Sequence record: MG748548
Direction: 5' to 3' (one strand)
Length of the DNA stretch: 64,000 nucleotides
DNA from: Escherichia phage EP335
The translations under genes and the position numbers were made by a program. The notes beneath the pieces are model-generated. The model saw only the letters and a program-made list of their open reading frames with translations. It did no database searches and had not been told where the DNA came from. Shown piece by piece: positions 1 through 64,000 of this stretch. Positions within the stretch are counted from its first letter, which is position 1, and the number at the start of each line of letters is the position of its first letter.

Positions 1-144
1 ATAACCCTTAAGACTTACCACAGAGTTCACAGTGGGGTTCCTTCTTTTGCTAGTAATGAAAAAGAAGGGGTTGTTGATGGAGAACCTGTTGACATTCCAG
101 AGGGCCGTTGGGTAGATCTTCGTGTAGAGATGCCAACCGAGTAA
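1..144 (+). CDS. 3' end of an upstream gene (partial, product unknown)
   Basis: Frame 1 is open from the window edge to TAA at 142-144; a hairpin follows immediately. Confidence 0.35.
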   Translation: MTLKTYHRVHSGVPSFASNEKEGVVDGEPVDIPEGRWVDLRVEMPTE

Positions 145-153
145 ATAATATAT

Positions 154-174
154 GCTCCCTTCGGGGAGCTTTAA
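154..174 (+). terminator. Hairpin terminator (GCTCCC-TTCG-GGGAGC then TTTAA)
   Basis: Perfect 6-bp stem with TTCG tetraloop directly after the upstream stop codon; T-run is weak. Confidence 0.45.
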
Positions 175-184
175 GGAGATTTTA

Positions 185-2374
185 ATGTCTAGAGAATTAA
201 TGCCCAAATCTGGCATAATGATGCCTCATGTTGTTATTAACCGAGATGCTGCGGTGGTGGGTGTCTCAACTGTTGATGGTGTTGCTGGTGCGGTTAATCT
301 GACTGATAAATATTTACAGAAAACAGATGCAGCTTCTACTTATTTAACTAGAGCCGAAGGTGCTACTAAAACTTTTGTAACAGATGCAATTGGACCTATC
401 ATGTCTGGTGCACTGTTTAAAGATGACCCTGTTGTTGCAAATGATGTAGCTTTCCGTTCAGGTGGAGCTAATGGTGTAGAATCTGTGGATATGATTAAAG
501 TCACTCCAGAGAATACTATCAAACTTGGTAGTTATGCATCTTCTGTTCAGGGAGTAGAGATTCACTCAGCTGGTCGTCTTCAGGTTGTTGATCAGAATGA
601 CAGTGGTGTAGAAACTAAATACCCTGTTTATTCTAAACGGTATCGTCCTGAGATTGAAGATTTACCTTTTGCTGCAATTGGGTCTTATGTTAAGGATTCT
701 AAAGGTCGTACTATTGGTGTTACTCGTACTGGTATCAACTCTGATATCAAACAGCTTACACAGAAAGTCACATTTACTCAGCCTGTAACTGTAGCAGATG
801 GTGTTGGGGACTACGATGCTGTAACAATGAGGCAGCTGCGTAATAGTGGTGGTGGCTCTGGTGGTCCTACCATGAGTGGTATTTCTAACTTTGGTATTGG
901 TGATTTTCACCTACGTGACAGTCGTGCTTTCATCCCCGCTTTTGAGGTAGTCTCTGACGGGCAGCTTTTGAATCGCGCTGACTACCCTGATTTATGGGCT
1001 TATGCTCAACTCTTAACTCCAATCAGTGACGCTGCTTGGTTGGCGGATGCACAGCAGAGAGGTAAATACTCTACTGGTGATGGTACAACCACTTTCAGGG
1101 TTCCGGATAGAAACGGCGTACAAGCAGGATCTCTTAAAGAACTGTTTGCCCGTGGTGACGGTGGTAATTCTTCTAATAACGGTATGATGTATGATGCAGC
1201 TCTTCCTAATATCGTGGGCTATACCGCACATACTCTGCTAACAGCGTCTAGCTCTCAAGGACAGGTGGCAACTGATGGAGCTTTCACTTCAACCACATCA
1301 ACCCAAGGTGTATGGCCTGTTAGTGGGGGGGGTGGTCTTTATACTAACATTCGTTTTGATGCTAATCAATCTGATCCTACCTATGGTAGATATGGAATTA
1401 CATCAAACGTAATACCTCGTAACTTTATAGGTGTTTGGACTATTCGTGCGCATGGTGGTTTTACTGCTGCTAATACTTCTTGGTCTGTTATTGATAGTGA
1501 CTCGACAGAGCCTGCATCCGGAACAGTTGTTAGGGGCGGTAGTGTCAAATCTGAATACAAGATTGGTACAAGCCCAAAATATCAAGCATATCTTCAGGCA
1601 TATGGGAAAATTGGTGGGTTAGCAATTGACCGAGGTGCAGTTCTATCAAACGGGGTACAGGAGTGGTTCTTTAATCAAGATGGGACTTTGTATTTCCCAG
1701 ACGCAGAGACGCAAATTGGTACATTAAGGTCTGATGGCGCGTTACATATTAGCGCATACGTCAGGCCAAAGGATGTCGTTGTAAATCCATTAAACTCTGT
1801 TGGGGTTGCAGCTTCAGAAAGAAACGCCGTCAGAATGATCAACTACGCAAATGTACCAGAAGGGGGTTATATTAACTCAGTTGGTGGCGACTGGTATGAT
1901 GGGAATTGGATGCTCGGCGGAGTCAGAAGTGGCACAACAGCATTGGACCGTGCGCAACTTAACATTTTGAATGGCATTGGCAGCAGCGCCTCGTATATAT
2001 TTGGCTCTGATGGTATAGCAAGATGTCAAGAATGGAGAAGTACATCTGATGAACGGATTAAAAGCAATATTGAGCGTATCAGTGATCCACTCTCCAAGAT
2101 GAAAAACATCAAGGGGGTTACGTGGGTTCTGGAAACCAACGGCTCGGTAGGGTACGGATTCATCGCACAGGACGTAGAGAAGGATTTTCCTGAAGCTGTA
2201 TCAGAAATAAAGGCTTCACCAGTCACTCTGCGAGACGGGTCTGTGTTGGACAATGTAAAGTCAGTTAACACCTCGGGAGTTGCTGCTGCGTTGCACCATG
2301 AAGCTATTCTTGAACTTATGAAGCAGGTTGAAGATCTTAAGAAAGAGGTGTCAGAGCTTAAGTCTAGTAAGTAA
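185..2374 (+). CDS. Tail fibre protein with phage tail-collar domain and C-terminal intramolecular chaperone (peptidase S74-like) domain
   Basis: AAGGAG at 174-179 then ATG at 185 (the track start at 152 lies inside the hairpin). Collar-like motif DYPDLWAYAQ...GDGTTTFRVPDRNG; C-terminal TSDERIKSNIERI...GVTWVLETNG...GFIAQDVEKDFPEAV typical of self-cleaving tail-fibre chaperone domains. Confidence 0.85.
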   Translation: MSRELMPKSGIMMPHVVINRDAAVVGVSTVDGVAGAVNLTDKYLQKTDAASTYLTRAEGATKTFVTDAIGPIMSGALFKDDPVVANDVAFRSGGANGVESVDMIKVTPENTIKLGSYASSVQGVEIHSAGRLQVVDQNDSGVETKYPVYSKRYRPEIEDLPFAAIGSYVKDSKGRTIGVTRTGINSDIKQLTQKVTFTQPVTVADGVGDYDAVTMRQLRNSGGGSGGPTMSGISNFGIGDFHLRDSRAFIPAFEVVSDGQLLNRADYPDLWAYAQLLTPISDAAWLADAQQRGKYSTGDGTTTFRVPDRNGVQAGSLKELFARGDGGNSSNNGMMYDAALPNIVGYTAHTLLTASSSQGQVATDGAFTSTTSTQGVWPVSGGGGLYTNIRFDANQSDPTYGRYGITSNVIPRNFIGVWTIRAHGGFTAANTSWSVIDSDSTEPASGTVVRGGSVKSEYKIGTSPKYQAYLQAYGKIGGLAIDRGAVLSNGVQEWFFNQDGTLYFPDAETQIGTLRSDGALHISAYVRPKDVVVNPLNSVGVAASERNAVRMINYANVPEGGYINSVGGDWYDGNWMLGGVRSGTTALDRAQLNILNGIGSSASYIFGSDGIARCQEWRSTSDERIKSNIERISDPLSKMKNIKGVTWVLETNGSVGYGFIAQDVEKDFPEAVSEIKASPVTLRDGSVLDNVKSVNTSGVAAALHHEAILELMKQVEDLKKEVSELKSSK
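2048..2371 (+). other. Intramolecular chaperone / autoproteolytic domain of the tail fibre (predicted cleavage before DERIK)
   Basis: Last ~108 codons carry the S/DERxK motif and conserved downstream block seen in T5 pb1 and K1F endosialidase C-terminal chaperone domains. Confidence 0.65.
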
Positions 2375-2380
2375 TCTAGT

Positions 2381-2400
2381 AGCCCCTTCGGGGGCTTTAG
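2381..2400 (+). terminator. Hairpin terminator (AGCCCC-TTCG-GGGGCT)
   Basis: Perfect stem with TTCG tetraloop 7 nt after the tail-fibre stop; short T tract. Confidence 0.5.
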
Positions 2401-2468
2401 TAGTAAGTATGTTCAAGAAGTAATGAAACTACTATATCACAAAAGGAATACACATAGGAGATACGAAG

Positions 2469-2687
2469 ATGAAAATGATGAAACAAATCAGTTATGGGTT
2501 AGCTTGTGTTGCTACCGGTTTTGCTGTGTCAGTGGCTGTTCCTGTTAACGCAGTGCATCCTCTGGTAACACACCCTGCACCAATTGAGAAGTTAAGTGCA
2601 TCTTGTAAGCAGCGTACAATTCAGAATAATCTTGTGGTTATTTGTCCAGACTCTGATTCTAGTGCTCTGAGAAACATGCTTCAGTAA
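2469..2687 (+). CDS. Small protein with N-terminal signal peptide / TM segment (possible holin, antiholin or lipoprotein)
   Basis: AGGAGA RBS; 20-residue hydrophobic N-terminus with L-A-C lipobox-like triplet; sits immediately upstream of the endolysin. Confidence 0.5.
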   Translation: MKMMKQISYGLACVATGFAVSVAVPVNAVHPLVTHPAPIEKLSASCKQRTIQNNLVVICPDSDSSALRNMLQ

Positions 2688-2718
2688 TTTAGGGCTAACT
2701 GGGAAGGGAGGTGAAAAA

Positions 2719-3210
2719 ATGGATAATGTCGCATTGCCACCGATACAGCTGAGCTTAAGCCCAGACGGGATGGAATTCATCATGAAGCATGAAGGTATGA
2801 GAACTCGTGCTTACCAAGATTCCGCAGGTATCTGGACGATATGTGTTGGGGCTACGCGCGATATGAATGGGTATCCAGTTAGACAGGGATTAACGTATTC
2901 TATAGAGGATTGTCTAGCTCTGCTAGATAGAGACACACAAGACTCTGTTCGTGCCACTCAGAAAAATATTAGGGTTCCTTTGTTAACCCACGAGTTTGAT
3001 GCTCTCACCTCTTTCAACTTCAACGTTGGTGGTGGGGCTTTATCAACTTCTAAACTTAGGAAAGTTATTAACGGAGATGTAAAGGGTGATGTTTATTCTG
3101 AGTTCCTCCGTTGGGATAAAATTACAGTTAAAGGTAAGAAGATTAGCAGTCCGGGATTGAAGAATCGTAGAACTGCTGAAGCTGACCTTTACACTGAAGG
3201 TAAATACTAA
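2719..3210 (+). CDS. Endolysin, glycoside hydrolase family 24 lysozyme
   Basis: GGAGG RBS; motif HEGMRTRAYQDSAGIWTICVGAT matches the E-x8-D-x5-T catalytic region of P22 gp19 / lambda R-type lysozymes. Confidence 0.85.
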   Translation: MDNVALPPIQLSLSPDGMEFIMKHEGMRTRAYQDSAGIWTICVGATRDMNGYPVRQGLTYSIEDCLALLDRDTQDSVRATQKNIRVPLLTHEFDALTSFNFNVGGGALSTSKLRKVINGDVKGDVYSEFLRWDKITVKGKKISSPGLKNRRTAEADLYTEGKY

Positions 3211-3221
3211 AAGGAGTTGTC

Positions 3222-4025
3222 ATGGCAGTAGAAACTAATGCTAACACAATTAATGACCTCAACCCCCTGTACCCTCGTGACAGGGATTATCTTTACGAAG
3301 GGGCGGCTCAGATTCGCCTCGTTAAACAAGTATTGCAGAACACTTTTCCAAACGTAACAGAACCAGTTCAATTGGACTCAGACTCTCTCAATATTCTGGC
3401 TAGCAAAGTTACTTTTACTGGTGACTCTATGGATGTTGGTGGGTTGATGATCAAGAATGCAACTCCGGGTACAGGTGATAGAGATGTTGTCACTAAAGGC
3501 CAGATGGAAGCTTTCATGCAGAACTGGATGGCTAACAAAGTATTCAGGATTGGTTCTTACTATATCACTGAAGAAGATATTAACCCCGGTGATAGTTCTT
3601 CTCTTGGTTTTGGCTCTTGGGCTAAAGTGACTGGTGTTATTATGGGTTCTGGTGTAGTAAACCCTGACGGTTCTGTTCCTAATGCTCAGCGTGTTGAATT
3701 CCAAGCAGGTGGTACAGGTGGTCGTGTGTTTAACACTATCCGTGCTGATAACCTACCTCTTGTAACTATCAATGGCTCAAGCTTCTCTGTATCTAGTAAC
3801 ACTCACGGTCACAACATGGTGTTTGGTCGTGGTGACGCAAGTGGTCATAACAGCTCCCCTAACTGGTATAGTCCGGGTGGTGGTTATAGTCAGAGAACTG
3901 AAAATGATACACACTCTCACACAATCTCTGGTTCTGTATCTTTTGGTCGTGATGATGTTTCTCGTCAGCCAATTAATACTTTACCACCTTTCCGATCTGC
4001 ACACATCTGGAGACGTATTAGCTAA
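3222..4025 (+). CDS. Tail fibre / receptor-binding-like protein with His-x-His motifs
   Basis: Position in the tail module; C-terminal THGHN, SGHN, THSHT motifs resemble metal-binding HxH repeats of fibre tips. Confidence 0.55.
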   Translation: MAVETNANTINDLNPLYPRDRDYLYEGAAQIRLVKQVLQNTFPNVTEPVQLDSDSLNILASKVTFTGDSMDVGGLMIKNATPGTGDRDVVTKGQMEAFMQNWMANKVFRIGSYYITEEDINPGDSSSLGFGSWAKVTGVIMGSGVVNPDGSVPNAQRVEFQAGGTGGRVFNTIRADNLPLVTINGSSFSVSSNTHGHNMVFGRGDASGHNSSPNWYSPGGGYSQRTENDTHSHTISGSVSFGRDDVSRQPINTLPPFRSAHIWRRIS

Positions 4026-4034
4026 GGAGGAATT

Positions 4035-7000
4035 ATGGCGTTATACCCTATAAAATCACTTGGGGCTGTCGGTGTTATCGCTGATCAGGCACCAACTGAT
4101 TTAGCACCTAACGCTTTCACCAACGCTATGAACGCTCGGTTTGTTGAGCAGAGAGTTTTTAAGACGGGGGGCAATGCCCCTCTTTCTTACGTGGAAGAAG
4201 ACAAAGATCTGACTCCACTCTCTTTTGTCTCCATGCCTTTCGATTATTATAGCGCAGGAAATAGCTTCCTTGTAGTAGGTACAGATAAGAAGTTATATAA
4301 ACTGACAGATGAAAGCTTAACTGATATCAGTCGTAAAGTTGCTACGGTAACTAAGAAAGCTTCTGCTATCATAAAGATTTATCCAGTGGTCTCAAGGATT
4401 GTTCCTAAAGAGAGTACTATCACAATGAACTTTAACCAGACAAAAGAGTTAGAAGTTCAGGTTTTTCCAGAGGATGCTAATAATGCTAATCTGACTTGGG
4501 AAGTAAGTAACCCTTCTTATGCCAGTATTGCAGTAAATCCTACAGATTCTAAAAAAGCCACCCTCACTACATTATCTACAGAAGGAACACTGTCCATTAC
4601 TGTTTCCATTGAAGATGAATCTGTGACAGCTCAAATCTCCGTTAACATTGTTGATGGGGATACGGGTATCTTCTTGAGTCAAGACACAATCACAATTCGA
4701 AGAGGTGGTACAACAACTCTTACTGCTATCTCAGGTAAGACTCCTATCACTTGGATTAGTAGCAATGGTGGTGCTTTGTCTGTGACACCCAATGCCAATA
4801 CACTAACTGCTGTTCTCAATGCCATGGGAGAAGGAACTTTTACTGTTACAGCTGATAATGGCTCTAAGTCTGCTACCTGTACAGTTAATGTGATACCTCA
4901 GATTGATTCTATTTCTCTGAGTCAGACAGATGTTCAGATGGATAGAGGGACTCAGTATGTTCTAACTGCAACAGTCAACCCTGCTGATGCTCCTAATAAA
5001 GCAATCACTTGGACTTCTTCCAATCCTAATATTGCTACAGTATCAGGGACAAGCACAGAGGCTACAATTACTGGACTTCTGGCTGGGTTTACAGAGATTA
5101 CAGCAGTAACAGAGGAAGGTAGTCGTTCAGCTGTTTGTACTGTTCGTGTCAACCTAGCAGGTAGAATGCTAAATACCAGAAGCCTAGCGATGGCTGCTAG
5201 TGCACCTCTAGTGGAAGAGTTCAAAGAGGAAGAAGAACCAGTTGTGCAGAATGAAGAAGTTGTTTACTTCATGTCTGACTCTATGGGAATTGATACCTCT
5301 GGCATGGCTGAAGGCAATAACTTCTTTGACTACTCTAACGTATTTGATATGGAAGGTTTTGCTCGTGCTGCGGAGAACTCAAGAGCTGCTCCTCTGACAA
5401 ATGTGACACTAGATATTGTTGAAGCTTCTCTAGATGTAGGTGAAGAAATTGTCATAACTGCTACAGCAGCTCCAGAAGGGGATTACTCCTATCAGTGGGT
5501 TGTTGACAAGAGTGGTTATGTTTCTACTACCTCAACAACTGGAAGATCTTTGAAACTTACAGCTGTTCGTAAAGGCGAGATTAAAGTTACATGTACGGCG
5601 AGTCAGATGACTCAAAGAGACTACGATGCTTTTGATGATTACCCTTGGTATCATGCAGTAATCTCTAACTGTGCAGTAGCGACAACTCACTATGAAACTC
5701 CTCAGGTTAAAGAATTCGAATCTGAATACTTTACAGACCTTCCGGGCTGGGGTGAACAAACAATTGTTGATGGTGATGGGAACCCTTCTGTTCGTAAGTT
5801 TAACTGGAAGTGCGAAAGGGTTAGAGCTTTTAACAACAGATTGTTTGCTCTGAATATGAGGGAATCTAATGCCTCTGGTGTTACCACTCACTATCCTTTA
5901 CGTCTTCGCTGGTCTAACTTTGCGAACGAGAACAAGGCTCCTACTTTGTGGGATGATTATGCTTACGATCGACTGACAACTTCTGATCTTTCAGCGAACA
6001 TTGTTGGGCAGACTGAAGCTCTTGAGAATGGTTATGCAGGGTATATTGATCTGGCTGACTCTAACGGTAGTTTGATTGATGTTCTCCCTTTGAAAGATTA
6101 CTTATTTGTTTACACCGAGTTTGAAACCTACATCGGTTCTCCTACTAACAACACATACCAGCCTCTGATGTTTAAGAAGCTGTTTAACGATTCAGGTATT
6201 CTTGCTCCTGAGTGTGTGGTTGAAGTAGAGGGTGGTCACTTTGTTGTAACACAGAACGATGTGATTCTTCATAACGGTGCATCTAAGAAATCTATTGCAT
6301 CTAACCGTGTCAAGAACATGCTTATTAATGAAGTGTGTTTGGTAAACCCTCTAGCTACTAGAGTTCACTTGCACCAAGATAAGAAAGAAGTTTGGGTCAT
6401 GTATGTTGGGCCGGGAGAGCCGAAAGAAAGTTTTGCTTGTACGAAGGCTGCGGTCTGGAATTACGAGTTTGATACTTGGTCTTTCCGTACTATCCCGTAT
6501 GCTCAATGTATTGGTCTTGTTGATCCTCCTGTTCTCGAAAGAGGTCCAGTGTGGACTGACTTCCAAACTATCACTTGGGACGACCCTGCTATTGATAAAC
6601 TGGTGTGGAGAAAGGATGCAACTAACTTCCGTCAGAGAATTACTATCGTAGGCTCTTTCTTAAGGGGTTTCTATCAAGTAGATGTTGGTGCTTTGGATTA
6701 TTTCTATGACAGAGCGAATGACAAAATAATAGAGCGCCCTCTGGAAATGAGGTTAGAGAGAACAGGGATTGATTTTGATAACGTCACTAACGAATGGAAT
6801 CAAAAACACATCAACCGGTTCAGACCTCAGACTACAGGTTCTGGTACGTATATCTTTGAAGCTGGAGGTAGTCAATTCTCTAACGAGTATGGTCACAACC
6901 ACACAACTAAGAGTTATACGATTGGAGTTGATAGGCACGTAGCTGTGAGACTGAACCATCCATACCTATTCTATAATGTTATAGATAATGATGTTAACAG

Positions 7001-7055
7001 TAACGCAGCCATAAATGGGCTGACAATAGAGTTTAATGTTGGCGGTCGAAGATAA
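4035..7055 (+). CDS. Large virion protein with tandem bacterial Ig-like (Big_2) domains
   Basis: Several ~80-aa repeats of the form ITWxSSNxxxATV...TxTxxxxG (Big_2-like) in the N-terminal half; 1006 aa; RBS AAGGAGG. Confidence 0.7.
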   Translation: MALYPIKSLGAVGVIADQAPTDLAPNAFTNAMNARFVEQRVFKTGGNAPLSYVEEDKDLTPLSFVSMPFDYYSAGNSFLVVGTDKKLYKLTDESLTDISRKVATVTKKASAIIKIYPVVSRIVPKESTITMNFNQTKELEVQVFPEDANNANLTWEVSNPSYASIAVNPTDSKKATLTTLSTEGTLSITVSIEDESVTAQISVNIVDGDTGIFLSQDTITIRRGGTTTLTAISGKTPITWISSNGGALSVTPNANTLTAVLNAMGEGTFTVTADNGSKSATCTVNVIPQIDSISLSQTDVQMDRGTQYVLTATVNPADAPNKAITWTSSNPNIATVSGTSTEATITGLLAGFTEITAVTEEGSRSAVCTVRVNLAGRMLNTRSLAMAASAPLVEEFKEEEEPVVQNEEVVYFMSDSMGIDTSGMAEGNNFFDYSNVFDMEGFARAAENSRAAPLTNVTLDIVEASLDVGEEIVITATAAPEGDYSYQWVVDKSGYVSTTSTTGRSLKLTAVRKGEIKVTCTASQMTQRDYDAFDDYPWYHAVISNCAVATTHYETPQVKEFESEYFTDLPGWGEQTIVDGDGNPSVRKFNWKCERVRAFNNRLFALNMRESNASGVTTHYPLRLRWSNFANENKAPTLWDDYAYDRLTTSDLSANIVGQTEALENGYAGYIDLADSNGSLIDVLPLKDYLFVYTEFETYIGSPTNNTYQPLMFKKLFNDSGILAPECVVEVEGGHFVVTQNDVILHNGASKKSIASNRVKNMLINEVCLVNPLATRVHLHQDKKEVWVMYVGPGEPKESFACTKAAVWNYEFDTWSFRTIPYAQCIGLVDPPVLERGPVWTDFQTITWDDPAIDKLVWRKDATNFRQRITIVGSFLRGFYQVDVGALDYFYDRANDKIIERPLEMRLERTGIDFDNVTNEWNQKHINRFRPQTTGSGTYIFEAGGSQFSNEYGHNHTTKSYTIGVDRHVAVRLNHPYLFYNVIDNDVNSNAAINGLTIEFNVGGRR

Positions 7056-7060
7056 CAACT

Positions 7061-7090
7061 AAGGGGCTTCGGCCCCTTTTCTTGTTTTTA
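7061..7090 (+). terminator. Rho-independent terminator (AAGGGGC-TTCG-GCCCCTT then T-run)
   Basis: GC-rich 7-bp stem, TTCG loop, TTTTCTTGTTTTT tail directly after the 1006-aa gene stop. Confidence 0.65.
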
Positions 7091-7106
7091 AACTTTGGAG
7101 GTACTT

Positions 7107-8117
7107 ATGGGTGCTGGAGGTTTTCGTAAGAATACTGGACGTAACAACACCACACTTCCCTACAACGTTGGGTTTCTCAACAGGGTAGAGGATACAGAAA
7201 CGTATAACACTGCTGTCTATGATGAATTACAGAAAGTCAGTACAGCGACTAACCAAATGTTCCAAGCAATCGACGAGATTCATGATGAGATTGATGTTCG
7301 TATCAAAGCTCTTAACGCAATGAATCTCCAGTTCGATGAGCTTGAGAATCGAATTACTACAGAGATTGAAACAGCTATTGCAGACATTCAAACTCAAATG
7401 GGCAATCTATCTACGGATGATATTTGGGATAACTCAACGAATCCTCCTACTAAATTGAACGGTACGGTAGCTGGTATTAAAACTAGCATTGAAGGTAATG
7501 ATTTAAAGATTCAAACTGTTCAAGGCATTGTGAATGAGCAAGGACAAGAGATTGCTTTAGTTCAAACAGAACTTACAACTCAAGGTCAGAAGATTGTGGA
7601 TGTTGATGGAAGGGTTACAACTGTACAGAACTCTCTTTCTCAATATATGAAGCTTACCGAATATGAAGCTACTTGGGGTGTGAACTCAAGTGTTAACGGT
7701 CGGTATGCAGGAGTTAAGTTAACTAACAACGGAACGAACAGTGCTTTCCAAGTAACTGCTCAGAAGTTTATTGTCGGTGATGGTAGCTCTGGTAACACCC
7801 CTTTCGTCTTTGAGAATGGTAGGGCTAGAATGGAGTTCGCTGATATAAAGAATGTCAACATCACAACTGCCATGATTGCTAATGCTCGTATCCAGTTTGC
7901 TCAGATTGATAATGTATGGATTCAAGATGGTCAGATTGCTAACCTAACAGCTAACAAGATTACTGCTGGTAGTATGTCCGGCTCTAACTGGAGACTTACA
8001 GTAGGTGGGGATTTTGTAATGGGCGGAACAGGTGGGGCACAGCTTTGGATGAATGGAAACAGAATTGATTTCTATGATGGGAGTGGTGCTTTGAGAATTA
8101 GAATAGGGAGTTGGTGA
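7107..8117 (+). CDS. Coiled-coil tail fibre-like structural protein
   Basis: GGAGG RBS then ATG at 7107 (track start at 7095 is TTG); heptad-rich central region; Gly-rich C-terminus. Confidence 0.55.
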   Translation: MGAGGFRKNTGRNNTTLPYNVGFLNRVEDTETYNTAVYDELQKVSTATNQMFQAIDEIHDEIDVRIKALNAMNLQFDELENRITTEIETAIADIQTQMGNLSTDDIWDNSTNPPTKLNGTVAGIKTSIEGNDLKIQTVQGIVNEQGQEIALVQTELTTQGQKIVDVDGRVTTVQNSLSQYMKLTEYEATWGVNSSVNGRYAGVKLTNNGTNSAFQVTAQKFIVGDGSSGNTPFVFENGRARMEFADIKNVNITTAMIANARIQFAQIDNVWIQDGQIANLTANKITAGSMSGSNWRLTVGGDFVMGGTGGAQLWMNGNRIDFYDGSGALRIRIGSW

Positions 8118-8118
8118 T

Positions 8119-9150
8119 ATGGCATATGGAATTTGGGCACAACCTGTAGGGCCGGGGCCAGCTGCCCCTGCTCCTCTCTTTATAGATAGCGGGAGTACTT
8201 TCCCTCAGATAAAGAATACCATAAGTGGTAGTTTCAACTTTAACGGCGGTGGGAGATCTTTCCCTATTAGTGGGTGGGATGGTTCAGGTCAGATTGTTAT
8301 TGTCCCAACAGGATCTCTTTGTTGGCAATGGGAAGTCCCACCTAACCTAGTACCAGATGTTTATTGTGTAAACAATATCTACGTAGAGAACACCACATCA
8401 TTTCGTGTCAACCTTAACCAGAACCCCGGAAGCAACCCTCTTTTCGATTGTGGTTTTAACGTTTACCAAATCTGGCCCAGAGCTGATAGGAACTACGGTA
8501 TAACCTTTTCTAACACAGCGGATTACTTCTCTATCTCTGATGCTGGAGTTGTTGGTCAGTGTGTTTGGGCTTGGCAAGGAACAATAAACAATGCTTTACA
8601 AATTCCAGATATCGGTGGATTCTACATGCCTAACGCTGTGGTTTTTGCTAACTGGTCTGATGGTGGTTTAGGTCTATCTTACACTTCTGGTGACAGGGTT
8701 ATACGTGTTTATCAAAACCGTCCATATATTAATGGAAACACTAACGAAGGTGGTTCTGTCTTTGCTAGGGTTGCTGTGTTTTGTAATGGTGCTGGAGTTC
8801 CTGAGCACAATGGTGGTTTGAATATTTACTCACCGGGAACTGCACAGTGTGTATTCTCGACAAATAGGACACCTTTTACCATCGACAATTTTATAGGCTC
8901 TGGTGGGGGTAACACTGGAATGGCTTACCCTATGATACCTCTTTCCTCTGGTATTGGGGCTATAAAGGGTCAAGGAAGTGGTTGGAGATATCAGCAGATG
9001 AGATCTCATACAATGTCCGGTTCTAGTGTAGGAACGGGTTATGGGAGATATCTTTTCCAGTGGGATCAGAATTATGATTTAGGGTCTGATACTGTGGTCA
9101 ATTTATCTATACCTGTAATTAATGCAGCTAAAGTTTTTGCTGGTTTATAA
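8119..9150 (+). CDS. Virion structural protein (function unknown)
   Basis: Start tightly coupled to the upstream stop; 343-aa Gly/Asn-rich protein within the structural operon. Confidence 0.5.
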   Translation: MAYGIWAQPVGPGPAAPAPLFIDSGSTFPQIKNTISGSFNFNGGGRSFPISGWDGSGQIVIVPTGSLCWQWEVPPNLVPDVYCVNNIYVENTTSFRVNLNQNPGSNPLFDCGFNVYQIWPRADRNYGITFSNTADYFSISDAGVVGQCVWAWQGTINNALQIPDIGGFYMPNAVVFANWSDGGLGLSYTSGDRVIRVYQNRPYINGNTNEGGSVFARVAVFCNGAGVPEHNGGLNIYSPGTAQCVFSTNRTPFTIDNFIGSGGGNTGMAYPMIPLSSGIGAIKGQGSGWRYQQMRSHTMSGSSVGTGYGRYLFQWDQNYDLGSDTVVNLSIPVINAAKVFAGL

Positions 9151-9162
9151 CAAGGAGAGATT

Positions 9163-9957
9163 ATGGATAGGATTTTAGGAGTTTCAGAACTAGACCCACT
9201 GGTTCAACAAGCTGCTAAGAAGTATGGTATTCCTGCTGCTCTTGTTCATGCGGTCATTCAGAGGGAATCTAGTGGTAAGCCCTCTGCCGCTTCAGGAACA
9301 GGGCCAGTAGGGCTAATGCAGATTAGTAAAAGTTTGGCTAAAGATTATGGTTACAAACTAGAAGACCGTCTAGACCCAGCTAAGAATATTGACATGGGTG
9401 CTAGATATATCAAGGACAACTTAAAAGCATTTAATGGTGATGTAAGAAAGGCAATGGTAGGTTATTCAGAAGGGACTGGTGGTGCTAAGCAAATGTTTGC
9501 TGGTAAGAAAGGGTTCACCCCTCAAGCACTAGACTCCATGAACAACAAACACTTCCTCCCTTTCTTCAACCCTAATGATGCAGCAAGACAGACAGCAAAC
9601 CCTGTAGGAGCTTTACAGGAGGCTCAAGTTGTAGATCAATACAATCCATCAACACTAACTCGTGAGGGTGCTGCAAACGCTCCTACACAGGCTGAGGTGA
9701 TGGCTAGTAAGACAGGCGCTCTTGGTGGGAAACCTGCCGAGTTCTACGCTGAAGAAGTACAAGGTCAAGATCAACAAAGACCTCAGAACTTTGGGAATGC
9801 TGCACTTGCTGCTGCTGCAATGTTGGCTGGTAAAGTTCCTAACTCACAGACTGTTCAAAGAGCACATGCACCTACTGGAGCTTCCTCTAATTACAGTTCT
9901 CAAACTCAAGCGGTGCTCAGACGTTTAGCAAGCATCGGTACAGACATTTACAGGTAA
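9163..9957 (+). CDS. Lytic transglycosylase (SLT domain), probably virion-associated
   Basis: Motif VIQRESSGKPSAASGTGPVGLMQIS (catalytic Glu in the E-S motif plus GLMQ) typical of soluble lytic transglycosylases; RBS AAGGAGAG. Confidence 0.8.
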   Translation: MDRILGVSELDPLVQQAAKKYGIPAALVHAVIQRESSGKPSAASGTGPVGLMQISKSLAKDYGYKLEDRLDPAKNIDMGARYIKDNLKAFNGDVRKAMVGYSEGTGGAKQMFAGKKGFTPQALDSMNNKHFLPFFNPNDAARQTANPVGALQEAQVVDQYNPSTLTREGAANAPTQAEVMASKTGALGGKPAEFYAEEVQGQDQQRPQNFGNAALAAAAMLAGKVPNSQTVQRAHAPTGASSNYSSQTQAVLRRLASIGTDIYR

Positions 9958-9966
9958 GGAGGTTCT

Positions 9967-11013
9967 ATGTCTCTCTTCGGTTCTTCGGCTAAATCTAAAG
10001 TTACAGTATCGCCTTCTTCTCAAGTGGATGCTCTGTTACGTCAGATTGTTTCCAACGCTCAAGGAATGAATAAAGGTCAATTTGTTGGTCGTGAAATGGC
10101 AGGATTCAATCAGAATCAAAGTGCTGCTCTCTCAGGTTTGGCTAACTCTGATGTACAGAAACAATTGGCTGCTCTTTATACGCCTCGTACTCAGCAAGGC
10201 TTAGACCAGATGAATACTCTGGCCCAGCGATATCAGAGTATGGCAAACGGTGGTGGTGTTACTGGTCAAGCTGTTAATGATTATAGCAAATCCCTGAATA
10301 ACTCGGCTCTTGCACAAGCCACAGGTAAAGCAGCTTCTAATGTATCTCTTGGCAATGGCTCTGATTCTGGTTCACTCCGTCGTGCTAGTGCTCAAGGTGC
10401 TGCTCTGGCTAGTGCAAACACTAACCTCTCTCGTAGTATAGATGGTAAGAACATGGGGATTAATAACCTCCAGAACAATGAAGCTTTCCAACGTGGTATC
10501 CTAGGTGCTCAGACAGGTCTGGCTGGTCAGAATCTTAACTTGGGTGCACAAGGTGTTCAGGCTACTCAGCAAGCCATTCAGAATCAGCTCTTGGCTGGTA
10601 ATCTGCAACAGCAGCAAGATCAGACTCAGGCTAACCTTAATTGGGAGAATGCTATTGGTAATCAACAGTTCGGTTGGAATCAACTCAACAACCAGCTTAA
10701 TGTACTTAACTCAGTAAGTCCTATGGCTGGGTACACAATCAAGAATGCACAACCCGGTGTTAGTCAAGGGCAGCAACTGCTTGGTGCAGGTATGACTGGA
10801 CTAGGTATTGCAGGTCGCTTAGGTGCTTTCACTCCTAATGCTCAGACTCAGAATGCTTGGAACTCTTACAACGCTTCTGGTGGACAATCCGGTATGGCTG
10901 GTCCTATGATTGGTGGGTCTAACCTTTCTAATCAACAGAGTCAAAACAACTGGCTATCTACCGCAGGTAATAATATTTTAGGTGGTGTTCTTGGAGCATT
11001 CGGGGCTAACTAA
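9967..11013 (+). CDS. Gln/Asn/Gly-rich virion protein
   Basis: RBS AAGGAGG; low-complexity Q/N/G-rich composition; adjacent to the transglycosylase. Confidence 0.5.
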   Translation: MSLFGSSAKSKVTVSPSSQVDALLRQIVSNAQGMNKGQFVGREMAGFNQNQSAALSGLANSDVQKQLAALYTPRTQQGLDQMNTLAQRYQSMANGGGVTGQAVNDYSKSLNNSALAQATGKAASNVSLGNGSDSGSLRRASAQGAALASANTNLSRSIDGKNMGINNLQNNEAFQRGILGAQTGLAGQNLNLGAQGVQATQQAIQNQLLAGNLQQQQDQTQANLNWENAIGNQQFGWNQLNNQLNVLNSVSPMAGYTIKNAQPGVSQGQQLLGAGMTGLGIAGRLGAFTPNAQTQNAWNSYNASGGQSGMAGPMIGGSNLSNQQSQNNWLSTAGNNILGGVLGAFGAN

Positions 11014-11025
11014 GGAGAAAACTTT

Positions 11026-11994
11026 ATGGCTTTATTCGGTGGTGGGGGTGGTTCTACTACCTCCAAAATGACAAGACCTGACTATATTCAGAGTTACATT
11101 GATCAATTAGTTAATCAAGTAAACAACACAAGTTCAGGCGATTATGTTTATCGAGAGAATGTAGGGTTTAATAATAACCAGAACCAAGCTCTTAACGATC
11201 TTGCTCAATCTGGTGCCCTAGGTGCTCTCTCTTCTCAATATATGGATGCAGCTGGTCAAGGGTTAGGTTATATGGATAATGCCTACCAAGGCTTTAATAA
11301 CCTCTCCGGACAGGGGCCTATCTCAGCAGAACAGATTGGTGCTCTTGCTGGTGAACTCTACGACGATTCTGCTGTACAAGCAGCTATTACTGCTAACAAC
11401 GAACAAACTCAACAGAGTCTGGCACGTAATGCTCTTCCTCAACTGGCTCAGCAATATGCTGGTCAACAAGGTTCTGGTGCTCGTATGGCTAAATCTTTTG
11501 CTCAGGGTGATGCTCTGAATCAGATGCAGAATACAGCAACCAACATTACTAACAGTGCTTATGACTCTGCTTTAGGACAAGCTCAGAACATCCTCTCTGG
11601 AAACAGACAGAACCAAGCAGCTGCTCTTAGTGGACTCTCTAACATTGGTGGTAACTTGGCAGGCCTTGGTCAGCAAGGTGCTCAGTTGTCACAACAGCAA
11701 TTAACTAATCAATGGGGTGCTGGTTTGCAGCAACAGCAACAGCAACAAGCCGGTTTGGATAATGCTTATCAGAATGCTCAGAACGCAGCTAATTGGGGAT
11801 GGCAAGATATTAATAATCAACTAGGTGCAGCAGGCGTCCTTAATGGTGCTCTCGGAACGACTACAACTACTAAAACAACTGGTGGCGGCGGTGGTTTCCT
11901 TGGTGGGGCAGCAAGTGGTGCAGCAGCTGGTTCAGCGTTTGGACCTTGGGGTGCATTAGCTGGTGGTGTTATTGGTGGCTTATCCTCTACCTAA
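11026..11994 (+). CDS. Gln/Gly-rich virion protein with C-terminal glycine-zipper hydrophobic segment
   Basis: RBS AAGGAGA; C-terminus GGGGGFLGGAASGAAAGSAFGPWGALAGGVIGG resembles a membrane-inserting glycine zipper. Confidence 0.5.
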   Translation: MALFGGGGGSTTSKMTRPDYIQSYIDQLVNQVNNTSSGDYVYRENVGFNNNQNQALNDLAQSGALGALSSQYMDAAGQGLGYMDNAYQGFNNLSGQGPISAEQIGALAGELYDDSAVQAAITANNEQTQQSLARNALPQLAQQYAGQQGSGARMAKSFAQGDALNQMQNTATNITNSAYDSALGQAQNILSGNRQNQAAALSGLSNIGGNLAGLGQQGAQLSQQQLTNQWGAGLQQQQQQQAGLDNAYQNAQNAANWGWQDINNQLGAAGVLNGALGTTTTTKTTGGGGGFLGGAASGAAAGSAFGPWGALAGGVIGGLSST

Positions 11995-12008
11995 CTAGGA
12001 GATTAATT

Positions 12009-13673
12009 ATGCAACAAACTTCATATGCGTACCTCCGTAGTCGAGACCCACGCAATCAGATTTATGGTGTAAGTCAGGGAGGGGCACAAGCCTCTCCTTA
12101 TGTTCCTCGTCCTGCTTACCCACAAGCAGATATGTCTGTTTATACCCGTCCTAATATGGCTCCTGCTGGATTAGCTGGATTGGTTTCTCAGGCTAATGAA
12201 GATCAAGAAGCAATGCTTGGTCCAAACAAACAAGTTGTTCAGGGTGCTAATATCCAACCTGATATTCCTAACGAAACTCCTGTAGCAGCCTCTCAGTCAG
12301 CTTCTCCGTTTGCTAACGATGAAAGCATGGTTGCTGCTGGCCTTTCTCCAGAAACTGCTTCTCAAGAGTTCTCAGACCCTCTACCGGTAAGTGTTCCTCC
12401 TAAACCGTTGGAACCTACTGATACAGAGTTTACTCAAGACCAAGTTAAACAGGCACAACAGGTTATGTCAACCCTTTCTTCCGGCTTACCTGAAGCTGAA
12501 GGTATGGCAGGTGCTTCTCGTAGCGCTGATCAAGAACGTGTTAACAAGGATTTAATGGAAGTGGCTAAGGCTAAGAACCCGATGGAAGAGTGGGGTAAGT
12601 TACAGAAACAACCTTTCTATCAGAACTCTAGCTTCTATACAGGTTTGATGGGTGTAGGTCTTTCTATTATGTCAGGTAAGTCTCCTATTGAAGCTTTCCA
12701 GATTGGTTCTGGTATGGCTGCACAGGATGAGACTAAGAACCAACTTGAAGCTAACCGCGAATCTCTTATTGAACAGGGTTACTCTCCAGACTCAGTTGCT
12801 GCTGCAATTGCTACTGGTGACCCTTCTGCTCTGAAGATGCGTCAGATTAGTCCTCAAGAGAAACTTGCTTTGTCTGCTATCGAAGATGAGAGAGCTAACC
12901 GTGAATGGGACAGACGCCAACAGGTTAGTGAGCAGTCTATGAGTCGTAGGATGGATGCAACTCGCCAAGCTGCTGAACAACGTGCACAAGAACAGTTTGC
13001 TCGTCAGAAAGAGTTGATTGGGTATCGTGATCAAGTGAAAGCTGATCGTGCTGAACAAGCTGCTAAGAGTTTTAATTTTAACCCGAAAGAAGTTCGTCTT
13101 GCTCAGAACACAGCTGAAGGTACAGTTGCTAAGCAGTGGGCAGAGAAAGGTGGTCTGTTTAACCAGTCCCATAAAGACTTGGACTTGGCAGATCAGGCAG
13201 TTAAAGATAAAGACTACCAGACAGCTCGTTCTGCTTACATGCAGGCTATCATGAACTCCGCAAGGGCTGAAATCGGTGCTACTCGTTCTCTGACTGAAGA
13301 AGACTTACGTCACTTTGCAGAAGACCCCTCAATCTTTGTTAAGGTTGGTAATACTTGGTCTCTGAAAGGTGGGTATCGTCCTACTGATGCTGCTCTTGCT
13401 TATGCTCGTAAGCAGGCAACCGTTGGTGCTACTTCAGCAATGAAGGGTGTTAAGGATGCTAAGAAAGCAACCATTGAAGCTTACGTTGGTTCTGGTATGG
13501 ATAAGAAACGTGCTACTGCACTTGTTAACCGTGCGATACCTTCTGGTGGTTTCTATGACCCGTTAGGTACTTTTGAATCACAGGCTGAGGAAGAGGTTGG
13601 TGGTGCTGCTACTAATCCACGCCTGAATGGTGCTCTTTCAGCTTCTGAAGATACTAGCTGGTTCACTCAATAA
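12009..13673 (+). CDS. Virion protein (function unknown)
   Basis: AGGAG RBS then ATG at 12009 (track start at 11946 lies inside the upstream gene); 554 aa. Confidence 0.5.
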   Translation: MQQTSYAYLRSRDPRNQIYGVSQGGAQASPYVPRPAYPQADMSVYTRPNMAPAGLAGLVSQANEDQEAMLGPNKQVVQGANIQPDIPNETPVAASQSASPFANDESMVAAGLSPETASQEFSDPLPVSVPPKPLEPTDTEFTQDQVKQAQQVMSTLSSGLPEAEGMAGASRSADQERVNKDLMEVAKAKNPMEEWGKLQKQPFYQNSSFYTGLMGVGLSIMSGKSPIEAFQIGSGMAAQDETKNQLEANRESLIEQGYSPDSVAAAIATGDPSALKMRQISPQEKLALSAIEDERANREWDRRQQVSEQSMSRRMDATRQAAEQRAQEQFARQKELIGYRDQVKADRAEQAAKSFNFNPKEVRLAQNTAEGTVAKQWAEKGGLFNQSHKDLDLADQAVKDKDYQTARSAYMQAIMNSARAEIGATRSLTEEDLRHFAEDPSIFVKVGNTWSLKGGYRPTDAALAYARKQATVGATSAMKGVKDAKKATIEAYVGSGMDKKRATALVNRAIPSGGFYDPLGTFESQAEEEVGGAATNPRLNGALSASEDTSWFTQ

Positions 13674-13693
13674 GACCTAAGTCCTGCCTTCTA

Positions 13694-13702
13694 TAATGTA
13701 TA
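13694..13702 (+). promoter_or_regulatory. TAATGTATA promoter-like element upstream of the 1473-aa gene
   Basis: Exact TAATGTATA about 37 nt before ATG 13739, in the loop of a hairpin (13681-13716); the same 9-mer recurs upstream of other genes. Confidence 0.4.
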
Positions 13703-13738
13703 TAGGGGGTAGGACATTTTTATTTATAAGGAGACGTT

Positions 13739-16700
13739 ATGGCTAACATTAAATCTTGGGAAGAAGCATCGAAAAGCCCCAAGTATATGAACGCAACTCC
13801 TGAGCAACAAGCTCAGTTGAGAGAGCAATACAAAGCGGCAGGTGGTACAATCCCTGAAGATAAGCCAGTACAACCACAACAAGAAGAGCGTGGCTTAGTT
13901 GGTGAGTTCGCTCAGGGCGTATCTAATGCTATCGAATCTGGTGGAGCTAATATTGCAGCTAGTACCGCTCGTGGTTTAGGTGGTCTGGTTGAAATGGGTG
14001 AGAACGTTCTCGGTTCCCAAACAAGTTATGGTAAAAGAATTCAAGATAACGCAAAACAAGTATTAGAAAAGCGTATGGCTGGTATCGAGGATGGCTTTGG
14101 TAAGACTGCTGGGCAGTATGCTGGAGTGGCTGCTGATATTGGTTTGACGGTTGCTAACCCAGCTTTGGCTGCTGGTGTTATTGCGGGACGTGAAGCAGGT
14201 CGAGCTTATGCAGACCAGACCCCAGAAGAGGGAGAAGACAAGTCAGTGTTAGATGCTGCTCTTGTTGGTGGTGCTAACTTTGCAGCTCAGAAGATTCTTC
14301 CGGGTTTTACAGGAACAGCTGAATCTACTTTAGGTCGTATTGGTCAGAGTGCTGCTTCTAACGCCGTGGCTGGCGCTAAGGGTGGTGCTCTCGTAGGTGC
14401 TGCTGAAGCTCAGAATAAGTATGGTGATGACACTACACTTGCCAATGTACTAGAAGGTGCAATTGATGAAGGTGTTGCTGGTGCTGCTTATGGTGGAGCT
14501 ATCGGTGGTGTTCATGGTGCAATTAGTCGCCCTAGTCCTCAAGTGTTTGATAAGACTCCTGAGAATGTTAAGACTGATATCTCCGCTGAAGATGAAGCAA
14601 TTCGTAGTGCGAAGAATGCTGATGAACTCCGTGAAGCTTACTCTCAAGCCGATACTGCTAACACAGCTTCCGCTCTTAACCTGCTAGACCAGAACGATTT
14701 CCGTATTACAGATGCTGTGGCTATGGATTCTCCTGCTGCCCAACGTATCCTTAATACTGACCAGACTCGTGCTGAGAAAGCTGCTTCCTCTCTTACAGAG
14801 CGTTCTAATATTCCGGGTCTTAATCCTCTTGTTTCTCCAAGTAAGGTCAAGGGTAAAGCTTTTGCGGATAACGAACATAACCAGAAGCAAGCCGTAGCAA
14901 TGAAAGATGCAATGGCTGACTACACTAAAGACAACACCAAGGCTCTTAATGATGTTCTTGATAACCTAGACCGAGAGTTGAACGACCTTCGTGTTCGTGG
15001 TGACTTTACTGGTAGTGCTATTGACATTAAGAATCAGACTCGTAACGATCGTGATTTCATTGATGCTTACAAGAACTTCTATACTGAAGCAAACAGATTC
15101 AAAGCTCGTGATGGCGAAGACTTTAATAACTTTGTAGAGAAAGCTACTGAACTACAGAAACTTGCTGACAATGTTTCTCCAGAGATGAAGCAAGCTATTG
15201 GCGGTTTGAAGAAACTCAAAGGTATGCCTGAAGGTTTCAACCCTATCCAAGATGCCTTTACTCTGAACAACACAGCTAAACTAATGAGTAATCAAGACCG
15301 TGGTTGGACGACACTGACAGATGATGGTTTCCGTGAAGCCTCTTCTCCAAGCTTTGTTATGAACACCCTAGGTGCTGCTAAGTATGCTCTGAACCGCTTC
15401 TCTTCAGAGAGGGCTAGATCTCAACGTGCTCGACAGCAGGACTCAAACAGTGAAGCAATTCGCTCTTTGGCTCGTGGTGATTTAGAGGTTGCTCGTGCTC
15501 GAAGAGCAGCAGCAAAAGCACGCGAAGAAATGGAAGCCGAACCGGTTGTTGATGACGTCCAATTTAAGACGCAAGCTGATGACCAAAATCAGGCTGGTTC
15601 TGAACCTTCTTCTCCAGCTACTGTGACGGAAGATTTCTCTCCTTCTCCAGCTCCTTTAACTGCTCGTGATTTGGTTGCTCAAAGACGTGCCATCCGACAG
15701 GCGGAACAACGCCGTGCAGAGGAAGAAGCGCAAGCTGCTCAGAATGCTCCAGTTGAACCAGAAGCTCCAGCAGAAACTTTACCTACGCGTAACCCTCTTG
15801 AGGAACGTAGAGTGCAAGAAGCTGAGATGGAACAACAGCGTGCAGCAGAAGAGGCTGCTAAAGCTCCTGAGACGCCCGTAGAAGAGTCTACAGCTAAAGC
15901 TGAGCCATTACCTGCTCGTGCTCCTAAAGCTCCTAAGGAAGCTGCTCCTGAGGTTAAACCGGCTACTGGTGTAGAACGTCTTGCTGCTATGTCAACAGCT
16001 GCTCGTCAGGCTACTAAAAACCGTGCTGAACGTTTTGCTCGTTCTCTGTATACTGCTGGTGCTAAAGCTAAAGCTACTGCGGAAAACTTCTTGGCTTACA
16101 AAGGGGACCCGAAAGAGTTAATGCGTCGTATCCGTCAGGAAGACCAAGCGAACAATGCTGCTCGTCATGAAGAGATGGCTCGCAACCAATTAACTTCTCA
16201 GCAAGGTATTGCAGCTGCTAAGTCTAACCGAGTTCGTTCTGCATTCTCCGATTGGGTTAAAGAACGTGGACTACCTTCTGAAATCGCCTCTAAAGCCCTG
16301 CGTGCTGAAGAACGTGGATTGGATGGTAACGTGTCAAGTCTAGACTCTCTGAAGCGTAGAGCTGAGCGTATGTATCAGAAAGAACGTGATGATGAGTTTG
16401 ATAGAATGTATCGTGAAGCTCTGGAAGAAAACAAAGCTTTCGATAAGAACGATGCACCTAAGCTGAAAGACCAGAAGGCTGAGTTCCAGTCAGAGATTGA
16501 TTCTCTGCTTGAGAGCGAACCTCTTCGTCCTGCTCAGAAAGATGCAATGCGTAAGATGATGAGTGATTTTGTTGATGGGAAGTTTAAAGCGGCTGAGAAA
16601 GCTGGAAGGGAAGAAGCTTTAGAGGTTGGTCAAATGAAGGATTTGTGGGATGGGTTTATTAATACCTACAATCGTGAAGTTGGCATGTTCAATAAAGCTA

Positions 16701-18160
16701 ACAAGAACTCTCAGTATGAAGCAGCAGCTAAACATCTACAGGCTCGTGAAGAACGTCTTACCTCTTTACGTAACAGAGCAGAAGCTCGTGCTCAAGCGAA
16801 AGCTACAGCAGAAGCTGAACGTCAGTCACTCGAAGCGATTGCTGGTCAGAAGACTGAGATAGAGAAGATGTTTGATGAGTTACCTAAACCTGTCCGCGAG
16901 GCTCAGGAAAGTCGTACTCTGAAACAGCTTGCAGCTCACCATGATAAGAACTCCCCTGTTCCTCCAGAACGTTTCCGTAGTATTATCGAACGTATCCATA
17001 ACGCAGAGTCAGACTACCTTGATCGTAAGCGTCGTCTCACTGATGCAGAGGAAGATGCTCGTGAAGCTAAGTGGAACAAGATGTATGAACAAGCAGAGGA
17101 GATGAACCGTAAGTTCGATATAGATGCTCGTGTATCCCGTGATAAGAGCCTCAAAGAAGCTCAGGAGCGACAGAATGATCTCATGGCAGTACAACGCCAA
17201 CGTGATGACATTCATAGCCGTCTGGTGCGTTCTATCGAAGATAAGGGCATCCCTAAAGCTGATGCTGAAGCATTTGCTGGTTCTTATATGGATAACCGTT
17301 ATGCTCTTCTTGAAAAACCTATGACCCCTACCGAACACCAGAATGCTCGTGCACGTATTGAGTCCGATGTAGAGAAGTTTGCTAAGAAGTATGAAAGCTT
17401 GTCTCCTATTGAGAAAGACGTGGTTAAGATTACTGGTGATGTGGAAGGTAAACTGGATGGGTTGGATGCTGAGACTGTGAAGGCAGTTGAGGAAGCTAGG
17501 AAGGTTGACTCTGATATTAAGAAACTTCAGGACGAAGAGTTGGAAATGGAGAAAATCCGTTCAGCTTTACCTGATGATGAAAAGTCTCAGGCAAATTCCG
17601 ACATTCTGGAAAGCATCAAAAAGCAAGAAGATGAGTTTGCAGGGAAGGTTGAGAAGGCATTCTTGGAAGGCAAGGACTTGAAGGAACTGGCTAGTGTTGC
17701 AGAGGTTCTGGATAGGGTTCATGGTGCTGACAAGGCTGGGAACAACCGTAGATTTGTTCGTGCTCTACAGACTGCTGCTGACAACAAGAAGAAGTATGGG
17801 GATAATCCGGTAGCTTGGTTTAGTGCTGATGATTACTCTGCTATTGCTAAACTTGGTGCTGCATCAGCGGGCGGTAACAAATCGAGAGCGTTGGAGAAGA
17901 TCTTTGGTTCTACAGCAGATCAAGCTAAGGCTAAGCTTTTGGGGAGAGATGATGTAGCGAAGATGAGACGTGTGATTGAAGCGAATCCTGAAGTCAAGAT
18001 TCCTTCTTACAAGACTACTACTCGTCAAGAGTATTTACAGTTCTTGGAGAAGTATAATGATGAGGGAGTGTTGAAAGTCAAACGTGGTTCTCTGTCTGAC
18101 AAATTAGAAAGGAATAAGCGTCAAGCTAAACTCCGTGTTAGAGTTCGCTCGAAAGAGTAA
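13739..18160 (+). CDS. Very large coiled-coil/charged virion protein (candidate internal ejection protein)
   Basis: RBS AAGGAGA; 1473 aa; Gly/Ala-rich hydrophobic N-terminal segments followed by an A/E/K/R-rich helical region; last gene of the + block. Confidence 0.6.
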   Translation: MANIKSWEEASKSPKYMNATPEQQAQLREQYKAAGGTIPEDKPVQPQQEERGLVGEFAQGVSNAIESGGANIAASTARGLGGLVEMGENVLGSQTSYGKRIQDNAKQVLEKRMAGIEDGFGKTAGQYAGVAADIGLTVANPALAAGVIAGREAGRAYADQTPEEGEDKSVLDAALVGGANFAAQKILPGFTGTAESTLGRIGQSAASNAVAGAKGGALVGAAEAQNKYGDDTTLANVLEGAIDEGVAGAAYGGAIGGVHGAISRPSPQVFDKTPENVKTDISAEDEAIRSAKNADELREAYSQADTANTASALNLLDQNDFRITDAVAMDSPAAQRILNTDQTRAEKAASSLTERSNIPGLNPLVSPSKVKGKAFADNEHNQKQAVAMKDAMADYTKDNTKALNDVLDNLDRELNDLRVRGDFTGSAIDIKNQTRNDRDFIDAYKNFYTEANRFKARDGEDFNNFVEKATELQKLADNVSPEMKQAIGGLKKLKGMPEGFNPIQDAFTLNNTAKLMSNQDRGWTTLTDDGFREASSPSFVMNTLGAAKYALNRFSSERARSQRARQQDSNSEAIRSLARGDLEVARARRAAAKAREEMEAEPVVDDVQFKTQADDQNQAGSEPSSPATVTEDFSPSPAPLTARDLVAQRRAIRQAEQRRAEEEAQAAQNAPVEPEAPAETLPTRNPLEERRVQEAEMEQQRAAEEAAKAPETPVEESTAKAEPLPARAPKAPKEAAPEVKPATGVERLAAMSTAARQATKNRAERFARSLYTAGAKAKATAENFLAYKGDPKELMRRIRQEDQANNAARHEEMARNQLTSQQGIAAAKSNRVRSAFSDWVKERGLPSEIASKALRAEERGLDGNVSSLDSLKRRAERMYQKERDDEFDRMYREALEENKAFDKNDAPKLKDQKAEFQSEIDSLLESEPLRPAQKDAMRKMMSDFVDGKFKAAEKAGREEALEVGQMKDLWDGFINTYNREVGMFNKANKNSQYEAAAKHLQAREERLTSLRNRAEARAQAKATAEAERQSLEAIAGQKTEIEKMFDELPKPVREAQESRTLKQLAAHHDKNSPVPPERFRSIIERIHNAESDYLDRKRRLTDAEEDAREAKWNKMYEQAEEMNRKFDIDARVSRDKSLKEAQERQNDLMAVQRQRDDIHSRLVRSIEDKGIPKADAEAFAGSYMDNRYALLEKPMTPTEHQNARARIESDVEKFAKKYESLSPIEKDVVKITGDVEGKLDGLDAETVKAVEEARKVDSDIKKLQDEELEMEKIRSALPDDEKSQANSDILESIKKQEDEFAGKVEKAFLEGKDLKELASVAEVLDRVHGADKAGNNRRFVRALQTAADNKKKYGDNPVAWFSADDYSAIAKLGAASAGGNKSRALEKIFGSTADQAKAKLLGRDDVAKMRRVIEANPEVKIPSYKTTTRQEYLQFLEKYNDEGVLKVKRGSLSDKLERNKRQAKLRVRVRSKE

Positions 18161-18165
18161 ACAAG

Positions 18166-18202
18166 AAAAGCCCCAACCGAAAGGAAGGGGCTTTATTTTT
18201 AT
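18166..18202 (+). terminator. Rho-independent terminator (AAAGCCCC ... GGGGCTTT then T-run)
   Basis: 8-bp stem followed by ATTTTTA, 6 nt after the stop; lies in the convergent junction between the + and - blocks. Confidence 0.65.
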
Positions 18203-18263
18203 CTAAATTTTAGAAACCATCAAATTCGTCATACATCCCAATTTTCTTCATTCATACAACCTC

Positions 18264-18518
18264 CTAGATTAAGTCGTAATATTGAATAATATCTTTCAGA
18301 GCAAAGTCACGAATCTGATCTTTCTCTGTATCATAGGCTGTCATAATCCAGCAAGGATTCCCGTCATTGTGATAAACGGAAACACCAACTGAAGTTCGGA
18401 TAGGAATAACGGCGCGGTCTGCAACCTCACCTCTCCAATTACGATAGCGAAAGCGAAGAATTTGTTTCGTAGAGACTGGAGCATCAGTTGTTTCCTTTTT
18501 TAAATTGTTTTCTAGCAT
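18264..18518 (-). CDS. Hypothetical protein (start uncertain; overlaps 3' end of the HNH gene)
   Basis: Track ORF 18264..18632 overlaps the HNH gene by 149 nt; the most internal Met gives 18518, still overlapping by 35 nt. Confidence 0.35.
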   Translation of the reverse strand: MLENNLKKETTDAPVSTKQILRFRYRNWRGEVADRAVIPIRTSVGVSVYHNDGNPCWIMTAYDTEKDQIRDFALKDIIQYYDLI

Positions 18519-18885
18519 TATTTTCTTCTTGAGTTTTAGTCTTGTGACAAGGTTCTTTACAAAGCACTTGGAATCCGTGTTTCTCAACAAGTGCTCTCTG
18601 AATAATTTCATCCCAAGTAGCTTCATGGTCAATAGGGACCAGAGGTTCTATATGGTCAATAGCCATTTCTTTAACAGGGTGATCGTTGCCACACATAGCA
18701 CATTGATAGTGCATTGCCAGCTTCCCTGTCTTGGGGTTTATCTTGCGTTCTGTTTGAGCATCTTTAAGAGCATCGAACATAGGCTTCCACTTCCTAGTCA
18801 GAGAACGAATCCCTGACTTGATGAAGGAATTGTATCGAGCTTCTGTCCAAGTGCCACTACAGCGAGTCTTCTCAACCTTCGCCAT
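18484..18885 (-). CDS. HNH endonuclease
   Basis: Cys/His motif CAMCGNDHPVKEMAIDHIEPL...LCKEPCHKTK matches the HNH zinc-binding nuclease core. Confidence 0.75.
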   Translation of the reverse strand: MAKVEKTRCSGTWTEARYNSFIKSGIRSLTRKWKPMFDALKDAQTERKINPKTGKLAMHYQCAMCGNDHPVKEMAIDHIEPLVPIDHEATWDEIIQRALVEKHGFQVLCKEPCHKTKTQEENNARKQFKKGNN

Positions 18886-19066
18886 AACCTACATCCATAT
18901 CATCCTCCTGCCAGACTCGTTTGTTAACACGGTGACTAACCTTGTCAGCTTTAGGGATACGACCAGTACGTTGATCAAACAGTTGGTGTTTAATCTTCTG
19001 ATCTTTACGAGTTTCACGGTTAGGTGAAGTTTCATCATAAGTACGGTAGTTGAATTTATTACCCAT
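18872..19066 (-). CDS. Small basic protein
   Basis: AAGGA RBS before internal ATG at 19066; Lys/Arg-rich 64 aa. Confidence 0.4.
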   Translation of the reverse strand: MGNKFNYRTYDETSPNRETRKDQKIKHQLFDQRTGRIPKADKVSHRVNKRVWQEDDMDVGYGEG

Positions 19067-19898
19067 TATCAATATCCTTATTCCAAATTTTATCAAGCCA
19101 TGACCACTCGAAGAGGTCTTCTGGTGTTTGACCTACGAATAGGAGACGAGCATTCTCAAGCATCTTCTCTTCCCATTCTGTATCAAACTTCTTATAATAT
19201 TCCATTCGCACTATATGATAAAGAGTCCACTTATCACTTACACCTTGTAAAAGGTTGATAGCGGCTTTCTTTCCAACCCCTTGACGACGGAGTTGTAACT
19301 TACCTCCCCACATAACTTCCTCACGTTCGCCACAACCGGGAATGTTATCTGTTCCATCACCAATGAGCATTTGATAAAAGAAGTTTTGCCAAGCAACCTC
19401 ATCTGATACATAGTGAGGAGGAACCTCTTTCTGCCTTTCTCCACATGCCCACCGATAATGCCAACCGGGAGTTATCAGTAAATCTTTGTCTCGTGTACAG
19501 ATGATGGTGTTCTTGTCAGTTCGCTGCCTTTCTGCTAATGCGTCATCAGCCTCTCTTCCGTAAACATCTATATACTCATAATTGTTTTTAATGTAATCAC
19601 CAACGTTCTGCCAGTGGAAAGGTCTTTCTCCCGGAGGTCGGTTGGCTTTGTATCCTTGCTGCTTTGCTACATCAAAACGGAAGTTACCGCCTTCACTGAA
19701 ATAGAAGACTGTCTTTCGACAGCCAGCGCGAGCAATGATTGTATCAAGTTTGTTTTGAAGTCGTTCAATTAGAAATCCATAATCTACTGGTGTACGTCCT
19801 GTATCTAGGAAAGGATGCTCCTGAGTCAGAGCACCCACTTCGTATCGGAGAACATCAGCATCCACTAAAGCTACTTCAGGATACTTAACGTCTTCCAT
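19059..19898 (-). CDS. 5'-3' exonuclease / flap endonuclease (FEN family)
   Basis: Motifs GYKANR, GREADDALA, CTRDKDLL and GDGTDNIPG match the metal-binding motifs of T5 D15 / Pol I 5' nuclease family; RBS GGGGAG. Confidence 0.85.
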   Translation of the reverse strand: MEDVKYPEVALVDADVLRYEVGALTQEHPFLDTGRTPVDYGFLIERLQNKLDTIIARAGCRKTVFYFSEGGNFRFDVAKQQGYKANRPPGERPFHWQNVGDYIKNNYEYIDVYGREADDALAERQRTDKNTIICTRDKDLLITPGWHYRWACGERQKEVPPHYVSDEVAWQNFFYQMLIGDGTDNIPGCGEREEVMWGGKLQLRRQGVGKKAAINLLQGVSDKWTLYHIVRMEYYKKFDTEWEEKMLENARLLFVGQTPEDLFEWSWLDKIWNKDIDNG

Positions 19899-19899
19899 A

Positions 19900-20491
19900 T
19901 TACTCCCCTAAAAGTTTACGAACTTCTTTCTTGAATGTTTCATACTCTTCAGGGTATTCAAACCCACACTCTAGCATTGCGTAGTGAACAACCTTAAGCA
20001 AGTCTTGAACCTTGTTCTTATCTTTGTGACGATAAGCATACTTAATCATGTTGCATTGCTGGAAATTGAGCTGAGGGTTATTTGCATAGAACATACTTAA
20101 TCATGTTGCATTGCTGGAAATTGAGCTGAGGGTTATTTGCATAGAACTCAATAGGTTGAATTTTCTTAGAGTCAGGGTCGTAGTGAGCACCACCAACCAT
20201 AACATCTAGTGCTGGACTTCTTTTGCTGGTTTGTTCAGTTGTATTCTTAAAACTGACCACAGGAACAGAAGAGTAAACTATATACTCTTCCCCTACTGGT
20301 GGTTTTACTCTTAGTCCACGCATGGCATATTCAATCTTTATGTCAGCGGAACCTGAAGCGACCTCTTCAATAGATTTTCGATAGCTGTCAATAACTGCTC
20401 TTAGCATAGAGATTGTTTTGGTCATATCTTTTACTTTCTCATTCAGTACAACAATCTCTGATTCTTTGAAATCGAACAAATTCATTTCCAC
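19900..20491 (-). pseudogene. DUF3310-like gene interrupted by a 55-bp tandem duplication (two ORFs 19900..20094 and 20078..20491)
   Basis: Both ORFs contain FYANNPQLNFQQCNMIKY; removing one repeat copy restores a single ~178-aa frame with an HY...NxIKY...R..K DUF3310-like core. Confidence 0.6.
20037..20146. repeat. Perfect 55-bp direct tandem duplication (2 copies)
   Basis: 20037-20091 and 20092-20146 are identical: catacttaatcatgttgcattgctggaaattgagctgagggttatttgcatagaa. Confidence 0.9.
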
Positions 20492-20874
20492 TCTCCAATG
20501 ATTTCCATATCAAATTTATCTCCTTTCTTCGTAAGGAGTATTGCCGGTTTATCTTTACTTTTCATGTACTCAAACATATGCAGAGAGCCTCTTGACTCTC
20601 CATCCCAGAAGACTATCGCTGAGTCAGCATACTCTCCCATGTCTACGTTTCGAAGGATACCAGCTTTCTTTCCTAAGGTTGTCCAAGAAGGGATAAACCT
20701 TTTAATACCAAGGCCGTTATGCTTAGCAATAACCTCTCCATGAGAGTCTGGCCCTTTTGCTCCCCCTGATACAACTTCAGTGAAGAGCTTAGGTATCTCT
20801 TTCGGGAGTAAATCCCACATCTGAATAAAAGAAGGCCAGTCAATAGACCGGCTTCCTGCTATAATCACTTTCAT
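20482..20874 (-). CDS. DUF2493 / SLOG-family protein
   Basis: Pattern IIAGSR...VVSGGAKGPDSHGE...GKKAGILRN...IVFWDGESRGS matches the DUF2493 (LOG/Smf-like Rossmann) family. Confidence 0.65.
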   Translation of the reverse strand: MKVIIAGSRSIDWPSFIQMWDLLPKEIPKLFTEVVSGGAKGPDSHGEVIAKHNGLGIKRFIPSWTTLGKKAGILRNVDMGEYADSAIVFWDGESRGSLHMFEYMKSKDKPAILLTKKGDKFDMEIIGEWK

Positions 20875-20875
20875 A

Positions 20876-21517
20876 TTAAGACCCTTGGAATTCTTCCTTG
20901 TCGAAGTGCTTCTCTACCACATACTCATACAGATCTTTATACTCTGCATAACGCCGATAGAAAGTCCCGTGTGAGATGCCTAGCTCTTTCTGAATAGAAT
21001 CATGAGGGATACCTAAGAAGAGCATTGAGAACATGCTTGCGAGCTTCTGTGTGTCCATTGTATCACTCAAATCTTGGAAGAAGTAGAAGATACGAGATTC
21101 CATGAAAGGGTCCCCAACTGAATCATGCTTATTAACTGCATATTCCAGAGGACCTTCTGAGTAAATGTCAGGGTTGTTAAACATATCTGCTTCTGGAATA
21201 GCATAGATACGTCGATCACCAACTGTCTGTCGATTAGAACGGATAGACCAGATGATATTCTTCACACGATAGGTCATGTGCTCAATCTCTACTTCACCTT
21301 CCAGTAGAAGCTCTTCTTGCTTGGAATAGATAAAACGCCAAACATTAAGCAACACCTCTTGAGCTACATCCTCTGCTTCATGATAGTCACGAATGTCATA
21401 CATAAAGAATTTGTGAACCACTTTCCAGTTCACCTTATAGAACTCATCGAAGGTTGGGAAGTATTTGATTGGAATACCGTGAATACGATATCGAGTAGGT
21501 GTTGTTTTCTTAGCCAC
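20876..21517 (-). CDS. Phage sigma factor (ECF-like, sigma-70 regions 2 and 4)
   Basis: Region-2-like [15 protein letters not shown] and C-terminal [19 protein letters not shown]; no phage RNA polymerase gene is seen in the window. Confidence 0.6.
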
Positions 21518-21547
21518 AAGTTATCCTTAACTTTGTTGGTTTTAAAT

Positions 21548-21754
21548 TTATACGCTGATCAAGTAAATAGCTGTTTCTGGGTTTGGTGTGTGTTGTTGTG
21601 GTGTTCCGGGGATACGAATCCACTCATCGTTTTCTGGTTCGTAATACAACCAAGCATCTGTGAATTTGAAAGTTCTTCCAAACACTTTATTATCATGTTC
21701 CCAAATTACGTGAACATTCCTAGTATCAGGTAATACTGTTTGCGCTCTAATCAT
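21548..21754 (-). CDS. Hypothetical protein
   Basis: 68-aa ORF in the - strand gene chain. Confidence 0.4.
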   Translation of the reverse strand: MIRAQTVLPDTRNVHVIWEHDNKVFGRTFKFTDAWLYYEPENDEWIRIPGTPQQHTPNPETAIYLISV

Positions 21755-22011
21755 TGGATACCTCTTTCTTTTAGAGCCTCTATTAACCCGTTGTGGTTAG
21801 CAGCACACTCTGTATATTGGTCTTGATACCACTCTAGTGTCGTTGATAGTGCAACACCTTGTGGGCCTTCTAGCATCGGTAAATCTACCCTACACTCAGC
21901 TTTTAGGTTTGCTGGTAAGGGCATTAATTGCCTGCTGTTGTCGCTCATTGAACAGCTTGACGTACTTATCACTAGCGCAAACATTATAAAAAACTGGCTT
22001 AGTCTTTTCAT
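21751..22011 (-). CDS. o-spanin-like outer-membrane lipoprotein (Rz1-like)
   Basis: Signal peptide plus lipobox-like ISTSSC, Pro-rich mature region; overlaps the 3' end of the i-spanin-like gene in another frame. Confidence 0.55.
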   Translation of the reverse strand: MKRLSQFFIMFALVISTSSCSMSDNSRQLMPLPANLKAECRVDLPMLEGPQGVALSTTLEWYQDQYTECAANHNGLIEALKERGIQ

Positions 22012-22246
22012 AGTGCATCTCTTTGTAAACTGTCTCAGTGTTCTTCTTCCAATCTGATAGACCGTTGAGAACTCTCATAGCAACCTCATCAGCTGCTTTG
22101 TTTCTCTCTATCTCTAATTCTTGCTGATGTTTCTCTTTGTCCAGATTATTACTATCTGTTTGATATTCGTTAAACTTCATACCACCAAAGAACACAAGAG
22201 CTGAAAAGACGATGAACCCTAAGTTATCACTTAACGTGTTTTGCAT
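21896..22246 (-). CDS. i-spanin-like protein (Rz-like; N-terminal TM, periplasmic coiled coil)
   Basis: ATG at 22246 with GGAGATAAT RBS; N-terminal TM LGFIVFSALVFFGG then charged helical region. Confidence 0.55.
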   Translation of the reverse strand: MQNTLSDNLGFIVFSALVFFGGMKFNEYQTDSNNLDKEKHQQELEIERNKAADEVAMRVLNGLSDWKKNTETVYKEMHYEKTKPVFYNVCASDKYVKLFNERQQQAINALTSKPKS

Positions 22247-22257
22247 ATTATCTCCAA

Positions 22258-22282
22258 CGAAAAAAGCCACCCGAAGGTGGCT
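22258..22282 (-). terminator. Rho-independent terminator (AGCCACC-UUCG-GGUGGCU then U-run) downstream of the SSB-like gene
   Basis: Perfect 7-bp stem with tetraloop; A6 on the + strand gives a U-tract on the - strand transcript. Confidence 0.6.
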
Positions 22283-22304
22283 AAACTATTACAAGGAGAG
22301 ATAC

Positions 22305-23045
22305 TTAGAATGGAGATTCGTCTTCTTCAAAAGTAGACTCAGGCTCACGATCGATAGTAGGGATAGAAGCAACCGGCTCTTTCTGCTCGTTCTCAGAAGC
22401 CTTAGTGACTTCACGACCAGCGAGAGGAATGTTCTTAGCGTCATTAGCTTGGGTAAGCAGGTTACGCTGGAATGGGAAGATTACCTGATAAGCAGCTACG
22501 TTATCATCTGTTTCAGCATACGGTTCGAAGAAGACCAGAGGACTGCGAGCAGCAGCAACAGCTTCACGATACTTGGTAGGAATCGGAGTAATCTGTTTGA
22601 TAGAGTTCTTAACTTCACCAGCTTTGTTGGTGTAAGAGTTGATTAGAACGTTTACAGGCTGACCTAACAGCATTTCTTTAAACCAAGCCAAATCACCTTT
22701 CAGTGCTTGGATGCTAGGGTCAACCATCTTAATTAGGTTGAGAATACCAGAGTTCTTAGCTCGTGGGTTTACATCGAAGCTCTTAAACTGACATGCAGGG
22801 CGCGGGTCAAGAGCATTGCCTTCAGAGTCCTTACCGGTTGCATCAACACCAATCAGCTCAAACGCCAAGTCCATACGGAAAGCTGGGTTCTTAGGAGTAA
22901 CTGCTTTAGTCTTAGGGTCAACCCAAGGGTCACGATTGTGAACACCAAGACCAACAACACGAACGATACGAGCTTCGTACTCACCATCAGGGATTACGTC
23001 GTAGTTGGATTTACGGGAAACGGACATAGTTGGGATAGAAGACAT
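22305..23045 (-). CDS. Putative single-stranded DNA-binding protein
   Basis: 246-aa protein ending in acidic tail EEDESPF (terminal Phe, as in SSB C-termini); weakly supported. Confidence 0.45.
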   Translation of the reverse strand: MSSIPTMSVSRKSNYDVIPDGEYEARIVRVVGLGVHNRDPWVDPKTKAVTPKNPAFRMDLAFELIGVDATGKDSEGNALDPRPACQFKSFDVNPRAKNSGILNLIKMVDPSIQALKGDLAWFKEMLLGQPVNVLINSYTNKAGEVKNSIKQITPIPTKYREAVAAARSPLVFFEPYAETDDNVAAYQVIFPFQRNLLTQANDAKNIPLAGREVTKASENEQKEPVASIPTIDREPESTFEEDESPF

Positions 23046-23102
23046 ATTTTAATTTCCTTATTTAATTTAAGATTGTTGCTCACTTTGAGCGGTTATGTAT
23101 AG

Positions 23103-23111
23103 TATACATTA
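23103..23111 (-). promoter_or_regulatory. TAATGTATA promoter-like element upstream of the SSB-like gene
   Basis: Reverse complement of 23103-23111 is TAATGTATA, about 60 nt upstream of the start at 23045; a second copy in + orientation lies at 23175-23183. Confidence 0.4.
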
Positions 23112-23590
23112 CACCTATACCGATAAGGGTGCTATATAGTATAAGCAGTAGTGGTAGTAGATATTGACTACTAGTAATGTATATATTGTATAGATGATAA
23201 TTCTATTGCAGGCTTGTATATTGGGCAATTCTCAGAATCCCTTGCAAGTACCGAAGGGCAGGAGACACCTGCGAGATAAAAATAGAGAATTAAGGAATCC
23301 TTGATTTAGGTTGTAGGGACTCCTAGGGACTTTGATTCTCTATTTAAAAGAAATATTAATTACTTACTACCTAAATAGTTAACTAACTTACTTAAAACCT
23401 TTTCAATAAGAATTGCTAAAAGGATAATTCCTAAGAAAGCTAATAAGAGAAAGGCATAAGTTACCATTCCATCATTCCTTTTAATCTAGATTCTTCTACT
23501 ATTCGCTGATAGAGTAAGTTAGACTCAGCTTGATCTTTTAACATTTTACTGTATTGATCTCTGAGACTATCTTTATAAACAACAGGTGGT

Positions 23591-24097
23591 TTAAATAGTG
23601 ATGATACTTTGTTCTTTTCTTCTTTCATCAAAAGTCTTCCTAATCTCTTGCAGAGATACAGCTTTAAAGTTGATTTGTTCCATCGAGGTACAGAAGTATC
23701 TCCAATCATCAATCACATGATTGTGAGTATGAGCATAGATGTTGAACTTCCCTCTCATTTCATCAGCGTGAATGGGAATGTGAGTCACCCAAAACTCTTT
23801 GTACTTGAAGTCACCTGATACAGTTCTGAACACTTTCATAATCTGTGGTAACAAATCCAGTCTGTCATGATTCCCTAAGACAAGATGCTTCTCGCCTTTA
23901 ATCTCATAGATGATATCCAGTGCATATGGTTCAAACACCCAATCACCAGTGAAGAAAGTCTTATCTCGTTTAGTCACATGGTCAAACGCTGAAAGAACTG
24001 CTTTATCGTGCTCTTCAATACTACCAAACTGTTTACGAAACTTGCAGATATTACGATGACCTAAGTGACCATCTCCTGCGAAATATACTTCAGCCAT
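23591..24097 (-). CDS. Metallophosphoesterase (calcineurin-like phosphatase)
   Basis: Motifs GDGHLGH, GDWVF, GNHD and HTH match the MPP signature D-x-H...GD...GNH[DE]. Confidence 0.8.
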   Translation of the reverse strand: MAEVYFAGDGHLGHRNICKFRKQFGSIEEHDKAVLSAFDHVTKRDKTFFTGDWVFEPYALDIIYEIKGEKHLVLGNHDRLDLLPQIMKVFRTVSGDFKYKEFWVTHIPIHADEMRGKFNIYAHTHNHVIDDWRYFCTSMEQINFKAVSLQEIRKTFDERRKEQSIITI

Positions 24098-24106
24098 AAA
24101 GACCTC

Positions 24107-24328
24107 TTAGATTGTGCAACCATCACACACGAAATCCCCACTCAGGGATTCTTGTAATAAACGACTTTGTTCATCAGAGACTAACTGATTAACAACTTTC
24201 TGTAACTCTAACAGTTGATCAAAATCTATATATCCCCCTTCCTCAAGAACGTTAGTTTCAATCCCCCATAAAGGTGATGGCATGTTTCTGCTTGCATTAA
24301 AAATCATCGTATGTTTCCTTATGTCCAA
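24107..24328 (-). CDS. Hypothetical protein
   Basis: 73-aa ORF directly downstream of the phosphatase gene. Confidence 0.4.
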   Translation of the reverse strand: MDIRKHTMIFNASRNMPSPLWGIETNVLEEGGYIDFDQLLELQKVVNQLVSDEQSRLLQESLSGDFVCDGCTI

Positions 24329-24458
24329 GATTTAGCTTTTACTTCAACGTAGGTTTTAACTTCACCTTTCAGAACCTCTTGAGAAGCGATAGCGCTTTCT
24401 TCAGAGTGGTGTACAACAGTAATTACTTTCTTCCCAATCTTATAAGTATGAACCCAAA

Positions 24459-24665
24459 TCATTTAACTTCCTCAATATCAACTAGTTCAAAACTTCCTAT
24501 TTCTTCAAGCTGGATAATCTCTTTAACCTTCTCAACAGCTTTAATAGGGTTTTCTTCTTCTACAACTTTACACCCTGACACTTCGAGACTGCCTGTTCCA
24601 CGAAGGTATAGATTTAACTTATAGATCACTTTGTAATATTTCATCGTATTCCCAATTTCTTTCAT
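24459..24665 (-). CDS. Hypothetical protein
   Basis: 68-aa ORF; start uncertain. Confidence 0.35.
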   Translation of the reverse strand: MKEIGNTMKYYKVIYKLNLYLRGTGSLEVSGCKVVEEENPIKAVEKVKEIIQLEEIGSFELVDIEEVK

Positions 24666-24798
24666 AATATCCAGAGTTGTAGTTTAGGGCGCATTTCTCA
24701 GCCTCTTCTATGTCATCTGTGTTTAGGATATTAACCCAACCACCAACTTCATCAAAACCCTCTTCTTCTTCATTAAACCATACGCTGTATTTCTTCAT
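24619..24798 (-). CDS. Hypothetical acidic protein
   Basis: Internal Met of track ORF 24619..24819, coupled to the stop of an upstream small gene. Confidence 0.35.
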   Translation of the reverse strand: MKKYSVWFNEEEEGFDEVGGWVNILNTDDIEEAEKCALNYNSGYYERNWEYDEILQSDL

Positions 24799-24974
24799 CT
24801 TGATAAGACTCTTCCCCAATCCTTGATGTAACAGCGACCATCAACCCACTTGGTCTCTGATTTAAACTCTTGAGAGATTCTTGTTTCACAGTCTTCTTTA
24901 CTGTAATCACCAAGCATCTCCATCACACAAATAAACAGAGCTATACCAATGGCCCACAGAATTAATTTCTTCAT
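24798..24974 (-). CDS. Small membrane protein (59 aa, not in ORF track)
   Basis: My own translation MKKLILWAIGIALFICVMEML...; stop overlaps the next start (ATGA). Confidence 0.35.
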
Positions 24975-25363
24975 CGAATCACCAAAGGCTCATCAGAATA
25001 CACAGGAGCTGCTATTTCTACAGGAGGTGCTGCTCTGAGGTCATTAAGTCTTACACCTTTTAGCATTCCATCTAGATGGTCCATTTTAGGAATTCCAACA
25101 GGGAAGTCGTCAATCCAAATATCTACAAAGAAACCAAGCTGACGACACACATCATCCTTCTGTACGCCGTTACAAAAGATAATAGGAATCTGCAAGCACT
25201 CTGCATCAATCTTAATGTCGTGGTTGTCGTACCCATTAGGCTCTGCAAAGCGATAAGTTACGAATCGTACATCATAACCCTTCGACTGCATTAATGCTAC
25301 CACAGAACGCCACAACTCTTTATCAGAGGTGTAGGTATCATCGTAATCTAAACCAATGTTCAT
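24971..25363 (-). CDS. HAD-like hydrolase (possible nucleotidase)
   Basis: N-terminal IGLDYDDTYT resembles HAD motif I (DxDxT); later IWIDDFP resembles motif IV. Confidence 0.5.
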   Translation of the reverse strand: MNIGLDYDDTYTSDKELWRSVVALMQSKGYDVRFVTYRFAEPNGYDNHDIKIDAECLQIPIIFCNGVQKDDVCRQLGFFVDIWIDDFPVGIPKMDHLDGMLKGVRLNDLRAAPPVEIAAPVYSDEPLVIR

Positions 25364-25379
25364 ATCTAATCCTTAGACA

Positions 25380-25406
25380 AGAAAAGCCGCCCGAAGGCAG
25401 CTTTTT
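25380..25406 (-). terminator. Terminator-like hairpin (AGCCGCC-CGAA-GGCAGCT) with flanking A/T runs
   Basis: 6/7-bp stem, tetraloop, T5 on one side and A4 on the other. Confidence 0.45.
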
Positions 25407-25409
25407 AGT

Positions 25410-25607
25410 TTATGCTTCTTGTTCTTCTGGCTCTTCAGCATTCAGCTGTTCCAGCCGATCATTCTCAATACTCAGATCGATAACTACACCAGTAAGCTCT
25501 ACTACAGCCTGACGCAGTGCATCTTTACCCATCGAGTTAACTTGGGTCAGGAAGAATGCTTTACCTTCTTCGGTGGATAGGGTTTCTTTAAGTTCAATAG
25601 GGGTCAT
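25410..25607 (-). CDS. Hypothetical acidic protein
   Basis: 65-aa ORF; start coupled to the stop of an upstream small ORF. Confidence 0.4.
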   Translation of the reverse strand: MTPIELKETLSTEEGKAFFLTQVNSMGKDALRQAVVELTGVVIDLSIENDRLEQLNAEEPEEQEA

Positions 25608-25954
25608 TTATTATCTCTCATAAATTCGGGTTACTGTACCACCCGCAGCTTCTACTTGAGCTACGAATGAATCACGCTCTTCGTCTGTATAAACCAGCTC
25701 ATTCAGGAACGTCCCTTCAGAGTCTTGGTACAGGATGTTCCACTTAGGCAGGGGCTTACGAATCAAGTCCATCATTCTTTATCCTCCCGTTCTTTCCACA
25801 GTTGGGCTAGTTCTAAATAATACTCAGCTTCTTCAGTGCGTCCTTGTTCTTTACAGACACTGTACTGACGGAAGCACCAATCTGAAGGTTGCTCTTCCAC
25901 TTCCTTGTCTCCTTGAGAAGTAATCAATAAGACTACTTCATTTGTTTTTCCAAT

Positions 25955-26146
25955 TCACTCTGCCATTTGAGGAATCTCTAGATGCTTTATAGAGAAACTT
26001 TTATTTGGGAAAGTCTTTATTAGCCAAGCTGCTTCTTGGATAGCTTTGTTTTCTTTCTCGTAAATACAAAGCCTAGCATCCAAGGAAACAATTCTCCCGG
26101 TTTCACTGACGACTACCCATGTTTTATATGTGTAAGTAGGTGTCAT
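25955..26146 (-). CDS. Hypothetical protein
   Basis: 63-aa ORF. Confidence 0.4.
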   Translation of the reverse strand: MTPTYTYKTWVVVSETGRIVSLDARLCIYEKENKAIQEAAWLIKTFPNKSFSIKHLEIPQMAE

Positions 26147-26518
26147 TTATTTCTCCAACACTGAGATACTGTACCAATTGTGTAAGGTTTTTCTAACCCA
26201 AGCAATGCGTTTAGGGTTTTTGTGATGAGAGCCTGTGTAACGTTCTCTGTGGTATGTGTCACAACCGAAAGGGTATACCGGGTCCTCAAACCCTTCGTGT
26301 TCAAACATATACGTCAGGTCATTAAAGTCTATATGTTTTGTGAAGAAGTAATAGCTTTTATAACAACGGTAGTTGAAACACAAACCGTGCTCAGGACTGA
26401 ACCATTTTGGGTATTCGTCTGTCTGAGAGATGTTATAATACTGGAGGAGGAAATCCTCCATCCCCCTTTCTTTGGCAATACATCTTAGTGTTCGGTACAT
26501 AATGTTACTCTGCTTCAT
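26147..26518 (-). CDS. Hypothetical protein
   Basis: 123-aa ORF immediately downstream of the polymerase gene. Confidence 0.45.
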   Translation of the reverse strand: MKQSNIMYRTLRCIAKERGMEDFLLQYYNISQTDEYPKWFSPEHGLCFNYRCYKSYYFFTKHIDFNDLTYMFEHEGFEDPVYPFGCDTYHRERYTGSHHKNPKRIAWVRKTLHNWYSISVLEK

Positions 26519-26527
26519 TGTGAATTC

Positions 26528-28375
26528 TCAGTGTGTGTGATTCCAGTTTAATCCAATCTGACAATCAGATGCCAGAGGGCATTCCATCTTGAGATACTCA
26601 CCAGCTTTCTTAACACAAAGCTCTGTAAGTTCTTTTAGTTTTTGTGCATCATTACGGTGAACAGAGAACTGCCCTTCATCGTGCATGTCAATAACCTTCG
26701 CACAACGAACACTATCACGCTCAATCCACTTGTTAAGGAAAAGCATGGCATACTTCATAACAATCGCACCAGCACTCTGTAAGAGTGTATTCAGTGCTTT
26801 ATGAACCATAACCTTACCTGTTGCGTCACGTCTCATTGTAATACGACGACCATCAACACCCAAGATATAACCTTGAGCTGCTTTCTCTGTCATACGCTCA
26901 ATAAGAATTGCAATACAAGGATTCTCTGCCAAGAAACGTGTTCTCATTACTGAACCTTCTTCAGAGCCTCCACCAACAATAGAACCAAGCTTAGCATCAC
27001 CTGCTCCGTAGTTGAACGCATAGATAAACGTCTTAGCGTTGTCACGAGTAGGAAGACCAGCAAGTCTCTGGTTGTGGGAGTGGATATCACCTTCTAATAG
27101 AATGTCACGATACATAACAGCAGAAGCTAAACCACGTTCAGCTAATGCTTTCTTACCAGCGTTACCTTCTGCAATTGCTTCAGCAAGCATGTCTCTACAC
27201 TCTTTAATGAGGTAGTGAGCAAGCATACGAAGTTCTAATCCAGAACCATCATAACCTAGGAAGAGTTCTCTACCAGCTGGTACATAATACTTATACAGCC
27301 CTACTGGTTTGTCTTTCTTTCCGGGTTTTCCACGTTCGTAGATAACGTTTGTATTTTTTCGTAAGTAACACCCATCAGGGATATTGTTGGTAATGATGAA
27401 AGGATAGTTATGACTATCATCTGTGGAGTAGTTAGATTGAAATAAACTCCTACACTCGTGACCAAACAGACCGCGAGAAGGAATATTAACAACAATGCGA
27501 TGTTTAAAACGAAATGTCGGAGTAGCGCAGCTATTAGCTTCCGCTGAGAGTTTACCATCTGGACGTTCCTTATCAATCAGTCCATTAATCAAGCCTAGTC
27601 TGTGAGCCGCTACAACACGTCTCTTAAGCAGACTTCCCACTTTACCTAGATCACCCTCAAGACCTTCTTCAAGAGTCTCTTCGAGGTTTGTAGGAGCTGT
27701 GGGCCACTTGTTCGAAGTAGCTAATGCTCTCTTAATTTCATCAAAGGTTACAGGTTTCTTCCTGTTAGGGTTTAAACCTAAACCAAAGACATAAGCCTTC
27801 ATGTAGTTGACAGTTTTGTGACGAAAGTGCTTATCCAAGAACTTCTTGATATCAGCATCAACCATCTGAGCTGTCTGTCGCTCTTTCTCATTGCCACGCA
27901 TCCAAGAGTTGTACCATTCTTGATACGTTCCACACTTACGCATGGCTCGCTTAATCTCAAATGTGTTCCAAGGCTTCTTAGATGTATTAAATTCTGGAGG
28001 AAGAAAACCTTCATCCATCAGTGCTTCTTTAACTCGTGCATCCTTTGATGGGTCAAAGTCAACATACTCAACACAAGTAAAAGCTCCACCAATATCTTCT
28101 CTCTTTAACCCCACTCTGTCGCAATATAATTGAGGCCACTTCTGAAGAGCACCAGTCTTCTTAAAGGGTTTCATGTAAGTAGAACCATCAACCCTCATCT
28201 TAGGTAACAGAGGAATCAGCTCTCTGTCGATGTTAACGATAATCTCTCTGAGAAGGTGAACATACCACCGTGCATTCCTCCGATTAAAGTTGACACCACT
28301 CTTCGCTTGCTTTGAAATTATATCAGCGACAGTCATCTCCGTTAAGAACGGAAGTACATCAGGGTTCTCCATCAC
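26528..28375 (-). CDS. DNA polymerase, family A (T7 gp5-like), polymerase domain only
   Basis: Motif A DGSGLELRMLAHY, motif B RDNAKTFIYAFNYGAG, motif C VIDMHDE; C-terminal half aligns by eye with the T7 gp5 C-terminus; no 3'-5' exonuclease motifs in this ORF. Confidence 0.9.
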   Translation of the reverse strand: MMENPDVLPFLTEMTVADIISKQAKSGVNFNRRNARWYVHLLREIIVNIDRELIPLLPKMRVDGSTYMKPFKKTGALQKWPQLYCDRVGLKREDIGGAFTCVEYVDFDPSKDARVKEALMDEGFLPPEFNTSKKPWNTFEIKRAMRKCGTYQEWYNSWMRGNEKERQTAQMVDADIKKFLDKHFRHKTVNYMKAYVFGLGLNPNRKKPVTFDEIKRALATSNKWPTAPTNLEETLEEGLEGDLGKVGSLLKRRVVAAHRLGLINGLIDKERPDGKLSAEANSCATPTFRFKHRIVVNIPSRGLFGHECRSLFQSNYSTDDSHNYPFIITNNIPDGCYLRKNTNVIYERGKPGKKDKPVGLYKYYVPAGRELFLGYDGSGLELRMLAHYLIKECRDMLAEAIAEGNAGKKALAERGLASAVMYRDILLEGDIHSHNQRLAGLPTRDNAKTFIYAFNYGAGDAKLGSIVGGGSEEGSVMRTRFLAENPCIAILIERMTEKAAQGYILGVDGRRITMRRDATGKVMVHKALNTLLQSAGAIVMKYAMLFLNKWIERDSVRCAKVIDMHDEGQFSVHRNDAQKLKELTELCVKKAGEYLKMECPLASDCQIGLNWNHTH

Positions 28376-28387
28376 CCTCTCCTTTTA

Positions 28388-28765
28388 TTATCGGTATAGT
28401 AAATCTGTAAACGCTTGGTTGTCTGCTATTACGTCCAAAGCCTCATCCGTGCTAGGAACTTCAGTTTCTTCCACTTGGTACGCAACCTCACGTACACGGA
28501 AAGCTCTTGCAGGAACCCTAAAGCCAGCATGTCTCTCCATAACATCTTTCTGAACCTGTGCAAGCTTCATACCCCACACTTCTTCATAAAGCTCTGGATG
28601 TTTATTACTAATAACTACATACTGACGATGTACGGACTTCGACTCTCTGACCTTAGCTAATAACTCATTAAACAAGTCTAACTCTTCTTCAGAGAGCGCA
28701 TCTACAACGTCTTCCCACTTCTCTACACAGAAGCGGTGGGCATGTCTGATAGGAAGTGACATCAT
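28388..28765 (-). CDS. Hypothetical protein
   Basis: 125-aa ORF immediately upstream of the polymerase-domain gene. Confidence 0.45.
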   Translation of the reverse strand: MMSLPIRHAHRFCVEKWEDVVDALSEEELDLFNELLAKVRESKSVHRQYVVISNKHPELYEEVWGMKLAQVQKDVMERHAGFRVPARAFRVREVAYQVEETEVPSTDEALDVIADNQAFTDLLYR

Positions 28766-29020
28766 TTACCCCTTAGGAAAAGGAAGAAGATTCTCTACTG
28801 CAACACGATAAACCTTTTCTACGTTTTTGTTTTTATAGGAGATGAACTTGCCATCAGCACCACGAAGGATTACATTAGTGCGAGCAGTCTTCGGGTTCTG
28901 GGAAATCTGACCAGCAATGATAGATGCATTAAGTGCGTTCTCAGCGTAGTTAGTAAACTTCCACTTAACAAGTTTATTGGCAATTGAATCGATAATGGTT
29001 ACAGTTTTTACGATAGACAT
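28766..29020 (-). CDS. Hypothetical protein
   Basis: 84-aa ORF. Confidence 0.45.
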   Translation of the reverse strand: MSIVKTVTIIDSIANKLVKWKFTNYAENALNASIIAGQISQNPKTARTNVILRGADGKFISYKNKNVEKVYRVAVENLLPFPKG

Positions 29021-29049
29021 AATTTCTTACCTAAGAAGTTTAATTTGGT

Positions 29050-29085
29050 TTATATAAAAGAAAAGGCCACCCAAACGGGTAGCCT
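29050..29085 (-). terminator. Rho-independent terminator (AGGCUACCC-GUUU-GGGUGGCCU then U-run)
   Basis: 9-bp stem with one G-U pair followed by UUUCUUUUAU on the - strand, just downstream of the stop at 29090. Confidence 0.6.
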
Positions 29086-29089
29086 CTGA

Positions 29090-29404
29090 TTAACTAGAGC
29101 TTAAAGCTCCTTTGCGACCGCCAGCTGATTTTCCAGCGCGATCTCCACTTTTGCCGCCAGCTGAACGATTTCCGCTGACTGTCTCAACACGTAAATTGCT
29201 TGACGCATTAGAGCCTCCTGATTTAATGGCTCGTTTGTGTCCGACATCTTTACCTTTGAGTGCAGATTTTCCAACGCGTTTTTCAACGATGCGACGTGCA
29301 CGGTGGCGCTGAGCATCTCCGCTCTTACTTCCAATTCCCGTTTCACCTCTTGCGATGGCTGTACGTCTTTCTTGTGCATAATCTCTTTTAGCCTTATCAG
29401 TCAT
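29090..29404 (-). CDS. Highly basic Gly/Ser/Arg/Lys-rich protein
   Basis: Strong RBS AAGGAG 7 nt before ATG 29404 and an upstream TAATGTATA motif; an alternative-frame ORF (29101..29379) is embedded. Confidence 0.45.
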   Translation of the reverse strand: MTDKAKRDYAQERRTAIARGETGIGSKSGDAQRHRARRIVEKRVGKSALKGKDVGHKRAIKSGGSNASSNLRVETVSGNRSAGGKSGDRAGKSAGGRKGALSSS

Positions 29405-29440
29405 TTACAACTCCTTAATATATCAGTGTACACTAAGGAG

Positions 29441-29449
29441 TATACATTA
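29441..29449 (-). promoter_or_regulatory. TAATGTATA promoter-like element upstream of the basic-protein gene
   Basis: Reverse complement of 29441-29449 is TAATGTATA, about 40 nt upstream of ATG 29404. Confidence 0.4.
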
Positions 29450-29462
29450 TGAGAGGGTAGCT

Positions 29463-30203
29463 TTAGTTGCCATCCTTCTCCATAGCTTTAACGATTGCTT
29501 TACAGAAACCAGAACGAACAATATCATCCGAGTCACCATCAACAATATCAGCGAACTCATACAGATCGTGCTCGTCAATGAACTCGGTAGCCCAAGTAAG
29601 ACCACTCTCTCGACCTTTCATATCGTGCTGGTTAGTGTCACCCATGCAGAACAGCTGGGATGTTTCACCCAAGCGAGTCATAATAGAGAATGCTTCATCT
29701 TTGGTTGTATTCTGGAACTCATCCACAATAACAATGGCATCATTGAAAGAGCGACCACGGAGATATTCCAGAGGTACGAACTCAATATTACCGTTACCAA
29801 GCTGGCATTCATAGAAACCTTTACCATACCGCTGAGTGATTACATCAACAATAGGCATTAGGTACGGTTCGAACTTATCACGAAGCCCACCCGGAAGTAG
29901 TCCAAGAGAGTTACCCATGCCAACAGAAGGTCGGCTAATGATAATCTTTTGAATCTTACCGCTCTTCAGTGCATCAATGACAGTAGAGGTGATGACGAAC
30001 GTCTTACCACAGCCCGCAGGAGCGTCTGTGAACACCACTTGTTTAGTCTTGATAGCATTGAGCAGCTCAGATTGAAACTGATTCTGAGGGACCACTGGCT
30101 TCGCTAAAACAACCTCTTCATATTCACGCTTACCCTTCTTGGTGACTAAGGCTTCACGACGTAAATCTTTACGAGACTCTCTACGGGACTGTCTACGGCT
30201 CAT
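29463..30203 (-). CDS. phoH: PhoH-like ATPase
   Basis: Walker A DAPAGCGKTF, Walker B IVIVDEFQN and overall PhoH-like layout. Confidence 0.8.
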   Translation of the reverse strand: MSRRQSRRESRKDLRREALVTKKGKREYEEVVLAKPVVPQNQFQSELLNAIKTKQVVFTDAPAGCGKTFVITSTVIDALKSGKIQKIIISRPSVGMGNSLGLLPGGLRDKFEPYLMPIVDVITQRYGKGFYECQLGNGNIEFVPLEYLRGRSFNDAIVIVDEFQNTTKDEAFSIMTRLGETSQLFCMGDTNQHDMKGRESGLTWATEFIDEHDLYEFADIVDGDSDDIVRSGFCKAIVKAMEKDGN

Positions 30204-30385
30204 TTGCGCTCTCCTAGCTCTTCGTAATTAAATACAGAGGTTCGACAATCTTTACATGTTGTTGTATAGACCCGAACATTAATGAACTTCTTGTTCTTCC
30301 CTTTGGTGGGTGAGCCTTTAGCAAGCTCACTAATAACCTTAGAACTCAGGTTTAGGTTTGTGCCCTCGCATTTAGAGCACTTCAC
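30200..30385 (-). CDS. Small zinc-ribbon protein
   Basis: Two CxxC pairs (CSKC...CKDC); GTG start overlapping the upstream stop (GTGA). Confidence 0.45.
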   Translation of the reverse strand: MKCSKCEGTNLNLSSKVISELAKGSPTKGKNKKFINVRVYTTTCKDCRTSVFNYEELGERK

Positions 30386-30548
30386 TCAGGCTCACCAACA
30401 GTAACTTCCCATACAACTTGAGAGATGATATTGTTGATCTGTTTGATTTGCTCGTGAGTCAGTTGCATGCCTTTCATTTTCCGAGAGGCATTACTTCGTG
30501 CTCTTCGCTGACGGTAGAAGTTATTCTTCTTAACAGAGTGTAAGCTAC

Positions 30549-30794
30549 TCATTTCACAAGCTCCACTTCTTCAATGCTGTACCCTTCATAATCCCACTCA
30601 TCTCCCCAATAACTCTCCTTACCTTCGAGAAGTGATTCAATAACTCGCTCACGGTGTTTATCTGGAATAGGAAGACTTTCTAAATCCTTGCGTTCAGGGG
30701 GTGATAGAAAAACTTTGACAGCATAGGAGTAATCAGAACTCCCTTCCATCTCTCCTGCAAGTTTTGTTAAGACGAAACATTTAGATGCAGTCAT
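30549..30794 (-). CDS. Hypothetical acidic protein
   Basis: 81-aa ORF. Confidence 0.4.
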   Translation of the reverse strand: MTASKCFVLTKLAGEMEGSSDYSYAVKVFLSPPERKDLESLPIPDKHRERVIESLLEGKESYWGDEWDYEGYSIEEVELVK

Positions 30795-30976
30795 TTCACA
30801 ACCTTAAACTTAAATGTTGTTGGGTGGTAGTAGTGTAACCTGTTTATTGTATGCTTAGTCTCATGATACAGGATACAAGAGTGGCACATTGAATGGTGCA
30901 AACAGGTTACTGGATTACGTTTGAAATTGGCAATAAGCTTCCGCTTGTTACAGAAGCTACATGTTTTGTGTAAGTC
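30791..30976 (-). CDS. Cys/His-rich small protein (zinc-finger-like)
   Basis: Internal ATG immediately after the ThyX-like stop; CSFC...CLHHSMCHSC. Confidence 0.4.
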   Translation of the reverse strand, partial: DLHKTCSFCNKRKLIANFKRNPVTCLHHSMCHSCILYHETKHTINRLHYYHPTTFKFKVVK

Positions 30977-30978
30977 CA

Positions 30979-31635
30979 TTAACTCTCCAGAGTTTTCCTT
31001 AGAGCTGACCAAGAAATTGGGTAGAGTTTAGCCATCTCTTCATCTAATGACTGAGCAAACAGTCGAACTTCATACTGAGCATGGGATGATAGTCGTTGAC
31101 GACACAATTCAAACCAGCCATACAAACTACCAGTCCATACCCACTCAGTAATCATCCCCTGAGGAAGAACAAAGCGAGCTTGCTCTGGTGCAACAAATTC
31201 AATTAATTTGTCATAGGCTGCCAGTGAAGCCTCATACGCATTATTGATTAGCATTAATGCTTCGGCTCGTTCTCCGTTGACAAGCTGTGTCCCTGAACCT
31301 GCATGGAGGTCCGAAGGTCTCGCAAAAATCTCTTTAGGGATGAAGACTTCAACTGCTCCATCTTTATACCGCCGGGACATTTCGTTCCACGAGAATCCAA
31401 CCTGATGTTTTTGTAGTTGACGAGCTATTGCAATTGGAGCTTTACATCGAAAAGATACTTGAGGGTGTCTGAACGGAGTACAGTGTTTCTCTCTGGCAAG
31501 AAAGTTGATTAATCGAGTATCACGATCATTCAAATCACCCTCTCGCACAACACCGAAAGAAACTCTTGCAGCATTAACAACTGTTTTATCACTACCCATA
31601 GCTTCAATCAATGTTGCCTTCAATTGTTCATTCAT
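30979..31635 (-). CDS. thyX: ThyX-like protein (flavin-dependent thymidylate synthase family; RHR motif replaced by KHQ)
   Basis: FRHPQVSFRC and QLQKHQVGFSWNEMSRRY align with ThyX FEHVSF and QLVRHRxxSxxxxSxRY blocks. Confidence 0.65.
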   Translation of the reverse strand: MNEQLKATLIEAMGSDKTVVNAARVSFGVVREGDLNDRDTRLINFLAREKHCTPFRHPQVSFRCKAPIAIARQLQKHQVGFSWNEMSRRYKDGAVEVFIPKEIFARPSDLHAGSGTQLVNGERAEALMLINNAYEASLAAYDKLIEFVAPEQARFVLPQGMITEWVWTGSLYGWFELCRQRLSSHAQYEVRLFAQSLDEEMAKLYPISWSALRKTLES

Positions 31636-32110
31636 ACTTCAACTTCTCCTTGTTATAAGCAATCTCTGCTTCCTCTGGAGTGTGGAAAGTTCCCAAATGT
31701 TTAGTCTTTCCGCCAACTCCGATGATAGCTCTGAATTTTGTACCACTCGCCGTCTCTCTGATATAGACACCCATTGGGAGCTTTCCAGCTTTTCCGGCTC
31801 TGTTATATTGTTTCCTGTTATGACAGTTTGTAGATGGGTCAACATCTCTTAGGTTTTTAAGAGAGTCATCCAGTTTAATCTGGTTGATATGATCAATCTC
31901 AAACTCAGGCATCTTTCCATAAGAGAAAAACCAAGCTAAACGACAAGCTCTGTAAGATTTTCCTTCGTAATAAATATACCTGTAACCTAGTGTAGAGATA
32001 CACCCAGCAATATTCCCAGCCACCCGTCTACCTTTGGTATTCTTCCACCGAAAGATTCCAGTTTCAGGGTCATAAGACAGGTCTTCTTTTATCTTGTCAG
32101 TTAATATCAA
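31628..32110 (-). CDS. HNH homing endonuclease with AP2-type DNA-binding domain
   Basis: HNH core EIDHINQIKLDDSLKNLR plus AP2-like GVYIRETASGTKFRAIIGVGGKTKHLGTFHTPEEAEIAYN. Confidence 0.75.
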   Translation of the reverse strand: MILTDKIKEDLSYDPETGIFRWKNTKGRRVAGNIAGCISTLGYRYIYYEGKSYRACRLAWFFSYGKMPEFEIDHINQIKLDDSLKNLRDVDPSTNCHNRKQYNRAGKAGKLPMGVYIRETASGTKFRAIIGVGGKTKHLGTFHTPEEAEIAYNKEKLKYE

Positions 32111-32372
32111 AAGCTGTTACCAAGAAAGATTTCAGGTTTGCTTCAGTCTGCATACCAGATAAGCTATAATGTGCACCGCTGTTACGGTTAGGTACGATGA
32201 AAGCAGGAATACTTCGTACACCGTATTCGATAGCTCGATCACGACCATTGCCTTCGAGGATGTTAACCTCTTCAACTTCTAGGTTAAGCTCTTCAGCTAA
32301 TTTGTTGAGGGTAGGGGCCATTGCTTTGCAAGGAGCACACTGATTACTATAAAACTTAATAACTTTATTCAT
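32097..32372 (-). CDS. Thioredoxin
   Basis: Active-site CAPC in the expected position of an ~90-aa thioredoxin fold. Confidence 0.7.
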   Translation of the reverse strand: MNKVIKFYSNQCAPCKAMAPTLNKLAEELNLEVEEVNILEGNGRDRAIEYGVRSIPAFIVPNRNSGAHYSLSGMQTEANLKSFLVTAFDIN

Positions 32373-32552
32373 TCACTCTTCCCATTTACAAACAGCTCAA
32401 GATGTCGCTTGGTAGTGGGGACTACGATATAGTCCTTGTAGCCATGAGACTTAGCAAGCTCTTCTGCTATCTTTTTGGTAGCACCTAATGCTACTACACA
32501 TCGGCACACGATGATTGTGTGCGCTTTGTATTCATCTTTGTTCATAAAAACC

Positions 32553-32738
32553 TTAAGCAGTGATCAGGTGGAGGATAAACGGGATGACTACAGAGATGAT
32601 AACCCAAGCAACAGATGCGATTTGAATTTCAGCTTTCTTGTCAGGAGTTTCTTCAATAAGTTTCTTGCTACCATAATAAACACCTCCGCCAATGAGAAGT
32701 GCCCAAATACTCCAAATGATTGCTGATAACATATTCAA
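32553..32738 (-). CDS. Small membrane protein with two TM segments (holin-like topology)
   Basis: Two hydrophobic helices separated by a charged loop. Confidence 0.4.
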   Translation of the reverse strand: MNMLSAIIWSIWALLIGGGVYYGSKKLIEETPDKKAEIQIASVAWVIISVVIPFILHLITA

Positions 32739-32790
32739 TTCCTTATAAATAAGTTCGCCCTACCTCGGATTAGGAGACAGGGCGGAGGTT

Positions 32791-33378
32791 TTAGTATGAG
32801 ACGTCACTAGAGTGTGACATGTTACTTTTAACGAAGTAGCAATACTTGCCTAACCCTTCGTTGATTTCTTGGAGCATGCTCTGGTCAACTGGATACTCGC
32901 TCAAACATCCATCGAACTCATCCATTTTGTCAATCATGCACATTAAAGACATGCACATATCAGAGAGCATACCATCCATATCTAGGTCTGCATTTCCTTC
33001 AGAGAACCAAGAGTGTGATAGGTAGTTAGAAGCAGTTGCATCCACCTTAATACAGTGGAAACGCATACGTTCAGCTATCCGATCACCTGTCTCACGAGCA
33101 TAATCTTCAAGCTCATCAAACATTCCATGAACACCCTGAAATCCTGCACCAGATACGTTCCAGTGATAATTCTTAGCTTTGATATGCAAGAGTTCTAAAT
33201 TAGCTTGAATACCGCATAGAATGTGTTCTAGGCTGTTTCCACTAATCATCCCTTGCATACGCTCTAAACGGGAGATAGAAGAGTCTGTTTCACGTAATAC
33301 ATCACGGAAAGAAGTCTCTTTTGTTAGAGTTGGTAGGTCGAAAACATTGTGATTAGGCATTAGGATTCTCTCCATCAA
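32791..33378 (-). CDS. Dps/ferritin-like protein
   Basis: NYHWNVSGAGFQGVHGMFDELEDYARETGDRIAERM matches the Dps ferroxidase-centre region (HWN..G..F...H..F.E...........AER). Confidence 0.6.
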   Translation of the reverse strand: MMERILMPNHNVFDLPTLTKETSFRDVLRETDSSISRLERMQGMISGNSLEHILCGIQANLELLHIKAKNYHWNVSGAGFQGVHGMFDELEDYARETGDRIAERMRFHCIKVDATASNYLSHSWFSEGNADLDMDGMLSDMCMSLMCMIDKMDEFDGCLSEYPVDQSMLQEINEGLGKYCYFVKSNMSHSSDVSY

Positions 33379-33682
33379 GTTCTACTGAGTTCGCAACATT
33401 GCGTGTAATGTTATCCATTACCTGTTGGGTGATAACGATGCAGTTCTGTGGGTCAACCGACTTAGAACGTCCCATCTCAGGGTCATACACTTTAACGCGC
33501 TTTGCTGTAGAACCAGTTACCTGTAACACCTTGAGAAGATAACCCTGATTCCCGATAGACCATGCAACAACATCACGATTCTTGATGAATCGACCAAGCA
33601 TATCACGATGATAGAACTGCTGCATAACCTTTGATTTATTAATCTCTTCGGCTGGCGGAGCCACTTTACTCAAATCTAACAT
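33353..33682 (-). CDS. Hypothetical protein
   Basis: 109-aa ORF; AAATGTATATA motif 40 nt upstream. Confidence 0.45.
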   Translation of the reverse strand: MLDLSKVAPPAEEINKSKVMQQFYHRDMLGRFIKNRDVVAWSIGNQGYLLKVLQVTGSTAKRVKVYDPEMGRSKSVDPQNCIVITQQVMDNITRNVANSVELDGENPNA

Positions 33683-33754
33683 TTCACTCTCTCCTGTTCA
33701 ATACAATATTCTTATACTGTATATACATTTGAGAGTGATCATATCTACTACCAA

Positions 33755-33961
33755 CTAGTAGAAAACTGCTTTGGATATAAAAGAGCCAGTATTAGGGTCC
33801 TCATGCCATCGATGCATAGTGACTTTTGAGATAACCTTGCAAGCTTTCAAGTTTTTCTTGGTGAGACGAGCTTCTTCTCTGGTGTTGAATAACTTGATGG
33901 TATCTTTACCCACACGCTCTTCTACTCTCCACACTATTCGTATAGCCCACATCTTTTTCAT
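33755..33961 (-). CDS. Small protein, member 1 of a tandem paralog triplet
   Basis: MKKMWAIRIVWRVEE..., similar in length and pattern to the next two genes. Confidence 0.45.
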   Translation of the reverse strand: MKKMWAIRIVWRVEERVGKDTIKLFNTREEARLTKKNLKACKVISKVTMHRWHEDPNTGSFISKAVFY

Positions 33962-34176
33962 TAGTAATGTACCTTTCCGCTGATATAAATACGGCCTGAG
34001 GTATACTCATAGCCCTTGAGGATTTTGACAGAGGAAACACTATTCATCCCACTGAGAGATTTCTTAAGATTACGTGAACCCTCTCGTGTTTTCTGATAGG
34101 TCATGGTTGTATTACCATTATCCCACTCTATCTTAACTATCCAAATTCTTTTCATAAGACCTGCTCTCTTTACCAT
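33961..34176 (-). CDS. Small protein, member 2 of the tandem paralog triplet
   Basis: MVKRAGLMKRIWIVKIEWDNG...; stop/start coupled to neighbours. Confidence 0.45.
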   Translation of the reverse strand: MVKRAGLMKRIWIVKIEWDNGNTTMTYQKTREGSRNLKKSLSGMNSVSSVKILKGYEYTSGRIYISGKVHY

Positions 34177-34373
34177 TAGTAGTACACCTTGCTATTGGCG
34201 AAAAAAGCACCTTCGCTATTCACAATAGCTTTTCCTAATGTAACCTTGTTAAGTCTAAAAGTAGACTTGTATTGATTTTTGACCCTACGTGCGTGATCTC
34301 GAGTCTTAACAAAATCTACAGCTACCAAGTCTCCAGTCATGTTATCATGTACACGAACAATCCACTTTTTCAT
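34176..34373 (-). CDS. Small protein, member 3 of the tandem paralog triplet
   Basis: MKKWIVRVHDNMTGDLVAVDF...; ends in YY like member 1. Confidence 0.45.
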   Translation of the reverse strand: MKKWIVRVHDNMTGDLVAVDFVKTRDHARRVKNQYKSTFRLNKVTLGKAIVNSEGAFFANSKVYY

Positions 34374-34907
34374 TTACACACCCTTAGAAGCAACAACACC
34401 TTCGCTACCATTGTAGCGACCTTTAACTGCATAGGAATGCTCACCAGCATGTGAATGCTCAAACATCACCATCTGACCGACACGCATACCAGCACGAACC
34501 CGTAAGCTGTGGTGCTTGGTTACGTTATGGAACTCAAATGTCAGCTTGCTATTGTTAAACCCAGCGTCTGCCCAACCAGCGTGCAAGTGGTTCAAGCCAC
34601 AACGAGCCATTGAAGATCGTAGAACAAACAAGCTGGAGATGTTATCTGGGAGGTTGAACTCTTCCATTGAGTGAGCCAAGAAGAATTGTCCCGGAGTGAT
34701 GATAATGCCATCTTCAGGGATTTTTACTTCTTTCCACTTGAGGTTTTCTTTCGCATCAATGTCAACAATCCCATCAGCCTGTTCTTCAATAAGGATAGTA
34801 TCACCAACACGGATATCCACACTAGCAGCGTTAACATACTTATGCTCCGCATCCAGAAAACCGTTGTCGATAACGTCGTGTAATTCCATGCTTCCTAATA
34901 AACTCAT
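34374..34907 (-). CDS. dcd: dCTP deaminase (dUTPase-fold)
   Basis: SVDIRVGD, PGQFFLAHSMEEFNLPDN, RSSMARCGL and AGWADAGF align with E. coli Dcd TVDVRLG, PGELALAVTLESVTLPAD, RSSLARLGL, PGWSG. Confidence 0.8.
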   Translation of the reverse strand: MSLLGSMELHDVIDNGFLDAEHKYVNAASVDIRVGDTILIEEQADGIVDIDAKENLKWKEVKIPEDGIIITPGQFFLAHSMEEFNLPDNISSLFVLRSSMARCGLNHLHAGWADAGFNNSKLTFEFHNVTKHHSLRVRAGMRVGQMVMFEHSHAGEHSYAVKGRYNGSEGVVASKGV

Positions 34908-34921
34908 TCTTATTCCTTATG

Positions 34922-36202
34922 TTAATCTGCGATACTGTCGCTTTCGTCCATCCAGACTGGACTGTTAACCTGTCCTAGACGACGAGCTGATGTTTCGTTA
35001 ATAGAGTTAACCCCTGCTGTGCGAGGGTTTGTGTACCACGGTCGAGCTATGGTGCCCTCTCGAATCACTTGGTTCGTTTCGACATGCCATCTGTTTGATA
35101 CCGTGTTGGCTCCGAAGTTACCACCCGCCCCACCACTAACAGGTACAGCTTGAGCTGGTTGGTTTACTCGGTTAGTTCCTGCCCCAAAGGCTGCTGCAAA
35201 TTCAGACACACGTGCATCAAATGAAGAACGAACACGCTGAGTAGGTGATATATCATTTCGTGTATCTACTGCACGAGGCATAGCCCAAGTATCATCTGTT
35301 GAGATATCAGGGGTAGGCTCTTGCTCTAGAGGTTGAAGATTAGCTGTCCATTGACTATTCAGTATACGATAGAAATCTGCACCATAACCACTTCGGATAA
35401 CATCCTCTCTGACACCAAAGAAGCGACTGATATCCCCACCGATTCGGGCTAGTTTGTCATTGTATGCAGGTATGATTATTCCACCCTCTGTCACTAAATC
35501 AGAGACACGACTTGTTGTAAGTGGTGAAGTGATCCAACAATAATAATCAGTAATGTGACCATCGTATCCGAAGAATGCAATCTCTGCATCAGGCCATTTC
35601 TTGTGGACATATGCCACTTCACGGTTAGAACAAACAGGGATTGCACCTGTTTCAGTCATTGCATAGAAGCCGTCAGAAGAGAACCAAAGTGAATCTAGTG
35701 CTAAGAATCCACGACACACGCTCGGGAAAGTAGCAGCCAGCGCCCCAAGTGAGGTAGGTTCATTGAACATTAACTGAATCTTTGCACCCTGATAATTAAT
35801 CTCTAGGATATCTACAAAATTCAAAGAAGACCCAGGGGCATATTGATTATTACTTCGTCCAATATCCTGCTCAATGAGAAGAGATCTTGTTTCAACACCA
35901 TGAGCCTCTGCCCACTCTTTGAAATCTTCAAGGAACAAGCGAGCCTTAGCTCGCCACATCGACCGATCAATTACAGACTGTCTCGGCAATCCACCCTCTG
36001 TAGTGATGAGAAAGATATCAATGTCGTGAGGTTCACGCGTCTGAAAGATTGCATCCCTAACAGCACCACCTGCAATGATAGGGTACACACCATCAGGGAT
36101 TAAACGGTTTGCAATCAACTCGTTAATTAACGTAAGACCAGACACAAGCTGCGGACTATCATCAATCCGTCGACGAATTAGTGCATTAGGGATATTATAC
36201 AT
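34922..36202 (-). CDS. Pol-beta superfamily nucleotidyltransferase (CCA-adding-enzyme-like head domain) with long Gly/Asn-rich C-terminal region
   Basis: IIAGGAVRDAIFQTREPHDIDIFLI matches the GG-x-R-D ... D-x-D nucleotidyltransferase motif of class II CCA-adding / poly(A) polymerase enzymes. Confidence 0.55.
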   Translation of the reverse strand: MYNIPNALIRRRIDDSPQLVSGLTLINELIANRLIPDGVYPIIAGGAVRDAIFQTREPHDIDIFLITTEGGLPRQSVIDRSMWRAKARLFLEDFKEWAEAHGVETRSLLIEQDIGRSNNQYAPGSSLNFVDILEINYQGAKIQLMFNEPTSLGALAATFPSVCRGFLALDSLWFSSDGFYAMTETGAIPVCSNREVAYVHKKWPDAEIAFFGYDGHITDYYCWITSPLTTSRVSDLVTEGGIIIPAYNDKLARIGGDISRFFGVREDVIRSGYGADFYRILNSQWTANLQPLEQEPTPDISTDDTWAMPRAVDTRNDISPTQRVRSSFDARVSEFAAAFGAGTNRVNQPAQAVPVSGGAGGNFGANTVSNRWHVETNQVIREGTIARPWYTNPRTAGVNSINETSARRLGQVNSPVWMDESDSIAD

Positions 36203-36751
36203 TTACATTTTCCAATATAAAGATGGGGGGTCATTTGGGTCAAAGTTTGCAATATGACAAAGATATTTATAAACCTTAACCGTTAAGTTTACGTCCTGTT
36301 CACAATAAGTAAACATGTCCTCTGTAAAGGCATCCCATGCTTCTTCCTGTTCACCGTAATCGCCCTTAAGCTCTTCTAAGAACTCACCCCATTGCTTTAA
36401 GCCATGACCTCTTGGGCCATGTCTAGGGTCGCCTTTCGGATACTCAGGACTGTCACCAATACGGTCAGGTTTAAGATACCGACTCAGACATAAAGTGTCT
36501 AGGACGTTGAATTTGTATTTGATTAATTTCGGATATACTTTCTTCAGAGCTGGAAGGTCGAAGTCAATAATATTATGACCTACAACAATATCAGCCTCTG
36601 TAAGTTTCTTGATACCCTCTTCAATCTGGTGAGGACGAAATCCCCACCGTTCACCAGTTGCTATATCGAAGATAAAGATACACCATACGTTTGTGATATT
36701 GTCGTACAGTGCATCACTCTCAATATCAAATGCGTAGACTTTCTTTACCAC
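36203..36751 (-). CDS. DNA polymerase family A, 3'-5' exonuclease domain (T7 gp5 N-terminal-like), separate gene
   Basis: Exo I AFDIESD, Exo [13 protein letters not shown], Exo [12 protein letters not shown]; [11 protein letters not shown] and [19 protein letters not shown] resemble T7 gp5 N-terminal blocks; stop after ~182 aa. Confidence 0.85.
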
Positions 36752-38535
36752 GGGCTTTTCTCTCCATCTTGAGCAAGAAGTGATGCTGCATCCTCTCCAT
36801 TTGTCAGCGAGAATGGATTTTCTTCATCAATTTCATGATCTTCACGCTCAAGCAACCGTCCCGTCTCTCCTACATACTTCGTATAGCACACCCCTGTTTG
36901 TCCATAGTTACGCTCTTTGAGGAGTCGTATAATGGATAGGTTCTTAGCCAGACCATCTGCTTGTTTGTCACGTTCAAAACCGATGATACATTGACACCAA
37001 CGCATAAGAGAACGAGAACCAGTAAACTGTACCTCTCGAACCTGACCACCTTCTTCATGAGGTGCACCACCTGCCGGAGCATTAAGATGAGATAGCACGA
37101 ATGCTGTGAAGTTTAATTCTTGACACATACCAGCAAGCTCTGAAGCAATCTTACTGATTTCAGTGTTAATCTCTGAAGGTGTTAAATGGGATACCAGAGC
37201 GGTAATGTTATCAAGGATGATAAACTTACACTGGTTTTCAACAACCCAGAAACGGATACACTGTTTAATGTCGGCCCATTCATTCTGACCAAAGTTATCA
37301 TAGAGGAAGAATTTATCTGCATATCGAAGAGCTTCGTTACGCAATGTATCTTCATCATACTCAACATCAGGTCTGTGGAAAGGAATAGATGCTGACTTAC
37401 CTGCAATATTCTTAACGGACATTCCGACCTTCTCTTCCAAGAAGAATCCACCACCATTAAAACCATGCTCAAGACAAAGCCAAGCAACCAGTTCATGTGC
37501 AATCAATGTTTTACCAGAGCCTACACCTCCACCAATTGCTACCATCTCTCCCCAACGAATACCGTAGGTCATCTCATTAAGAGTCTTCCACGGATATGGG
37601 ATACCCCACTCTGCTTTCTTCAGAGCATCATCTAAGCAATCAAAAACAGTTACAGCACCAGCTGGGGATTCCCGCTTCGCTGAATATTTAAGAATGTTAA
37701 ACAACTCCTGACCACGACCAGAGAGGAGCATATCATTCGCATCTTTAAGCTCTTTCTCAACACCGTTGTACTGGAAAGAACCTTTAGGAATACGAGCAAA
37801 CTTCACATGGGGGAACAGAGCACGCCCTTTGGTAAGAGCAATCTCACCAGCATCATCGTTGTCCATACAGAGAACAACCTCTTCAAAACCATTCAAGAAC
37901 TCACGGTTGCGAGATAAAACGGAAGAGATTGACCCTGCACCGAAGGGTAAAGAGACGCACGCTGGTTTAATATTTGTTGCATTTGTAAAAGCTGTAAGAA
38001 CATGGAAACCAGACATGCAAGACAAAGGGTCTTCAAAGATGAAGAGCTTCTTATTGTACACATCTCCACGTTTAGCCTGTGCCATACCAAACAAATCAGC
38101 TTCTTTCACACTACCGATGTAATAAAACTTTTTACTATCAAGTAGTTTAACCTCATAACCAACAATGTTTCCATCACGTTCACGAGGGAAGAAGTAACTG
38201 TCTGGTGTCTGACCATCAGTTTGACTGAGACCGATACGACATTCAAAACGCTCTGATACAGCTTTAGGGATTAATCGACGAGTGAGTTCTCCTTGAGGTA
38301 ACTCCAAGCAATCATCCAAGACTTCTCGAAGTTCTTCAGGGGACAGCTCTTTCTTTTCGTTTGGTGTAGGTGTCGTGCCTTTCTCAAAGACTTCGTAATT
38401 ACCACACCGGTTACAACTACCCCACTCTTCACCGGATTCCTCATTACGGAAGAGAATCATGTGATTGTGGGTTTTATCACGACCATGAGAGATGCACTCT
38501 TTACAGCCTGTATCTCCCAAAATGATCTTTGACAT
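36745..38535 (-). CDS. Primase-helicase (T7 gp4-like)
   Basis: N-terminal zinc-binding Cys cluster, [15 protein letters not shown], DnaB-family Walker [10 protein letters not shown]. Confidence 0.9.
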
Positions 38536-38572
38536 GCTCTATCCTCCTTGGATTCTCCTTGAGCAAACTACC

Positions 38573-38782
38573 TTACTTATAAAAACTTCGAATCATGTCC
38601 CAGATTTCTTCCTGCTGGACCCTAAAGAAAGCTAAACGTGTCGATGTACGTTCAATAAATTCTTCACTATGCTTTTCTCTATCTAGCATACTGACAAGCT
38701 TTTCATATTTATTGATCTTCCATCGCATTTTTAAATAGTCTGATTCCAGTGTCCTTAACCTCTGACACTCAATCAAACCCAT
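38573..38782 (-). CDS. Hypothetical protein
   Basis: 69-aa ORF. Confidence 0.4.
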   Translation of the reverse strand: MGLIECQRLRTLESDYLKMRWKINKYEKLVSMLDREKHSEEFIERTSTRLAFFRVQQEEIWDMIRSFYK

Positions 38783-39201
38783 TAGTTATCCTCTGACAGA
38801 TAAAGAGACCAGTCACCAGATTCAACCAGCTCATCCTGCTCTTCATCGATGTGATAAATCCAAGCAGTGATAGTTTCACCACTATCCATTACAACTTCGA
38901 TAGGAGTACGCTTATAGAAAGTGTGTGGGTTGTCATTACCGCGATGCCCTTCCAGCATATCATAAGCACCCTCAACACCATCCATATCCGTCTTAAATAC
39001 TTCAACACGAACAGGTTTACCGTTGCTGTTGTGTTCCAGAGAAACACTTGGGAAGTATGAACCACCGTAGCGGTACAAGTTGTAGTTTTCTTTAGTGAAG
39101 CCTTCACCAATTGATTCAGCACCTGCACGAGCATTCACTCGGAAGTTGGCCTGACCAGTGCGAAGAGAACCGTAAGTTGCTACATAAATTACTTCTGACA
39201 T
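38782..39201 (-). CDS. Gamma-glutamyl cyclotransferase-like (AIG2/GGCT family) protein
   Basis: N-terminal VATYGSLRTGQ (YGSL motif) and downstream AYDMLEG with conserved Glu. Confidence 0.6.
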   Translation of the reverse strand: MSEVIYVATYGSLRTGQANFRVNARAGAESIGEGFTKENYNLYRYGGSYFPSVSLEHNSNGKPVRVEVFKTDMDGVEGAYDMLEGHRGNDNPHTFYKRTPIEVVMDSGETITAWIYHIDEEQDELVESGDWSLYLSEDN

Positions 39202-39202
39202 T

Positions 39203-39412
39203 TTAAATACCTTTCCAATCGTTCATGATTTTTTCAATATAAGCACACTGTTGATCAGTGGCACCTGTTACAAATATTTCACACCCTAACTGTTCACAGA
39301 AAGGATTGAGTATTAAGATTTGAGATTTACCATATGAGTGATGCTCTCTGTAAATAACACAACCAGCATCCCAAACTGAATCTAATGCCTTACTTAACCT
39401 TTTGTGTTTCAT
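39203..39412 (-). CDS. Hypothetical protein
   Basis: 69-aa ORF. Confidence 0.4.
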   Translation of the reverse strand: MKHKRLSKALDSVWDAGCVIYREHHSYGKSQILILNPFCEQLGCEIFVTGATDQQCAYIEKIMNDWKGI

Positions 39413-39468
39413 ACAGTCTCCAGTTAATCCGAACTAGCCTCCTCTTTCGAAGAAGCTAGAGCAGATTG

Positions 39469-39651
39469 CTATGCTGTGAAGTTTTTGATTACACCGCAAA
39501 TAACATCTGTTTCAAACGTACCCACCAGAACATCGTCTCGGTAGAAATTAATCGCTTTACCATCTCGGTTAAAGTGATCTGCTTCAATGAGCATAGATTG
39601 TACCTGACCATCTGGGGTGGAGGTTCGAAAGATGACGTTATACTGACTCAT
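39469..39651 (-). CDS. Hypothetical protein
   Basis: 60-aa ORF. Confidence 0.35.
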   Translation of the reverse strand: MSQYNVIFRTSTPDGQVQSMLIEADHFNRDGKAINFYRDDVLVGTFETDVICGVIKNFTA

Positions 39652-39890
39652 AAAGAAGTTACTCCCTTATCTTCTTGAGCGATAGAGATGATACGACTCA
39701 CACACTGCATTGAGTACTCATCACCACGCTTTAGGAACGTTACGATAGCAGAGAATTGATTACCAATCATCCGCTCATTTGTAATACCGAACTCTTTGCA
39801 GAGTTCTTTCAGTTTGCTACGAGAACCAATAATCAGAGGTTCTTTTTCTTCAGTCATTCCACGACTAATCAAATCTTCAATAGACAACAT
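39648..39890 (-). CDS. Hypothetical protein
   Basis: 80-aa ORF; start coupled to neighbours. Confidence 0.4.
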   Translation of the reverse strand: MLSIEDLISRGMTEEKEPLIIGSRSKLKELCKEFGITNERMIGNQFSAIVTFLKRGDEYSMQCVSRIISIAQEDKGVTSL

Positions 39891-39913
39891 AATTCCATTC
39901 CTTGGGGGTTTAA

Positions 39914-41131
39914 TTAAAAGTTTACTGCTTCACCATCAACGGTAGTTACTGATGCAAGACGACGAACACGGCCAATCTGTTCACGACTGATTGGAGTATT
40001 CCAACCAGAGCGATAGAAGTTGCGACCACAGAAGAACACAACAACATTAGAAGCAATCCGTCCGTAGTTACGATCAGGGTGATTGATGTTAGCAAGATAA
40101 TAACCACGGGTCAAGTTTGCATTTTCGTTGATATGCCGAGCATTTGGTGCAGTTGTTTCAGCTTGCATCATTTCAGGAACATCTTCTACGATAGGCTCAA
40201 CCGTAGGTTCATCACCAGCTAAAGCAAAGTTCTCATCAGCAGCCTCTTCTGCATCATCTTCCAGCTCCACAGTTTCCTGAATAACTGGCAGAGGGTATGC
40301 TACACGATACTCAGGGTTTTGACCACGGAGAGATTCAACATACTGCAAGAAGTTGTGCTGGTAAGTTTCCAGAGTTGTACCAGTCAGGCCCGGAGCGGTA
40401 TTAACTTCTAACACCCACGCTTCCTCACCTTTACTGATAAGATCAACAGCACCAAAGTTAAGACCGAGTGCTTGTACTGCTTTGTGCGCTTGAATTAGAA
40501 CCTGATCAGGTGGTGAATCATTAAAAGAGTTGGAATAAACCCAACCAGTGTGGTGATTACGAACATCTTCACGATAGTCAGGGTTATCACGATACCCATT
40601 ACGACGAATCTTCTTCTGGACGTAAGTAATAACACCTTCAAAAACATGCACACGCCATTCACGACGTGGACCAGTGATTGCTTTTGTATACAGAGGAGCC
40701 TCAGCAACACCCTCACGAGGAAGACGAACAGTGATGCCTTCACCAGAGTGACCATTAAGTACACCACGTTCGTAAACAATACTGTTTTGGTTCCAGTTAA
40801 GTGCTTCATCTCGGTTAGTGGTATACTCAACAGTCTTGACTTCCGCAAGACGCATGGCATTGAAAGCTGCAACCTTGTTAGCCGCACGATTCAATGCTGC
40901 TACGTTGTTCAGAACCGTTGCACCTTCGAAGAAGGATTCTTGATAACGACGGTTTCCATAGTTGATAATCACGTCACCAGAACGAGCACGGAATCGGCTG
41001 GTTCCATCAGACAGAAGAGCCATTGCGTTGGCATTGATTCGGTTGTCACGGAGATGTTGATTCAAGCTGGATACCAGAGCATTAACAGAATCAGAAGGGC
41101 CATAAGGGAGAACACGGATACGAGTAGTCAT
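39914..41131 (-). CDS. ATP-grasp domain ligase
   Basis: WVLEVNTAPGL matches the ATP-grasp E-x-N-x-x-PG loop; 405 aa. Confidence 0.7.
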   Translation of the reverse strand: MTTRIRVLPYGPSDSVNALVSSLNQHLRDNRINANAMALLSDGTSRFRARSGDVIINYGNRRYQESFFEGATVLNNVAALNRAANKVAAFNAMRLAEVKTVEYTTNRDEALNWNQNSIVYERGVLNGHSGEGITVRLPREGVAEAPLYTKAITGPRREWRVHVFEGVITYVQKKIRRNGYRDNPDYREDVRNHHTGWVYSNSFNDSPPDQVLIQAHKAVQALGLNFGAVDLISKGEEAWVLEVNTAPGLTGTTLETYQHNFLQYVESLRGQNPEYRVAYPLPVIQETVELEDDAEEAADENFALAGDEPTVEPIVEDVPEMMQAETTAPNARHINENANLTRGYYLANINHPDRNYGRIASNVVVFFCGRNFYRSGWNTPISREQIGRVRRLASVTTVDGEAVNF

Positions 41132-41133
41132 TT

Positions 41134-41367
41134 TTAGATACCTTTAAGTTTAAGAATTTCGTTGCGAGTACGTTGGATACGTTCTTCAAGAGTATGATAA
41201 TCAAAGATGCACATCTCTTCTGCTTCATCAGAAGGTGCATCCATTAAACCCATAGCAATCGGATACACCTTTCGCTGTTCCGTTGTCATGTCCTGTAGCC
41301 GGAGTCGTTGATACTCCAGCAGGGTAATTTTCGGCTTGTTAGTTTCCTTGCTTGACATGAGGCTCAA
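41134..41367 (-). CDS. Hypothetical protein
   Basis: 77-aa ORF. Confidence 0.4.
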   Translation of the reverse strand: MSLMSSKETNKPKITLLEYQRLRLQDMTTEQRKVYPIAMGLMDAPSDEAEEMCIFDYHTLEERIQRTRNEILKLKGI

Positions 41368-41572
41368 CCTTGATACCTTTCAGTTTCACATAGTCAGCCA
41401 GCACGTTGTTAATAACTGTTGGGAAAGGAATCTCAACAGGTGCATTAACTAACCCACCAATACCCTCTTGCATCCACTTCTGGATTGCACGAAGGTTATC
41501 ACATCCTGTGCTTGTCATTGGAATACGGCGAGTGGTTACAACGTTATCCAACATCATCTTACGAATTTCCAT
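41339..41572 (-). CDS. Hypothetical protein
   Basis: 77-aa ORF. Confidence 0.4.
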   Translation of the reverse strand: MEIRKMMLDNVVTTRRIPMTSTGCDNLRAIQKWMQEGIGGLVNAPVEIPFPTVINNVLADYVKLKGIKVEPHVKQGN

Positions 41573-41582
41573 AATACACCTC

Positions 41583-43601
41583 TTAATTATGACCTTTACA
41601 GTGCACTGAATCGCACACCACTTGATTGGTATTGTTTAGTGTGCAGAGTTCTGCATCACGCCACGGAATCTTTTTAAAACAGACTGCACAAAACCCAAGA
41701 GTAGACCAGAGGGCTTTTGTGAAGGTTGCTGATCGGTTTCCATCGAAGGACGCAACTGTTCTGGTAATTGAGACTTTTGACTCACGAAAGGTTTCCGCTG
41801 CTGGAGCGGGTTCCTCCTTTGGGGTAGTCACTGCAATAGCATAAACACCACCCCAACGCTTCTCAATGTAAGCACCGAACACATCTTCCAGAGTGATTTC
41901 ACTCTTACGTTTGGTTGAGGATTCCATGACAATCATGTTGTCCAGAATCTTTTGATCAACACGAAGAGCTACTTCAGGACGTCGAGCACTTGTTGTATCA
42001 ACATACTTGGTCCAAACATAACCCTCTTTCAGAGTGACTTGAGTTGCTTGCTTCTTTGCTTTATTAGCACAGATTTTACAAACATCGTCACCACGAAGTT
42101 TACTGAACTCTTCATCAAATTCAAAGTCAGACTTCACTTCGCCGCACACTGAACAAACGCCGATAGGAATCTCATCCTCTTCAACGTCTTCCACTTGCTT
42201 CTGGATAGAATCAAAACAAGCTTTATGCCAATATGCTTGGTATGCGAAGATCGCACTTGGTGCTTCTTTCCAGTCAATGTGCTTATCACATCCACCACAA
42301 TCACCGTGGGAATGGGCTTCCCAGAACTTACGAGTGATAGTCACCCCATTCTTGCTGACAAAACTATCCTCTGCATCAAAAGGGATATCATCATCGAAAT
42401 CAGCTGTAGTGCTTTCCGGCTCCTTTTTCGACAAGTCAAAGAAGTGACCAGAGATCAACACCAAACGAATCATGCTATTAACTTCAGAGATACAGCCAAC
42501 CGTACCACGGTAAACCATATGCTTGTTCTTAAGAGCAGCTTCGTAATCAGTTTGCAGGATGTTATGAACATCACCCTCAATATACTCTTGAGCTTTGTCA
42601 TCATAAATATAACCAACCATCTTACCGCGATCGGTATCTTTATAACAAACAAACTCGTGAGGAATAATATCAACCTGCATATCACGACGGACATCAACAC
42701 CTTTGTCAGAGGCGATCTTGTTTTGTTTCAAGATTGCTTCACGACGACGTACATCACCTGCGGTTACGCCGGGCTTTCTTTGCTCGTCGCTGTTCCCGTT
42801 TACGTAACTTTTTGTCACGCTTGAGTGATTGTTGCTGTAGCTGTTCGAGTAATAACTTCCCCAACGCGTTGCTACCGTAAAAACCGGGAGTTCATGTACG
42901 ACCTCCTCTACCAAAGTCATCTTGTTGTCAGAAACATCAAAGATGTACTCTGTACCGACTTTACACTCAAAGTGCTCATCAATTCGGTTCTTGTGGCTCT
43001 TAGAACGCTGAAGAATCCACATTAGCATCGCTTCTTCTGAAGCACCAAACCATGAAGTTCCCAGACGGGCCAGATGGAAAGGACGTTCATCGTTACGAAT
43101 GATGTGAAGACGGTTATCACTTGCATCATGCCAGATTAGAGTGAATGCACCATCCAACTTCTGAATAGTCTCTGCTGCACCAATCTTGTTAATAGAGTGG
43201 CAGATGTTCTCACTATCAACCTCAAAAGCCTTACTGTCAGGCAGAAGGTCTTGATCAACTAAGGTTCCGTTATGAACCAGAGTAATATTTCCGTGAGAGA
43301 ATGGGTGAGCGTTACGTGAGTTAATAGCGCCTTTCGTAGCATGTCGGCTGTGACCAACAATCCATGAAGGAGGCACTGTGTAATTAGTAAGGCCAGTTGT
43401 CAGCTCGGTGTACTCTTTCTGTAACATGAAAGCATAGGAAGGCAGTGCTTCTTTGTAAGAGAACACAGATCTTTCGCTTTTACGCTGACCGAAAATACCA
43501 GTTGAGTGTTGACCACGAAATACACCAGCATAAAGAAGCTGGTTGTAAATATCTAAGTCATAACTTGAGAGGCTTCCACCTGCTAATACGATACCACAAA
43601 T
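41583..43601 (-). CDS. Class II (Ntn-hydrolase) glutamine amidotransferase domain protein with Cys-rich C-terminal extension; probable non-canonical ATT start
   Basis: Frame stays open 45 codons above the track start; first codons after the in-frame TAG are AAA ATT TGT GGT ATC (K-I-CGIV..., classic Ntn Cys1 context); AGGTGG sits 8 nt upstream of ATT; GHSRHATKG...NAHPF...LVHNG follows. Confidence 0.65.
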   Translation of the reverse strand: MCGIVLAGGSLSSYDLDIYNQLLYAGVFRGQHSTGIFGQRKSERSVFSYKEALPSYAFMLQKEYTELTTGLTNYTVPPSWIVGHSRHATKGAINSRNAHPFSHGNITLVHNGTLVDQDLLPDSKAFEVDSENICHSINKIGAAETIQKLDGAFTLIWHDASDNRLHIIRNDERPFHLARLGTSWFGASEEAMLMWILQRSKSHKNRIDEHFECKVGTEYIFDVSDNKMTLVEEVVHELPVFTVATRWGSYYSNSYSNNHSSVTKSYVNGNSDEQRKPGVTAGDVRRREAILKQNKIASDKGVDVRRDMQVDIIPHEFVCYKDTDRGKMVGYIYDDKAQEYIEGDVHNILQTDYEAALKNKHMVYRGTVGCISEVNSMIRLVLISGHFFDLSKKEPESTTADFDDDIPFDAEDSFVSKNGVTITRKFWEAHSHGDCGGCDKHIDWKEAPSAIFAYQAYWHKACFDSIQKQVEDVEEDEIPIGVCSVCGEVKSDFEFDEEFSKLRGDDVCKICANKAKKQATQVTLKEGYVWTKYVDTTSARRPEVALRVDQKILDNMIVMESSTKRKSEITLEDVFGAYIEKRWGGVYAIAVTTPKEEPAPAAETFRESKVSITRTVASFDGNRSATFTKALWSTLGFCAVCFKKIPWRDAELCTLNNTNQVVCDSVHCKGHN

Positions 43602-43675
43602 TTTCTAATCCACCTGAAGGGTAAACCCTTTCATCTAATTAACCTTTAGTTGTGCCCCTTTCGAGGCACCCATTG

Positions 43676-44776
43676 TTACAGCAGTCGTTCTAACTGAATT
43701 TCCAAGTGATCTGGAATATATTCAGTGACGTTGTTATCGGAGACGCCAGATTCACGCATCATGTTGAGCATGCTACGAATCTGTCCTTCTGTTGCTTCAC
43801 GAGTTTCACTAATCTCTGTTTCATACAGAGCCATGATCTCGTTATGAACATCTTGAGCATTACCACGGACATATCCGAGGAAGCCATAGAAGTCAGACAT
43901 ATCACGAAGGGATACAACTACCGACCCACTATTATCAAGAGTTTGTAAACGAATACGCCCAACCTGACGGACAGAACGATTACGACAGAACAGGATATCA
44001 CGAGCCAGACGATAACCACTATCAAGATCTTCGTGTCTTGGGGTGTAGTCTAGAGGTAGGTGAGGGAGCATAGGGTCAAAACGAACCCTGTTAAGCATCT
44101 CAACAAACTCTTCATTGTCCATCTCTGCATTTTCAACTGCTAATTTCTTAAGAACCAAGAAGCGGTTTACCAGATTTAACAGCTGACCTTTCTTCCACTT
44201 AGGCTCTGAGATACGGAACTCAACAGAACCGAACTGAGCCAGAGGAAGTAGGTTAAGTGATGTGTACTTATCCCAACGATCAACAATGTGTCGGAAGAAG
44301 TTCTCACCTTCGTAGTTAAATGCTTCAGAAGCATTCATTACTTGAGCCTGCACTACCGCAAAAGCAGGACAGAAATTACTACGGTAACGGTGATAACCAG
44401 AGCACTTAAACATCAATGCTTCATAGAAAGTCCACCCAAGGATAACTTTCTTAACGATATTGCTATCAGCATCTCGCATATCCATATGAACGTGAGTGGA
44501 ACAGCGCCAAGTCCCTTCTGCTTCGGACTCCATCACTGCCTCACTCAGATTGTTGATAGCGTCAAACAGTTCTACACCATTGTAAGGGCGAGAACAGACC
44601 ATTTCACATCCGTTGCGAAGCGAGCCATCCTCTGTACATTCCCACATATCTGCTTCGATATGATCGTCACCTTCAAGCTCCAGCTCAATACCAATACCGC
44701 ATTGGAATGCGATACTCGGATGTGCTTCACTCAGACGATTACTACGGTATCCAAAAGCTTGCGCTACAGTTGTCAT
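43676..44776 (-). CDS. Amidoligase (GCS2/YbdK-like carboxylate-amine ligase family)
   Basis: N-terminal GIGIELELEG and later STHVHMD resemble GCS2-type amidoligase blocks. Confidence 0.55.
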   Translation of the reverse strand: MTTVAQAFGYRSNRLSEAHPSIAFQCGIGIELELEGDDHIEADMWECTEDGSLRNGCEMVCSRPYNGVELFDAINNLSEAVMESEAEGTWRCSTHVHMDMRDADSNIVKKVILGWTFYEALMFKCSGYHRYRSNFCPAFAVVQAQVMNASEAFNYEGENFFRHIVDRWDKYTSLNLLPLAQFGSVEFRISEPKWKKGQLLNLVNRFLVLKKLAVENAEMDNEEFVEMLNRVRFDPMLPHLPLDYTPRHEDLDSGYRLARDILFCRNRSVRQVGRIRLQTLDNSGSVVVSLRDMSDFYGFLGYVRGNAQDVHNEIMALYETEISETREATEGQIRSMLNMMRESGVSDNNVTEYIPDHLEIQLERLL

Positions 44777-45387
44777 AACGACTCCACTAACTCCACAGTG
44801 TATTGGTTAAAATCACTTTGAATATGCTTGAACACATCAAGCAGTTGTACGGTCTGACGACCACGGCTGTCATGTCCAGCACCGAGAAGCACGCGACCAA
44901 CGTGTGCTCCTTTATAATAAACAAGACCATCGGAAGGGTTGATGAAGATAAAGCGAGTCAACAAACCTTCAAAAGATGGATTAAACAGGTTATAAACCAT
45001 CTCACCGGAGATGTTACGACCAAGAGAAGTTACGCCACGGAGTTTGTTACCCATCAACCCCTTAGCTCGCTGACGAACTGGATTGATATGGGTCCAACTT
45101 ACCATGTTACGACCATGTTGAAGATAACCAACATCAGGGGATTCCAGAATCAGGTTAGGGTTGAACACTCCAATCTGAACTGTTGTACGGTTAAACCCTG
45201 AGTCTGTTTTAACCCAACGCTCTGCTTCGAACATCAAAGCCATCTCTGCTTCGTGAGAGAAGTCATCACGAGAGAACTCGCCTTGTTGGAATACGTTCAT
45301 AACAAACAATGGGATGTTTAAGTTCCCACGTCTTTCAGCAATCCATGTCCCACAATAGTAATGAGAGAAGTCAGTTACTAAGCTCAC
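44773..45387 (-). CDS. Hypothetical protein inside the amidoligase cluster
   Basis: 204-aa ORF coupled to both neighbours. Confidence 0.45.
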   Translation of the reverse strand: MSLVTDFSHYYCGTWIAERRGNLNIPLFVMNVFQQGEFSRDDFSHEAEMALMFEAERWVKTDSGFNRTTVQIGVFNPNLILESPDVGYLQHGRNMVSWTHINPVRQRAKGLMGNKLRGVTSLGRNISGEMVYNLFNPSFEGLLTRFIFINPSDGLVYYKGAHVGRVLLGAGHDSRGRQTVQLLDVFKHIQSDFNQYTVELVESL

Positions 45388-45396
45388 GATAACCCC

Positions 45397-46284
45397 TTAC
45401 GCTACCTGTAAACGTTTCAAGAACACATCTGCTTCACGAACATCGTTGGTGTTGATGATCTGGTGCAGCTTTTCAATCGGAAGGCGAGAGTGGAGGCCCA
45501 TCAAGAACTCCATGTCGCTGTTTTGTACAACCTTGTCAACTTGATCATACACAAATTGACGATCTTCTTTCTTGCCAATCCAGAAGTTTGACAGAGAGCG
45601 ATACTCAATGCCATAAGGTTTGTAACGGATTGCGGATGCTTTACCGTATAGCTCTTTACGACGAGCATCACCGTCCATCAGAACAGCAGGCAATGACAGG
45701 AAGTAATCACACAGAACGCCCAGCATCATCTGAACCTTCTTATTCACATCCAGAGAGCCAGTGACACCGATATGCACATGACCGCCTGCTGTACGCAAGC
45801 CCTTGTTCTCTGAAGTTGGGGAAGCATTCTTTTGACCAGTGAATGCGTTGAAGTCTGGAGTACAACCAAACACGAAAGCGGACGGATGGAATGATTCCAA
45901 TTCTTCTTTAGAGAAGATATGAGAACTTACACCCAGAGCCGCTTCCATGTCCTGTTTCTTCAGAACTTCGTTGGTAAGATCAATACCACGCTGAACGTTG
46001 TCATTAAACGCTTCAAAACCTTGTTGTGGGTTGATATCAAATTCAGCAAGAACGTTGTCTTCTTGGAGACGAACATCCTTAGCCAGATCGATTTTATTTT
46101 CTTTAGAACAGCCCAGCTTTCCAGCAACAGAGGTGATGATGCCAGAAGAAGTACGAACAAACATTTCAGGGTCAGTGCCGATTAAAAAGATGCGCTTAGT
46201 CATTGTAGTATTCCACCAATTCTTTAAAGAGGGATGTGATTGTTTCTTTGTTGCTCTCTGTACTAGAGTCACAACGACTTTCAA
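45397..46284 (-). CDS. Second amidoligase-like protein (GCS2-like)
   Basis: IGTDPEMFV and GGHVHIGV in positions analogous to the first amidoligase. Confidence 0.5.
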   Translation of the reverse strand: MKVVVTLVQRATKKQSHPSLKNWWNTTMTKRIFLIGTDPEMFVRTSSGIITSVAGKLGCSKENKIDLAKDVRLQEDNVLAEFDINPQQGFEAFNDNVQRGIDLTNEVLKKQDMEAALGVSSHIFSKEELESFHPSAFVFGCTPDFNAFTGQKNASPTSENKGLRTAGGHVHIGVTGSLDVNKKVQMMLGVLCDYFLSLPAVLMDGDARRKELYGKASAIRYKPYGIEYRSLSNFWIGKKEDRQFVYDQVDKVVQNSDMEFLMGLHSRLPIEKLHQIINTNDVREADVFLKRLQVA

Positions 46285-47125
46285 TACGTTCTAAGAAACC
46301 ATTTACACTGATGTTAGAAATCTTTTCATCAAGAGATGAACGTTTCCAACCAGTGCTCATAGACCAAACTCTCAAAAAGGTACTCATTGAAGAGTACATC
46401 TCTGCGTTTTGGTTTCGACGACGAGCAATACGACGAAGGGCTGCACGGTCATGGTTTCGGATATACCCTGATGTGTTATCACCTTCTCCAACTTTGTTTT
46501 GCAACCAAACATCGGTTGAAAACTCATCTGTATTGCAAATGATCGGAAGAAATGCAAATGCTGGTAAGTCGTGCGGTAAGTAGATAGATGTTGATTCATC
46601 AGTGGAATCATTAACTCTATCAAAGTTAAGCTCCCCAAAGAAATCCTTACTTACCCCAGCAAGAGCTAGAGCTAATCCAACACGACGACGGAATAGCCAT
46701 TCTTCTCTATCATCAACTCCCTCTGAAAGAAAATCCATAGATTCATACTCGCAATCGAGATAACTACGGAAAGTCATTAGTCCTGTAAAAACTTTATCTG
46801 CTGCGTGTTCACGAAGATCAACCTCTACACTATTAGCAGAAGTGATTGTGAACATATCTTTGTACATAGAACAGGAGTTTAGTACATCAGCAGTATCCAA
46901 CAAATGAGACTCAATCTCATCCATGTTGCAGTGAGGCCAGTAGTTAATCTTACCCATGTGTGCTGTGAAGTTATCTAAGCTGGTTCGATTACTCAGGCCA
47001 TTAATATCACGAGTGCTGAAGTTGTGCATAGAGTTGTGGATACCGAAACAGACTCGGCTCGTAAAACTCTGCTCACCCACCATATCACTAACTTCTACAG
47101 GAGCTAATGTTGTGGAAATTGCCAT
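46196..47125 (-). CDS. Hypothetical protein
   Basis: 309-aa ORF; 5' end overlaps the preceding gene, start uncertain. Confidence 0.45.
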   Translation of the reverse strand: MAISTTLAPVEVSDMVGEQSFTSRVCFGIHNSMHNFSTRDINGLSNRTSLDNFTAHMGKINYWPHCNMDEIESHLLDTADVLNSCSMYKDMFTITSANSVEVDLREHAADKVFTGLMTFRSYLDCEYESMDFLSEGVDDREEWLFRRRVGLALALAGVSKDFFGELNFDRVNDSTDESTSIYLPHDLPAFAFLPIICNTDEFSTDVWLQNKVGEGDNTSGYIRNHDRAALRRIARRRNQNAEMYSSMSTFLRVWSMSTGWKRSSLDEKISNISVNGFLERIESRCDSSTESNKETITSLFKELVEYYND

Positions 47126-47137
47126 TGTCTTTAACCT

Positions 47138-48331
47138 TTAATTTCCTAAGAAAAGTTTCGTGAGAATTGAATCCCACTCCGTACTAGGCAGTACATCAAA
47201 ACTGCTATTATTTGACAGATTCGACTGTTGAAAGTGGCGAATCATTGTGTAAGTATTAACACGGTCATTGCCAAATCGAGTATACAACAACTCATTTCGA
47301 GTCTTGTCTGATAGGGAAATAGCTTTGGCAAAAGCTACAATCAGCATAGGCTCTTTGAGGGCACGATCTTGAAGGGCTTCCGGTTGAAGAATAGGTAAGA
47401 ACATTGAGTTGTTTACATACAGCTCATGCTCTTCGTGTCCGGGAACGTCATACCAAACACTCGAATAGTCTTCATCACGGAAATGTCCTTCACCAGCCAT
47501 ATATGACGGTTGACGCCACGCAGTCTGGCGAGGTTCTGCCATATTAGCTCCGATGCCCACTGTGTACAGTGTTACAGGGAACAGGCAGTTATCGTATTCA
47601 TTACCAGTAAAGGCAACTCGTACTTCGCCAAACAGATTCTCTTTTGCGTTAATCAATCGAGAATAGGCAAGAGCTTGTAACGGAGACCAATCGTCCATAA
47701 AGAGCTTATCAAGGAAAGTCCACACATTTGCTTGCTCATCTTCTTGATAAAACAGACGATTAACCATAAGATAGAACAGGCAACGATCAGCAGGCACTGG
47801 TTCAGATACATCTTCTGTTACCACACCCATAAAACCTTTTTCATGCCAAACAAGACATGAAGGACGATCTTTATCCATGAAAGCTTCAAGTGCTTCCATA
47901 ACTGACTTGACAGTTACATCAGGTCGTTCACGATATTCAGCCCAAAGCTCAACTGCGTTCTTAGGCTTTTCATCCCCTACATCAGCGTGATAGAAAGCAT
48001 ATTGGAAGGAGATGATGTTGTTGCTCCCATCCTTTCCACGCATAGGGATATGGGTTCCAGAGTTCCAGATAATACGAATATCTTCCATTGACATTAAACT
48101 GCTTAGGAGTTCATCGCTGCCAGAGCTTTGCATCAAGCTATAGCTGCTATCCCAAACATGGACATACTGCGTCCAGCCTTCATTGGCTTCGTAGGTAATG
48201 GGGTCGTAATAATCACTATCTTCGTCACAATCATCACCACCGTGGTAGTTGCTGTGCTGAAGAAAGCCATAGCAAGGAGGCCAGACTGTTACTACATTGT
48301 CCTGCTTATCCTGCAATGTTACTGGAAACAT
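47138..48331 (-). CDS. Hypothetical protein
   Basis: 397-aa ORF. Confidence 0.5.
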   Translation of the reverse strand: MFPVTLQDKQDNVVTVWPPCYGFLQHSNYHGGDDCDEDSDYYDPITYEANEGWTQYVHVWDSSYSLMQSSGSDELLSSLMSMEDIRIIWNSGTHIPMRGKDGSNNIISFQYAFYHADVGDEKPKNAVELWAEYRERPDVTVKSVMEALEAFMDKDRPSCLVWHEKGFMGVVTEDVSEPVPADRCLFYLMVNRLFYQEDEQANVWTFLDKLFMDDWSPLQALAYSRLINAKENLFGEVRVAFTGNEYDNCLFPVTLYTVGIGANMAEPRQTAWRQPSYMAGEGHFRDEDYSSVWYDVPGHEEHELYVNNSMFLPILQPEALQDRALKEPMLIVAFAKAISLSDKTRNELLYTRFGNDRVNTYTMIRHFQQSNLSNNSSFDVLPSTEWDSILTKLFLGN

Positions 48332-48342
48332 TTTGAAACCTC

Positions 48343-48705
48343 TTATTGTTGTTTGATCAACTCAACGGACTTACGGATGTAAAGAATATCACGGAAGTTA
48401 CGGTAGTTGTTCATGAATTGATGCTTCTGGAACTCCGCTTCAAGCAGAGATTCTTTGGCACTTTCATAACTCTTACGGGCAAGATACACAACCCGCTCTG
48501 GTAATACGTTTGCACGACGGATGATATACTTGTGAGCTTTCATATTGCTCTGCTCACGAGATATCTTACTTTTCGCTACCGTAATGCCATTTGCAAGCCA
48601 AACAAGCTCTTGCTCAAGCTCTTCGTTGGACATTCCACCGAGGTTTGATGCAACCTTGTTCAGAGTTTCAATGTTAACGTTGCCCTTGATGGGACGTGTA
48701 TTCAT
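48343..48705 (-). CDS. Hypothetical protein
   Basis: 120-aa ORF. Confidence 0.45.
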   Translation of the reverse strand: MNTRPIKGNVNIETLNKVASNLGGMSNEELEQELVWLANGITVAKSKISREQSNMKAHKYIIRRANVLPERVVYLARKSYESAKESLLEAEFQKHQFMNNYRNFRDILYIRKSVELIKQQ

Positions 48706-49096
48706 ACCTACTCCTGTTGTTTACACTCACCAATAACCCACTGATAAGAAGTGGATTGACCTGAAAAGAAACACTGAATAAATCCAGACGTTCTCTGCGT
48801 TACCAGTGCTAGTGCACATATCACTACCGCTGCTGCTAGCAGTTTCATATCTAATTTAGACATATTTCCTCTCTTTGAATTTAAAAAAGGACTCTCCGAA
48901 AAGAGCCAAGCTTTAAATACAAAAAGATATTACCCAATATCTGTGGATAACCTGCTCTTAAAATATCTATCCGACGGATGTTCGAGGATTGTTCCTCTCC
49001 CTAGCATCGGCCCCATACGGGAAATATATTAAGATTAGGTTAGTTGAGTCAGAATGACTCACATAGCCCTCCGAAGGGAAGGCTATAAATGTCACT

Positions 49097-49339
49097 CTAT
49101 TTATCCCCACCAAAGGCGAGGTAGGCATCTCTGATTTCAGTAACCTGTGAATCAGGTTTGAATGCAGACAAATGTCCTGTGTTCAGGTTAACTGCGTTGG
49201 CAGGGATGATGCAACCCTCTACTTTAGTATCAGGGATTTTCATGTAGTAACTTGAAAAGTGCTCTGCTGAGAAAACTTCTCCAACAGTGATATCACTAAT
49301 CTTCGCTAGAACATCCTTAGCTGGTTGCCCTATTTTCAT
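49097..49339 (-). CDS. Small-paralog-family protein A
   Basis: Family motif ISDITVGEVF...YYMKI...AVNLNTG shared with ten other small genes. Confidence 0.55.
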   Translation of the reverse strand: MKIGQPAKDVLAKISDITVGEVFSAEHFSSYYMKIPDTKVEGCIIPANAVNLNTGHLSAFKPDSQVTEIRDAYLAFGGDK

Positions 49340-49572
49340 TACTCACCTTTCTTAGCACGGTCTTTGGCAGTTTTACCAGTGCGGATACGATGGGAAACGT
49401 TAACCAGAGTGCCACCTTCAATAATGGTAACGCTCTTGTTCTTGGCAATGTCAAACACAGACTTCTCTGTGCCACCCAAGCGAATCTGCTTAGGCTCGCT
49501 GAAGGTTTGAGTGGACTTGGATTGGATGTTGAACGGCTGACGGATTGCATCGATTGCGCTTACTTTACTCAT
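49339..49572 (-). CDS. Hypothetical basic protein
   Basis: Internal ATG at 49572 with AGGAG upstream; alternative-frame ORF 49317..49550 considered less likely. Confidence 0.4.
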   Translation of the reverse strand: MSKVSAIDAIRQPFNIQSKSTQTFSEPKQIRLGGTEKSVFDIAKNKSVTIIEGGTLVNVSHRIRTGKTAKDRAKKGE

Positions 49573-49805
49573 AGGGGAATAGCTCCTAAAAATCATGACT
49601 GCGCAGAGGGAATTCCCTACGCAAAAACGACGCTAAAAGAAGCGTCACAGTAGTTGAAAAGAGGTACAGAAACAGGGGTTATTTAGCTACCTTTTTCTGA
49701 CCGTTTACGAACCAGATAATTGAACCGTCAGGCTGTCGTTGACCGAAGCCTTTCATGGTTAGCATGTCTTCCGAAAACTCTTTAAAAGTAATCACTTACT
49801 TACCC

Positions 49806-50051
49806 TTACATTGGAGTTAATATAATCTCTGCTTTGGCATACTTAACACCGACTTCAAGATTGTCAGCAACAGGACGAGGTTTGCCTGTACCCAAATTAA
49901 CTGCTCTGCGATATCCTCCGGATACAGTCATCATCAAATAGATGGTGCTGCTGTCATCTTCTTTTAAAGTGAAGATATCAGCGGTTGACAGATCTTTAAC
50001 AAAGAGTTTCTTTTCTTCTTCGTGACGAACCTTGATATGTATTGTGCTCAT
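49806..50051 (-). CDS. Small-paralog-family protein B
   Basis: VKDLSTADIF...YLMMTV...AVNLGTG. Confidence 0.5.
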   Translation of the reverse strand: MSTIHIKVRHEEEKKLFVKDLSTADIFTLKEDDSSTIYLMMTVSGGYRRAVNLGTGKPRPVADNLEVGVKYAKAEIILTPM

Positions 50052-50053
50052 AC

Positions 50054-50305
50054 CTACTCCTGAACCACGGACATACGAATCATTTCTACCGGAGTGTCAC
50101 CCTTCATAACACCCAGCACGCCAGTCAGAAGGTTAACTGTAGTAATCCAGTCTTTTTCTACAGAGATTTTGCTGGATACATTGGCAACACGCATATGATA
50201 CTGAGGTGATGCTGAACCTCGCTGAATTACGAAAGGGTTTCCGGGGATGATAGTATCCAGTGGATAAGTGTTATCTTTAACCTTGGGGATAATTTTCATT
50301 AGCAA
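50054..50305 (-). CDS. Small-paralog-family protein C (divergent)
   Basis: PLDTIIPGNPF...YHMRV...TVNLLTG. Confidence 0.45.
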   Translation of the reverse strand: MLMKIIPKVKDNTYPLDTIIPGNPFVIQRGSASPQYHMRVANVSSKISVEKDWITTVNLLTGVLGVMKGDTPVEMIRMSVVQE

Positions 50306-50568
50306 CCACTCACTAAAAGTTCAGCTGATACAGGGACAACATGGCACGTAGAATCTGGTGCTGTTACCAATCCATCACACAGACGAAGGGCTAAGGTACG
50401 TCCACTTTTTACGGACACATTAGGAGTATTGTGAACAAAGCCTTTAACATAGAGGGTGTCGCTGTCTGGGTGCTTGAACACCGCTCCATTTTCTAAGGAC
50501 TCGAGTCGGACACGATCTGTTCTGTTGGTAATTTTCACATTAACCCTTAACAACCTTAGCTTCAACAT
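50299..50568 (-). CDS. Small-paralog-family protein D
   Basis: LESLENGAVF...LYVKG...NVSVKSG. Confidence 0.5.
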   Translation of the reverse strand: MLKLRLLRVNVKITNRTDRVRLESLENGAVFKHPDSDTLYVKGFVHNTPNVSVKSGRTLALRLCDGLVTAPDSTCHVVPVSAELLVSGC

Positions 50569-50785
50569 TGACAGGATAAACCTTCATGCCATCAACAGGG
50601 GCACTCAGTTCGCCATTTTCCAGTTTAACACACACAATACGACCGAGAGGTGGCTCAATCCAAGACGTCTTATCTGTTGTACATACCATGTGAATAGGTC
50701 CACATGACTCTTTTCTGAAGGTGTCTCCGCTTTTTAACTCGGACAGCTTTACAGTTTTAGTAGGACTAACATCATTAACTTTCAT
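50540..50785 (-). CDS. Small-paralog-family protein E
   Basis: Internal start MKVNDV...; LSELKSGDTF...IHMVCT...VKLENG. Confidence 0.5.
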   Translation of the reverse strand: MKVNDVSPTKTVKLSELKSGDTFRKESCGPIHMVCTTDKTSWIEPPLGRIVCVKLENGELSAPVDGMKVYPVNVEAKVVKG

Positions 50786-50786
50786 A

Positions 50787-51017
50787 TTATTTACCCTGAA
50801 TAATAAGTTTAGACTCGAACATCTCAACAGTATTGGATTGAGGGACTGGATAGAAAATTTCTTTGGAGTTCTGAACACCCATTGCAGAGTGGTCTCCTAT
50901 TTTCATCCAGAACTTAGGGGCTATGCTGTCACCAGTAAAACGGAAAACATCTCCATTCTCTAAGTCAGAGAAGGTCTTGGAGGGTTCTTTGCTTTTTGGT
51001 ACTTGCTCAAAGTTCAT
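50787..51017 (-). CDS. Small-paralog-family protein F
   Basis: FSDLENGDVF...FWMKI...GVQNSKE. Confidence 0.55.
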   Translation of the reverse strand: MNFEQVPKSKEPSKTFSDLENGDVFRFTGDSIAPKFWMKIGDHSAMGVQNSKEIFYPVPQSNTVEMFESKLIIQGK

Positions 51018-51025
51018 CTTGATTC

Positions 51026-51349
51026 CTATTTAAGTTTAAGGCTGATATTAAGGTGCATACACGCCCTGTTCTGTACAGCGGCATAACTTCTACCGAGCAT
51101 GTCTGCCATTCTCTGAATAGGCATGAATCCAGCATTACGAATAACAAACTGATCTTCTTCTTCCGTCCACTTGACACGTAGAGTAGCTCTGGAAATTTTG
51201 AATTTAGTACAAGCTGTGTTAACAGCATTCTCTGTAACATTCATAATCAAAGCTATCTCAGGGATAGAGTATTCTTTGATCAACCGTCTAAGATTCTCGA
51301 TTTGCATCGGAGTCCATATGGTTCTTCTGGCTTTCATCTCACCACCCAT
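51026..51349 (-). CDS. DNA-binding protein with two Myb/SANT-like helix-turn-helix repeats
   Basis: Two ~45-aa repeats each beginning W-T and containing a basic recognition-helix-like segment. Confidence 0.45.
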   Translation of the reverse strand: MGGEMKARRTIWTPMQIENLRRLIKEYSIPEIALIMNVTENAVNTACTKFKISRATLRVKWTEEEDQFVIRNAGFMPIQRMADMLGRSYAAVQNRACMHLNISLKLK

Positions 51350-51560
51350 GTCTACTTTTAACTAGGATGCCATCAATTATTAGATAGTGGGAATGGTTAA
51401 TCATATCCGAAGACAAATCTCCGTGAGAGCTATTCCATTTAAGGAAGTTCATATTTTCCCAATCGGTGTAGTGCTTCTTGGCCTCTTCCTCTACCTGACT
51501 AAGAGTTACCCTTCTGAAAGGATAAGGACTGTACTTGATAAGCATTTCACATTTTGTCAT
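51339..51560 (-). CDS. Hypothetical protein
   Basis: Internal ATG with GGAGGA RBS; the track start at 51641 lies in a hairpin. Confidence 0.4.
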   Translation of the reverse strand: MTKCEMLIKYSPYPFRRVTLSQVEEEAKKHYTDWENMNFLKWNSSHGDLSSDMINHSHYLIIDGILVKSRHGW

Positions 51561-51989
51561 ACATCCTCCAATTAAACATTTATGTAAGACTTGCTTAGAT
51601 AAAGATTCAATAAAATAGGGGGAGGGGACGAATCCTCCCATATCCTATTAATTAATTTTGCATGTAAGATCTAACAATCGGCTGCCTTTGTAGGATAAGC
51701 GTTATGCTTTTCCAGCACTAAACTCCCGCCCCCTTAGTGGGCTGGGTTATTAAAGGGTAACGCCCTTGTAGGCTAGTTACGTGAATGTTAGTTTGATAGG
51801 AGATCTGAAGTCCTATCTCAAAGGACTCTCGTAAGAATCCTTCACGATATTACTTATTCATTTTTCGTCGGCTATCTCTCCAAGCCAACCAAGTGTAGGT
51901 TTTCAACTCTTCAAAATCTTCTGGAGAGAATAGATATTCTTTGAAGGTGTCACCAAACCACTCTAAAAACTCTTTAGTCATAAATACCC

Positions 51990-52238
51990 CTACTCCTTTT
52001 TAGGGAGAATGAAACCCCACAGCCCTGCCCACAAGCAAAGGGATATAAACATCACAGCAACAATGGGCCATAGAAAAACCATAATTGCTATCTTTGATAG
52101 GTTTGGTTCGTTACCCCATCCTCTGAACTCGACACTACCTTTTACGTCAAGGATTTTTATCAGGGCTGAAGATAACACCATACCTATCAGATAAACGATT
52201 AACACACTAACAAGACTCATCGCAAGGTTGGTCTCCAC
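51990..52238 (-). CDS. Small membrane protein (two TM segments)
   Basis: Two hydrophobic helices; start uncertain. Confidence 0.4.
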   Translation of the reverse strand: METNLAMSLVSVLIVYLIGMVLSSALIKILDVKGSVEFRGWGNEPNLSKIAIMVFLWPIVAVMFISLCLWAGLWGFILPKKE

Positions 52239-52389
52239 ATGTTTTACAAATCACTGGCGAATAACTACAGGCAGGATATACTGACACACCATCCCACGTC
52301 TCACATCCACAGTCAGGGCATTCACCGTTGGATTCCATGTCATCATCGTCACACACTTCACCGCCACCATAACAGCTCATGTGAACTCC

Positions 52390-52611
52390 TTAGTAAACTA
52401 AACCTACAACCTTTGCATCAGGCTGAGGTACTACTTGTGCATTAGGGCGATAACCATCTACTGAACCATTCCAAATATTGATGCAGGTTATATACCCGTC
52501 ATTTACAGTATCTGTTTTAATCCAGAAATGTTTATCGTGCCCAAAAACATCCCCGTTAGAGAGGGAGGACAGTTCAACAGTTTTAAGGCACTGTTTAGAA
52601 TTCAGTTTCAT
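52390..52611 (-). CDS. Small-paralog-family protein G
   Basis: LSSLSNGDVF...FWIKT...CINIWNG. Confidence 0.55.
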   Translation of the reverse strand: MKLNSKQCLKTVELSSLSNGDVFGHDKHFWIKTDTVNDGYITCINIWNGSVDGYRPNAQVVPQPDAKVVGLVY

Positions 52612-52623
52612 GATAACCTCTGA

Positions 52624-52845
52624 TTAATAAGTGACACCAGTTAATGTAGCTTCAGGCATATGGACCACTTTAACTCCTGCTGCGAACCCATCCATATCAC
52701 CGTTGTGCAGGTTGACTGCTTTATAGTAACCGGACAAGAAACTAGAGGTCTTTACCCAAAAGCCATTATTCCATTTGAATACAGACCCACCTTTGAGAGT
52801 GGAAATCTCAACTGTAGTCTCACTGTTTGTTGCATCAATAATCAT
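52624..52845 (-). CDS. Small-paralog-family protein H
   Basis: ISTLKGGSVF...FWVKT...AVNLHNG; internal start assumed. Confidence 0.5.
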   Translation of the reverse strand: MIIDATNSETTVEISTLKGGSVFKWNNGFWVKTSSFLSGYYKAVNLHNGDMDGFAAGVKVVHMPEATLTGVTY

Positions 52846-53080
52846 AATCAGTGTTCCAATGTTCGTAGTTAATATGACTTCTAGGACGACCATACATAAT
52901 GAAGTGGGTCTTATTAATCCTTTCTTTCAAGGTATAATAAAGATCGCTATCGAAATTACCAATCTTTACTTGCCATCTAAGAGAGCGGGCATCCATTCGA
53001 AGCATTGATATCATCTGATTATGACTCTGACTACTCATTGCTTCCAGAAGCTTCTTCGTATTCCAATAATGAGTTGTCAT
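52835..53080 (-). CDS. Hypothetical protein
   Basis: 81-aa ORF. Confidence 0.4.
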   Translation of the reverse strand: MTTHYWNTKKLLEAMSSQSHNQMISMLRMDARSLRWQVKIGNFDSDLYYTLKERINKTHFIMYGRPRSHINYEHWNTDYDY

Positions 53081-53081
53081 A

Positions 53082-53369
53082 TTACCACTCCTTACCAGAT
53101 GTTGTTACAGAACCACTGCACCACTGTGCATTCGACAGTGTTTTAGTTTCTTCATCAACAGATGCACCATTAAGGCAAGAGATTCCATTATAGCGCATAT
53201 CAATCTCACCACTAGGAACCTTGTTCCCTGAATGCCAGCGAGATACGCACACACCTTCAACAGACACTGCACACCATCCATCAGGACGGCTCTGTACACA
53301 GCCTGTAAGGACCACACAAGCGATGAAGATACAGATTAAGGATATTACACCACCCCAACTCATAGGCAC
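53082..53369 (-). CDS. Cys-rich lipoprotein
   Basis: Signal peptide with lipobox VLTGC and five further Cys in the mature part. Confidence 0.5.
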   Translation of the reverse strand: MPMSWGGVISLICIFIACVVLTGCVQSRPDGWCAVSVEGVCVSRWHSGNKVPSGEIDMRYNGISCLNGASVDEETKTLSNAQWCSGSVTTSGKEW

Positions 53370-53503
53370 CTCCTAATTAAAGTGGTGGACTATCTGGAAT
53401 CGAACCAGAAGCTCACTAAGAAAGCAATTCCCACTGTTATAAAAGCACTTGCCTCAACAGGGATACACTAACTTTGGTGCCGTACCCATACTAGCCCTAA
53501 ATG

Positions 53504-53579
53504 TGGTGCGCCCTACAGGATTCGAACCTGTAACCAATAGCTTAGAAGGCTACTGCTCTATCCGTTGAGCTAAGAGCGC
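53504..53579 (-). tRNA. tRNA-Arg (anticodon UCU), CCA encoded
   Basis: Reverse complement folds as a canonical cloverleaf: acceptor GCGCTCT/AGGGCGC, D-arm GCTC-AACGGATA-GAGC, anticodon arm GTAGC-CTTCTAA-GCTAT, T-arm ACAGG-TTCGAAT-CCTGT, then A-CCA. Confidence 0.9.
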
Positions 53580-53938
53580 AGAATTATTTAAATCATGTCA
53601 CGCTTGGTAACATGACCACACACTTTACACTGCATAACATAGCGAAGACCTTTGTGCTTTGTCTCACCGTAATCGTCAGTAATCCTCAGTGTATATTTTT
53701 CAAGGATTACCCAATCATGCAGATGCACAAGACGTTTAAACCATTTGAACATAGTCAGGAACCTTTAACAGAAAAGGATATAGCTTCATTTAGAGAACGA
53801 AACCGTCCAACATACTGACCTGCGGCAGAAGTTACAACAAACCACTGACCTACAAAAGAGATTCCAGCAATCCGTCGGTTGTCATCATCAGCTACTCTCC
53901 AGTAGTCTTTATGAATTTGTTTTACTTTCACATCAACC

Positions 53939-54190
53939 TCAAGCACATGCAGGGAGTGTAACGATCTCAGGTTTACCTTCGAACTCTTCAAACAAACCCA
54001 AGAACGTCGGGCTATACGTACCAGTACAAACAAACTCATCAAAGAGTTCATTGTACGAAGGCTTAATCTTCCAAGCCCACACATAGCCCATCTTATCAAT
54101 CGCAATGTGACGAGTGTTCAGAGGAACAGCCATCATCACATCACCTACTGCAATAACTTTGGTTATCGGTGCAGCTTGGAAGTTTTTCAT
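53939..54190 (-). CDS. Hypothetical protein (possible distant member of the small-paralog family)
   Basis: 83-aa ORF; VIAVGDVMM...YVWAWKIK loosely resembles the family motif. Confidence 0.4.
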   Translation of the reverse strand: MKNFQAAPITKVIAVGDVMMAVPLNTRHIAIDKMGYVWAWKIKPSYNELFDEFVCTGTYSPTFLGLFEEFEGKPEIVTLPACA

Positions 54191-54362
54191 ACTTTACCTT
54201 TGATTCGCACGTTGTTGATGTAACAGGAAGGACAAGGACGAACAACTTCCCCGCCTTCTTTGATTATCTTAATCTCACTACGAGTGATATTCACACGAGC
54301 ACCACAACAAGGAGAATTAACGTAAGAGTAACCAGATTGGGTATGTTTGATGATTTGCTTGT

Positions 54363-54626
54363 TCATATTACACCTCTTTCGGAGATTTCAGCAACAAACC
54401 AGACTTGTGGAGTGTGTTGATAAACTTCATACGACTTGACTACGGATAAGCAGTATTCTAAGAAACCTTTCACAAGAATTGTTGTTTTCTCTACAGGGAT
54501 TTCTGAAATGTCAACACCAAAGATTTCCATAACAACCTCACCCTTTTGGATGATGCGAACATTCATATCAGTACCTCTTGTTAGTTTAAGTAAGAGTTGG
54601 CCCTTAATTAAAACAACAAAGGCCAC
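54363..54626 (-). CDS. Hypothetical protein
   Basis: 87-aa track ORF; start uncertain. Confidence 0.35.
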   Translation of the reverse strand: MAFVVLIKGQLLLKLTRGTDMNVRIIQKGEVVMEIFGVDISEIPVEKTTILVKGFLEYCLSVVKSYEVYQHTPQVWFVAEISERGVI

Positions 54627-54639
54627 CCGAAGGTAGCCT
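54605..54639 (-). terminator. Rho-independent terminator (AGGCUACC-UUCG-GGUGGCCU then U-run)
   Basis: 8-bp stem, UUCG tetraloop, then UUUGUUGUUUUAAUU on the - strand just downstream of the stop at 54647. Confidence 0.65.
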
Positions 54640-54646
54640 TATTTGA

Positions 54647-54868
54647 TCAGTTTTGCTTTAAGCCGAGCAGTCTGTTCTGTAAGAACTCATCCTCTGCATT
54701 GTACAGGAAAGCGAACAACAACTCTTTAGCCATATCTCGTGAGCAGTTAAGGCACTTAGAGATTTGAGTCAGTTGGAGATTTCGATCATCGTGTTCAACT
54801 ACAGCAATGCGAATGATCTCTCGCATACCGAACACATGAGTTGACTTAGCCGCCATAAGACCAATCAC
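54647..54868 (-). CDS. Hypothetical protein
   Basis: 73-aa ORF followed by a strong terminator. Confidence 0.45.
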   Translation of the reverse strand: MIGLMAAKSTHVFGMREIIRIAVVEHDDRNLQLTQISKCLNCSRDMAKELLFAFLYNAEDEFLQNRLLGLKQN

Positions 54869-55344
54869 CTTGACGTTTACGGATGTTACCAGTCAGACGC
54901 AGCATGGCAGACTCAATCTTCAGAGCACCATTTGCTACTGCATCCATACGCTCAGGACGGTTCATACGCTTGGTTGACTTCTTCATAACGTTCTCTCTTT
55001 GTTAGTGGAGGCATTATTGCCAGTTGATATAAGGGATAGCCCTAGTCAGGAGGCTAATTCTGACCGCGTACTCATTGCCGACCTTCTCTGCCTAAGAGTT
55101 CAGGTTCTAGAGCTATCTCTTATTCCAACTGGTGAAGACCTCCTACCCCTAGGAGATCTCCCAAATCCCAAACCAATACGTACCCCTACGTAGTGGAAAG
55201 TCTACCGAAATTGAACAGGTTTTAGTCTAACACCGGATGTTCGAGCAAGCTCTCCCTAGCGGTGCGGCATATGCCTGATTGATATATTTAATGAGGAACA
55301 CCCTCACATAGCCCTCTGATAAACACAAGGGCTATAAGTCGGTG

Positions 55345-55563
55345 TTACTTTTGGGATAAACACAGATCAGGACGTGGCATAACAGTGGTTGATAGACCGA
55401 AGACTTCAACAGAACCGCTGTTCAGATCGGCGGCCTTACACAAACCATCAGGAGTTTTATCTTCTAACATCAGCCAGAAACGTCTATCGTAAGAGAAAAC
55501 ATCACCACCTTTAACATCTTCTGCATTTGCATATTTAGGATAATCCACTACTTTAATTTCCAT
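55345..55563 (-). CDS. Small-paralog-family protein I
   Basis: AEDVKGGDVF...FWLML...AADLNSG. Confidence 0.55.
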   Translation of the reverse strand: MEIKVVDYPKYANAEDVKGGDVFSYDRRFWLMLEDKTPDGLCKAADLNSGSVEVFGLSTTVMPRPDLCLSQK

Positions 55564-55818
55564 CTACTTACCTTTATTAGTAACTACTGCATCAGGAATA
55601 AGGACTACAGGAATATCTGAAGCGAGCTTCATGACCTGATTGATGTTTAAATTGATCACCACACAACCCGCACTAGGCTTAACTTCGGCTACGTGTGGAG
55701 TGAAGAGTTGAACAACCATGTAATAACTTATACCGGTGTTTTTAACTTGGAACACATCGCCTAGTTTCAGATCACTCAACTTAAGTTCTGGATTCTTCCA
55801 CTCAAGATCAATCTTCAT
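55564..55818 (-). CDS. Small-paralog-family protein J
   Basis: LSDLKLGDVF...YYMVV...VINLNIN. Confidence 0.55.
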   Translation of the reverse strand: MKIDLEWKNPELKLSDLKLGDVFQVKNTGISYYMVVQLFTPHVAEVKPSAGCVVINLNINQVMKLASDIPVVLIPDAVVTNKGK

Positions 55819-56065
55819 CTTTAACCTCTATATTGGTTATGTGGAGATCATTGCGCACTTGGCAGATTTCATTTCTACTGATAGCGACAAGCACCCCTGA
55901 TACTACACTAACACAGTTTACGTGATAGTCAGTTGTTGAACCTGTTCTGATAAAAAGTTTATCTCGGAAAGAAAATAAAACCCCTGGCTTCATATTGCCC
56001 AAACGGAGTATCGTACCATCAGATTTAATATTAACCTTCACTGTTGATCTCCTGTTGCTTGGCAA
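55808..56065 (-). CDS. Small-paralog-family protein K (divergent)
   Basis: ILRLGNMKPGVLF...LFIRTG...VSVVSG. Confidence 0.45.
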   Translation of the reverse strand: MPSNRRSTVKVNIKSDGTILRLGNMKPGVLFSFRDKLFIRTGSTTDYHVNCVSVVSGVLVAISRNEICQVRNDLHITNIEVKDED

Positions 56066-56336
56066 TAGCTACTCGCAAGTCTTCATTAGCACGAGCAAGG
56101 CGTTTAACTTCATGATCAAGGCTGATAAGGCGCTTATTTCTATCTTCAACCTGTTCAACCAGATCAAAAAGCTCAACTCTCACCTTTTCTGTATACATCT
56201 CCTCTACTTTAACCAGACTGTTATAGCGACGTTCCCAGCTGGCTGCTTTATTGCGTAGCATAATAAAACCTAACACAGCAACAGTTAACAGCAATACAAG
56301 TAAGAATTTATATACTTCAATACTCATCTTATTCAC
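56031..56336 (-). CDS. Membrane-anchored coiled-coil protein
   Basis: N-terminal TM FLLVLLLTVAVLGFIM followed by a charged heptad region. Confidence 0.45.
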   Translation of the reverse strand: MNKMSIEVYKFLLVLLLTVAVLGFIMLRNKAASWERRYNSLVKVEEMYTEKVRVELFDLVEQVEDRNKRLISLDHEVKRLARANEDLRVAIAKQQEINSEG

Positions 56337-56525
56337 CTTTAAAGTAAGTTATTATAAGAAATATTATTTAGAATTATTATTTTCTAAACATAATTTCTAT
56401 AATCTTTTTCAGAGGTCTATATACAGTCATTACCCCTAGTTCCAAATTGCTTCCACTTTTCAGCGACTATTTTCTAAGTGGTTGGTTTATAAGGGAATTT
56501 AGTTTGTCAATTCTGGCACCTATGA

Positions 56526-56912
56526 TTATTCATGAGCATCATTATTGAACACTAAATCACCACAATACATCGGATTGGTATACCACTTTGGCACCCCCTC
56601 GCTCTTACTCTGAAAGTAGGTTCCACTATACAGAGGAACATAATTCTTCTTGAGAGCACGTCTAGCAAGCTGTTCGCTTTCCCTTATGGCTTGTTTAGTC
56701 ATAGGATTATCATCACGAATCAACTTTACATAACGCTTAAAAGGTTTCTCCTTTCTAAGTAATACAGGAATCCACTCAAACTGGTTCTTTTGTCTTATCA
56801 CCTGTTCAGCGGTCAGTTTTCGTTGTGACATTCTGTTTATTACGGTATCCGCAACTAGTGCTTTACATGCGGTTGGCTGATTCCCTGCCTCATAATAAAT
56901 AGTCAATGTCAA
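56526..56912 (-). CDS. Cell-wall hydrolase (SleB-like, Hydrolase_2 family)
   Basis: TIYYEAGNQP...ACKALVADTVINRM resembles the SleB-type motif AR.IYAEARGE...AVA.VVLNRV. Confidence 0.55.
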   Translation of the reverse strand: MTLTIYYEAGNQPTACKALVADTVINRMSQRKLTAEQVIRQKNQFEWIPVLLRKEKPFKRYVKLIRDDNPMTKQAIRESEQLARRALKKNYVPLYSGTYFQSKSEGVPKWYTNPMYCGDLVFNNDAHE

Positions 56913-57301
56913 AAGTAGCTGGGCCGTTGTTATCAGAACTTACTACCCCCTATTCTATGGGTACAAAAAAGCCCCAGCCGTAGCCGGGGCAAACCTGAAA
57001 GCAATACATGACTATTGCAGTAAATGCACTCGTAAATGCGCTTACGGCAACGACAAAAGCCGCTCAAAGGCGGCTATGTGGAAGCTTCAAATGGGGAGAG
57101 GGCACGACGCTACAGAAAGAGCGTCATAGTACTAAAAAGAGAGGCTATTGGAGAGGTTACTTATTGCCTTCCTTAATGCCTTGTTTTCTTGTTTAACCAA
57201 TTCGTTTTCTTCTTGCAAGGATGCTACCAGATGGACCAGAACATCAACTACTGCATCACCTTGCCGCATCTCTCTGACTTTATTTAGAATCTCTGAATAA
57301 A

Positions 57302-57745
57302 TCATTTTACCCTCGCCTCTTTGATGGGGTCAATGTATTTTTCAACTCCCCATTTGTGTTTACTATCTGCGTAGAAAACATCAGGTGCACACTGGCTTGT
57401 CTTAGGAAAGGCTTGCGGGTCTTTTGTGCTACCTTTAAACTTCTGCTTACCGCGAGTGCGACCGTTACAAAAGATTTCTAACTTCTTCTCGTCTTCTGTT
57501 TTAGCGCCCCCGCTCTGTAACAAAGAACGCTTATGATCAGCTAACAGCAAGGCATCAGCACGATGGGTACGATGGCCTACACGCTTAGGCACACTAGAAG
57601 GAATATGAGATTCAGCTTCAGCCTTTGCAGCACGACGTTTTAAACTACGCTTGCTGACGTGATTGGTTGCTTTTGGTTTCTCTTTTTCCAGTTCAGAGAT
57701 AGAGAAACAGCGCCCGCCCTTCATGCTGATTTTAGATTTAGCCAT
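57302..57745 (-). CDS. Basic protein (function unknown)
   Basis: 147-aa Lys/Arg-rich ORF. Confidence 0.45.
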   Translation of the reverse strand: MAKSKISMKGGRCFSISELEKEKPKATNHVSKRSLKRRAAKAEAESHIPSSVPKRVGHRTHRADALLLADHKRSLLQSGGAKTEDEKKLEIFCNGRTRGKQKFKGSTKDPQAFPKTSQCAPDVFYADSKHKWGVEKYIDPIKEARVK

Positions 57746-58020
57746 TATCTTATTCCTTTCAGTGATAAGTTATATCGGGCAAGCCCATCAAGGTGACAGG
57801 CTTGAACAAACAACTCAATCAAGTAAACTAAATGATTTCCAACTACGCAACAAAACTGTTCCGTCATCCATCGCTACGCTTAACTGTAGTAGCTTCTTAT
57901 TAATACTACTTACCGTTAAAATCCGTCCAGTTGTAGCTTTACCTTTATTACTATAAAGATACACTACACGACGACTCAATAAACGAGATGGCGCTTTCTT
58001 AAATTCAGATATATTAGTTA

Positions 58021-58245
58021 TCATGATGCTTGATACCTTTGAATATGTTCGATACGGGTGGATTGAGCAAAAGACGCTTTAACAGCCATTTCTTTAACTT
58101 CTTCTTTACGCTGATTAGCGTGTACAGTATCCCAATGTTTATGGTCACGACGTCGCTGTAATATCTTACTACATTTGCGATGGTTTCCACTGCTTCGATG
58201 TTTCTCACAAATAGGACACTTACCAAAATTACTACTAAAGATCAT
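58021..58245 (-). CDS. Small Cys/His-rich basic protein
   Basis: CPICEKHRSSGNHRKC...H...H; zinc-binding-like. Confidence 0.4.
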   Translation of the reverse strand: MIFSSNFGKCPICEKHRSSGNHRKCSKILQRRRDHKHWDTVHANQRKEEVKEMAVKASFAQSTRIEHIQRYQAS

Positions 58246-58469
58246 TTTCTCAATCCCAGCTTGCGTAATACACGGCCTAACATTGTTTCTTGTGTTATGG
58301 TGTAGCTAATTGCTTCACGTTCTAGCATCTCAATTTTCATTGGCGACGGATACCATTCACCGGTAAGCATACATTTGCACTCGACACCATATTTTTTAGA
58401 TAGGCGGTAATGTTGACCGTTGCGAAGGTTTCTATAAACCGTGGTATGTGTAGTTAACATAATCGTCAC
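58242..58469 (-). CDS. Hypothetical protein
   Basis: 75-aa ORF coupled to the downstream gene. Confidence 0.4.
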   Translation of the reverse strand: MTIMLTTHTTVYRNLRNGQHYRLSKKYGVECKCMLTGEWYPSPMKIEMLEREAISYTITQETMLGRVLRKLGLRK

Positions 58470-58569
58470 CTTTGATTAGATTCTTTGATTAGCACACTGA
58501 ATCAATGCACTGATAAAAGAAAAGGCGCTACCCGTTAAGATAGCGCCTTATGTTGTTTATATTGTGGTG

Positions 58570-59481
58570 TTATGCTGCATTTTGACGTGCTGCCATAATC
58601 TCAGCCGCTTTCCGCAAGATCTCTTCTTGCTCAGCCGCCGCCGCTTGTTCTGTACGGATTGCAACCGTTGAAGAGATACGACCGCGCAGATTATCTAACT
58701 TCTCCTGCATTTTTGTGATGGTTGATTCCATTTCATCGGCATAAGAATCCAGTGATTCCAATTCCTTGCTTGATGCGTTCATCAAGTAGTCATCAGAGAT
58801 CGCTACGGTTGAAGCCGTTACTTTCTTAATCAGTGAATCGAAGGACTTCTTAACCTTGCCCACTTCTTCACTAAGGGCAATAGTGTTATCACTGGTAGCG
58901 CCGTTACGTTCATCAGCCAATAATTTGGCTTCAATACGGATTGCATTTAAGCGTTCTACCAGATTGTAAATATCCTGATTAAAATCTTCTTTAACTTTCG
59001 CCGGGATTTGCAGGTGTGCCGCTACGTTATCGTTACAACCTTTGAAGAAGTTAGGATTATCTACTTCGATTTCATCACCTTTGGCGAATTTTTCGAAAGA
59101 GTTAGACCAACGAGCGCGGTTTTGTTCCATTTTCGCCTTAATTTGCGCTTCTTTCGCATCTTCTTTCGCTTTCGCTTCACCTTCCAGATTAATCCACTTT
59201 TTACGACCATTTGCCGCATCAGTGTTATATTTGATAGGAGTTAAGAAAGTAATTGCAGTGGCGATCACATCCATATCGCGGAAACGTTCGGTTAACAGGA
59301 AGTCAACCGCCGCCTGCAATACGTCCAACTTCTTACCGTTGCTACGGAAGTGCTGCAAATGTCCTAACAGGAAGTTAGAAACATCTTGTTTGATCGCCGC
59401 GTTGTTGCTACGAATGTTGTTAGCCAGTGCATTAAAACCAGATTCGTTAACCAGATTAAAGATTTTAGCCATGATATTCAC
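58570..59481 (-). CDS. Hypothetical protein (first gene leftward of the long non-coding region)
   Basis: 303-aa helical, Ala/Lys/Glu-rich ORF; its 5' third (GCCGCCGCCGC) is more GC-rich than the surroundings. Confidence 0.5.
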   Translation of the reverse strand: MNIMAKIFNLVNESGFNALANNIRSNNAAIKQDVSNFLLGHLQHFRSNGKKLDVLQAAVDFLLTERFRDMDVIATAITFLTPIKYNTDAANGRKKWINLEGEAKAKEDAKEAQIKAKMEQNRARWSNSFEKFAKGDEIEVDNPNFFKGCNDNVAAHLQIPAKVKEDFNQDIYNLVERLNAIRIEAKLLADERNGATSDNTIALSEEVGKVKKSFDSLIKKVTASTVAISDDYLMNASSKELESLDSYADEMESTITKMQEKLDNLRGRISSTVAIRTEQAAAAEQEEILRKAAEIMAARQNAA

Positions 59482-60391
59482 CTTTCAATTGTAAGGGCGC
59501 TATTGCCCCGCTCTCTATGAGCTTTTTTAAGTCACTATTGACTTATCGATAACCACTCATTTTTAAGTAGTTATTGATAAGTAAGGGAGTCTTATCAGGA
59601 ATTAACCTTGCTCCCTTATTATCTGCGATGTTTCATCCGGTATCTTTAATTAGTCGCTATAAACTAAGCCGACCTGATAGCGATGATCAATCATCACAAT
59701 AAGGCAGTGTGCCCGACTCTAATTAGTTACTTTATTGTAACCGTCGGTAATATCGTTTACTCTGTTTTCGCTCCCGCCTATCCTTTTGTACCGACTCTTA
59801 ATCGCTAACCATCGCCCACTACGGGAGGTTATTACGAGAAAGTCATCAGCCGTCTAATACATTGACGTTTTATATCTTTCAGCAGGTTTACTACATAAAC
59901 TGACTATGTACGCCATCAATAGTGACCTCAAATCATTCACTTCGTAAACGTTCACACTAAACCTTATTGTTAAATAGCAATTTGCTACTCTTTAACCACT
60001 CCCCGCCGCTCGCAATTGAGCTTGTATTCGTCGGAATTGCCTACCCTGATTAACTTCTTTCACCGTAGCGCCTTGTTAGCGATGACCGCCGCTACCCTTA
60101 ACCGTGGGCGATTAGCTTAAGTCTTTGCGTGCACTCGATGAATCTGCTTATCAGTGGTGACGTTTCCAGTAAGGGATTGTAAGATTGTTTACTCTGATAA
60201 CTTAGAGAATCTTACACCGTTTTATCTGGTATGCTATCCGATGGTTATTATCATCTAGCATATTCAACCGATATAGGAGAATGTTTAAATTGTTAAAGAG
60301 CGGTAAATCTATCAGTGTGCTTTCTCACACTATGCAACTGTTAGCCGTTGTTACGCTGTTCACTTCGCGGTGATTTGCTTAGTGAGTGCTC

Positions 60392-60420
60392 ATTATGAAT
60401 CATGTTGTTTTAGCTGTCAA
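60392..60420 (-). promoter_or_regulatory. Sigma-70-like promoter candidate (TTGACA-17 bp-CATAAT) directing leftward transcription
   Basis: Reverse complement of 60415-60420 is TTGACA and of 60392-60397 is CATAAT, with exactly 17 bp between. Confidence 0.4.
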
Positions 60421-61347
60421 CCGCTTTTTAATCTTTTTCGTCGTTCCCTTTATTGGGAGGAGATATCAATCAGCTATATTTGATTGAAGATTAAGCGGTA
60501 ATGCTTAACTTATGATTCATATTTTTAAAGAGCGGTTACTACACTTTCAGCTTAACACATCGTGTTAGCTTGTCAACCTCTTTTTTATCATCTTCTTTTA
60601 ATTCCGTTCCCTTATCTCGCGTGAATCTTTGCGAAAGGGCAAGACGATAAGTCTGATTTGTCTTTTAGGAATCTAGTGCGCTTTCAAGCATCGACCATTT
60701 GAAAGTATCGAACAAATGAGGCTTATTTTGTTGCTCATCGTCCGCCTGTTTCACGTATGAATCAGGAATCAATTCTAGCGGTCAACTAAGCGCCTTATAG
60801 TAATGACGTTACCGCCACCTGTAAGACAAATCATATTTTTAAAGAGCGTAGCACTTCGTTGTGCGTCTTACCATCGGTATTCCTACCGCTCCCCCGTTGA
60901 AGCCTTTTACCGTGATGCTAATCACCTATCAGGGAGTCTTGTTGCTTGTTGCTTACTGCTTACTACGGGATTCATATTAATATACAGGAAAATTATGTCA
61001 ATACCCTTTTTTCAAATTATTTTACATCTCATTGATTTATAAAGGTTTTTATTTTACTTCACTCTGGAACTAGCAACGATTTATAGGCTGGCAGTGTTAT
61101 AAAGTAACATAAAAAGTATCATAATCGTGACGTAATAGACCACGCGCGGGATAACATACGCAAAACAGGCTGTAAAGCAGTTTCTAACGTCCTGTAAGCC
61201 ATTCTAACGAGCTAAAAGGGGGCAAGGCATACAATCACCCTATAAATGAAAAAAGCCTCATAGAGAGGCTTATAGGAAGGATTTAAAGTATTAGATAGAT
61301 TATGACCATAGGCATGACTACGGCACAATACAGGAGAAAGATTAATC

Positions 61348-61725
61348 CTATGGATTTACACATTGACCGTTACCGGATGCCACTTCATTCATAGACTCAT
61401 CGAACAAGGTTAGGGATGAGCGTAACAGGTGATCAATCATGATTTGCTTGCCAGTGGTTTCATTTACCAGTTGAATAGTTTTATCGAATGATAATACCTG
61501 ATCGAAATCACCAACGTGTAAAATAATAACCTTCGGTGATTGTTTACCAGTATCATAATTTTCTATGAGATAGGTACATTGCAAGCCTTCGATAGTCTTA
61601 GGTGTGAATGTTGCAGCCTTAACACTACCCATAGACGATAGGAGAACACCCAGCAGGAGAACAACCAGAAAGAAGCCTACGAACACTTTTACCACAAATT
61701 TGATAATACCCATGATGATAATCAC
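61348..61725 (-). CDS. Membrane-anchored protein
   Basis: Strongly hydrophobic N-terminus FVVKVFVGFFLVVLLLGVLL followed by a soluble domain. Confidence 0.45.
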   Translation of the reverse strand: MIIIMGIIKFVVKVFVGFFLVVLLLGVLLSSMGSVKAATFTPKTIEGLQCTYLIENYDTGKQSPKVIILHVGDFDQVLSFDKTIQLVNETTGKQIMIDHLLRSSLTLFDESMNEVASGNGQCVNP

Positions 61726-61807
61726 CTATAGTTAGAGAATGTAAGAATAAAGCATATCAGCGACGAATAACGCCACTGTAGCAACGAACAAGCAACGCCA
61801 AAAATAA

Positions 61808-62089
61808 TCATGAATCATCGTTGCCATCCTCGCCAAAAAAGGATATACTGATTTGTTCCACTTCTTCCAGCGACAACAAAATCCCACGTTGGGCTAAATA
61901 CTTCCCAACAGTCAGATAGTCCTGCACTAAACAGACAACAGGAAAGCGGATAGTCTGTATCTCACCTTTAGAAAGAAAAGACAAATAACCAACGTCACTT
62001 GACTCATCAAAGGATAAAGTAACGCCACCGTAATTATGCGTATCAATTAACGCGATAGTTTCATTTCCCATAATGTTTCCAATCCTCAT
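61808..62089 (-). CDS. Hypothetical protein
   Basis: 93-aa ORF coupled to the upstream gene. Confidence 0.45.
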   Translation of the reverse strand: MRIGNIMGNETIALIDTHNYGGVTLSFDESSDVGYLSFLSKGEIQTIRFPVVCLVQDYLTVGKYLAQRGILLSLEEVEQISISFFGEDGNDDS

Positions 62090-62961
62090 TATTGTTTAGC
62101 ACTGATACAATCAGCCAGATTAAAATGAATGGTGTACATCGCATTATTTTCGCTATTGTAAACCGTGGTAGCGAGCATTGATTCATTCATCGGGCCATAG
62201 CTGACCAGATTAGTGACAGCTTTCGCATGGCTGTAACGTTGTACAGTACCAAATGTGACTAGTTCGGGATCATTATCAGTACGCTTTAATAACAGATCTT
62301 CATTGCCCTGATTATCTAGTGTTTTGGTACTAACGACCAGACCATCACGGGAAACATTACTAAATTTAACCTTTAAAACGACCTGATTGGTGTCACTATC
62401 CGCACCATTACAGACTAGCCATTGCTTAGGTGCAACCTTAACGAATAGATTAGCGGCATCACTAGCAACAGGAGCAGGACTAGCAATAGCGTTATCAGAG
62501 ATAGCACCAACGACAGCACTGACACCGATAGCTGCAACCAGTGCATAACTTGCAAGGTTGACAGACTTCATAATCTTACCTGCAATAGAAGGCTTGCTAT
62601 CTTTCTTCTTCATGTTCTGGATAGCTTCAACCATAGCAGACAAGCGGGATAATAATGCGTTAACATCACGGCAAGATTCAGGCCAATCGTTTTGAGTCCA
62701 ACTATCTAAGTTAGCCTGAATGTAACAGTTAATAGCGTCCTGCATATCGGTAAAACCATTCTCTTTGAATGACTCACTATCTTCACACTGTAAAGCGTTC
62801 GCAGCAGAATCGATGATAAGACAAGCCAGAATAATAGAGTTTTTAAAGCTGGTACGGGCTTGCTGGTTATCCATCCATTGAGTAGGCACACCAACGGAAA
62901 GACCTAACGGGGAAAGTTTTTCATTTGCTTGATTCAGATGTTTGATTGCTAACTTTGACAT
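62089..62961 (-). CDS. Hypothetical protein (most upstream gene of the leftward block in this window)
   Basis: 290-aa ORF directly left of the non-coding region 62962-63830. Confidence 0.5.
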   Translation of the reverse strand: MSKLAIKHLNQANEKLSPLGLSVGVPTQWMDNQQARTSFKNSIILACLIIDSAANALQCEDSESFKENGFTDMQDAINCYIQANLDSWTQNDWPESCRDVNALLSRLSAMVEAIQNMKKKDSKPSIAGKIMKSVNLASYALVAAIGVSAVVGAISDNAIASPAPVASDAANLFVKVAPKQWLVCNGADSDTNQVVLKVKFSNVSRDGLVVSTKTLDNQGNEDLLLKRTDNDPELVTFGTVQRYSHAKAVTNLVSYGPMNESMLATTVYNSENNAMYTIHFNLADCISAKQ

Positions 62962-63165
62962 TTTCGCTAATCCTTTCGGTTGATGTGAACTACAAACTAC
63001 ACTCGCAACTATATATTAAAGGAAAAAACTGTCAACTATTTATTTTCTAACTTTCTTATAACTCACTGAATCATAAAGGAATTTAATTTACTAAACTTTC
63101 TCATTCAGGGCATAGCTTACTACTCTTATTGTTACTTTATAACATAACGCCAGACCAACGGGGAG

Positions 63166-63236
63166 AACGTGCCGCATAAACAGATCTACGGGGCAACGGT
63201 ACAACGCAACCAGCACGGGGGAGTATAAACGGGTAA
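63166..63236. repeat. Cluster of four ACGGGG-type short repeats
   Basis: caACGGGGag, ctACGGGGca, gcACGGGGga, aaACGGGtaa at ~20-27-bp spacing. Confidence 0.5.
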
Positions 63237-63600
63237 CATATAATGTATGTTGTTACATGATGCTATTGTTAGCGGCTTGCGGAAGTAATATACCAATCAA
63301 ATATTTCGCTACTGACGTAGCTCATATGCTTCACTCATCAAACTATCACGCACTGCGTGCAACGCTGAAAAAGAAAAGATTAAAAGAATAACATAAAGAA
63401 ACAATTAAAAGAATAATAATAACATCAATTATTAAATCCAATCTAATTAATACATACATCATTAATCCACTCATAATCATCACACTAATCATTATTTACA
63501 TTCAAACTATGGGGCGATGTGATTGTTACTATCCGGTATTATTAGTCATGAAATGGTGTGCCCTGTACAGTGCTGGCCTCTCATACCCTCCCAATTAATG

Positions 63601-63707
63601 AATGAAATAAACGGGGCAAAAGTAATGGGTACTATATTACACGGGGTAATGATTGCACGGGATAGGACACGGGGGGAGGTTAGGCATTCAGGCACGTTCA
63701 CGGGGAA
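63601..63707. repeat. Cluster of five (C)ACGGGG-type short repeats
   Basis: ACGGGGc, acACGGGGt, gcACGGGat, acACGGGGgg, tcACGGGGaa at ~13-30-bp spacing. Confidence 0.5.
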
Positions 63708-63830
63708 GTAAGGAAGTGAGGGAATAGCCATAAAATAAATGAGGACTCCCCCTTTTTGGGAAACGCGCGCGAGGCGGCTAGGCACACTCGGTCAAATCAG
63801 AATTTTAAACTGTTATATATAAGGTTGAAT

Positions 63831-63977
63831 ATGAATCTCGATACTAAAGAGTTTATTAAAATTGCAATAGAAGATAACTTAAAGAAGATTGGTGATATTT
63901 CTTTATCAGATAGAGAACGGGTGGAATCAGCTCAGATGCTAGTGTTACTAACCAAAGCTTTACGGGAGGTGGAATGA
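63831..63977 (+). CDS. Small protein, first rightward gene after the strand switch (49 aa)
   Basis: Internal ATG of track ORF 63756..63977 (MNLDTKEF...); the stop overlaps the next start (GGAATGA). Confidence 0.4.
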   Translation: MNLDTKEFIKIAIEDNLKKIGDISLSDRERVESAQMLVLLTKALREVE

Positions 63978-64000
63978 ATCTAGTTAAAGTGTTTAGACGG

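What the first reader, a model, noticed from the sequence alone, without database searches (positions are those of the whole stretch)
32791..33378. Dps/ferritin-like protein encoded by a phage
The HWN-x-x-G...H...E...AER ferroxidase-centre pattern of Dps is present. Dps is a bacterial nucleoid-protection and iron-sequestration protein and is uncommon in phage genomes. It may protect replicating phage DNA from oxidative damage, supply or sequester iron for the ThyX-like protein, or compact DNA.
Basis: partly seen in the sequence, partly recalled or inferred. Interest (0 to 1): 0.45.

Follow-up and report, generated by a model that had tools for sequence, protein, structure and literature searches.

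The report
Known Dps mini-ferritin gene of kuraviruses
The flagged gene really does encode a Dps-type iron-detoxifying mini-ferritin with all its catalytic residues, but it is the already annotated and never tested gp67 core gene of phiEco32-like coliphages, so the call is correct and ordinary.

Summary
The minus-strand ORF 32791-33378 (probable start ATG 33360, 189 aa) is a Dps-family protein. Supporting results: Pfam Ferritin 4.4e-8, PHROG 3636 3e-53, a family profile against PDB with ~55 Dps top hits (best 1.2e-19), and an AlphaFold core superposing on solved Dps at 1.3-1.8 A. The ferroxidase residues H66/W67/H78/D82/D93/E97 match E. coli Dps H51/W52/H63/D67/D78/E82 without gaps and are invariant in all phage homologues.

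It is not new. The window is a phiEco32-like Kuravirus (98.5% to Bas89). The orthologue phiEco32 gp67 is annotated "member of the Dps family", and papers from 2014 and 2021 note it as conserved in prolate (C3) podophages.

New details:
- The kuravirus form is strongly acidic. In place of the basic DNA-binding tail it has a ~43-aa N-terminal extension with a conserved MHNNxFDLP peptide.
- It is translationally coupled to a conserved small partner (gp68-like).
- It lies behind a gp36-type middle promoter motif, inferred to be phiEco32 P68.
- In relatives it sits next to thioredoxin and anaerobic ribonucleotide reductase genes.

The most likely role is scavenging Fe2+ and H2O2 during replication while host sigma70/sigmaS responses are shut off. 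Supplying iron to ThyX is rejected. No function has been tested.

The parts
32791..33378 (-). Dps-like CDS. This is the maximal ORF (195 aa from TTG 33378). The probable start is ATG 33360, giving 189 aa, 21.5 kDa, pI 4.75. It is the orthologue of phiEco32 gp67, SU10 CDS67 and Bas89_0061.
33331..33360 (-). Conserved N-terminal decapeptide MPNHNVFDLP (family consensus MHNNxFDLP). It is specific to the kuravirus-type long-tailed Dps and is as conserved as the core (0.77 vs 0.70-0.88).
33232..33330 (-). Variable linker (aa 11-24, conservation 0.35) followed by a conserved S-x-x-R-L-E/D-x-M segment that is predicted, at low confidence, to be a helix (aa 28-40). The whole N-terminal extension (aa 1-43) has net charge -1.
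32824..33231 (-). Dps four-helix-bundle core, aa 44-179. Helices: A 44-68, B 74-101, short BC helix 110-115, C 128-153, D 157-179. pLDDT is mostly above 90.
33067..33165 (-). Ferroxidase-centre motif H66-W67-x10-H78-x3-D82-x10-D93-x3-E97-R98. It corresponds to E. coli Dps H51/W52/H63/D67/D78/E82 and Listeria Dps H31/W32/H43/D47/D58/E62 in gapless register.
32791..32823 (-). C-terminal 10-aa tail (NMSHSSDVSY) and the stop codon. The terminal Tyr is invariant in long-tailed members, and the tail has no basic residues.
33368..33373 (-). GGAGAG Shine-Dalgarno 7 nt upstream of ATG 33360. It lies inside the 3' end of the upstream gene, which indicates translational coupling.
33353..33682 (-). gp68-like small protein (109 aa, PHROG 10984, no Pfam hit). 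Its stop overlaps the Dps start. Homologues lie upstream of Dps in all 15 loci of this clade that were fetched. The model suggests a five-stranded SH3/Tudor/KOW-like barrel with an acidic C-terminal tail, at weak confidence.
33721..33737 (-). Promoter-like element CACTCTCAAATGTATAT containing the gp36-sigma consensus AATGTA, 47 nt upstream of the gp68-like start. It is conserved in Bas89 and phiEco32 and is inferred to be the phiEco32 'middle promoter P68'.
32746..32784 (-). Terminator-like hairpin (11 pairs, 7 G-C) plus a T-rich tail, beginning 7 nt after the Dps stop. It is conserved in Bas89 and phiEco32.
32097..32372 (-). Thioredoxin (CxxC). It is a conserved neighbour of the gp68-like/Dps pair in 13 of the 15 clade loci fetched (not detected at the Lahexavirus loci or in L014).

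Best explanation
The gene encodes a Dps-family mini-ferritin, the orthologue of phiEco32 gp67.

Shown here:
- Full-length Dps sequence and fold.
- An intact, invariant set of ferroxidase ligands (His66, His78, Asp82, Asp93, Glu97), which in solved Dps proteins lie at the interface between two subunits.
- Translational coupling to a conserved small partner gene.
- A position behind a gp36-type promoter element and in front of a hairpin, inside the nucleotide-metabolism and replication gene block.

Inferred from established Dps biochemistry: twelve subunits assemble into a hollow shell; Fe2+ enters, is oxidised at the twelve two-fold-interface centres (preferentially by H2O2), and is stored as a ferric mineral. 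This removes both Fenton reagents.

Inferred for the infection: phiEco32 gp79 shuts off sigma70 and sigmaS holoenzymes, the two that transcribe host dps, while it activates gp36-dependent middle promoters. The phage therefore supplies its own Dps (and thioredoxin) to limit oxidative damage to replicating phage DNA and to nucleotide-metabolism enzymes at a time when the host can no longer respond.

The kuravirus form is unlikely to bind DNA through the canonical basic tail. Its N-terminal extension more probably docks it to a partner.

My probabilities: Dps family with a functional-looking ferroxidase site, about 0.95; anti-oxidative iron sequestration as the main role in infection, about 0.55.
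For: Family and fold:
- significant hits that are all Dps.
- model with core pLDDT above 90 and the Dps-specific BC helix.
- top 50 Foldseek PDB hits are all Dps, rmsd 1.3-1.8 A over 134-144 residues.

Ligands:
- invariant in 29 phage homologues down to 36% identity.
- the equivalent columns are H 139/139, H 139/139, D 139/139 and E 138/139 in representative relatives, and map to E. coli H51/H63/D78/E82.

Expression:
- 6 peptides and 35.8% coverage in SU10 lysate proteomics.
- an AATGTA element with extended similarity to other intergenic copies lies upstream of the gene pair.
- middle and late genes use RNAP-gp36 with an AATGTA element at -11.5. gp79 inhibits sigma70 and sigmaS holoenzymes and activates middle promoter P68.

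Context:
- the order dCTP deaminase, thioredoxin, gp68-like, Dps, (ATP-cone/NrdD), ThyX and DNA polymerase is conserved across Kuravirus, Grimontviridae and Lahexavirus.

Precedent:
- the same anti-oxidative role was proposed for DPS in gut phages.
- host dps, catalase and peroxiredoxin are among the most induced host genes after lytic infection of a Yersinia host.
Against: - No experiment on any phage Dps was found in the searched literature.
- Oligomeric state, iron binding and oxidant preference cannot be tested with these tools.
- The residue equivalent to the conserved pore Asp (E. coli D146, Listeria D130) is Ser161 here, a minority state (6 of 139 relatives; Asp 69, Asn 28). Iron entry may therefore differ.
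- Assigning the motif at 33724-33729 to P68 rests on the promoter's name and on sequence. The primary papers were not available, and the SU10 paper instead predicts a sigma70 promoter upstream of CDS68.
- The conserved N-terminal peptide and the conserved partner gene are not explained by a simple iron-detoxification role.
Confidence: 0.6

Rival explanations
1. DNA-binding and compaction protein, as most records annotate it. The cage coats or condenses phage or host DNA, possibly using the gp68-like barrel protein as the DNA-contacting adaptor.
For: - Annotated 'DNA binding protein' in phiEco32, Bas89 and PHROG 3636.
- The short-tailed relatives in Grimontviridae and Lahexavirus carry basic N-terminal tails of net +2 to +3, like E. 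coli Dps at +3.
- The partner gp68-like model gives weak similarity to Tudor, PWWP and KOW barrels, some of which bind nucleic acids.
Against: - The kuravirus protein has net charge -15 per subunit and pI 4.75. Its 43-aa N-terminal extension is net -1 with a single Lys, and its C-terminal tail has no basic residue.
- By established knowledge, Dps proteins that lack a mobile basic tail (Listeria Dps, B. anthracis Dlp-1 and Dlp-2, the best profile hit) do not bind DNA.
- The gp68-like model has low confidence (pLDDT 64) and no fold hit at or below 1e-3.
Confidence: 0.12
2. Iron and oxygen management for nucleotide-synthesis enzymes, not for DNA. The cage buffers iron for, or removes O2 and H2O2 from around, oxygen-sensitive iron-dependent enzymes such as anaerobic ribonucleotide reductase NrdD and its 4Fe-4S activase NrdG.
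For: - In Cronobacter GAP52, metagenomic locus L014, Aeromonas LAh_8 and Privateer/SE131, the gene directly downstream of Dps is NrdD or a stand-alone ATP-cone protein, with NrdG nearby.
- Thioredoxin lies within 1.6 kb of Dps in 13 of the 15 clade loci.
- The whole block is nucleotide metabolism.
Against: - The kuravirus window, Bas89 and phiEco32 have no NrdD, NrdG or ATP-cone gene in the fetched region around Dps, yet they keep Dps.
- The link is by gene order only.
Confidence: 0.12
3. Virion-associated cargo. Dps is packaged with the DNA in the very prolate head, or travels with particles, and acts on entry or inside the capsid.
For: - The Privateer Dps homologue was detected by LC-MS/MS in particles purified by CsCl step and equilibrium gradients.
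- The SU10 homologue was detected with 6 peptides.
- BFVD holds phage proteins named 'Prohead protease' that contain a Dps-like domain.
Against: - The SU10 sample was PEG-precipitated only, and the authors themselves warn that middle-gene products may be present. DNA polymerase and thioredoxin were also detected.
- The SU10 cryo-EM study lists gp20-24 as head-internal ejection proteins and never mentions Dps in the text or the held supplements.
- My inference: an iron-loaded cage is dense and could co-band with phage in CsCl.
- The gene sits in the middle (replication) block and not in the structural block.
- The BFVD names could not be verified.
Confidence: 0.07
4. Antagonist of host Dps. A tail-less phage Dps interferes with host Dps-DNA co-crystals in stationary-phase cells so that the phage can replicate.
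For: - gp79 also blocks sigmaS holoenzyme, and the authors suggest this supports development in stationary phase.
- The kuravirus form lacks the basic tail.
Against: - There is weak direct similarity to E. coli Dps. Single-sequence phmmer E is about 0.09 and matches only aa 65-104. The profile E is 2.3e-9 versus 1e-19 for Gram-positive-type Dps. Mixed dodecamers are therefore unlikely.
- The intact, invariant ferroxidase site argues for a catalytic role and not a purely structural one.
Confidence: 0.03

Closest known systems
phiEco32 gp67 (YP_001671812), SU10 CDS67 and Bas89_0061: the Dps-family 'DNA binding protein' of Kuravirus
   Same: These are orthologues: 98.5% identity to Bas89 and about 80% to phiEco32 over the full length. 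They share the same neighbours, the same upstream partner gene, the same upstream AATGTA element and the same downstream hairpin.
   Different: Nothing of substance differs. In the window an HNH endonuclease and an extra 58-aa ORF have been inserted further downstream in the block.
Gram-positive-type bacterial Dps of known structure: B. anthracis Dlp-2 (1jig), M. smegmatis Dps2 (2z90), S. aureus Dps (2d5k), B. subtilis MrgA (2chp)
   Same: They share the four-helix bundle with the BC helix (rmsd 1.3-1.8 A), the complete inter-subunit ferroxidase ligand set and the conserved Trp.
   Different: - Identity is only 21-28%.
- The phage protein has a 43-aa N-terminal extension with a conserved terminal peptide, a 10-aa C-terminal tail ending in an invariant Tyr, 6 Cys and 14 Met, and Ser in place of the common pore Asp.
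- In a pattern-seeded scan of 185,579 species genomes, the best full-length bacterial match among the 80 loci kept was 34% identical. One 568-bp scaffold reached 43%.
E. coli Dps (host protein, 1dps)
   Same: It has the same fold and identical ligand positions H51/W52/H63/D67/D78/E82.
   Different: - It is a more distant relative than the Gram-positive-type Dps (profile E 2e-9 to 2e-8), so the gene is not a recent capture from the host.
- E. coli Dps has a Lys-rich N-terminal tail (net +3) that mediates DNA binding, whereas the kuravirus tail is net -1.
- By established knowledge, host dps is transcribed by sigma70/OxyR and sigmaS. The phage gene lies behind a gp36-type promoter.
Short-tailed Dps of Grimontviridae and Lahexavirus phages (Privateer QIN94861, SE131 gp090, GAP52_062, LAh_8 gp125)
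   Same: They belong to the same phage clade (33-42% identity) and have the same ligands and the same gp68-like partner. Thioredoxin is also nearby except at the Lahexavirus loci.
   Different: - They have 9-18-aa basic N-terminal tails (net +2 to +3) in place of the long near-neutral extension.
- They are followed by an ATP-cone protein or NrdD, which kuraviruses lack.
DPS genes of other phage lineages (Gratiaviridae and other gut phages; Lactobacillus, Streptomyces and Clostridium phages)
   Same: These are phage-encoded Dps, interpreted in the literature as protection against oxidative damage during infection.
   Different: They are separate lineages. They lack the gp68-like, thioredoxin and ATP-cone neighbours in the viral contigs examined, and were probably acquired independently.

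Membership tests
Dps (DNA-protection-during-starvation) mini-ferritins | Significant full-length sequence similarity to Dps and not to other ferritin-like families | tested here: met
   Pfam PF00210 33.6 bits against a cutoff of 24.5. In the profile search against PDB, about 55 top hits are all Dps over profile positions ~39-177, best 1.2e-19.
Dps (DNA-protection-during-starvation) mini-ferritins | Four-helix bundle with a short extra helix in the long B-C loop, and no C-terminal E helix | tested here: met
   The AlphaFold model has helices 44-68, 74-101, 110-115 (BC), 128-153 and 157-179. The top 50 Foldseek PDB hits are all Dps, with TM (target-normalised) up to 0.91.
Dps (DNA-protection-during-starvation) mini-ferritins | Inter-subunit ferroxidase ligands: two His on helices A and B, plus Asp and Glu on helix B of the partner subunit, and the adjacent conserved Trp | tested here: met
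   H66, W67, H78, D82, D93 and E97 are in gapless register with E. coli H51/W52/H63/D67/D78/E82. They are invariant in 29 phage homologues and in 138-139 of 139 representative relatives for the four core ligands H66/H78/D93/E97 (W67 137/139; the D82 column is D or E in 112/139). That the site forms across a dimer interface is inferred from solved homologues and was not modelled.
Dps (DNA-protection-during-starvation) mini-ferritins | Assembly into a 12-subunit hollow shell with 23 symmetry | not testable with these tools
   Only single-chain prediction is available.
Dps (DNA-protection-during-starvation) mini-ferritins | Fe2+ oxidation (H2O2 preferred) and a ferric mineral core | not testable with these tools
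   This needs biochemistry. No published assay of a phage Dps was found.
Dps (DNA-protection-during-starvation) mini-ferritins | Acidic 'ferritin-like' three-fold pore for iron entry | tested here: inconclusive
   The position equivalent to Listeria D130 and E. coli D146 is Ser161. Among 139 relatives it is Asp in 69, Asn in 28 and Ser in 6. Other acidic residues (E155, D159) are nearby but are not conserved across the clade.
DNA-binding subset of Dps (E. coli Dps type) | Flexible Lys/Arg-rich N- or C-terminal tail | tested here: not met
   The kuravirus N-terminal extension is net -1 with 1 Lys. The C-terminal tail has no Lys or Arg. The subunit is net -15. The feature is met in the short-tailed Grimontviridae and Lahexavirus relatives (+2 to +3).
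NCBIfam equivalog NF006975 (enterobacterial Dps, PRK09448) | Score above the curated equivalog cutoff | tested here: not met
   34.5 bits against a cutoff of 114, with a partial match only. The protein is a family member and not an equivalog of host Dps.
Classical 24-mer ferritin or bacterioferritin | Intra-subunit di-iron centre (paired ExxH motifs) and best similarity to Ftn or Bfr | tested here: not met
   No ferritin or bacterioferritin appears among the leading sequence or fold hits. The only ExxH (E56-H59) is not conserved; most relatives have Tyr at position 59.
Integrase (as annotated for the orthologue in many GenBank records) | Tyrosine or serine recombinase domain | tested here: not met
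   The only Pfam hit is Ferritin. 'Integrase' labels appear under the match in many records, which is a propagated annotation error.

The most novel reading that the evidence does not exclude
The kuravirus Dps is a tethered nanocage and not a free-floating one. Its conserved N-terminal MHNNxFDLP peptide on a variable linker, together with the translationally coupled gp68-like barrel protein, would dock the iron-oxidising shell onto a specific target. The target could be the phage replisome or DNA, or the interior of the prolate capsid, by analogy with ferritin-like cargo carried into encapsulin shells by terminal peptides. This would fit the mass-spectrometric detection of the homologue in CsCl-purified Privateer particles. 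It would be a targeted DNA-protection or capsid-cargo system not described for any phage.
Probability: 0.1. Interest if true: 0.65.

Novelty: already known. Interest (0 to 1): 0.2.

Why it matters
As it stands, this confirms an existing annotation. phiEco32-like phages carry their own Dps, and they appear to express it from a phage-sigma promoter at the moment they silence the host's sigma70 and sigmaS stress responses.

The modest value added here:
- The widespread labels 'DNA binding protein' and especially 'integrase' are respectively doubtful and wrong for the kuravirus form.
- The gene forms a conserved, translationally coupled pair with an uncharacterised small protein, and is anciently linked to thioredoxin and anaerobic ribonucleotide reductase genes.
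- The kuravirus lineage replaced the basic tail with a conserved docking-like peptide.

No phage Dps appears to have been studied biochemically. phiEco32 and the BASEL phage Bas89 are tractable, so a knockout and a purified protein would quickly show whether phages need to manage iron and peroxide during replication.

Tried and rejected
- Iron supply to ThyX: rejected. The neighbour is a Thy1/ThyX flavoenzyme.
- Classical ferritin, bacterioferritin or an unrelated four-helix bundle: rejected by profile and fold hits.
- Integrase annotation: rejected.
- Cys/Met-rich helix C (DMCMSLMCM) as a soft-metal site: the Cys and Met are not conserved across the clade except M135 and L139, which are ordinary Dps core positions.
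- A shared terminal docking motif in other phage proteins: a regex scan of all window ORFs found only an internal FDLPAL in the 3'-5' exonuclease ExoII motif. The 27/38 nt identity is too short to interpret.
- Fold of the gp68-like partner: the model is weak (pLDDT 64), with only marginal Tudor, KOW and PWWP hits at E about 4e-3.
- Virion association in Kuravirus: the SU10 proteomics used unpurified PEG precipitate, and the SU10 cryo-EM paper and its held supplements do not mention the protein.
- BFVD 'Prohead protease' entries with a Dps-like domain: I tried to follow the lead through long multi-domain relatives P0075, P0127, P0141 and P0153. Pfam and PHROGs show only Dps domains, and the two contigs recovered give no structural-module context.
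- AATGTAT as a bare 7-mer is not enriched in the window (17 observed vs 11.5 expected). Only the extended intergenic copies look promoter-like.
- The sigma70 consensus scan found no minus-strand promoter upstream of the gene pair.
- The primary phiEco32 papers (Savalia 2008, Pavlova 2012) are not held, so the exact P68 sequence could not be checked.
- Prophage or bacterial copies of this clade: a pattern-seeded scan of 185,579 species genomes returned no close full-length relative among the 80 best loci kept; the best was 34% identical, in Actinomycetota.
Full report
**Observation**

The finding's coordinates match a minus-strand ORF, 32791..33378, of 195 aa starting at a TTG. The likely initiation codon is the ATG at 33360, giving MPNHNVFDLP... 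and 189 aa.
- A GGAGAG Shine-Dalgarno lies 7 nt upstream.
- The ATG overlaps the stop of the upstream gene (ATGCCTAA).
- Homologues, including phiEco32 gp67, start at the equivalent position.

In 189-aa numbering it is HWNVSG at 66-71, H78, D82, and D93-R-I-A-E97-R98.

**Is it Dps?**

Yes, by every test available.
- Pfam gives only PF00210 Ferritin, at 4.4e-8 and above the gathering score. That hit covers only aa 64-106.
- PHROGs gives phrog_3636 'DNA binding protein' at 3.3e-53 over the whole core.
- phmmer against PDB sequences gives 60 hits, almost all of them Dps. The best is M. smegmatis Dps2 at 1.5e-10, aligned over aa 53-186.
- A profile of 29 phage homologues against PDB gives about 55 Dps chains at the top, aligned from helix A to helix D. 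The best is B. anthracis Dlp-2 at 1.2e-19. E. coli Dps scores 2e-9 to 2e-8.
- NCBIfam equivalog models for enterobacterial, haloarchaeal and cyanobacterial Dps are hit only partially and far below their cutoffs. The protein is therefore a family member and not an equivalog of host Dps.
- An AlphaFold2 model built on the 29-sequence alignment has mean pLDDT 83, mostly above 90 in the core. It shows helices 44-68, 74-101, a short 110-115 helix in the B-C loop (a Dps hallmark), 128-153 and 157-179. Residues 1-40 have low confidence.
- All 50 top Foldseek hits in the PDB are Dps, with rmsd 1.3-1.8 A over 134-144 residues.

**Ferroxidase ligands**

They also fall on Listeria Dps H31, W32, H43, D47, D58 and E62.

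These residues are invariant in all 29 phage homologues, down to 36% identity. In an alignment with 139 representative relatives the columns are H 139/139, H 139/139, D 139/139 and E 138/139.

One departure was seen. The residue equivalent to the pore-lining Asp (Listeria D130, E. coli D146) is Ser161. Among relatives this position is Asp in 69, Asn in 28 and Ser in 6 of 139. This is unusual but not disqualifying.

**What the window is, and whether this is known**

The region is 91% identical at DNA level to Escherichia phage KarlSchell_Bas89 and about 80% identical to phiEco32 and about 90 other Escherichia and Shigella kuraviruses. The protein is 98.5% identical to Bas89_0061 and about 80% identical to phiEco32 gp67.

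RefSeq annotates phiEco32 gp67 as 'DNA binding protein; member of the Dps family'.
- The SU10 paper lists CDS67 (a DPS domain protein) among the few middle genes shared by all five C3-morphotype podophages then known, and detected it by proteomics.
- The Privateer paper notes a 'DNA-binding Dps family protein', says its function is unverified, and says homologues occur in Kuravirus.

Dps genes in other phages are also documented. They occur in Gratiaviridae and 36 other gut phage genomes and in Lactobacillus phages.

My own searches show about 130 phage records with this clade. About 130 more records carry other Dps lineages, mostly Streptomyces, Lactobacillus and Clostridium phages. That is roughly 0.5% of 50,697 records. 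BFVD likewise holds many viral Dps models.

So the gene is rare among phages overall but is a known core gene of this lineage. Many GenBank records label the orthologue 'integrase'. Nothing supports that label.

**Anatomy beyond the annotation**

1. *Charge.* The kuravirus protein is very acidic: net -15, pI 4.75, with 6 Cys and 14 Met. Its 43-residue N-terminal extension is net -1 with one Lys, and its C-terminal tail has no basic residue. E. coli Dps has a +3 Lys-rich tail. The short-tailed relatives in Privateer, SE131, GAP52 and LAh_8 have 9-18-residue tails of +2 to +3. The canonical DNA-binding device is therefore present in the sister lineages but was replaced in kuraviruses.

2. *N-terminal extension.* The first ten residues (consensus MHNNxFDLP) are as conserved as the catalytic core, 0.77 against 0.70-0.88. 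Residues 11-24 are variable (0.35). Next comes a conserved S-x-x-R-L-E/D-x-M segment. The very C-terminal Tyr is invariant in long-tailed members. A conserved peptide on a variable linker is the signature of a docking motif. No partner could be identified.

3. *Partner gene.* The upstream 109-aa ORF (33353-33682, PHROG 10984, no Pfam hit) overlaps the Dps start.
   - It has homologues at E 1e-14 to 1e-17 in Privateer, GAP52, LAh_8 and SE131.
   - In all 15 loci of this clade that I fetched it lies upstream of Dps on the same strand.
   - It is immediately adjacent in 12 loci and about 1.3 kb away in the three Moazamivirus-type loci.
   - It is absent from seven viral contigs that carry unrelated Dps lineages.
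   - Its model is weak (pLDDT 64). It shows a five-stranded barrel flanked by helices, with only marginal Tudor, KOW and PWWP similarity.

4. *Neighbourhood.* The order dCTP deaminase, thioredoxin, gp68-like, Dps, ThyX and DNA polymerase is conserved. In the non-kuravirus relatives Dps is followed directly by an ATP-cone protein or by NrdD, with NrdG nearby. Kuraviruses lack these.

5. *Expression signals.*
   - The 72-nt gap upstream of the gp68-like gene contains CACTCTCAAATGTATAT. It is conserved in Bas89 and phiEco32 and resembles other intergenic (CTCTCA)tAATGTAtA copies in the window.
   - According to the 2025 structural study, phiEco32 middle and late promoters carry AATGTA centred at -11.5 and are read by RNAP with the phage sigma gp36.
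   - In the same study gp79 inhibits sigma70 and sigmaS holoenzymes and activates the 'middle promoter P68' three-fold.
   - That P68 is this element is my inference from its name and the motif. The primary papers were not available, and the SU10 authors instead predicted a sigma70 promoter there.
   - A conserved 11-bp hairpin with a T-rich tail follows the Dps stop.

**Mechanism**

*Shown.* The protein has a Dps fold, a complete and invariant ligand set, translational coupling to a conserved partner, and a position in the replication and nucleotide-metabolism block behind a phage-type promoter motif. Expression as protein is shown by the SU10 peptides.

*Inferred from established Dps biochemistry.* The protein assembles as a dodecamer, oxidises Fe2+ with H2O2 at the two-fold interfaces, and stores a ferric core.

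*Inferred for the infection.* Host dps depends on sigma70/OxyR and sigmaS (established knowledge), and gp79 blocks both holoenzymes. The phage must therefore bring its own Dps if it needs one. A lytic infection of a Yersinia host strongly induces host dps, catalase and peroxiredoxin. This suggests that infection does create such a need. The same rationale has been proposed for gut-phage DPS.

I put the family assignment at about 0.95 and this physiological role at about 0.55.

**Rivals**

- DNA binding or compaction is disfavoured for the kuravirus form by charge, but remains possible through the partner protein.
- An iron and oxygen service to anaerobic ribonucleotide reductase fits the gene order in relatives but not the kuravirus gene content.
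- Virion cargo rests on one CsCl-purified proteome, from Privateer. The SU10 sample was not gradient-purified, and the SU10 cryo-EM work does not report the protein. An iron-loaded cage could simply co-band.
- Antagonism of host Dps is unlikely given the weak similarity to E. coli Dps and the conserved catalytic site.
- Iron supply to ThyX is rejected because ThyX is a flavoenzyme.

**Origin**

The clade is well separated from cellular Dps. Only 12 of 537 representative hits reach 1e-10. In a pattern-seeded scan of 185,579 species genomes, the closest full-length relatives among the 80 best loci kept were actinobacterial Dps at 26-34% identity. One 568-bp scaffold reached 43%. Identity levels follow phage taxonomy: Kuravirus 79-98%, Grimontviridae 37-42%, Lahexavirus 33-35%. 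This argues for an old acquisition in the ancestor of the prolate podophages and against a recent capture from the enterobacterial host.

**Verdict**

This is a correct call of an already annotated gene. Residual interest lies in three points. No phage Dps has been characterised. The kuravirus form has swapped the DNA-binding tail for a conserved peptide. It also comes as a conserved pair with an unknown small protein.

Noticed in passing
window 33755-33961, 33961-34176, 34176-34373 (-): Three tandem paralogous small ORFs (65-71 aa) all match PHROG 4939 of unknown function. They lie between dCTP deaminase and the gp68-like/Dps pair and correspond to phiEco32 gp69-71.
   Followed up: partly
window 31628-32110 (-): An HNH endonuclease ORF is inserted between ThyX and thioredoxin. 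It is absent at this site in Bas89 and phiEco32, while Bas89 has a different HNH gene next to dCTP deaminase. This looks like mobile homing endonucleases shuffling within the block.
   Followed up: partly
window 32369-32545 (-): An extra 58-aa ORF (PHROG 19504, unknown function) lies between the 61-aa membrane-like ORF and thioredoxin. It is not annotated at this place in Bas89 or phiEco32.
   Followed up: no
orthologues of window 32791-33378 in GenBank (e.g. YW01, IME267, EcoN5, DE5, 172-1): The Dps orthologue is labelled 'integrase' in many kuravirus records, although it has no recombinase domain. This is a propagating annotation error.
   Followed up: yes
window 33319-33357 (-) versus 36533-36577 (-) inside ORF 36203-36751: The Dps N-terminus PNHNVFDLPTLTKE resembles the ExoII-motif stretch [14 protein letters not shown] of the phage 3'-5' exonuclease subunit, with 27 of 38 nt identical. 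The match is too short to separate chance from a shared origin.
   Followed up: partly
window 13695 (+), 23110 (-), 23176 (+), 29448 (-), 33729 (-): Intergenic copies of an extended (CTCTCA)tAATGTAtA element lie 44-65 nt upstream of ORF starts where a downstream start was found (none for the copy at 23176). They fit the published gp36-sigma promoter consensus. The bare 7-mer is not enriched in the window.
   Followed up: partly
L003 5398-5694, L004 5408-5707, L005 5429-5701, L006 5457-7589, L014 4449-5306: In Grimontviridae and Lahexavirus relatives the gene directly after Dps is a stand-alone ~95-aa ATP-cone protein or an NrdD that begins with an ATP-cone. Kuraviruses lack both.
   Followed up: partly
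BFVD entries A0A6J7XDU5, A0A6J7WPK9, A0A6J7WIS1; proteins P0153 (L103 615-2948), P0127 (L104 8001-9005): Some uncultured-phage proteins of 330-780 aa contain one or two Dps domains fused to other regions, and three are named 'Prohead protease' in UniProt. Pfam and PHROGs found only the Dps domains in the relatives I could fetch, so the names remain unverified.
   Followed up: partly
L023 (Herbiconiux daphne scaffold643, 568 bp): A tiny scaffold in an actinobacterial assembly encodes a Dps 43% identical to the phage clade, much closer than any other bacterial hit. It is probably phage or contaminant sequence.
   Followed up: no
window 33738-33756 (-): An inverted repeat CTACTA-GTTG-GTAGTAG sits at the end of the preceding small ORF, just upstream of the AATGTA element. 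It is conserved in Bas89 and phiEco32 and could be a processing or regulatory hairpin.
   Followed up: no

What the first reader, a model, noticed from the sequence alone, without database searches (positions are those of the whole stretch)
33755..34373. Tandem triplet of small paralogous genes upstream of dCTP deaminase
Three consecutive, translationally coupled ORFs of 65-71 aa share an MKK-x-W-[IV]-[VI]-[RK]-[IV] N-terminus, a basic central segment and a terminal Tyr. This is a second, independent small-gene family formed by local tandem duplication.
Basis: seen in the sequence. Interest (0 to 1): 0.4.

Follow-up and report, generated by a model that had tools for sequence, protein, structure and literature searches.

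The report
Fast-evolving small basic phage gene triplet
Three adjacent small genes in a phiEco32-like E. coli phage are real, anciently duplicated copies of one phage-only family of tiny, strongly basic proteins that changes far faster than its neighbours; its function is still unknown, so it is a modest lead, not a discovery.

Summary
Three co-oriented ORFs on the minus strand (A 34176-34373, B 33961-34176, C 33755-33961) are significantly similar: BLASTP E 2e-5 to 1e-8, shuffle z 7-13. Each matches PHROG 4939 (unknown function) end to end. They are the counterparts of phiEco32 gp71/gp70/gp69. In the direction of transcription they lie downstream of dcd, not upstream.

The window is a Kuravirus/Nieuwekanaalvirus-type phage. 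The family is small: 26 hits among 1.8 billion representative proteins, three of them spurious. It was found only in such phages and two related Salmonella phages. It occupies two slots, dcd|..|gp68 and thioredoxin|..|thyX, with 2-4 and 0-2 copies and at least five paralogue clades.

All 60 distinct members are basic (pI 9.7-10.9). AlphaFold gives the same beta-beta-alpha-beta-beta-beta fold for A and B (pLDDT 84 and 81), with no convincing solved analogue. Thr-Arg, Arg and Lys on the single helix are invariant or nearly so.

The genes are under purifying selection but evolve quickly (dN/dS 0.25-0.41 against 0.05-0.09 for neighbours), and their alleles assort independently. My best reading, which is inferred, is accessory proteins that bind a polyanion (probably nucleic acid) and are shaped by host-phage conflict. 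This is a new allele set of a known uncharacterised family.

The parts
34176..34373 (-). Gene A, 65 aa, pI 10.2. Counterpart of phiEco32 gp71; A-type paralogue.
   Evidence: ORF list. PHROG 4939, E 2e-26. 88% identical to phiEco32 gp71 and 52% to KBNP1711 gp073. AlphaFold2 pLDDT 84, topology beta-beta-alpha-beta-beta-beta.
33961..34176 (-). Gene B, 71 aa from the ATG that overlaps the stop of A (TAATG). An alternative internal ATG at 34155 gives 64 aa. Counterpart of phiEco32 gp70; B-type paralogue.
   Evidence: PHROG 4939, E 2.7e-20. Best deposited-phage match is only 73%. AlphaFold2 pLDDT 81 with the same topology as A; residues 1-8 are unstructured. The TAATG start is kept in frame with the inner ATG in all relatives.
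33755..33961 (-). Gene C, 68 aa, pI 10.2. Counterpart of phiEco32 gp69; C-type paralogue and last gene of the array.
   Evidence: PHROG 4939, E 1.6e-22. Best deposited-phage match is 61%; 94% identical to the metagenomic protein P0001.
34174..34190 (-). A/B junction AAGGTGTACTACTAATG. The codons for the conserved C-terminal K-V-Y-Y supply a Shine-Dalgarno-like AGGTG 8 nt before the ATG, and the stop and start overlap (TAATG).
   Evidence: Read directly from the sequence. The same AAGGTnnAnTAYTAATG pattern is found at nearly every internal junction of the 12 related loci aligned (exceptions: IMEP8 has TGATG; phiEco32 and two metagenomic loci have AAGAT or GAGGT). It forms a 24-nt direct repeat with the B/C junction.
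33959..33975 (-). B/C junction AAGGTACATTACTAATG, built the same way as the A/B junction.
34371..34385 (-). dcd/A junction: AAGGG (Shine-Dalgarno-like), then the dcd stop TAA followed directly by the ATG of A.
   Evidence: In relatives this junction is a site of insertion: a 68-aa unrelated gene, an HNH endonuclease, or a membrane protein.
34374..34907 (-). dCTP deaminase gene, immediately 5' of the array on the same strand (context).
   Evidence: Pfam DCD, E 6e-35. 93-98% identical across most relatives.
33722..33730 (-). AAATGTATA, a match to the phiEco32 gp36-sigma promoter element tAATGTAtA, in the 72-nt gap after gene C. It marks the 3' boundary of the transcription unit that holds the array.
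   Evidence: AATGTATATA is invariant in 8 aligned loci, including distant metagenomic ones. A gp36-dependent promoter upstream of phiEco32 gene 68 was mapped experimentally, as reported in PMC8948821.

Best explanation
The region holds three real protein-coding genes on the minus strand, transcribed together with dcd. They are probably translated in a chain: the dcd stop TAA is followed directly by the ATG of A, and A/B and B/C overlap as TAATG. In the two overlapping junctions, the Shine-Dalgarno sequence for the next gene lies inside the conserved C-terminal Lys-Val codons.

The genes are anciently diverged paralogues of one phage-specific family (PHROG 4939; phiEco32 gp71, gp70, gp69). Each product is a single small alpha/beta domain of about 65 residues: a beta-hairpin, one helix, then a three-strand meander. 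Each is strongly basic (pI about 10). A stripe on one face of the helix is invariant or nearly so: Thr-Arg at the N-cap, Arg four residues later and Lys seven residues later.

My inference is that this stripe grips a phosphate-rich ligand, most likely nucleic acid. The fast-changing parts (the C-terminal half of the helix, the following loop, and the beta3-beta4 edge) would set the specific target. The phages keep several diverged versions, vary their number, and reshuffle alleles by recombination at the repeated gene junctions. This fits accessory factors engaged in host-phage conflict (counter-defence or host take-over) better than core enzymes.

Shown here: gene reality, family membership, predicted fold, charge, evolutionary rates, allele mosaicism, copy-number variation and promoter context. 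Inferred: the ligand and the biological role.
For: - Homology.
- Coding under selection: dN/dS (sum ratio) is A 0.25, B 0.27, C 0.41, all below 1. This is 3-8 times the values for dcd (0.09), gp68 (0.05) and the Dps-like gene (0.07) in the same loci.
- Divergence: against related phages the three genes are 47-95% identical in amino acids, while flanking dcd and gp68 are 92-98% identical in most relatives. The best matches to B and C in 50,697 phage records are 73% and 61%.
- Mosaicism: the window's A is phiEco32-type (dS 0.13-0.38, against about 1.0 for dcd versus the same phages), while its B is KBNP1711-type.
- Copy number: 2-4 copies in the first slot and 0-2 in the second.
- Charge: all 60 distinct members have pI 9.66-10.91 and net charge +5 to +12.
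- Conserved residues: W4, R25 and R29 are invariant and T24, K32 and Y65 nearly so across 29 diverse members.
- Fold: A and B give the same predicted topology.
- Junctions: the same junction architecture recurs at nearly all internal junctions in the relatives.
- Variable positions within the A type cluster at residues 34-41 and 49-60 (my reading of the sequences).
Against: - No homologue has a known function, and no experiment bears on these proteins.
- The basic stripe could equally bind an acidic protein surface or a nucleotide.
- Every related genome examined keeps at least one copy, and most keep two or more. The family sits in the replication and nucleotide-metabolism module rather than the early 'host take-over' block. 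Both points would suit a housekeeping role.
- dN/dS stays below 1, so diversifying selection is not demonstrated; the data show only relaxed or fast evolution.
Confidence: 0.45

Rival explanations
1. The proteins are housekeeping nucleic-acid-binding accessory factors of phage replication or transcription. Examples would be small DNA-coating or architectural proteins, RNA chaperones, or regulators acting at the adjacent gp36-type promoter. Several diverged copies would exist for dosage or sub-functionalisation, not because of conflict with the host.
For: - The family is uniformly basic.
- It lies inside the DNA replication and nucleotide-metabolism cluster, directly before the conserved P68-type promoter.
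- At least one copy is present in every related genome examined, and most have two or more.
- The C-terminal half of the B type is well conserved.
Against: - Amino-acid divergence is 5-10 times that of neighbouring core genes.
- Alleles assort independently, and individual paralogue types (A, C, D, E) are gained and lost. This is unusual for a core architectural factor.
- No match was found to any known nucleoid or chromatin protein family.
Confidence: 0.2
2. The proteins are accessory subunits or regulators of the phage dTTP-synthesis enzymes. They would bind Dcd and/or ThyX, for example as scaffolds or allosteric modulators, and would be made in fixed ratio with Dcd by translational coupling.
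For: - Both genomic slots abut enzymes of the same pathway. The first slot starts at the dcd stop codon. The second slot ends about 14 nt before thyX in the loci where it is occupied.
- This includes a Salmonella phage classified in another family, which has only the copy next to thyX (HMM E 1.7e-14).
Against: - Dcd and ThyX are 91-98% conserved in most relatives while the small proteins diverge to 47-60%. A tight partner would be expected to evolve along with its enzyme.
- The window keeps ThyX but has no copy in the second slot, where an HNH endonuclease gene sits instead.
- Unrelated genes are inserted between dcd and A in many relatives, which breaks the coupling.
- Copy number varies while the enzymes remain single-copy.
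Confidence: 0.12
3. The ORFs are non-functional filler, or chance ORFs whose resemblance comes from composition or from a DNA-level signal at the junctions.
For: They are short, have no annotated function, and share DNA similarity only at the junctions.
Against: - Similarity is significant beyond composition.
- Profile matches run the full length of each protein.
- dN/dS is below 1 in this reading frame across 11-13 genomes.
- Fold predictions are confident and concordant.
- The genes are conserved in about 90-100 phage genomes and in metagenomes.
Confidence: 0.03

Closest known systems
phiEco32 gp71, gp70, gp69 and their counterparts in Kuravirus/Nieuwekanaalvirus phages (PHROG 4939, 'unknown function')
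   Same: Same family, with full-length profile matches. Same order and position between dcd and the gp68 homologue. Same stop/start overlaps.
   Different: The window carries a new combination of alleles: A is 88-95% identical to the phiEco32 type, B only 73% to the nearest deposited phage, and C only 61%. It lacks the fourth, thyX-adjacent paralogue that KBNP1711, NJ01, Paul, MN05 and 4E8 have.
Arrays of small, fast-evolving phage accessory genes, such as anti-CRISPR or anti-defence gene clusters and the T-even hyperplastic regions. This comparison is from general knowledge and was not tested as membership.
   Same: Small ORFs, tandem arrangement, variable copy number, mosaic alleles, high amino-acid divergence next to conserved core genes, and confinement to one phage lineage.
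   Different: No demonstrated target or phenotype. The array is embedded in the replication and nucleotide-metabolism operon rather than an early accessory island. All members are homologous to each other and strongly basic, whereas many known inhibitors are acidic nucleic-acid mimics. No match in PADLOC, though that library holds defence proteins, not anti-defence proteins.
Two-layer alpha/beta (ferredoxin-like) small domains: cyclase homology domain core, RRM/UHM, PII, BMC and ClpS
   Different: The model has a single helix and strand order beta-beta-alpha-beta-beta-beta, not beta-alpha-beta-beta-alpha-beta. Sequence identity is 0-18%. Foldseek finds nothing better than E 0.13 and TM 0.54 normalised to the query. 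There is no sequence-profile match to any solved structure.
DNA-mimic anti-restriction proteins (Ocr or ArdA type)
   Same: Small phage proteins. Gordonclarkvirinae are reported to be strikingly restriction-resistant with no known mechanism (PMC11990801).
   Different: DNA mimics are strongly acidic, whereas this family has pI 9.7-10.9. If these proteins protect DNA at all, it would be by binding it, not by mimicking it.

Membership tests
PHROG 4939 (phiEco32 gp69/gp70/gp71 family) | Significant, full-length match to the family profile | tested here: met
   A E 2e-26 (residues 1-65 on profile 2-67 of 67); B E 2.7e-20; C E 1.6e-22.
PHROG 4939 (phiEco32 gp69/gp70/gp71 family) | Conserved position between dcd and the 109-aa gp68 homologue in phiEco32-like genomes | tested here: met
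   Same order in KBNP1711, ShigP1, phiEco32, SU10, Bas89, 4E8, Paul, IMEP8, MN05 and metagenomic contigs.
Tandem paralogue array produced by local duplication | Adjacent, co-oriented genes with significant pairwise protein similarity | tested here: met
Tandem paralogue array produced by local duplication | Residual DNA-level similarity, or lineage-specific clustering of copies, indicating recent duplication | tested here: not met
   Only a 24-nt junction repeat at 79% identity. Copies cluster by position (types A, B, C, D, E) across phages, not by genome (NJ tree without bootstrap support). The duplications therefore predate the divergence of these phages.
Translationally coupled operon | Stop and start codons overlap or abut, with a Shine-Dalgarno sequence inside the upstream gene | tested here: met
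   TAA followed directly by ATG at dcd/A, and TAATG at A/B and B/C, with AAGGT(G) 8-9 nt upstream. The pattern recurs at nearly all internal junctions in the relatives.
Translationally coupled operon | Translation of the downstream gene depends on translation of the upstream gene | not testable with these tools
   Needs reporter fusions or ribosome profiling.
DNA-mimic anti-restriction proteins (Ocr/ArdA-like) | Strongly acidic surface that mimics DNA | tested here: not met
   pI 9.66-10.91 and net charge +5 to +12 in all 60 distinct members.
Ferredoxin-like beta-alpha-beta-beta-alpha-beta domains (RRM, ACT, PII, cyclase core) | beta-alpha-beta-beta-alpha-beta topology with two helices on a four-stranded sheet | tested here: not met
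AbrB/MazE swapped-hairpin (beta-beta-alpha-beta-beta) DNA binders | Structural match to the swapped-hairpin barrel | tested here: not met
Any Pfam, NCBIfam or PADLOC family, or any solved structure by sequence | Profile match | tested here: not met
   No hits at E up to 10 in Pfam, NCBIfam or PADLOC. The best PDB profile hit has E 0.33.

The most novel reading that the evidence does not exclude
The array could be the missing factor behind the unexplained, near-complete resistance of Gordonclarkvirinae to restriction-modification systems. On this reading, a set of interchangeable small basic proteins binds phage DNA (or a host nuclease-DNA complex) through the invariant Thr-Arg/Arg/Lys helix and shields it. 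The paralogue repertoire would then be tuned to the defence repertoire of the host. Nothing found here excludes this, and nothing specifically supports it beyond charge, fast evolution, copy-number variation, and the published observation that these phages lack a known anti-restriction mechanism (PMC11990801).
Probability: 0.07. Interest if true: 0.75.

Novelty: new member of a known kind. Interest (0 to 1): 0.3.

Why it matters
phiEco32-like phages are common coliphages, are used in therapy-oriented work, and are now part of the BASEL reference collection. Most of their small genes have no assigned function.

This work shows that gp69-71 belong to one multi-copy family of basic proteins with several notable properties:
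- It evolves quickly and exchanges alleles by recombination.
- It occupies two defined slots next to the dTTP-synthesis genes.
- It has a conserved basic helix.
- It has a gene junction that encodes both the protein's C-terminus and the next gene's ribosome-binding site.

That gives experimenters a concrete, small set of candidates for host-interaction or counter-defence functions, together with clear mutants to make. As it stands, it is an annotation-level advance on an uncharacterised family, not a new kind of system.

Tried and rejected
- **Long proteins in the representative search.** Three long proteins (P0060, P0066, P0073) looked like possible remote relatives. They give many unrelated Pfam matches with no significant stretch, so I treat them as repetitive or low-complexity artefacts.
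- **Related loci in viral contigs.** The scan with the diverse alignment failed for lack of a conserved peptide stretch. With the closer alignment it returned only the three known isolates.
- **Further paralogues in the window.** None was found with either HMM.
- **Extra gene in relatives.** I tested whether the extra 68-aa gene between dcd and A in SU10, Paul, IMEP8, MN05 and 4E8, or KBNP1711 gp074, is a fourth paralogue. It is not: there is no HMM hit, and gp074 looks like a membrane protein.
- **Literature.** No paper found discusses gp69-71 as paralogues or assigns them a function. Savalia 2008 and Pavlova 2012 are not held, so the expression class of genes 69-71 could not be read directly.
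- **Terminator-like hairpin inside dcd (34402-34419).** It has no T-run, and the sequence differs in the relatives shown. I rejected it as a terminator.

Full report
**What is there.** The interval holds three ORFs on the minus strand: A 34176..34373 (65 aa), B 33961..34176 (71 aa; an internal ATG at 34155 gives 64 aa) and C 33755..33961 (68 aa). They follow the dCTP deaminase gene (34374..34907, minus; Pfam DCD E 6e-35). The dcd stop TAA is followed directly by the ATG of A. The A/B and B/C boundaries are TAATG overlaps.

**Is the similarity real?** Yes.
- BLASTP gives A-B 27% identity (E 2e-5), A-C 25% (E 6e-5) and B-C 31% (E 1e-8).
- Local alignment scores lie 7-13 standard deviations above 3000 shuffles; at most 1 shuffle reached the observed score.
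- Each protein matches PHROG 4939, a family of unknown function, over its whole length with E 2e-26 to 3e-20.
- An HMM of the family finds no other member among all ORFs of the window.

**Where the window comes from.** The region is 81-87% identical in DNA to phiEco32-like podophages of Escherichia and Shigella (Gordonclarkvirinae: Kuravirus and Nieuwekanaalvirus). The best match is phage KBNP1711. The triplet corresponds to phiEco32 gp71, gp70 and gp69, and to KBNP1711 gp073-gp071. All are annotated as hypothetical proteins.

**Extent of the family.**
- A profile search of 1.84 billion representative proteins found 26 hits at E up to 0.001. Three are long proteins that look like repetitive or low-complexity artefacts; the rest are proteins of 65-79 residues.
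- Every contig I could inspect is a phage of this type.
- tblastn finds the family in about 60-100 deposited phage genomes. Nearly all are from Escherichia or Shigella.
- Two related Salmonella phages labelled Grimontviridae also carry it, with a single copy directly upstream of thyX (HMM E 1.7e-14).

**Two slots and variable copy number.** Members occupy two places in the genome. The first is between dcd and the gp68 homologue. The second is between thioredoxin and thyX.
- The first slot holds 2 copies in L004, L021, L022, L023 and L025, 3 copies in the window, the Kuravirus isolates and L006, and 4 copies in L020.
- The second slot holds 0, 1 or 2 copies.
- A neighbour-joining tree groups the copies by type rather than by genome. 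It gives at least five clades, here called A, B, C, D and E, in the order A-B-E-C in L020. The sequences are short and the tree has no bootstrap support, so this is only a rough guide.
- In the window the second slot holds an HNH endonuclease gene instead of a family member.

**Gene junctions.** Nearly every internal junction in the 12 related loci aligned reads AAGGTnnAnTAYTAATG. The conserved C-terminal Lys-Val-x-Tyr codons thus provide the Shine-Dalgarno sequence for the next gene, and the stop overlaps the next start. The two junctions in the window form a 24-nt direct repeat. Such repeated junctions offer in-frame sites where whole gene units could be gained, lost or exchanged; that step is my inference. 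The terminal Tyr is also kept in genes with no coupled downstream gene (types C and D), so there is a protein-level constraint as well.

**The proteins.**
- All 60 distinct members have pI 9.66-10.91 and net charge +5 to +12.
- Across 29 diverse members W4, R25 and R29 are invariant, and T24, K32 and the C-terminal Tyr nearly so.
- AlphaFold2 gives A a mean pLDDT of 84, with strands at 2-10 and 16-22, a helix at 25-38, and strands at 42-51, 57-59 and 62-64.
- B (71 aa) gives the same topology at pLDDT 81, with the first eight residues unstructured.
- T24-R25 sit at the N-cap of the helix. R29 and K32 follow at +4 and +7, which puts them on one helical face.
- Sequence searches found nothing in Pfam, NCBIfam, PADLOC or PDB sequences.

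**Evolution.**
- Codon alignments of 11-13 loci give dN/dS (sum ratio) of A 0.25, B 0.27 and C 0.41. The same loci give dcd 0.09, gp68 0.05, the Dps-like gene 0.07 and thyX 0.08. The ORFs are therefore coding and under constraint, but they change several times faster than their neighbours.
- Against related phages A, B and C are 47-95% identical in amino acids, while dcd and gp68 are 92-98% identical in most relatives.
- Alleles assort independently. The window's A is phiEco32-type (88-95% identity; dS 0.13-0.38, while dcd versus the same phages has dS about 1.0). Its B is KBNP1711-type (73%). Its C is at most 61% identical to any deposited phage, but 94% identical to a metagenomic protein.
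- Within the A type, variable positions cluster at residues 34-41 and 49-60, while residues 1-11, 24-33 and 61-65 are nearly fixed (my reading of the sequences).

**Transcription context.** The 72-nt gap after gene C contains AAATGTATA (33722-33730, minus strand), and AATGTATATA is invariant in eight aligned loci. This matches the tAATGTAtA element of promoters read by the phiEco32 sigma factor gp36. One of those promoters was mapped experimentally upstream of phiEco32 gene 68 (PMC8948821). The array is therefore the last part of a transcription unit that starts upstream, with dcd, the nucleotidyltransferase, the exonuclease subunit and the primase/helicase, and it cannot be served by that promoter. 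No terminator-like site separates dcd from the array. The papers that would give the measured expression class are not held.

**Interpretation.** The descriptive conclusions are firm: these are real genes, one family, ancient paralogues, a basic alpha/beta fold, fast and mosaic evolution, and variable copy number in two slots. The function is inferred. The uniformly basic charge and the conserved Thr-Arg/Arg/Lys stripe point to a phosphate-rich ligand, most likely nucleic acid. The evolutionary pattern resembles accessory host-interaction genes more than core factors. I put about 0.45 on that combined reading, 0.2 on a housekeeping nucleic-acid-binding role, 0.12 on an accessory role for Dcd or ThyX, and 0.03 on non-function. 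The enzyme-accessory idea gains some weight from the conserved adjacency to thyX, even in a different phage family. It is weakened by three things: the rate mismatch with those enzymes, the absence of a second-slot copy in this window, and the frequent insertions between dcd and A in relatives.

**Novelty.** The family already exists in databases as PHROG 4939 and as 'hypothetical protein' in about 100 genomes. I found no paper that discusses it. The window adds a new allele combination. The more general points made here are the family's extent, its two slots, the dual-use junction, and its rates relative to neighbours. These are useful annotation-level findings, not a new kind of system.

**A speculative link.** Gordonclarkvirinae are reported to be remarkably resistant to restriction-modification systems with no known mechanism (PMC11990801). 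A DNA-shielding role for these basic proteins is not excluded, but nothing here supports it specifically.

Noticed in passing
window 33741-33753 (minus) and 23152-23164 (plus): A box TGGTAGTAGATAT lies exactly 24 nt upstream of the gp36-type promoter element at two sites: before AAATGTATA at 33722-33730 (minus) and before TAATGTATA at 23175-23183 (plus). TGGTAGTA is invariant in 8 aligned loci; the ninth base differs in one. The other three exact promoter matches in the window (13694 plus, 23103 minus, 29441 minus) lack it. It may be an upstream element or regulator site for a subset of these promoters, which are described as single-element.
   Followed up: partly
window 31628-32110 (minus): A 160-aa HNH endonuclease ORF (Pfam HNH_3, E 7e-7) sits between thioredoxin and thyX. 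That is exactly where relatives carry the fourth (D-type) paralogue of this family. It overlaps the thyX start by 8 nt. ShigP1 has an ORF of similar size at the same place. The endonuclease has apparently displaced, or substitutes for, the paralogue.
   Followed up: partly
window 34922-36202 (minus); loci L001-L019: The 426-aa 'nucleotidyltransferase' next to dcd exists as two very different alleles. The window's copy is 93-96% identical to KBNP1711 and Bas89 but only 31-42% identical to phiEco32, SU10, Paul and others, while the flanking genes stay about 90% identical or more. It has no Pfam hit here; a relative (L021) has a faint Gad2 hit.
   Followed up: no
dcd/A junction: window 34371-34376; L001 4057-4248, L014-L019 2298-2504, L015 1991-2500: The dcd/A junction is an insertion hot spot in relatives. 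SU10, 4E8, Paul, IMEP8 and MN05 have an unrelated 68-aa gene there, Bas89 and the metagenomic contig L021 have an HNH endonuclease, and KBNP1711 has a small membrane protein. The window and phiEco32 have no insert.
   Followed up: partly
window 36196-36204 (minus): A second AAATGTATA sits at the exonuclease/nucleotidyltransferase gene boundary and overlaps sigma-70-like hexamers (36194-36243). A transcript started 6-8 nt downstream would begin inside the annotated nucleotidyltransferase ORF. This is either a chance match or an internal promoter feeding dcd and the array.
   Followed up: no
L021 5514-5711: A weak, divergent family member (66 aa, HMM E 5e-4, with the T-R-x-x-x-R-x-x-K-K motif and a YY terminus) lies in a third position, just before thioredoxin, in a metagenomic relative. 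The family may be larger than the profile currently detects.
   Followed up: no
window 33353-33682 (minus): The 109-aa gene just after the promoter (the gp68 homologue) is extremely conserved: 92-97% identical even in distant metagenomic relatives, with dN/dS 0.05. It has no Pfam match. It overlaps the start of the Dps/ferritin-like gene that follows.
   Followed up: no

Follow-up and report, generated by a model that had tools for sequence, protein, structure and literature searches.

A core gene of phiEco32-like phages encodes a nucleotidyltransferase (NTase) that, by sequence comparison, branches on its own within a phage clade of class II-like NTases consisting of a head only, to which Gad2 also belongs, and that is the fastest-diverging large gene of an otherwise conserved replication module. 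We analysed the copy in Escherichia phage EP335 (record MG748548), which lies in a stretch of 64,000 nt referred to here as the window. That the protein is an early/middle-expressed, catalytically competent, phage-specific NTase is well supported. The predicted architecture is likewise well supported: aa 1-280 comprise a class II head of the CCA/poly(A)-polymerase type, a single neck helix and a small helical extension, and after them comes a disordered, rapidly changing tail of ~145 residues. A host-directed or counter-defence role is a candidate function. Five points are new: a connection to the Gad2 clade, the loss of motifs B and D as a trait specific to the family, the correct limits of the domains, an island of divergence the size of one gene, and a tail that recombines independently.

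The NTase gene is a core gene next to replication genes

The open reading frame and its placement between the genes for dCTP deaminase and the polymerase exonuclease, both given in the preliminary description, were borne out by the ORF list, in which the gene is a complete CDS on the minus strand with an ATG start and 426 codons plus stop (426 aa; Table 1). It belongs to a phiEco32-like coliphage of the Gordonclarkvirinae, whose nearest relative, KBNP1711 (genus Nieuwekanaalvirus), shares 96% nucleotide identity across the NTase region. In a profile search, the protein matched PHROG 12715 over residues 1-425 (E=6e-161). The gene is core and strictly syntenic in phiEco32-like phages: protein matching found it encoded in 96 of 98 related phage records, and the order primase/helicase, exonuclease, NTase, dCTP deaminase was kept in all three genera. 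More distant metagenomic relatives had the same gene order, the only insertion ever seen being a homing HNH gene downstream of the NTase.

Table 1. Coordinates of the NTase gene, its domains and motifs, and its neighbours in the window
Feature	Position	Strand	Remarks
NTase CDS	34922..36202	minus	orthologue of phiEco32 gp73 / KBNP1711 gp076 / PHROG 12715
Class II-like NTase head and first neck helix, aa 1-212	35567..36202	minus	most conserved part
Helical extension packing with the head, aa 213-282	35357..35566	minus	pLDDT 86-93 up to ~residue 270
Lineage-specific tail, aa 283-426	34925..35356	minus	pLDDT 22-39; dN/dS 0.37-0.79
Motif A first half, G45-G46-A-V-R49-D50	36053..36070	minus	G45, G46, R49, D50 family-invariant
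D60-I-D62-I-F64, two metal-binding aspartates	36011..36025	minus	D60, D62, F64 invariant
D131, candidate third carboxylate	35810..35812	minus	Asp or Glu in every family member
F159-P160-S-V-C163	35714..35728	minus	site of class II motif B (RRDxTIN) and Gad2 FDFTxC
P189...R194...Y198..K201-K202-W203 helix	35594..35638	minus	equivalent of class II motif D helix (EDPLRxLRxxRF) and Gad2 P..S..R..KY..KGY
dCTP deaminase	34374..34907	minus	93-94% identical to phiEco32; own Shine-Dalgarno (AAGGA)
3'-5' exonuclease subunit of split DNA polymerase	36203..36751	minus	81-86% identical to phiEco32, Bas93, IME267
Primase/helicase	36745-38535	minus	93-95% identical to phiEco32, Bas93, IME267
Context block, primase/helicase and exonuclease subunit	36203..38535	minus	81-95% identical to phiEco32
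TAA-ATG junction	36200..36205	minus	exonuclease-subunit stop abuts NTase start, no spacer

The TAA-ATG junction makes translational coupling of the NTase to the exonuclease subunit likely. The primase/helicase gene in turn overlaps the exonuclease gene, and the three genes are therefore probably translated as a unit. Pre-late expression has been described for the SU10 orthologue; the temporal class of phiEco32 gene 73 was not found in the accessible phiEco32 literature.

Several other features of the surrounding DNA were recorded. An HNH homing-endonuclease ORF (31628-32110, minus strand) abuts the ThyX gene; in phiEco32 the best match has an identity of only 29% and sits at a different locus, which makes a mobile insertion probable. 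One metagenomic locus (L007) carries another, different HNH gene, placed between NTase and dCTP deaminase. Upstream of the replication genes, an unusual peptide/metabolite-modifying module (38782-46000, minus strand) comprises a gamma-glutamyl cyclotransferase, a RimK-like ATP-grasp ligase (39914-41131), a glutamine amidotransferase and an amidoligase, as annotated in KBNP1711/phiEco32. The GC skew changes sign at ~18000 (positive before, negative after), which seems to coincide with the change from structural genes on the plus strand to early/replication genes on the minus strand.

The active site is conserved and class II motifs B and D are replaced

The GGAVRD...DIDIF signature pointed out in the preliminary description is present (IIAGGAVRD, aa 42-50; HDIDIF, aa 59-64), and its catalytic residues proved invariant family-wide; together with the PHROG match and the 96 phage records, this puts the signal well beyond what chance would give. 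In the family alignment (27-37 sequences, 21-35% identical to the window protein), G45, G46, R49, D50, D60, D62, F64, I132, Q143, P160, Y198 and K202 were invariant. D131 is the probable third catalytic carboxylate in this alignment; E134 was rejected for this role, being invariant in the coliphages only and D, N, S or Q in other members, whereas position 131 is always acidic. The protein thus has the features of the Pol-beta superfamily, namely the hG[GS] turn (G45-G46), the DxD motif (D60-x-D62) and the acidic residue 131, and its fold was confirmed by structure prediction. The preliminary description had made its assignment depend on this fold and on a catalytic aspartate triad, whose third position is probably residue 131, filled by Asp or Glu. 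Given the invariant catalytic residues and the low dN/dS of the head and of residues 213-290, the enzyme is very probably active.

Similarity to CCA-adding enzymes was largely confined to motif A. The class II pattern GGxVRD...DxD is present, and hmmsearch aligned it to the CCA enzymes 7otr/6ibp; the family profile matched CCA enzymes in the PDB over motif A only (E ~0.1). The Pfam PolyA_pol profile (PF01743) covered residues 43-65 only, with 13.5 bits against a gathering threshold of 23. Within the family, 16 of 27 members matched it at E<=0.1 (best E 2.5e-4), and the scores listed ranged from 13.5 to 19.2 bits, all <23. Aligning the family to E. coli Cca and PcnB gave an hhalign probability of 25% over 24 columns. 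At motif B, the family alignment has no RRD, and F-P-x-x-C with an invariant proline stands in its place; this substitution, marked by P160, is specific to the family and does away with the RRD residues for recognition of the ribose 2'-OH. At motif D (EDxxR), the helix is kept (P189, R194, Y198, K201/202), and the templating E, D and R are absent (A-I-P-V-C), in a mapping based on hhalign of the stand-alone head NTases described below against Cca and an alignment made partly by eye. No tRNA-binding body or tail domains were found in the predicted structure, in agreement with the earlier remark that the protein is unlike the usual CCA-enzyme body.

These observations bear on the role that the preliminary description had put first, repair of tRNA 3' ends, in which a minimal CCA- or A-adding enzyme would rebuild ends after cleavage by anticodon or acceptor nucleases of the host. 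The phage does carry the tRNA-Arg on which this idea drew (tRNA-Arg(UCU), 53504-53579, minus strand), but its 3' CCA is genomically encoded (...AGGGCGC-A-CCA) and the host possesses Cca. Moreover, RRD and EDxxR have been replaced by family-specific invariant residues, the body and tail domains are missing, PolyA_pol stayed below threshold in every member with a score listed, and the highest divergence of the module would not be expected in an enzyme acting on the invariant CCA end. We therefore disfavour tRNA repair and consider it improbable. The long-standing database label 'CCA-adding enzyme domain' implies the wrong function, a point that is corrected here even if the protein turns out to be an ordinary accessory enzyme.

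A folded domain of ~280 residues is followed by a probably disordered tail

AlphaFold2 (AF2) predicted a globular domain up to residue ~280 (pLDDT 85.5, pTM 0.84), with an ordinary amino acid composition. This model overturned an AF2 prediction from a shallow alignment (pLDDT 48), in which everything past residue 215 appeared disordered. The head has about 42% identity between genera and a pairwise dN/dS of 0.12-0.23. The helical extension carries two family-wide motifs, h-R-x-x-F-x-I/L-P (near 255-266) and N-[WYF]-[ST]-x-G-[LR] (near 283-289), and pairwise dN/dS for residues 213-290 was 0.07-0.28. The shortest family members stop just past this extension.

Residues ~283-426 are probably disordered, judging from the model. 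The preliminary description had called the remaining ~300 residues Gly/Asn/Thr-rich; this does not apply up to residue ~280 and is only partly true of the tail, whose composition is slightly skewed (A 10.9, T 8.8, S 8.8, R 8.8, N 8.0 and G 7.3%; G/S/T/N/A/P/Q together 56%). Among deposited phages, the tail is present only in KBNP1711 and Bas89 besides the window phage. A module common to other proteins was considered and rejected, as the tail occurs in the NTase gene alone, in these three phages. Looking at C-termini across the family (window aa 417-426; P0019-P0049), we observed that about two-thirds of tails, of any length, have an aromatic residue among their final few (for example ...SF, ...DF, ...WQW, ...WDW, ...SFEIDENN and ...VWMDESDSIAD). 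These could represent a short docking motif or be due to chance.

Comparison of the predicted structure, an approach that the preliminary description had named beside HHpred for classifying the family, identified the head as class II-like: class II enzymes ranked above CD-NTases and generic Pol-beta-fold matches, and the closest structures were RNA-end enzymes. No profile picked up elements specific to CD-NTases, the protein had no match in PADLOC, and neither Pfam NTP_transf_2 nor PADLOC gave a match for MNT, AbiEii or MenT families. Searches of NCBIfam, PADLOC and PDB sequences likewise returned nothing useful. A producer or consumer of signalling nucleotides, either CD-NTase-like or interfering with nucleotide-based immune signalling, is in our view extremely unlikely, with generic Pol-beta-fold matches ranking lower, no PADLOC match and no CD-NTase elements in the profile searches.

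The family is a sister branch of Gad2

A word-indexed homology search with the full protein returned only relatives of 72-94% identity, and further reach was obtained by seeding with orthologues from other genera and by exhaustive HMMER searches. Across 1.84 billion representative proteins, HMMER gave 46 matches at E<=1e-3, 28 of which were true family members; in all 28 the domain is N-terminal, and total length varied from 274 to 482 aa. The weaker matches were stand-alone head NTases of 184-290 aa that lie at the PolyA_pol threshold and fall into PHROG 1614. Two of these (P0058 and P0060) had strong precomputed matches to PF26128 ('Gad2'), the Pfam family of the experimentally verified SPbetaL7-type Gad2, and the gene of one of them (P0060) adjoins a family-A DNA polymerase. 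Among the precomputed annotations, no PF26128 match was on record for P0001-P0017, and family member P0024 had a weak one.

Profile-profile alignment connected these groups. The family aligned to the stand-alone heads with an hhalign probability of 99.4% (E 4e-21, 142 columns), a score inflated by the choice of the heads as family-profile matches; the score of Gad2 against the heads is independent and reached 99.5% (E 4e-23, 164 columns). The heads aligned to Cca/PcnB at 95.5% (E 1.5e-8, 150 columns). Directly compared, the family and Gad2 gave 81-89% across runs (E 1e-5 to 3e-6, 89-120 columns), for instance 88% at E 3e-6 over 101-120 columns, against 4% for a reversed control (E 0.011, 14 columns); Gad2 against Cca/PcnB gave 3% (E 0.014, 141 columns). 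By this network, together with the PF26128-positive neighbours, the family is therefore a separate branch within the head-only clade that contains Gad2.

Membership in Gad2 itself was rejected: motifs and PHROGs differ, and there is no similarity to the C-terminal half of Gad2. BLASTP of the window protein against Gad2 aligned a 25-residue stretch of motif A only. A resemblance noticed by eye between 'PVVSxxRxxKY' in Gad2 and 'PVVSSRExKY' in the window protein was discounted, hhalign having aligned this region in one of four runs.

A gene-sized island of divergence in a conserved backbone

Compared with phiEco32, Bas93 and IME267, the whole NTase was only 30-36% identical (42% in the head, aa 1-212; 21-30% from aa 213 to the end), against 93-94% for dCTP deaminase. 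Along the genome, DNA identity to phiEco32 dropped from 75-95% to 41-55% exactly at the NTase start and stop codons, and the sole local peak inside the gene (67%) lay over the catalytic motif. Among the 74 ORFs common with phiEco32 (median identity 77%), the NTase was the most divergent gene >200 aa, the tail fibre being less divergent at 56%. Its identity was ~33% whether the backbone was 94% or 84% identical, and allele classes tracked genera.

In closely related phages, identity was ~99% over the final 300 nt of the exonuclease gene but 78-95% over the NTase gene (dS 0.16-0.5). Synonymous divergence was thus high as well, which indicates that old NTase alleles have moved by recombination into near-identical backbones, rather than merely undergone faster amino acid change. 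Only three nucleotide differences separate the window from KBNP1711 in codons 1-290, against a dS of 0.16 in the tail; the tail has therefore been exchanged as a separate module. Pervasive positive selection is not apparent from these comparisons, pairwise dN/dS being <1 in all regions. Overall, the sequence pattern is typical of loci engaged with variable partners.

Other local differences were seen nearby. Over the initial 280 nt of the dCTP deaminase gene (34623-34907), identity to the window is 96-97% for KBNP1711 and the P0004 and P0017 contigs, and only 68% for Bas89 (L013) and the P0010 contig (L010); in some lineages a mosaic junction therefore lies right at the NTase 3' end. A second small divergence spot lies just downstream of the dCTP deaminase gene (34000-34200; 49-59% DNA identity to phiEco32), where three tandem small ORFs (33755-34373, minus strand; 68, 71 and 65 aa) are mutual paralogues with 29-33% identity and a common MKK-W...TR...Y-end pattern. 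The next most divergent large genes after the NTase are two hypothetical genes (46196-48331, minus strand; 309 and 397 aa; counterparts of phi32_87 and phi32_88), which are 45-48% identical to phiEco32 and adjoin the amidoligase/ATP-grasp/glutamine amidotransferase cluster.

The divergence also weighs on the strongest rival of a host-directed function, a DNA-directed role within the replication module, which we consider unlikely. Here, the enzyme would take part in a covalent DNA modification together with dCTP deaminase, or in untemplated tailing or capping of the 3' ends of the linear genome, hiding them from end-sensing nucleases, with the tail docking to the replisome. Tight coupling to the exonuclease gene and the core, syntenic position would fit a function in replication or nucleotide metabolism, and a DNA modification of the kind described was proposed in the BASEL paper, alongside the unexplained resistance to restriction systems for which phiEco32-like phages are noted. 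However, a conserved replisome (81-95%) or DNA fails to explain an identity of 30-36% and unrelated tails between genera, and the closest structures are RNA-end enzymes. The phage also encodes ThyX (30979-31635), which gives dCTP deaminase an ordinary role in dTTP supply; the idea of dU-containing DNA joining NTase and dCTP deaminase is weakened by this and unlikely. To our knowledge, no DNA hypermodification pathway includes a class II-type NTase. Were the DNA-directed role correct, the gene would represent an overlooked nucleic-acid-modifying step in the phiEco32-like replication module.

A tentative role against strain-variable host functions

A tentative explanation, which we regard as possible, is that the NTase counters a host function that varies between strains by adding an NMP to an acceptor from the host. 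In this scheme, the GG-RD/DxD/D131 site would bind an NTP and two metal ions, and the NMP would be transferred onto a hydroxyl group. The acceptor is probably not the tRNA CCA end and more likely a host component: either a protein, with a function in immunity or as a nuclease, or a nucleic-acid terminus sensed by such proteins. Transfer would neutralise a host function differing between E. coli strains, and the variable surface and the tail would supply target recognition. Recognition of this kind would explain why old, highly diverged alleles have been retained and shuffled between near-identical backbones.

Several points run contrary to this counter-defence reading. The family lacks the defining features of Gad2, both in its motifs and in the C-terminal half. 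Anti-defence genes are typically accessory, and the core position of the NTase fits replication or nucleotide metabolism at least equally well. dN/dS is <1 everywhere, and allele classes follow genera. In addition, 'works like Gad2' would, as an analogy, say little about the chemistry.

A takeover or shut-off function outside immunity, with the enzyme acting like MenT/AbiEii or AMPylating enzymes to nucleotidylate an RNA or protein of the host and so redirect its metabolism early in infection, is very improbable in our view. It would be in line with the pre-late expression of the SU10 orthologue, with the toxicity of related NTases expressed in bacteria, and with a conserved active site beneath a variable surface. 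Yet there is no profile similarity to the MenT, AbiEii or MNT families, housekeeping targets are conserved across E. coli and would not drive such divergence, and takeover in phiEco32-type phages has already been ascribed to gp36 and gp79.

A bolder version of the counter-defence role, which strikes us as decidedly unlikely, would make the NTase the determinant of the unusually broad resistance of Gordonclarkvirinae to DNA-targeting immunity: coupled to the replisome, it would nucleotidylate host nucleases or sensors, or the phage's own DNA ends, and the recombining disordered tail would be an interchangeable targeting module for strain-specific immune proteins. If true, this would be the first chemical mechanism for the Gad2 clade.

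Gad2-type NTases belong to the small number of counter-defence proteins of phages that seem to be enzymes. The family studied here is a sister branch of them, compact and deeply diverged, which essentially all phiEco32-like phages possess. With a conserved active site, a sharply bounded hyper-divergent body and a recombining tail, it offers a testable case for how a phage enzyme may be retargeted in an arms race. Genetically tractable members are available in phages growing on E. coli K-12 derivatives (Bas86-94), including the Bas89 orthologue, which is 93% identical to the window protein.

Comparison with known NTases

Class II tRNA nucleotidyltransferases and PAP I (PF01743; PDB 3aql, 1ou5, 3h37, 1miv, 4wby) have 350-470 folded residues, compared with ~280 in the window protein, which is also without an HD domain; the sequence match is confined to 22-24 residues. 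MenT, AbiEii, MntA and CD-NTases rank below class II enzymes structurally, and small NTase toxins and antitoxins sit in two-gene toxin-antitoxin or defence operons, unlike the window gene with its replication neighbours.

The nearest sequence neighbours outside the family are the stand-alone heads, which comprise PHROG 1614, the metagenomic proteins P0058 and P0060, a protein of Providencia phage PS3 (A0A411AWC7) and a Streptococcus pneumoniae protein (NP_344798.1, PDB 2la3). They resemble the family in their phrog_1614 matches (E 1e-6 to 1e-10), in the similar size of the folded part and in being phage-borne. They differ in length (184-290 aa, with no long tail), in keeping FDF at motif B and in reaching or nearly reaching the PolyA_pol threshold (up to 24.2 bits).

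The Gabija anti-defence protein 2, Gad2, was described as ORF159 of Bacillus phage SPbetaL7, with a homologue in a Brevibacillus prophage (Yirmiya et al., bioRxiv 10.1101/2023.05.01.538930). SPbetaL7 needs it to resist Gabija, and the SPbetaL7 copy is toxic on expression; a Gad2-annotated NTase of a Pseudomonas podophage, encoded beside a primase/helicase, is cytotoxic at high induction. Gad2 has AGGxxTS, FDFTxCMG and FLKHNSQR, whereas the window protein has GGAVRD, FPSVC and no FLKHNSQR; the C-terminal half of Gad2 is folded, and the window protein has its predicted disordered tail there, with no similarity. Gad2 proteins fall into PHROGs 18122/27100/16176/4400 and the window protein into PHROG 12715, and the window gene is core and syntenic, not part of an anti-defence island. 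Both, however, are phage-encoded proteins with an N-terminal class II-like head, (A)GG...(N/H)DxD(I)(Y/F), a Q-L-M strand, an F-x-x-x-C motif, a P...R...Y..K helix and lineage-specific C-terminal parts. Gad2-type genes of podophages also adjoin replication genes, and both groups align to the same small head NTases at hhalign probabilities of 99.4-99.5%.
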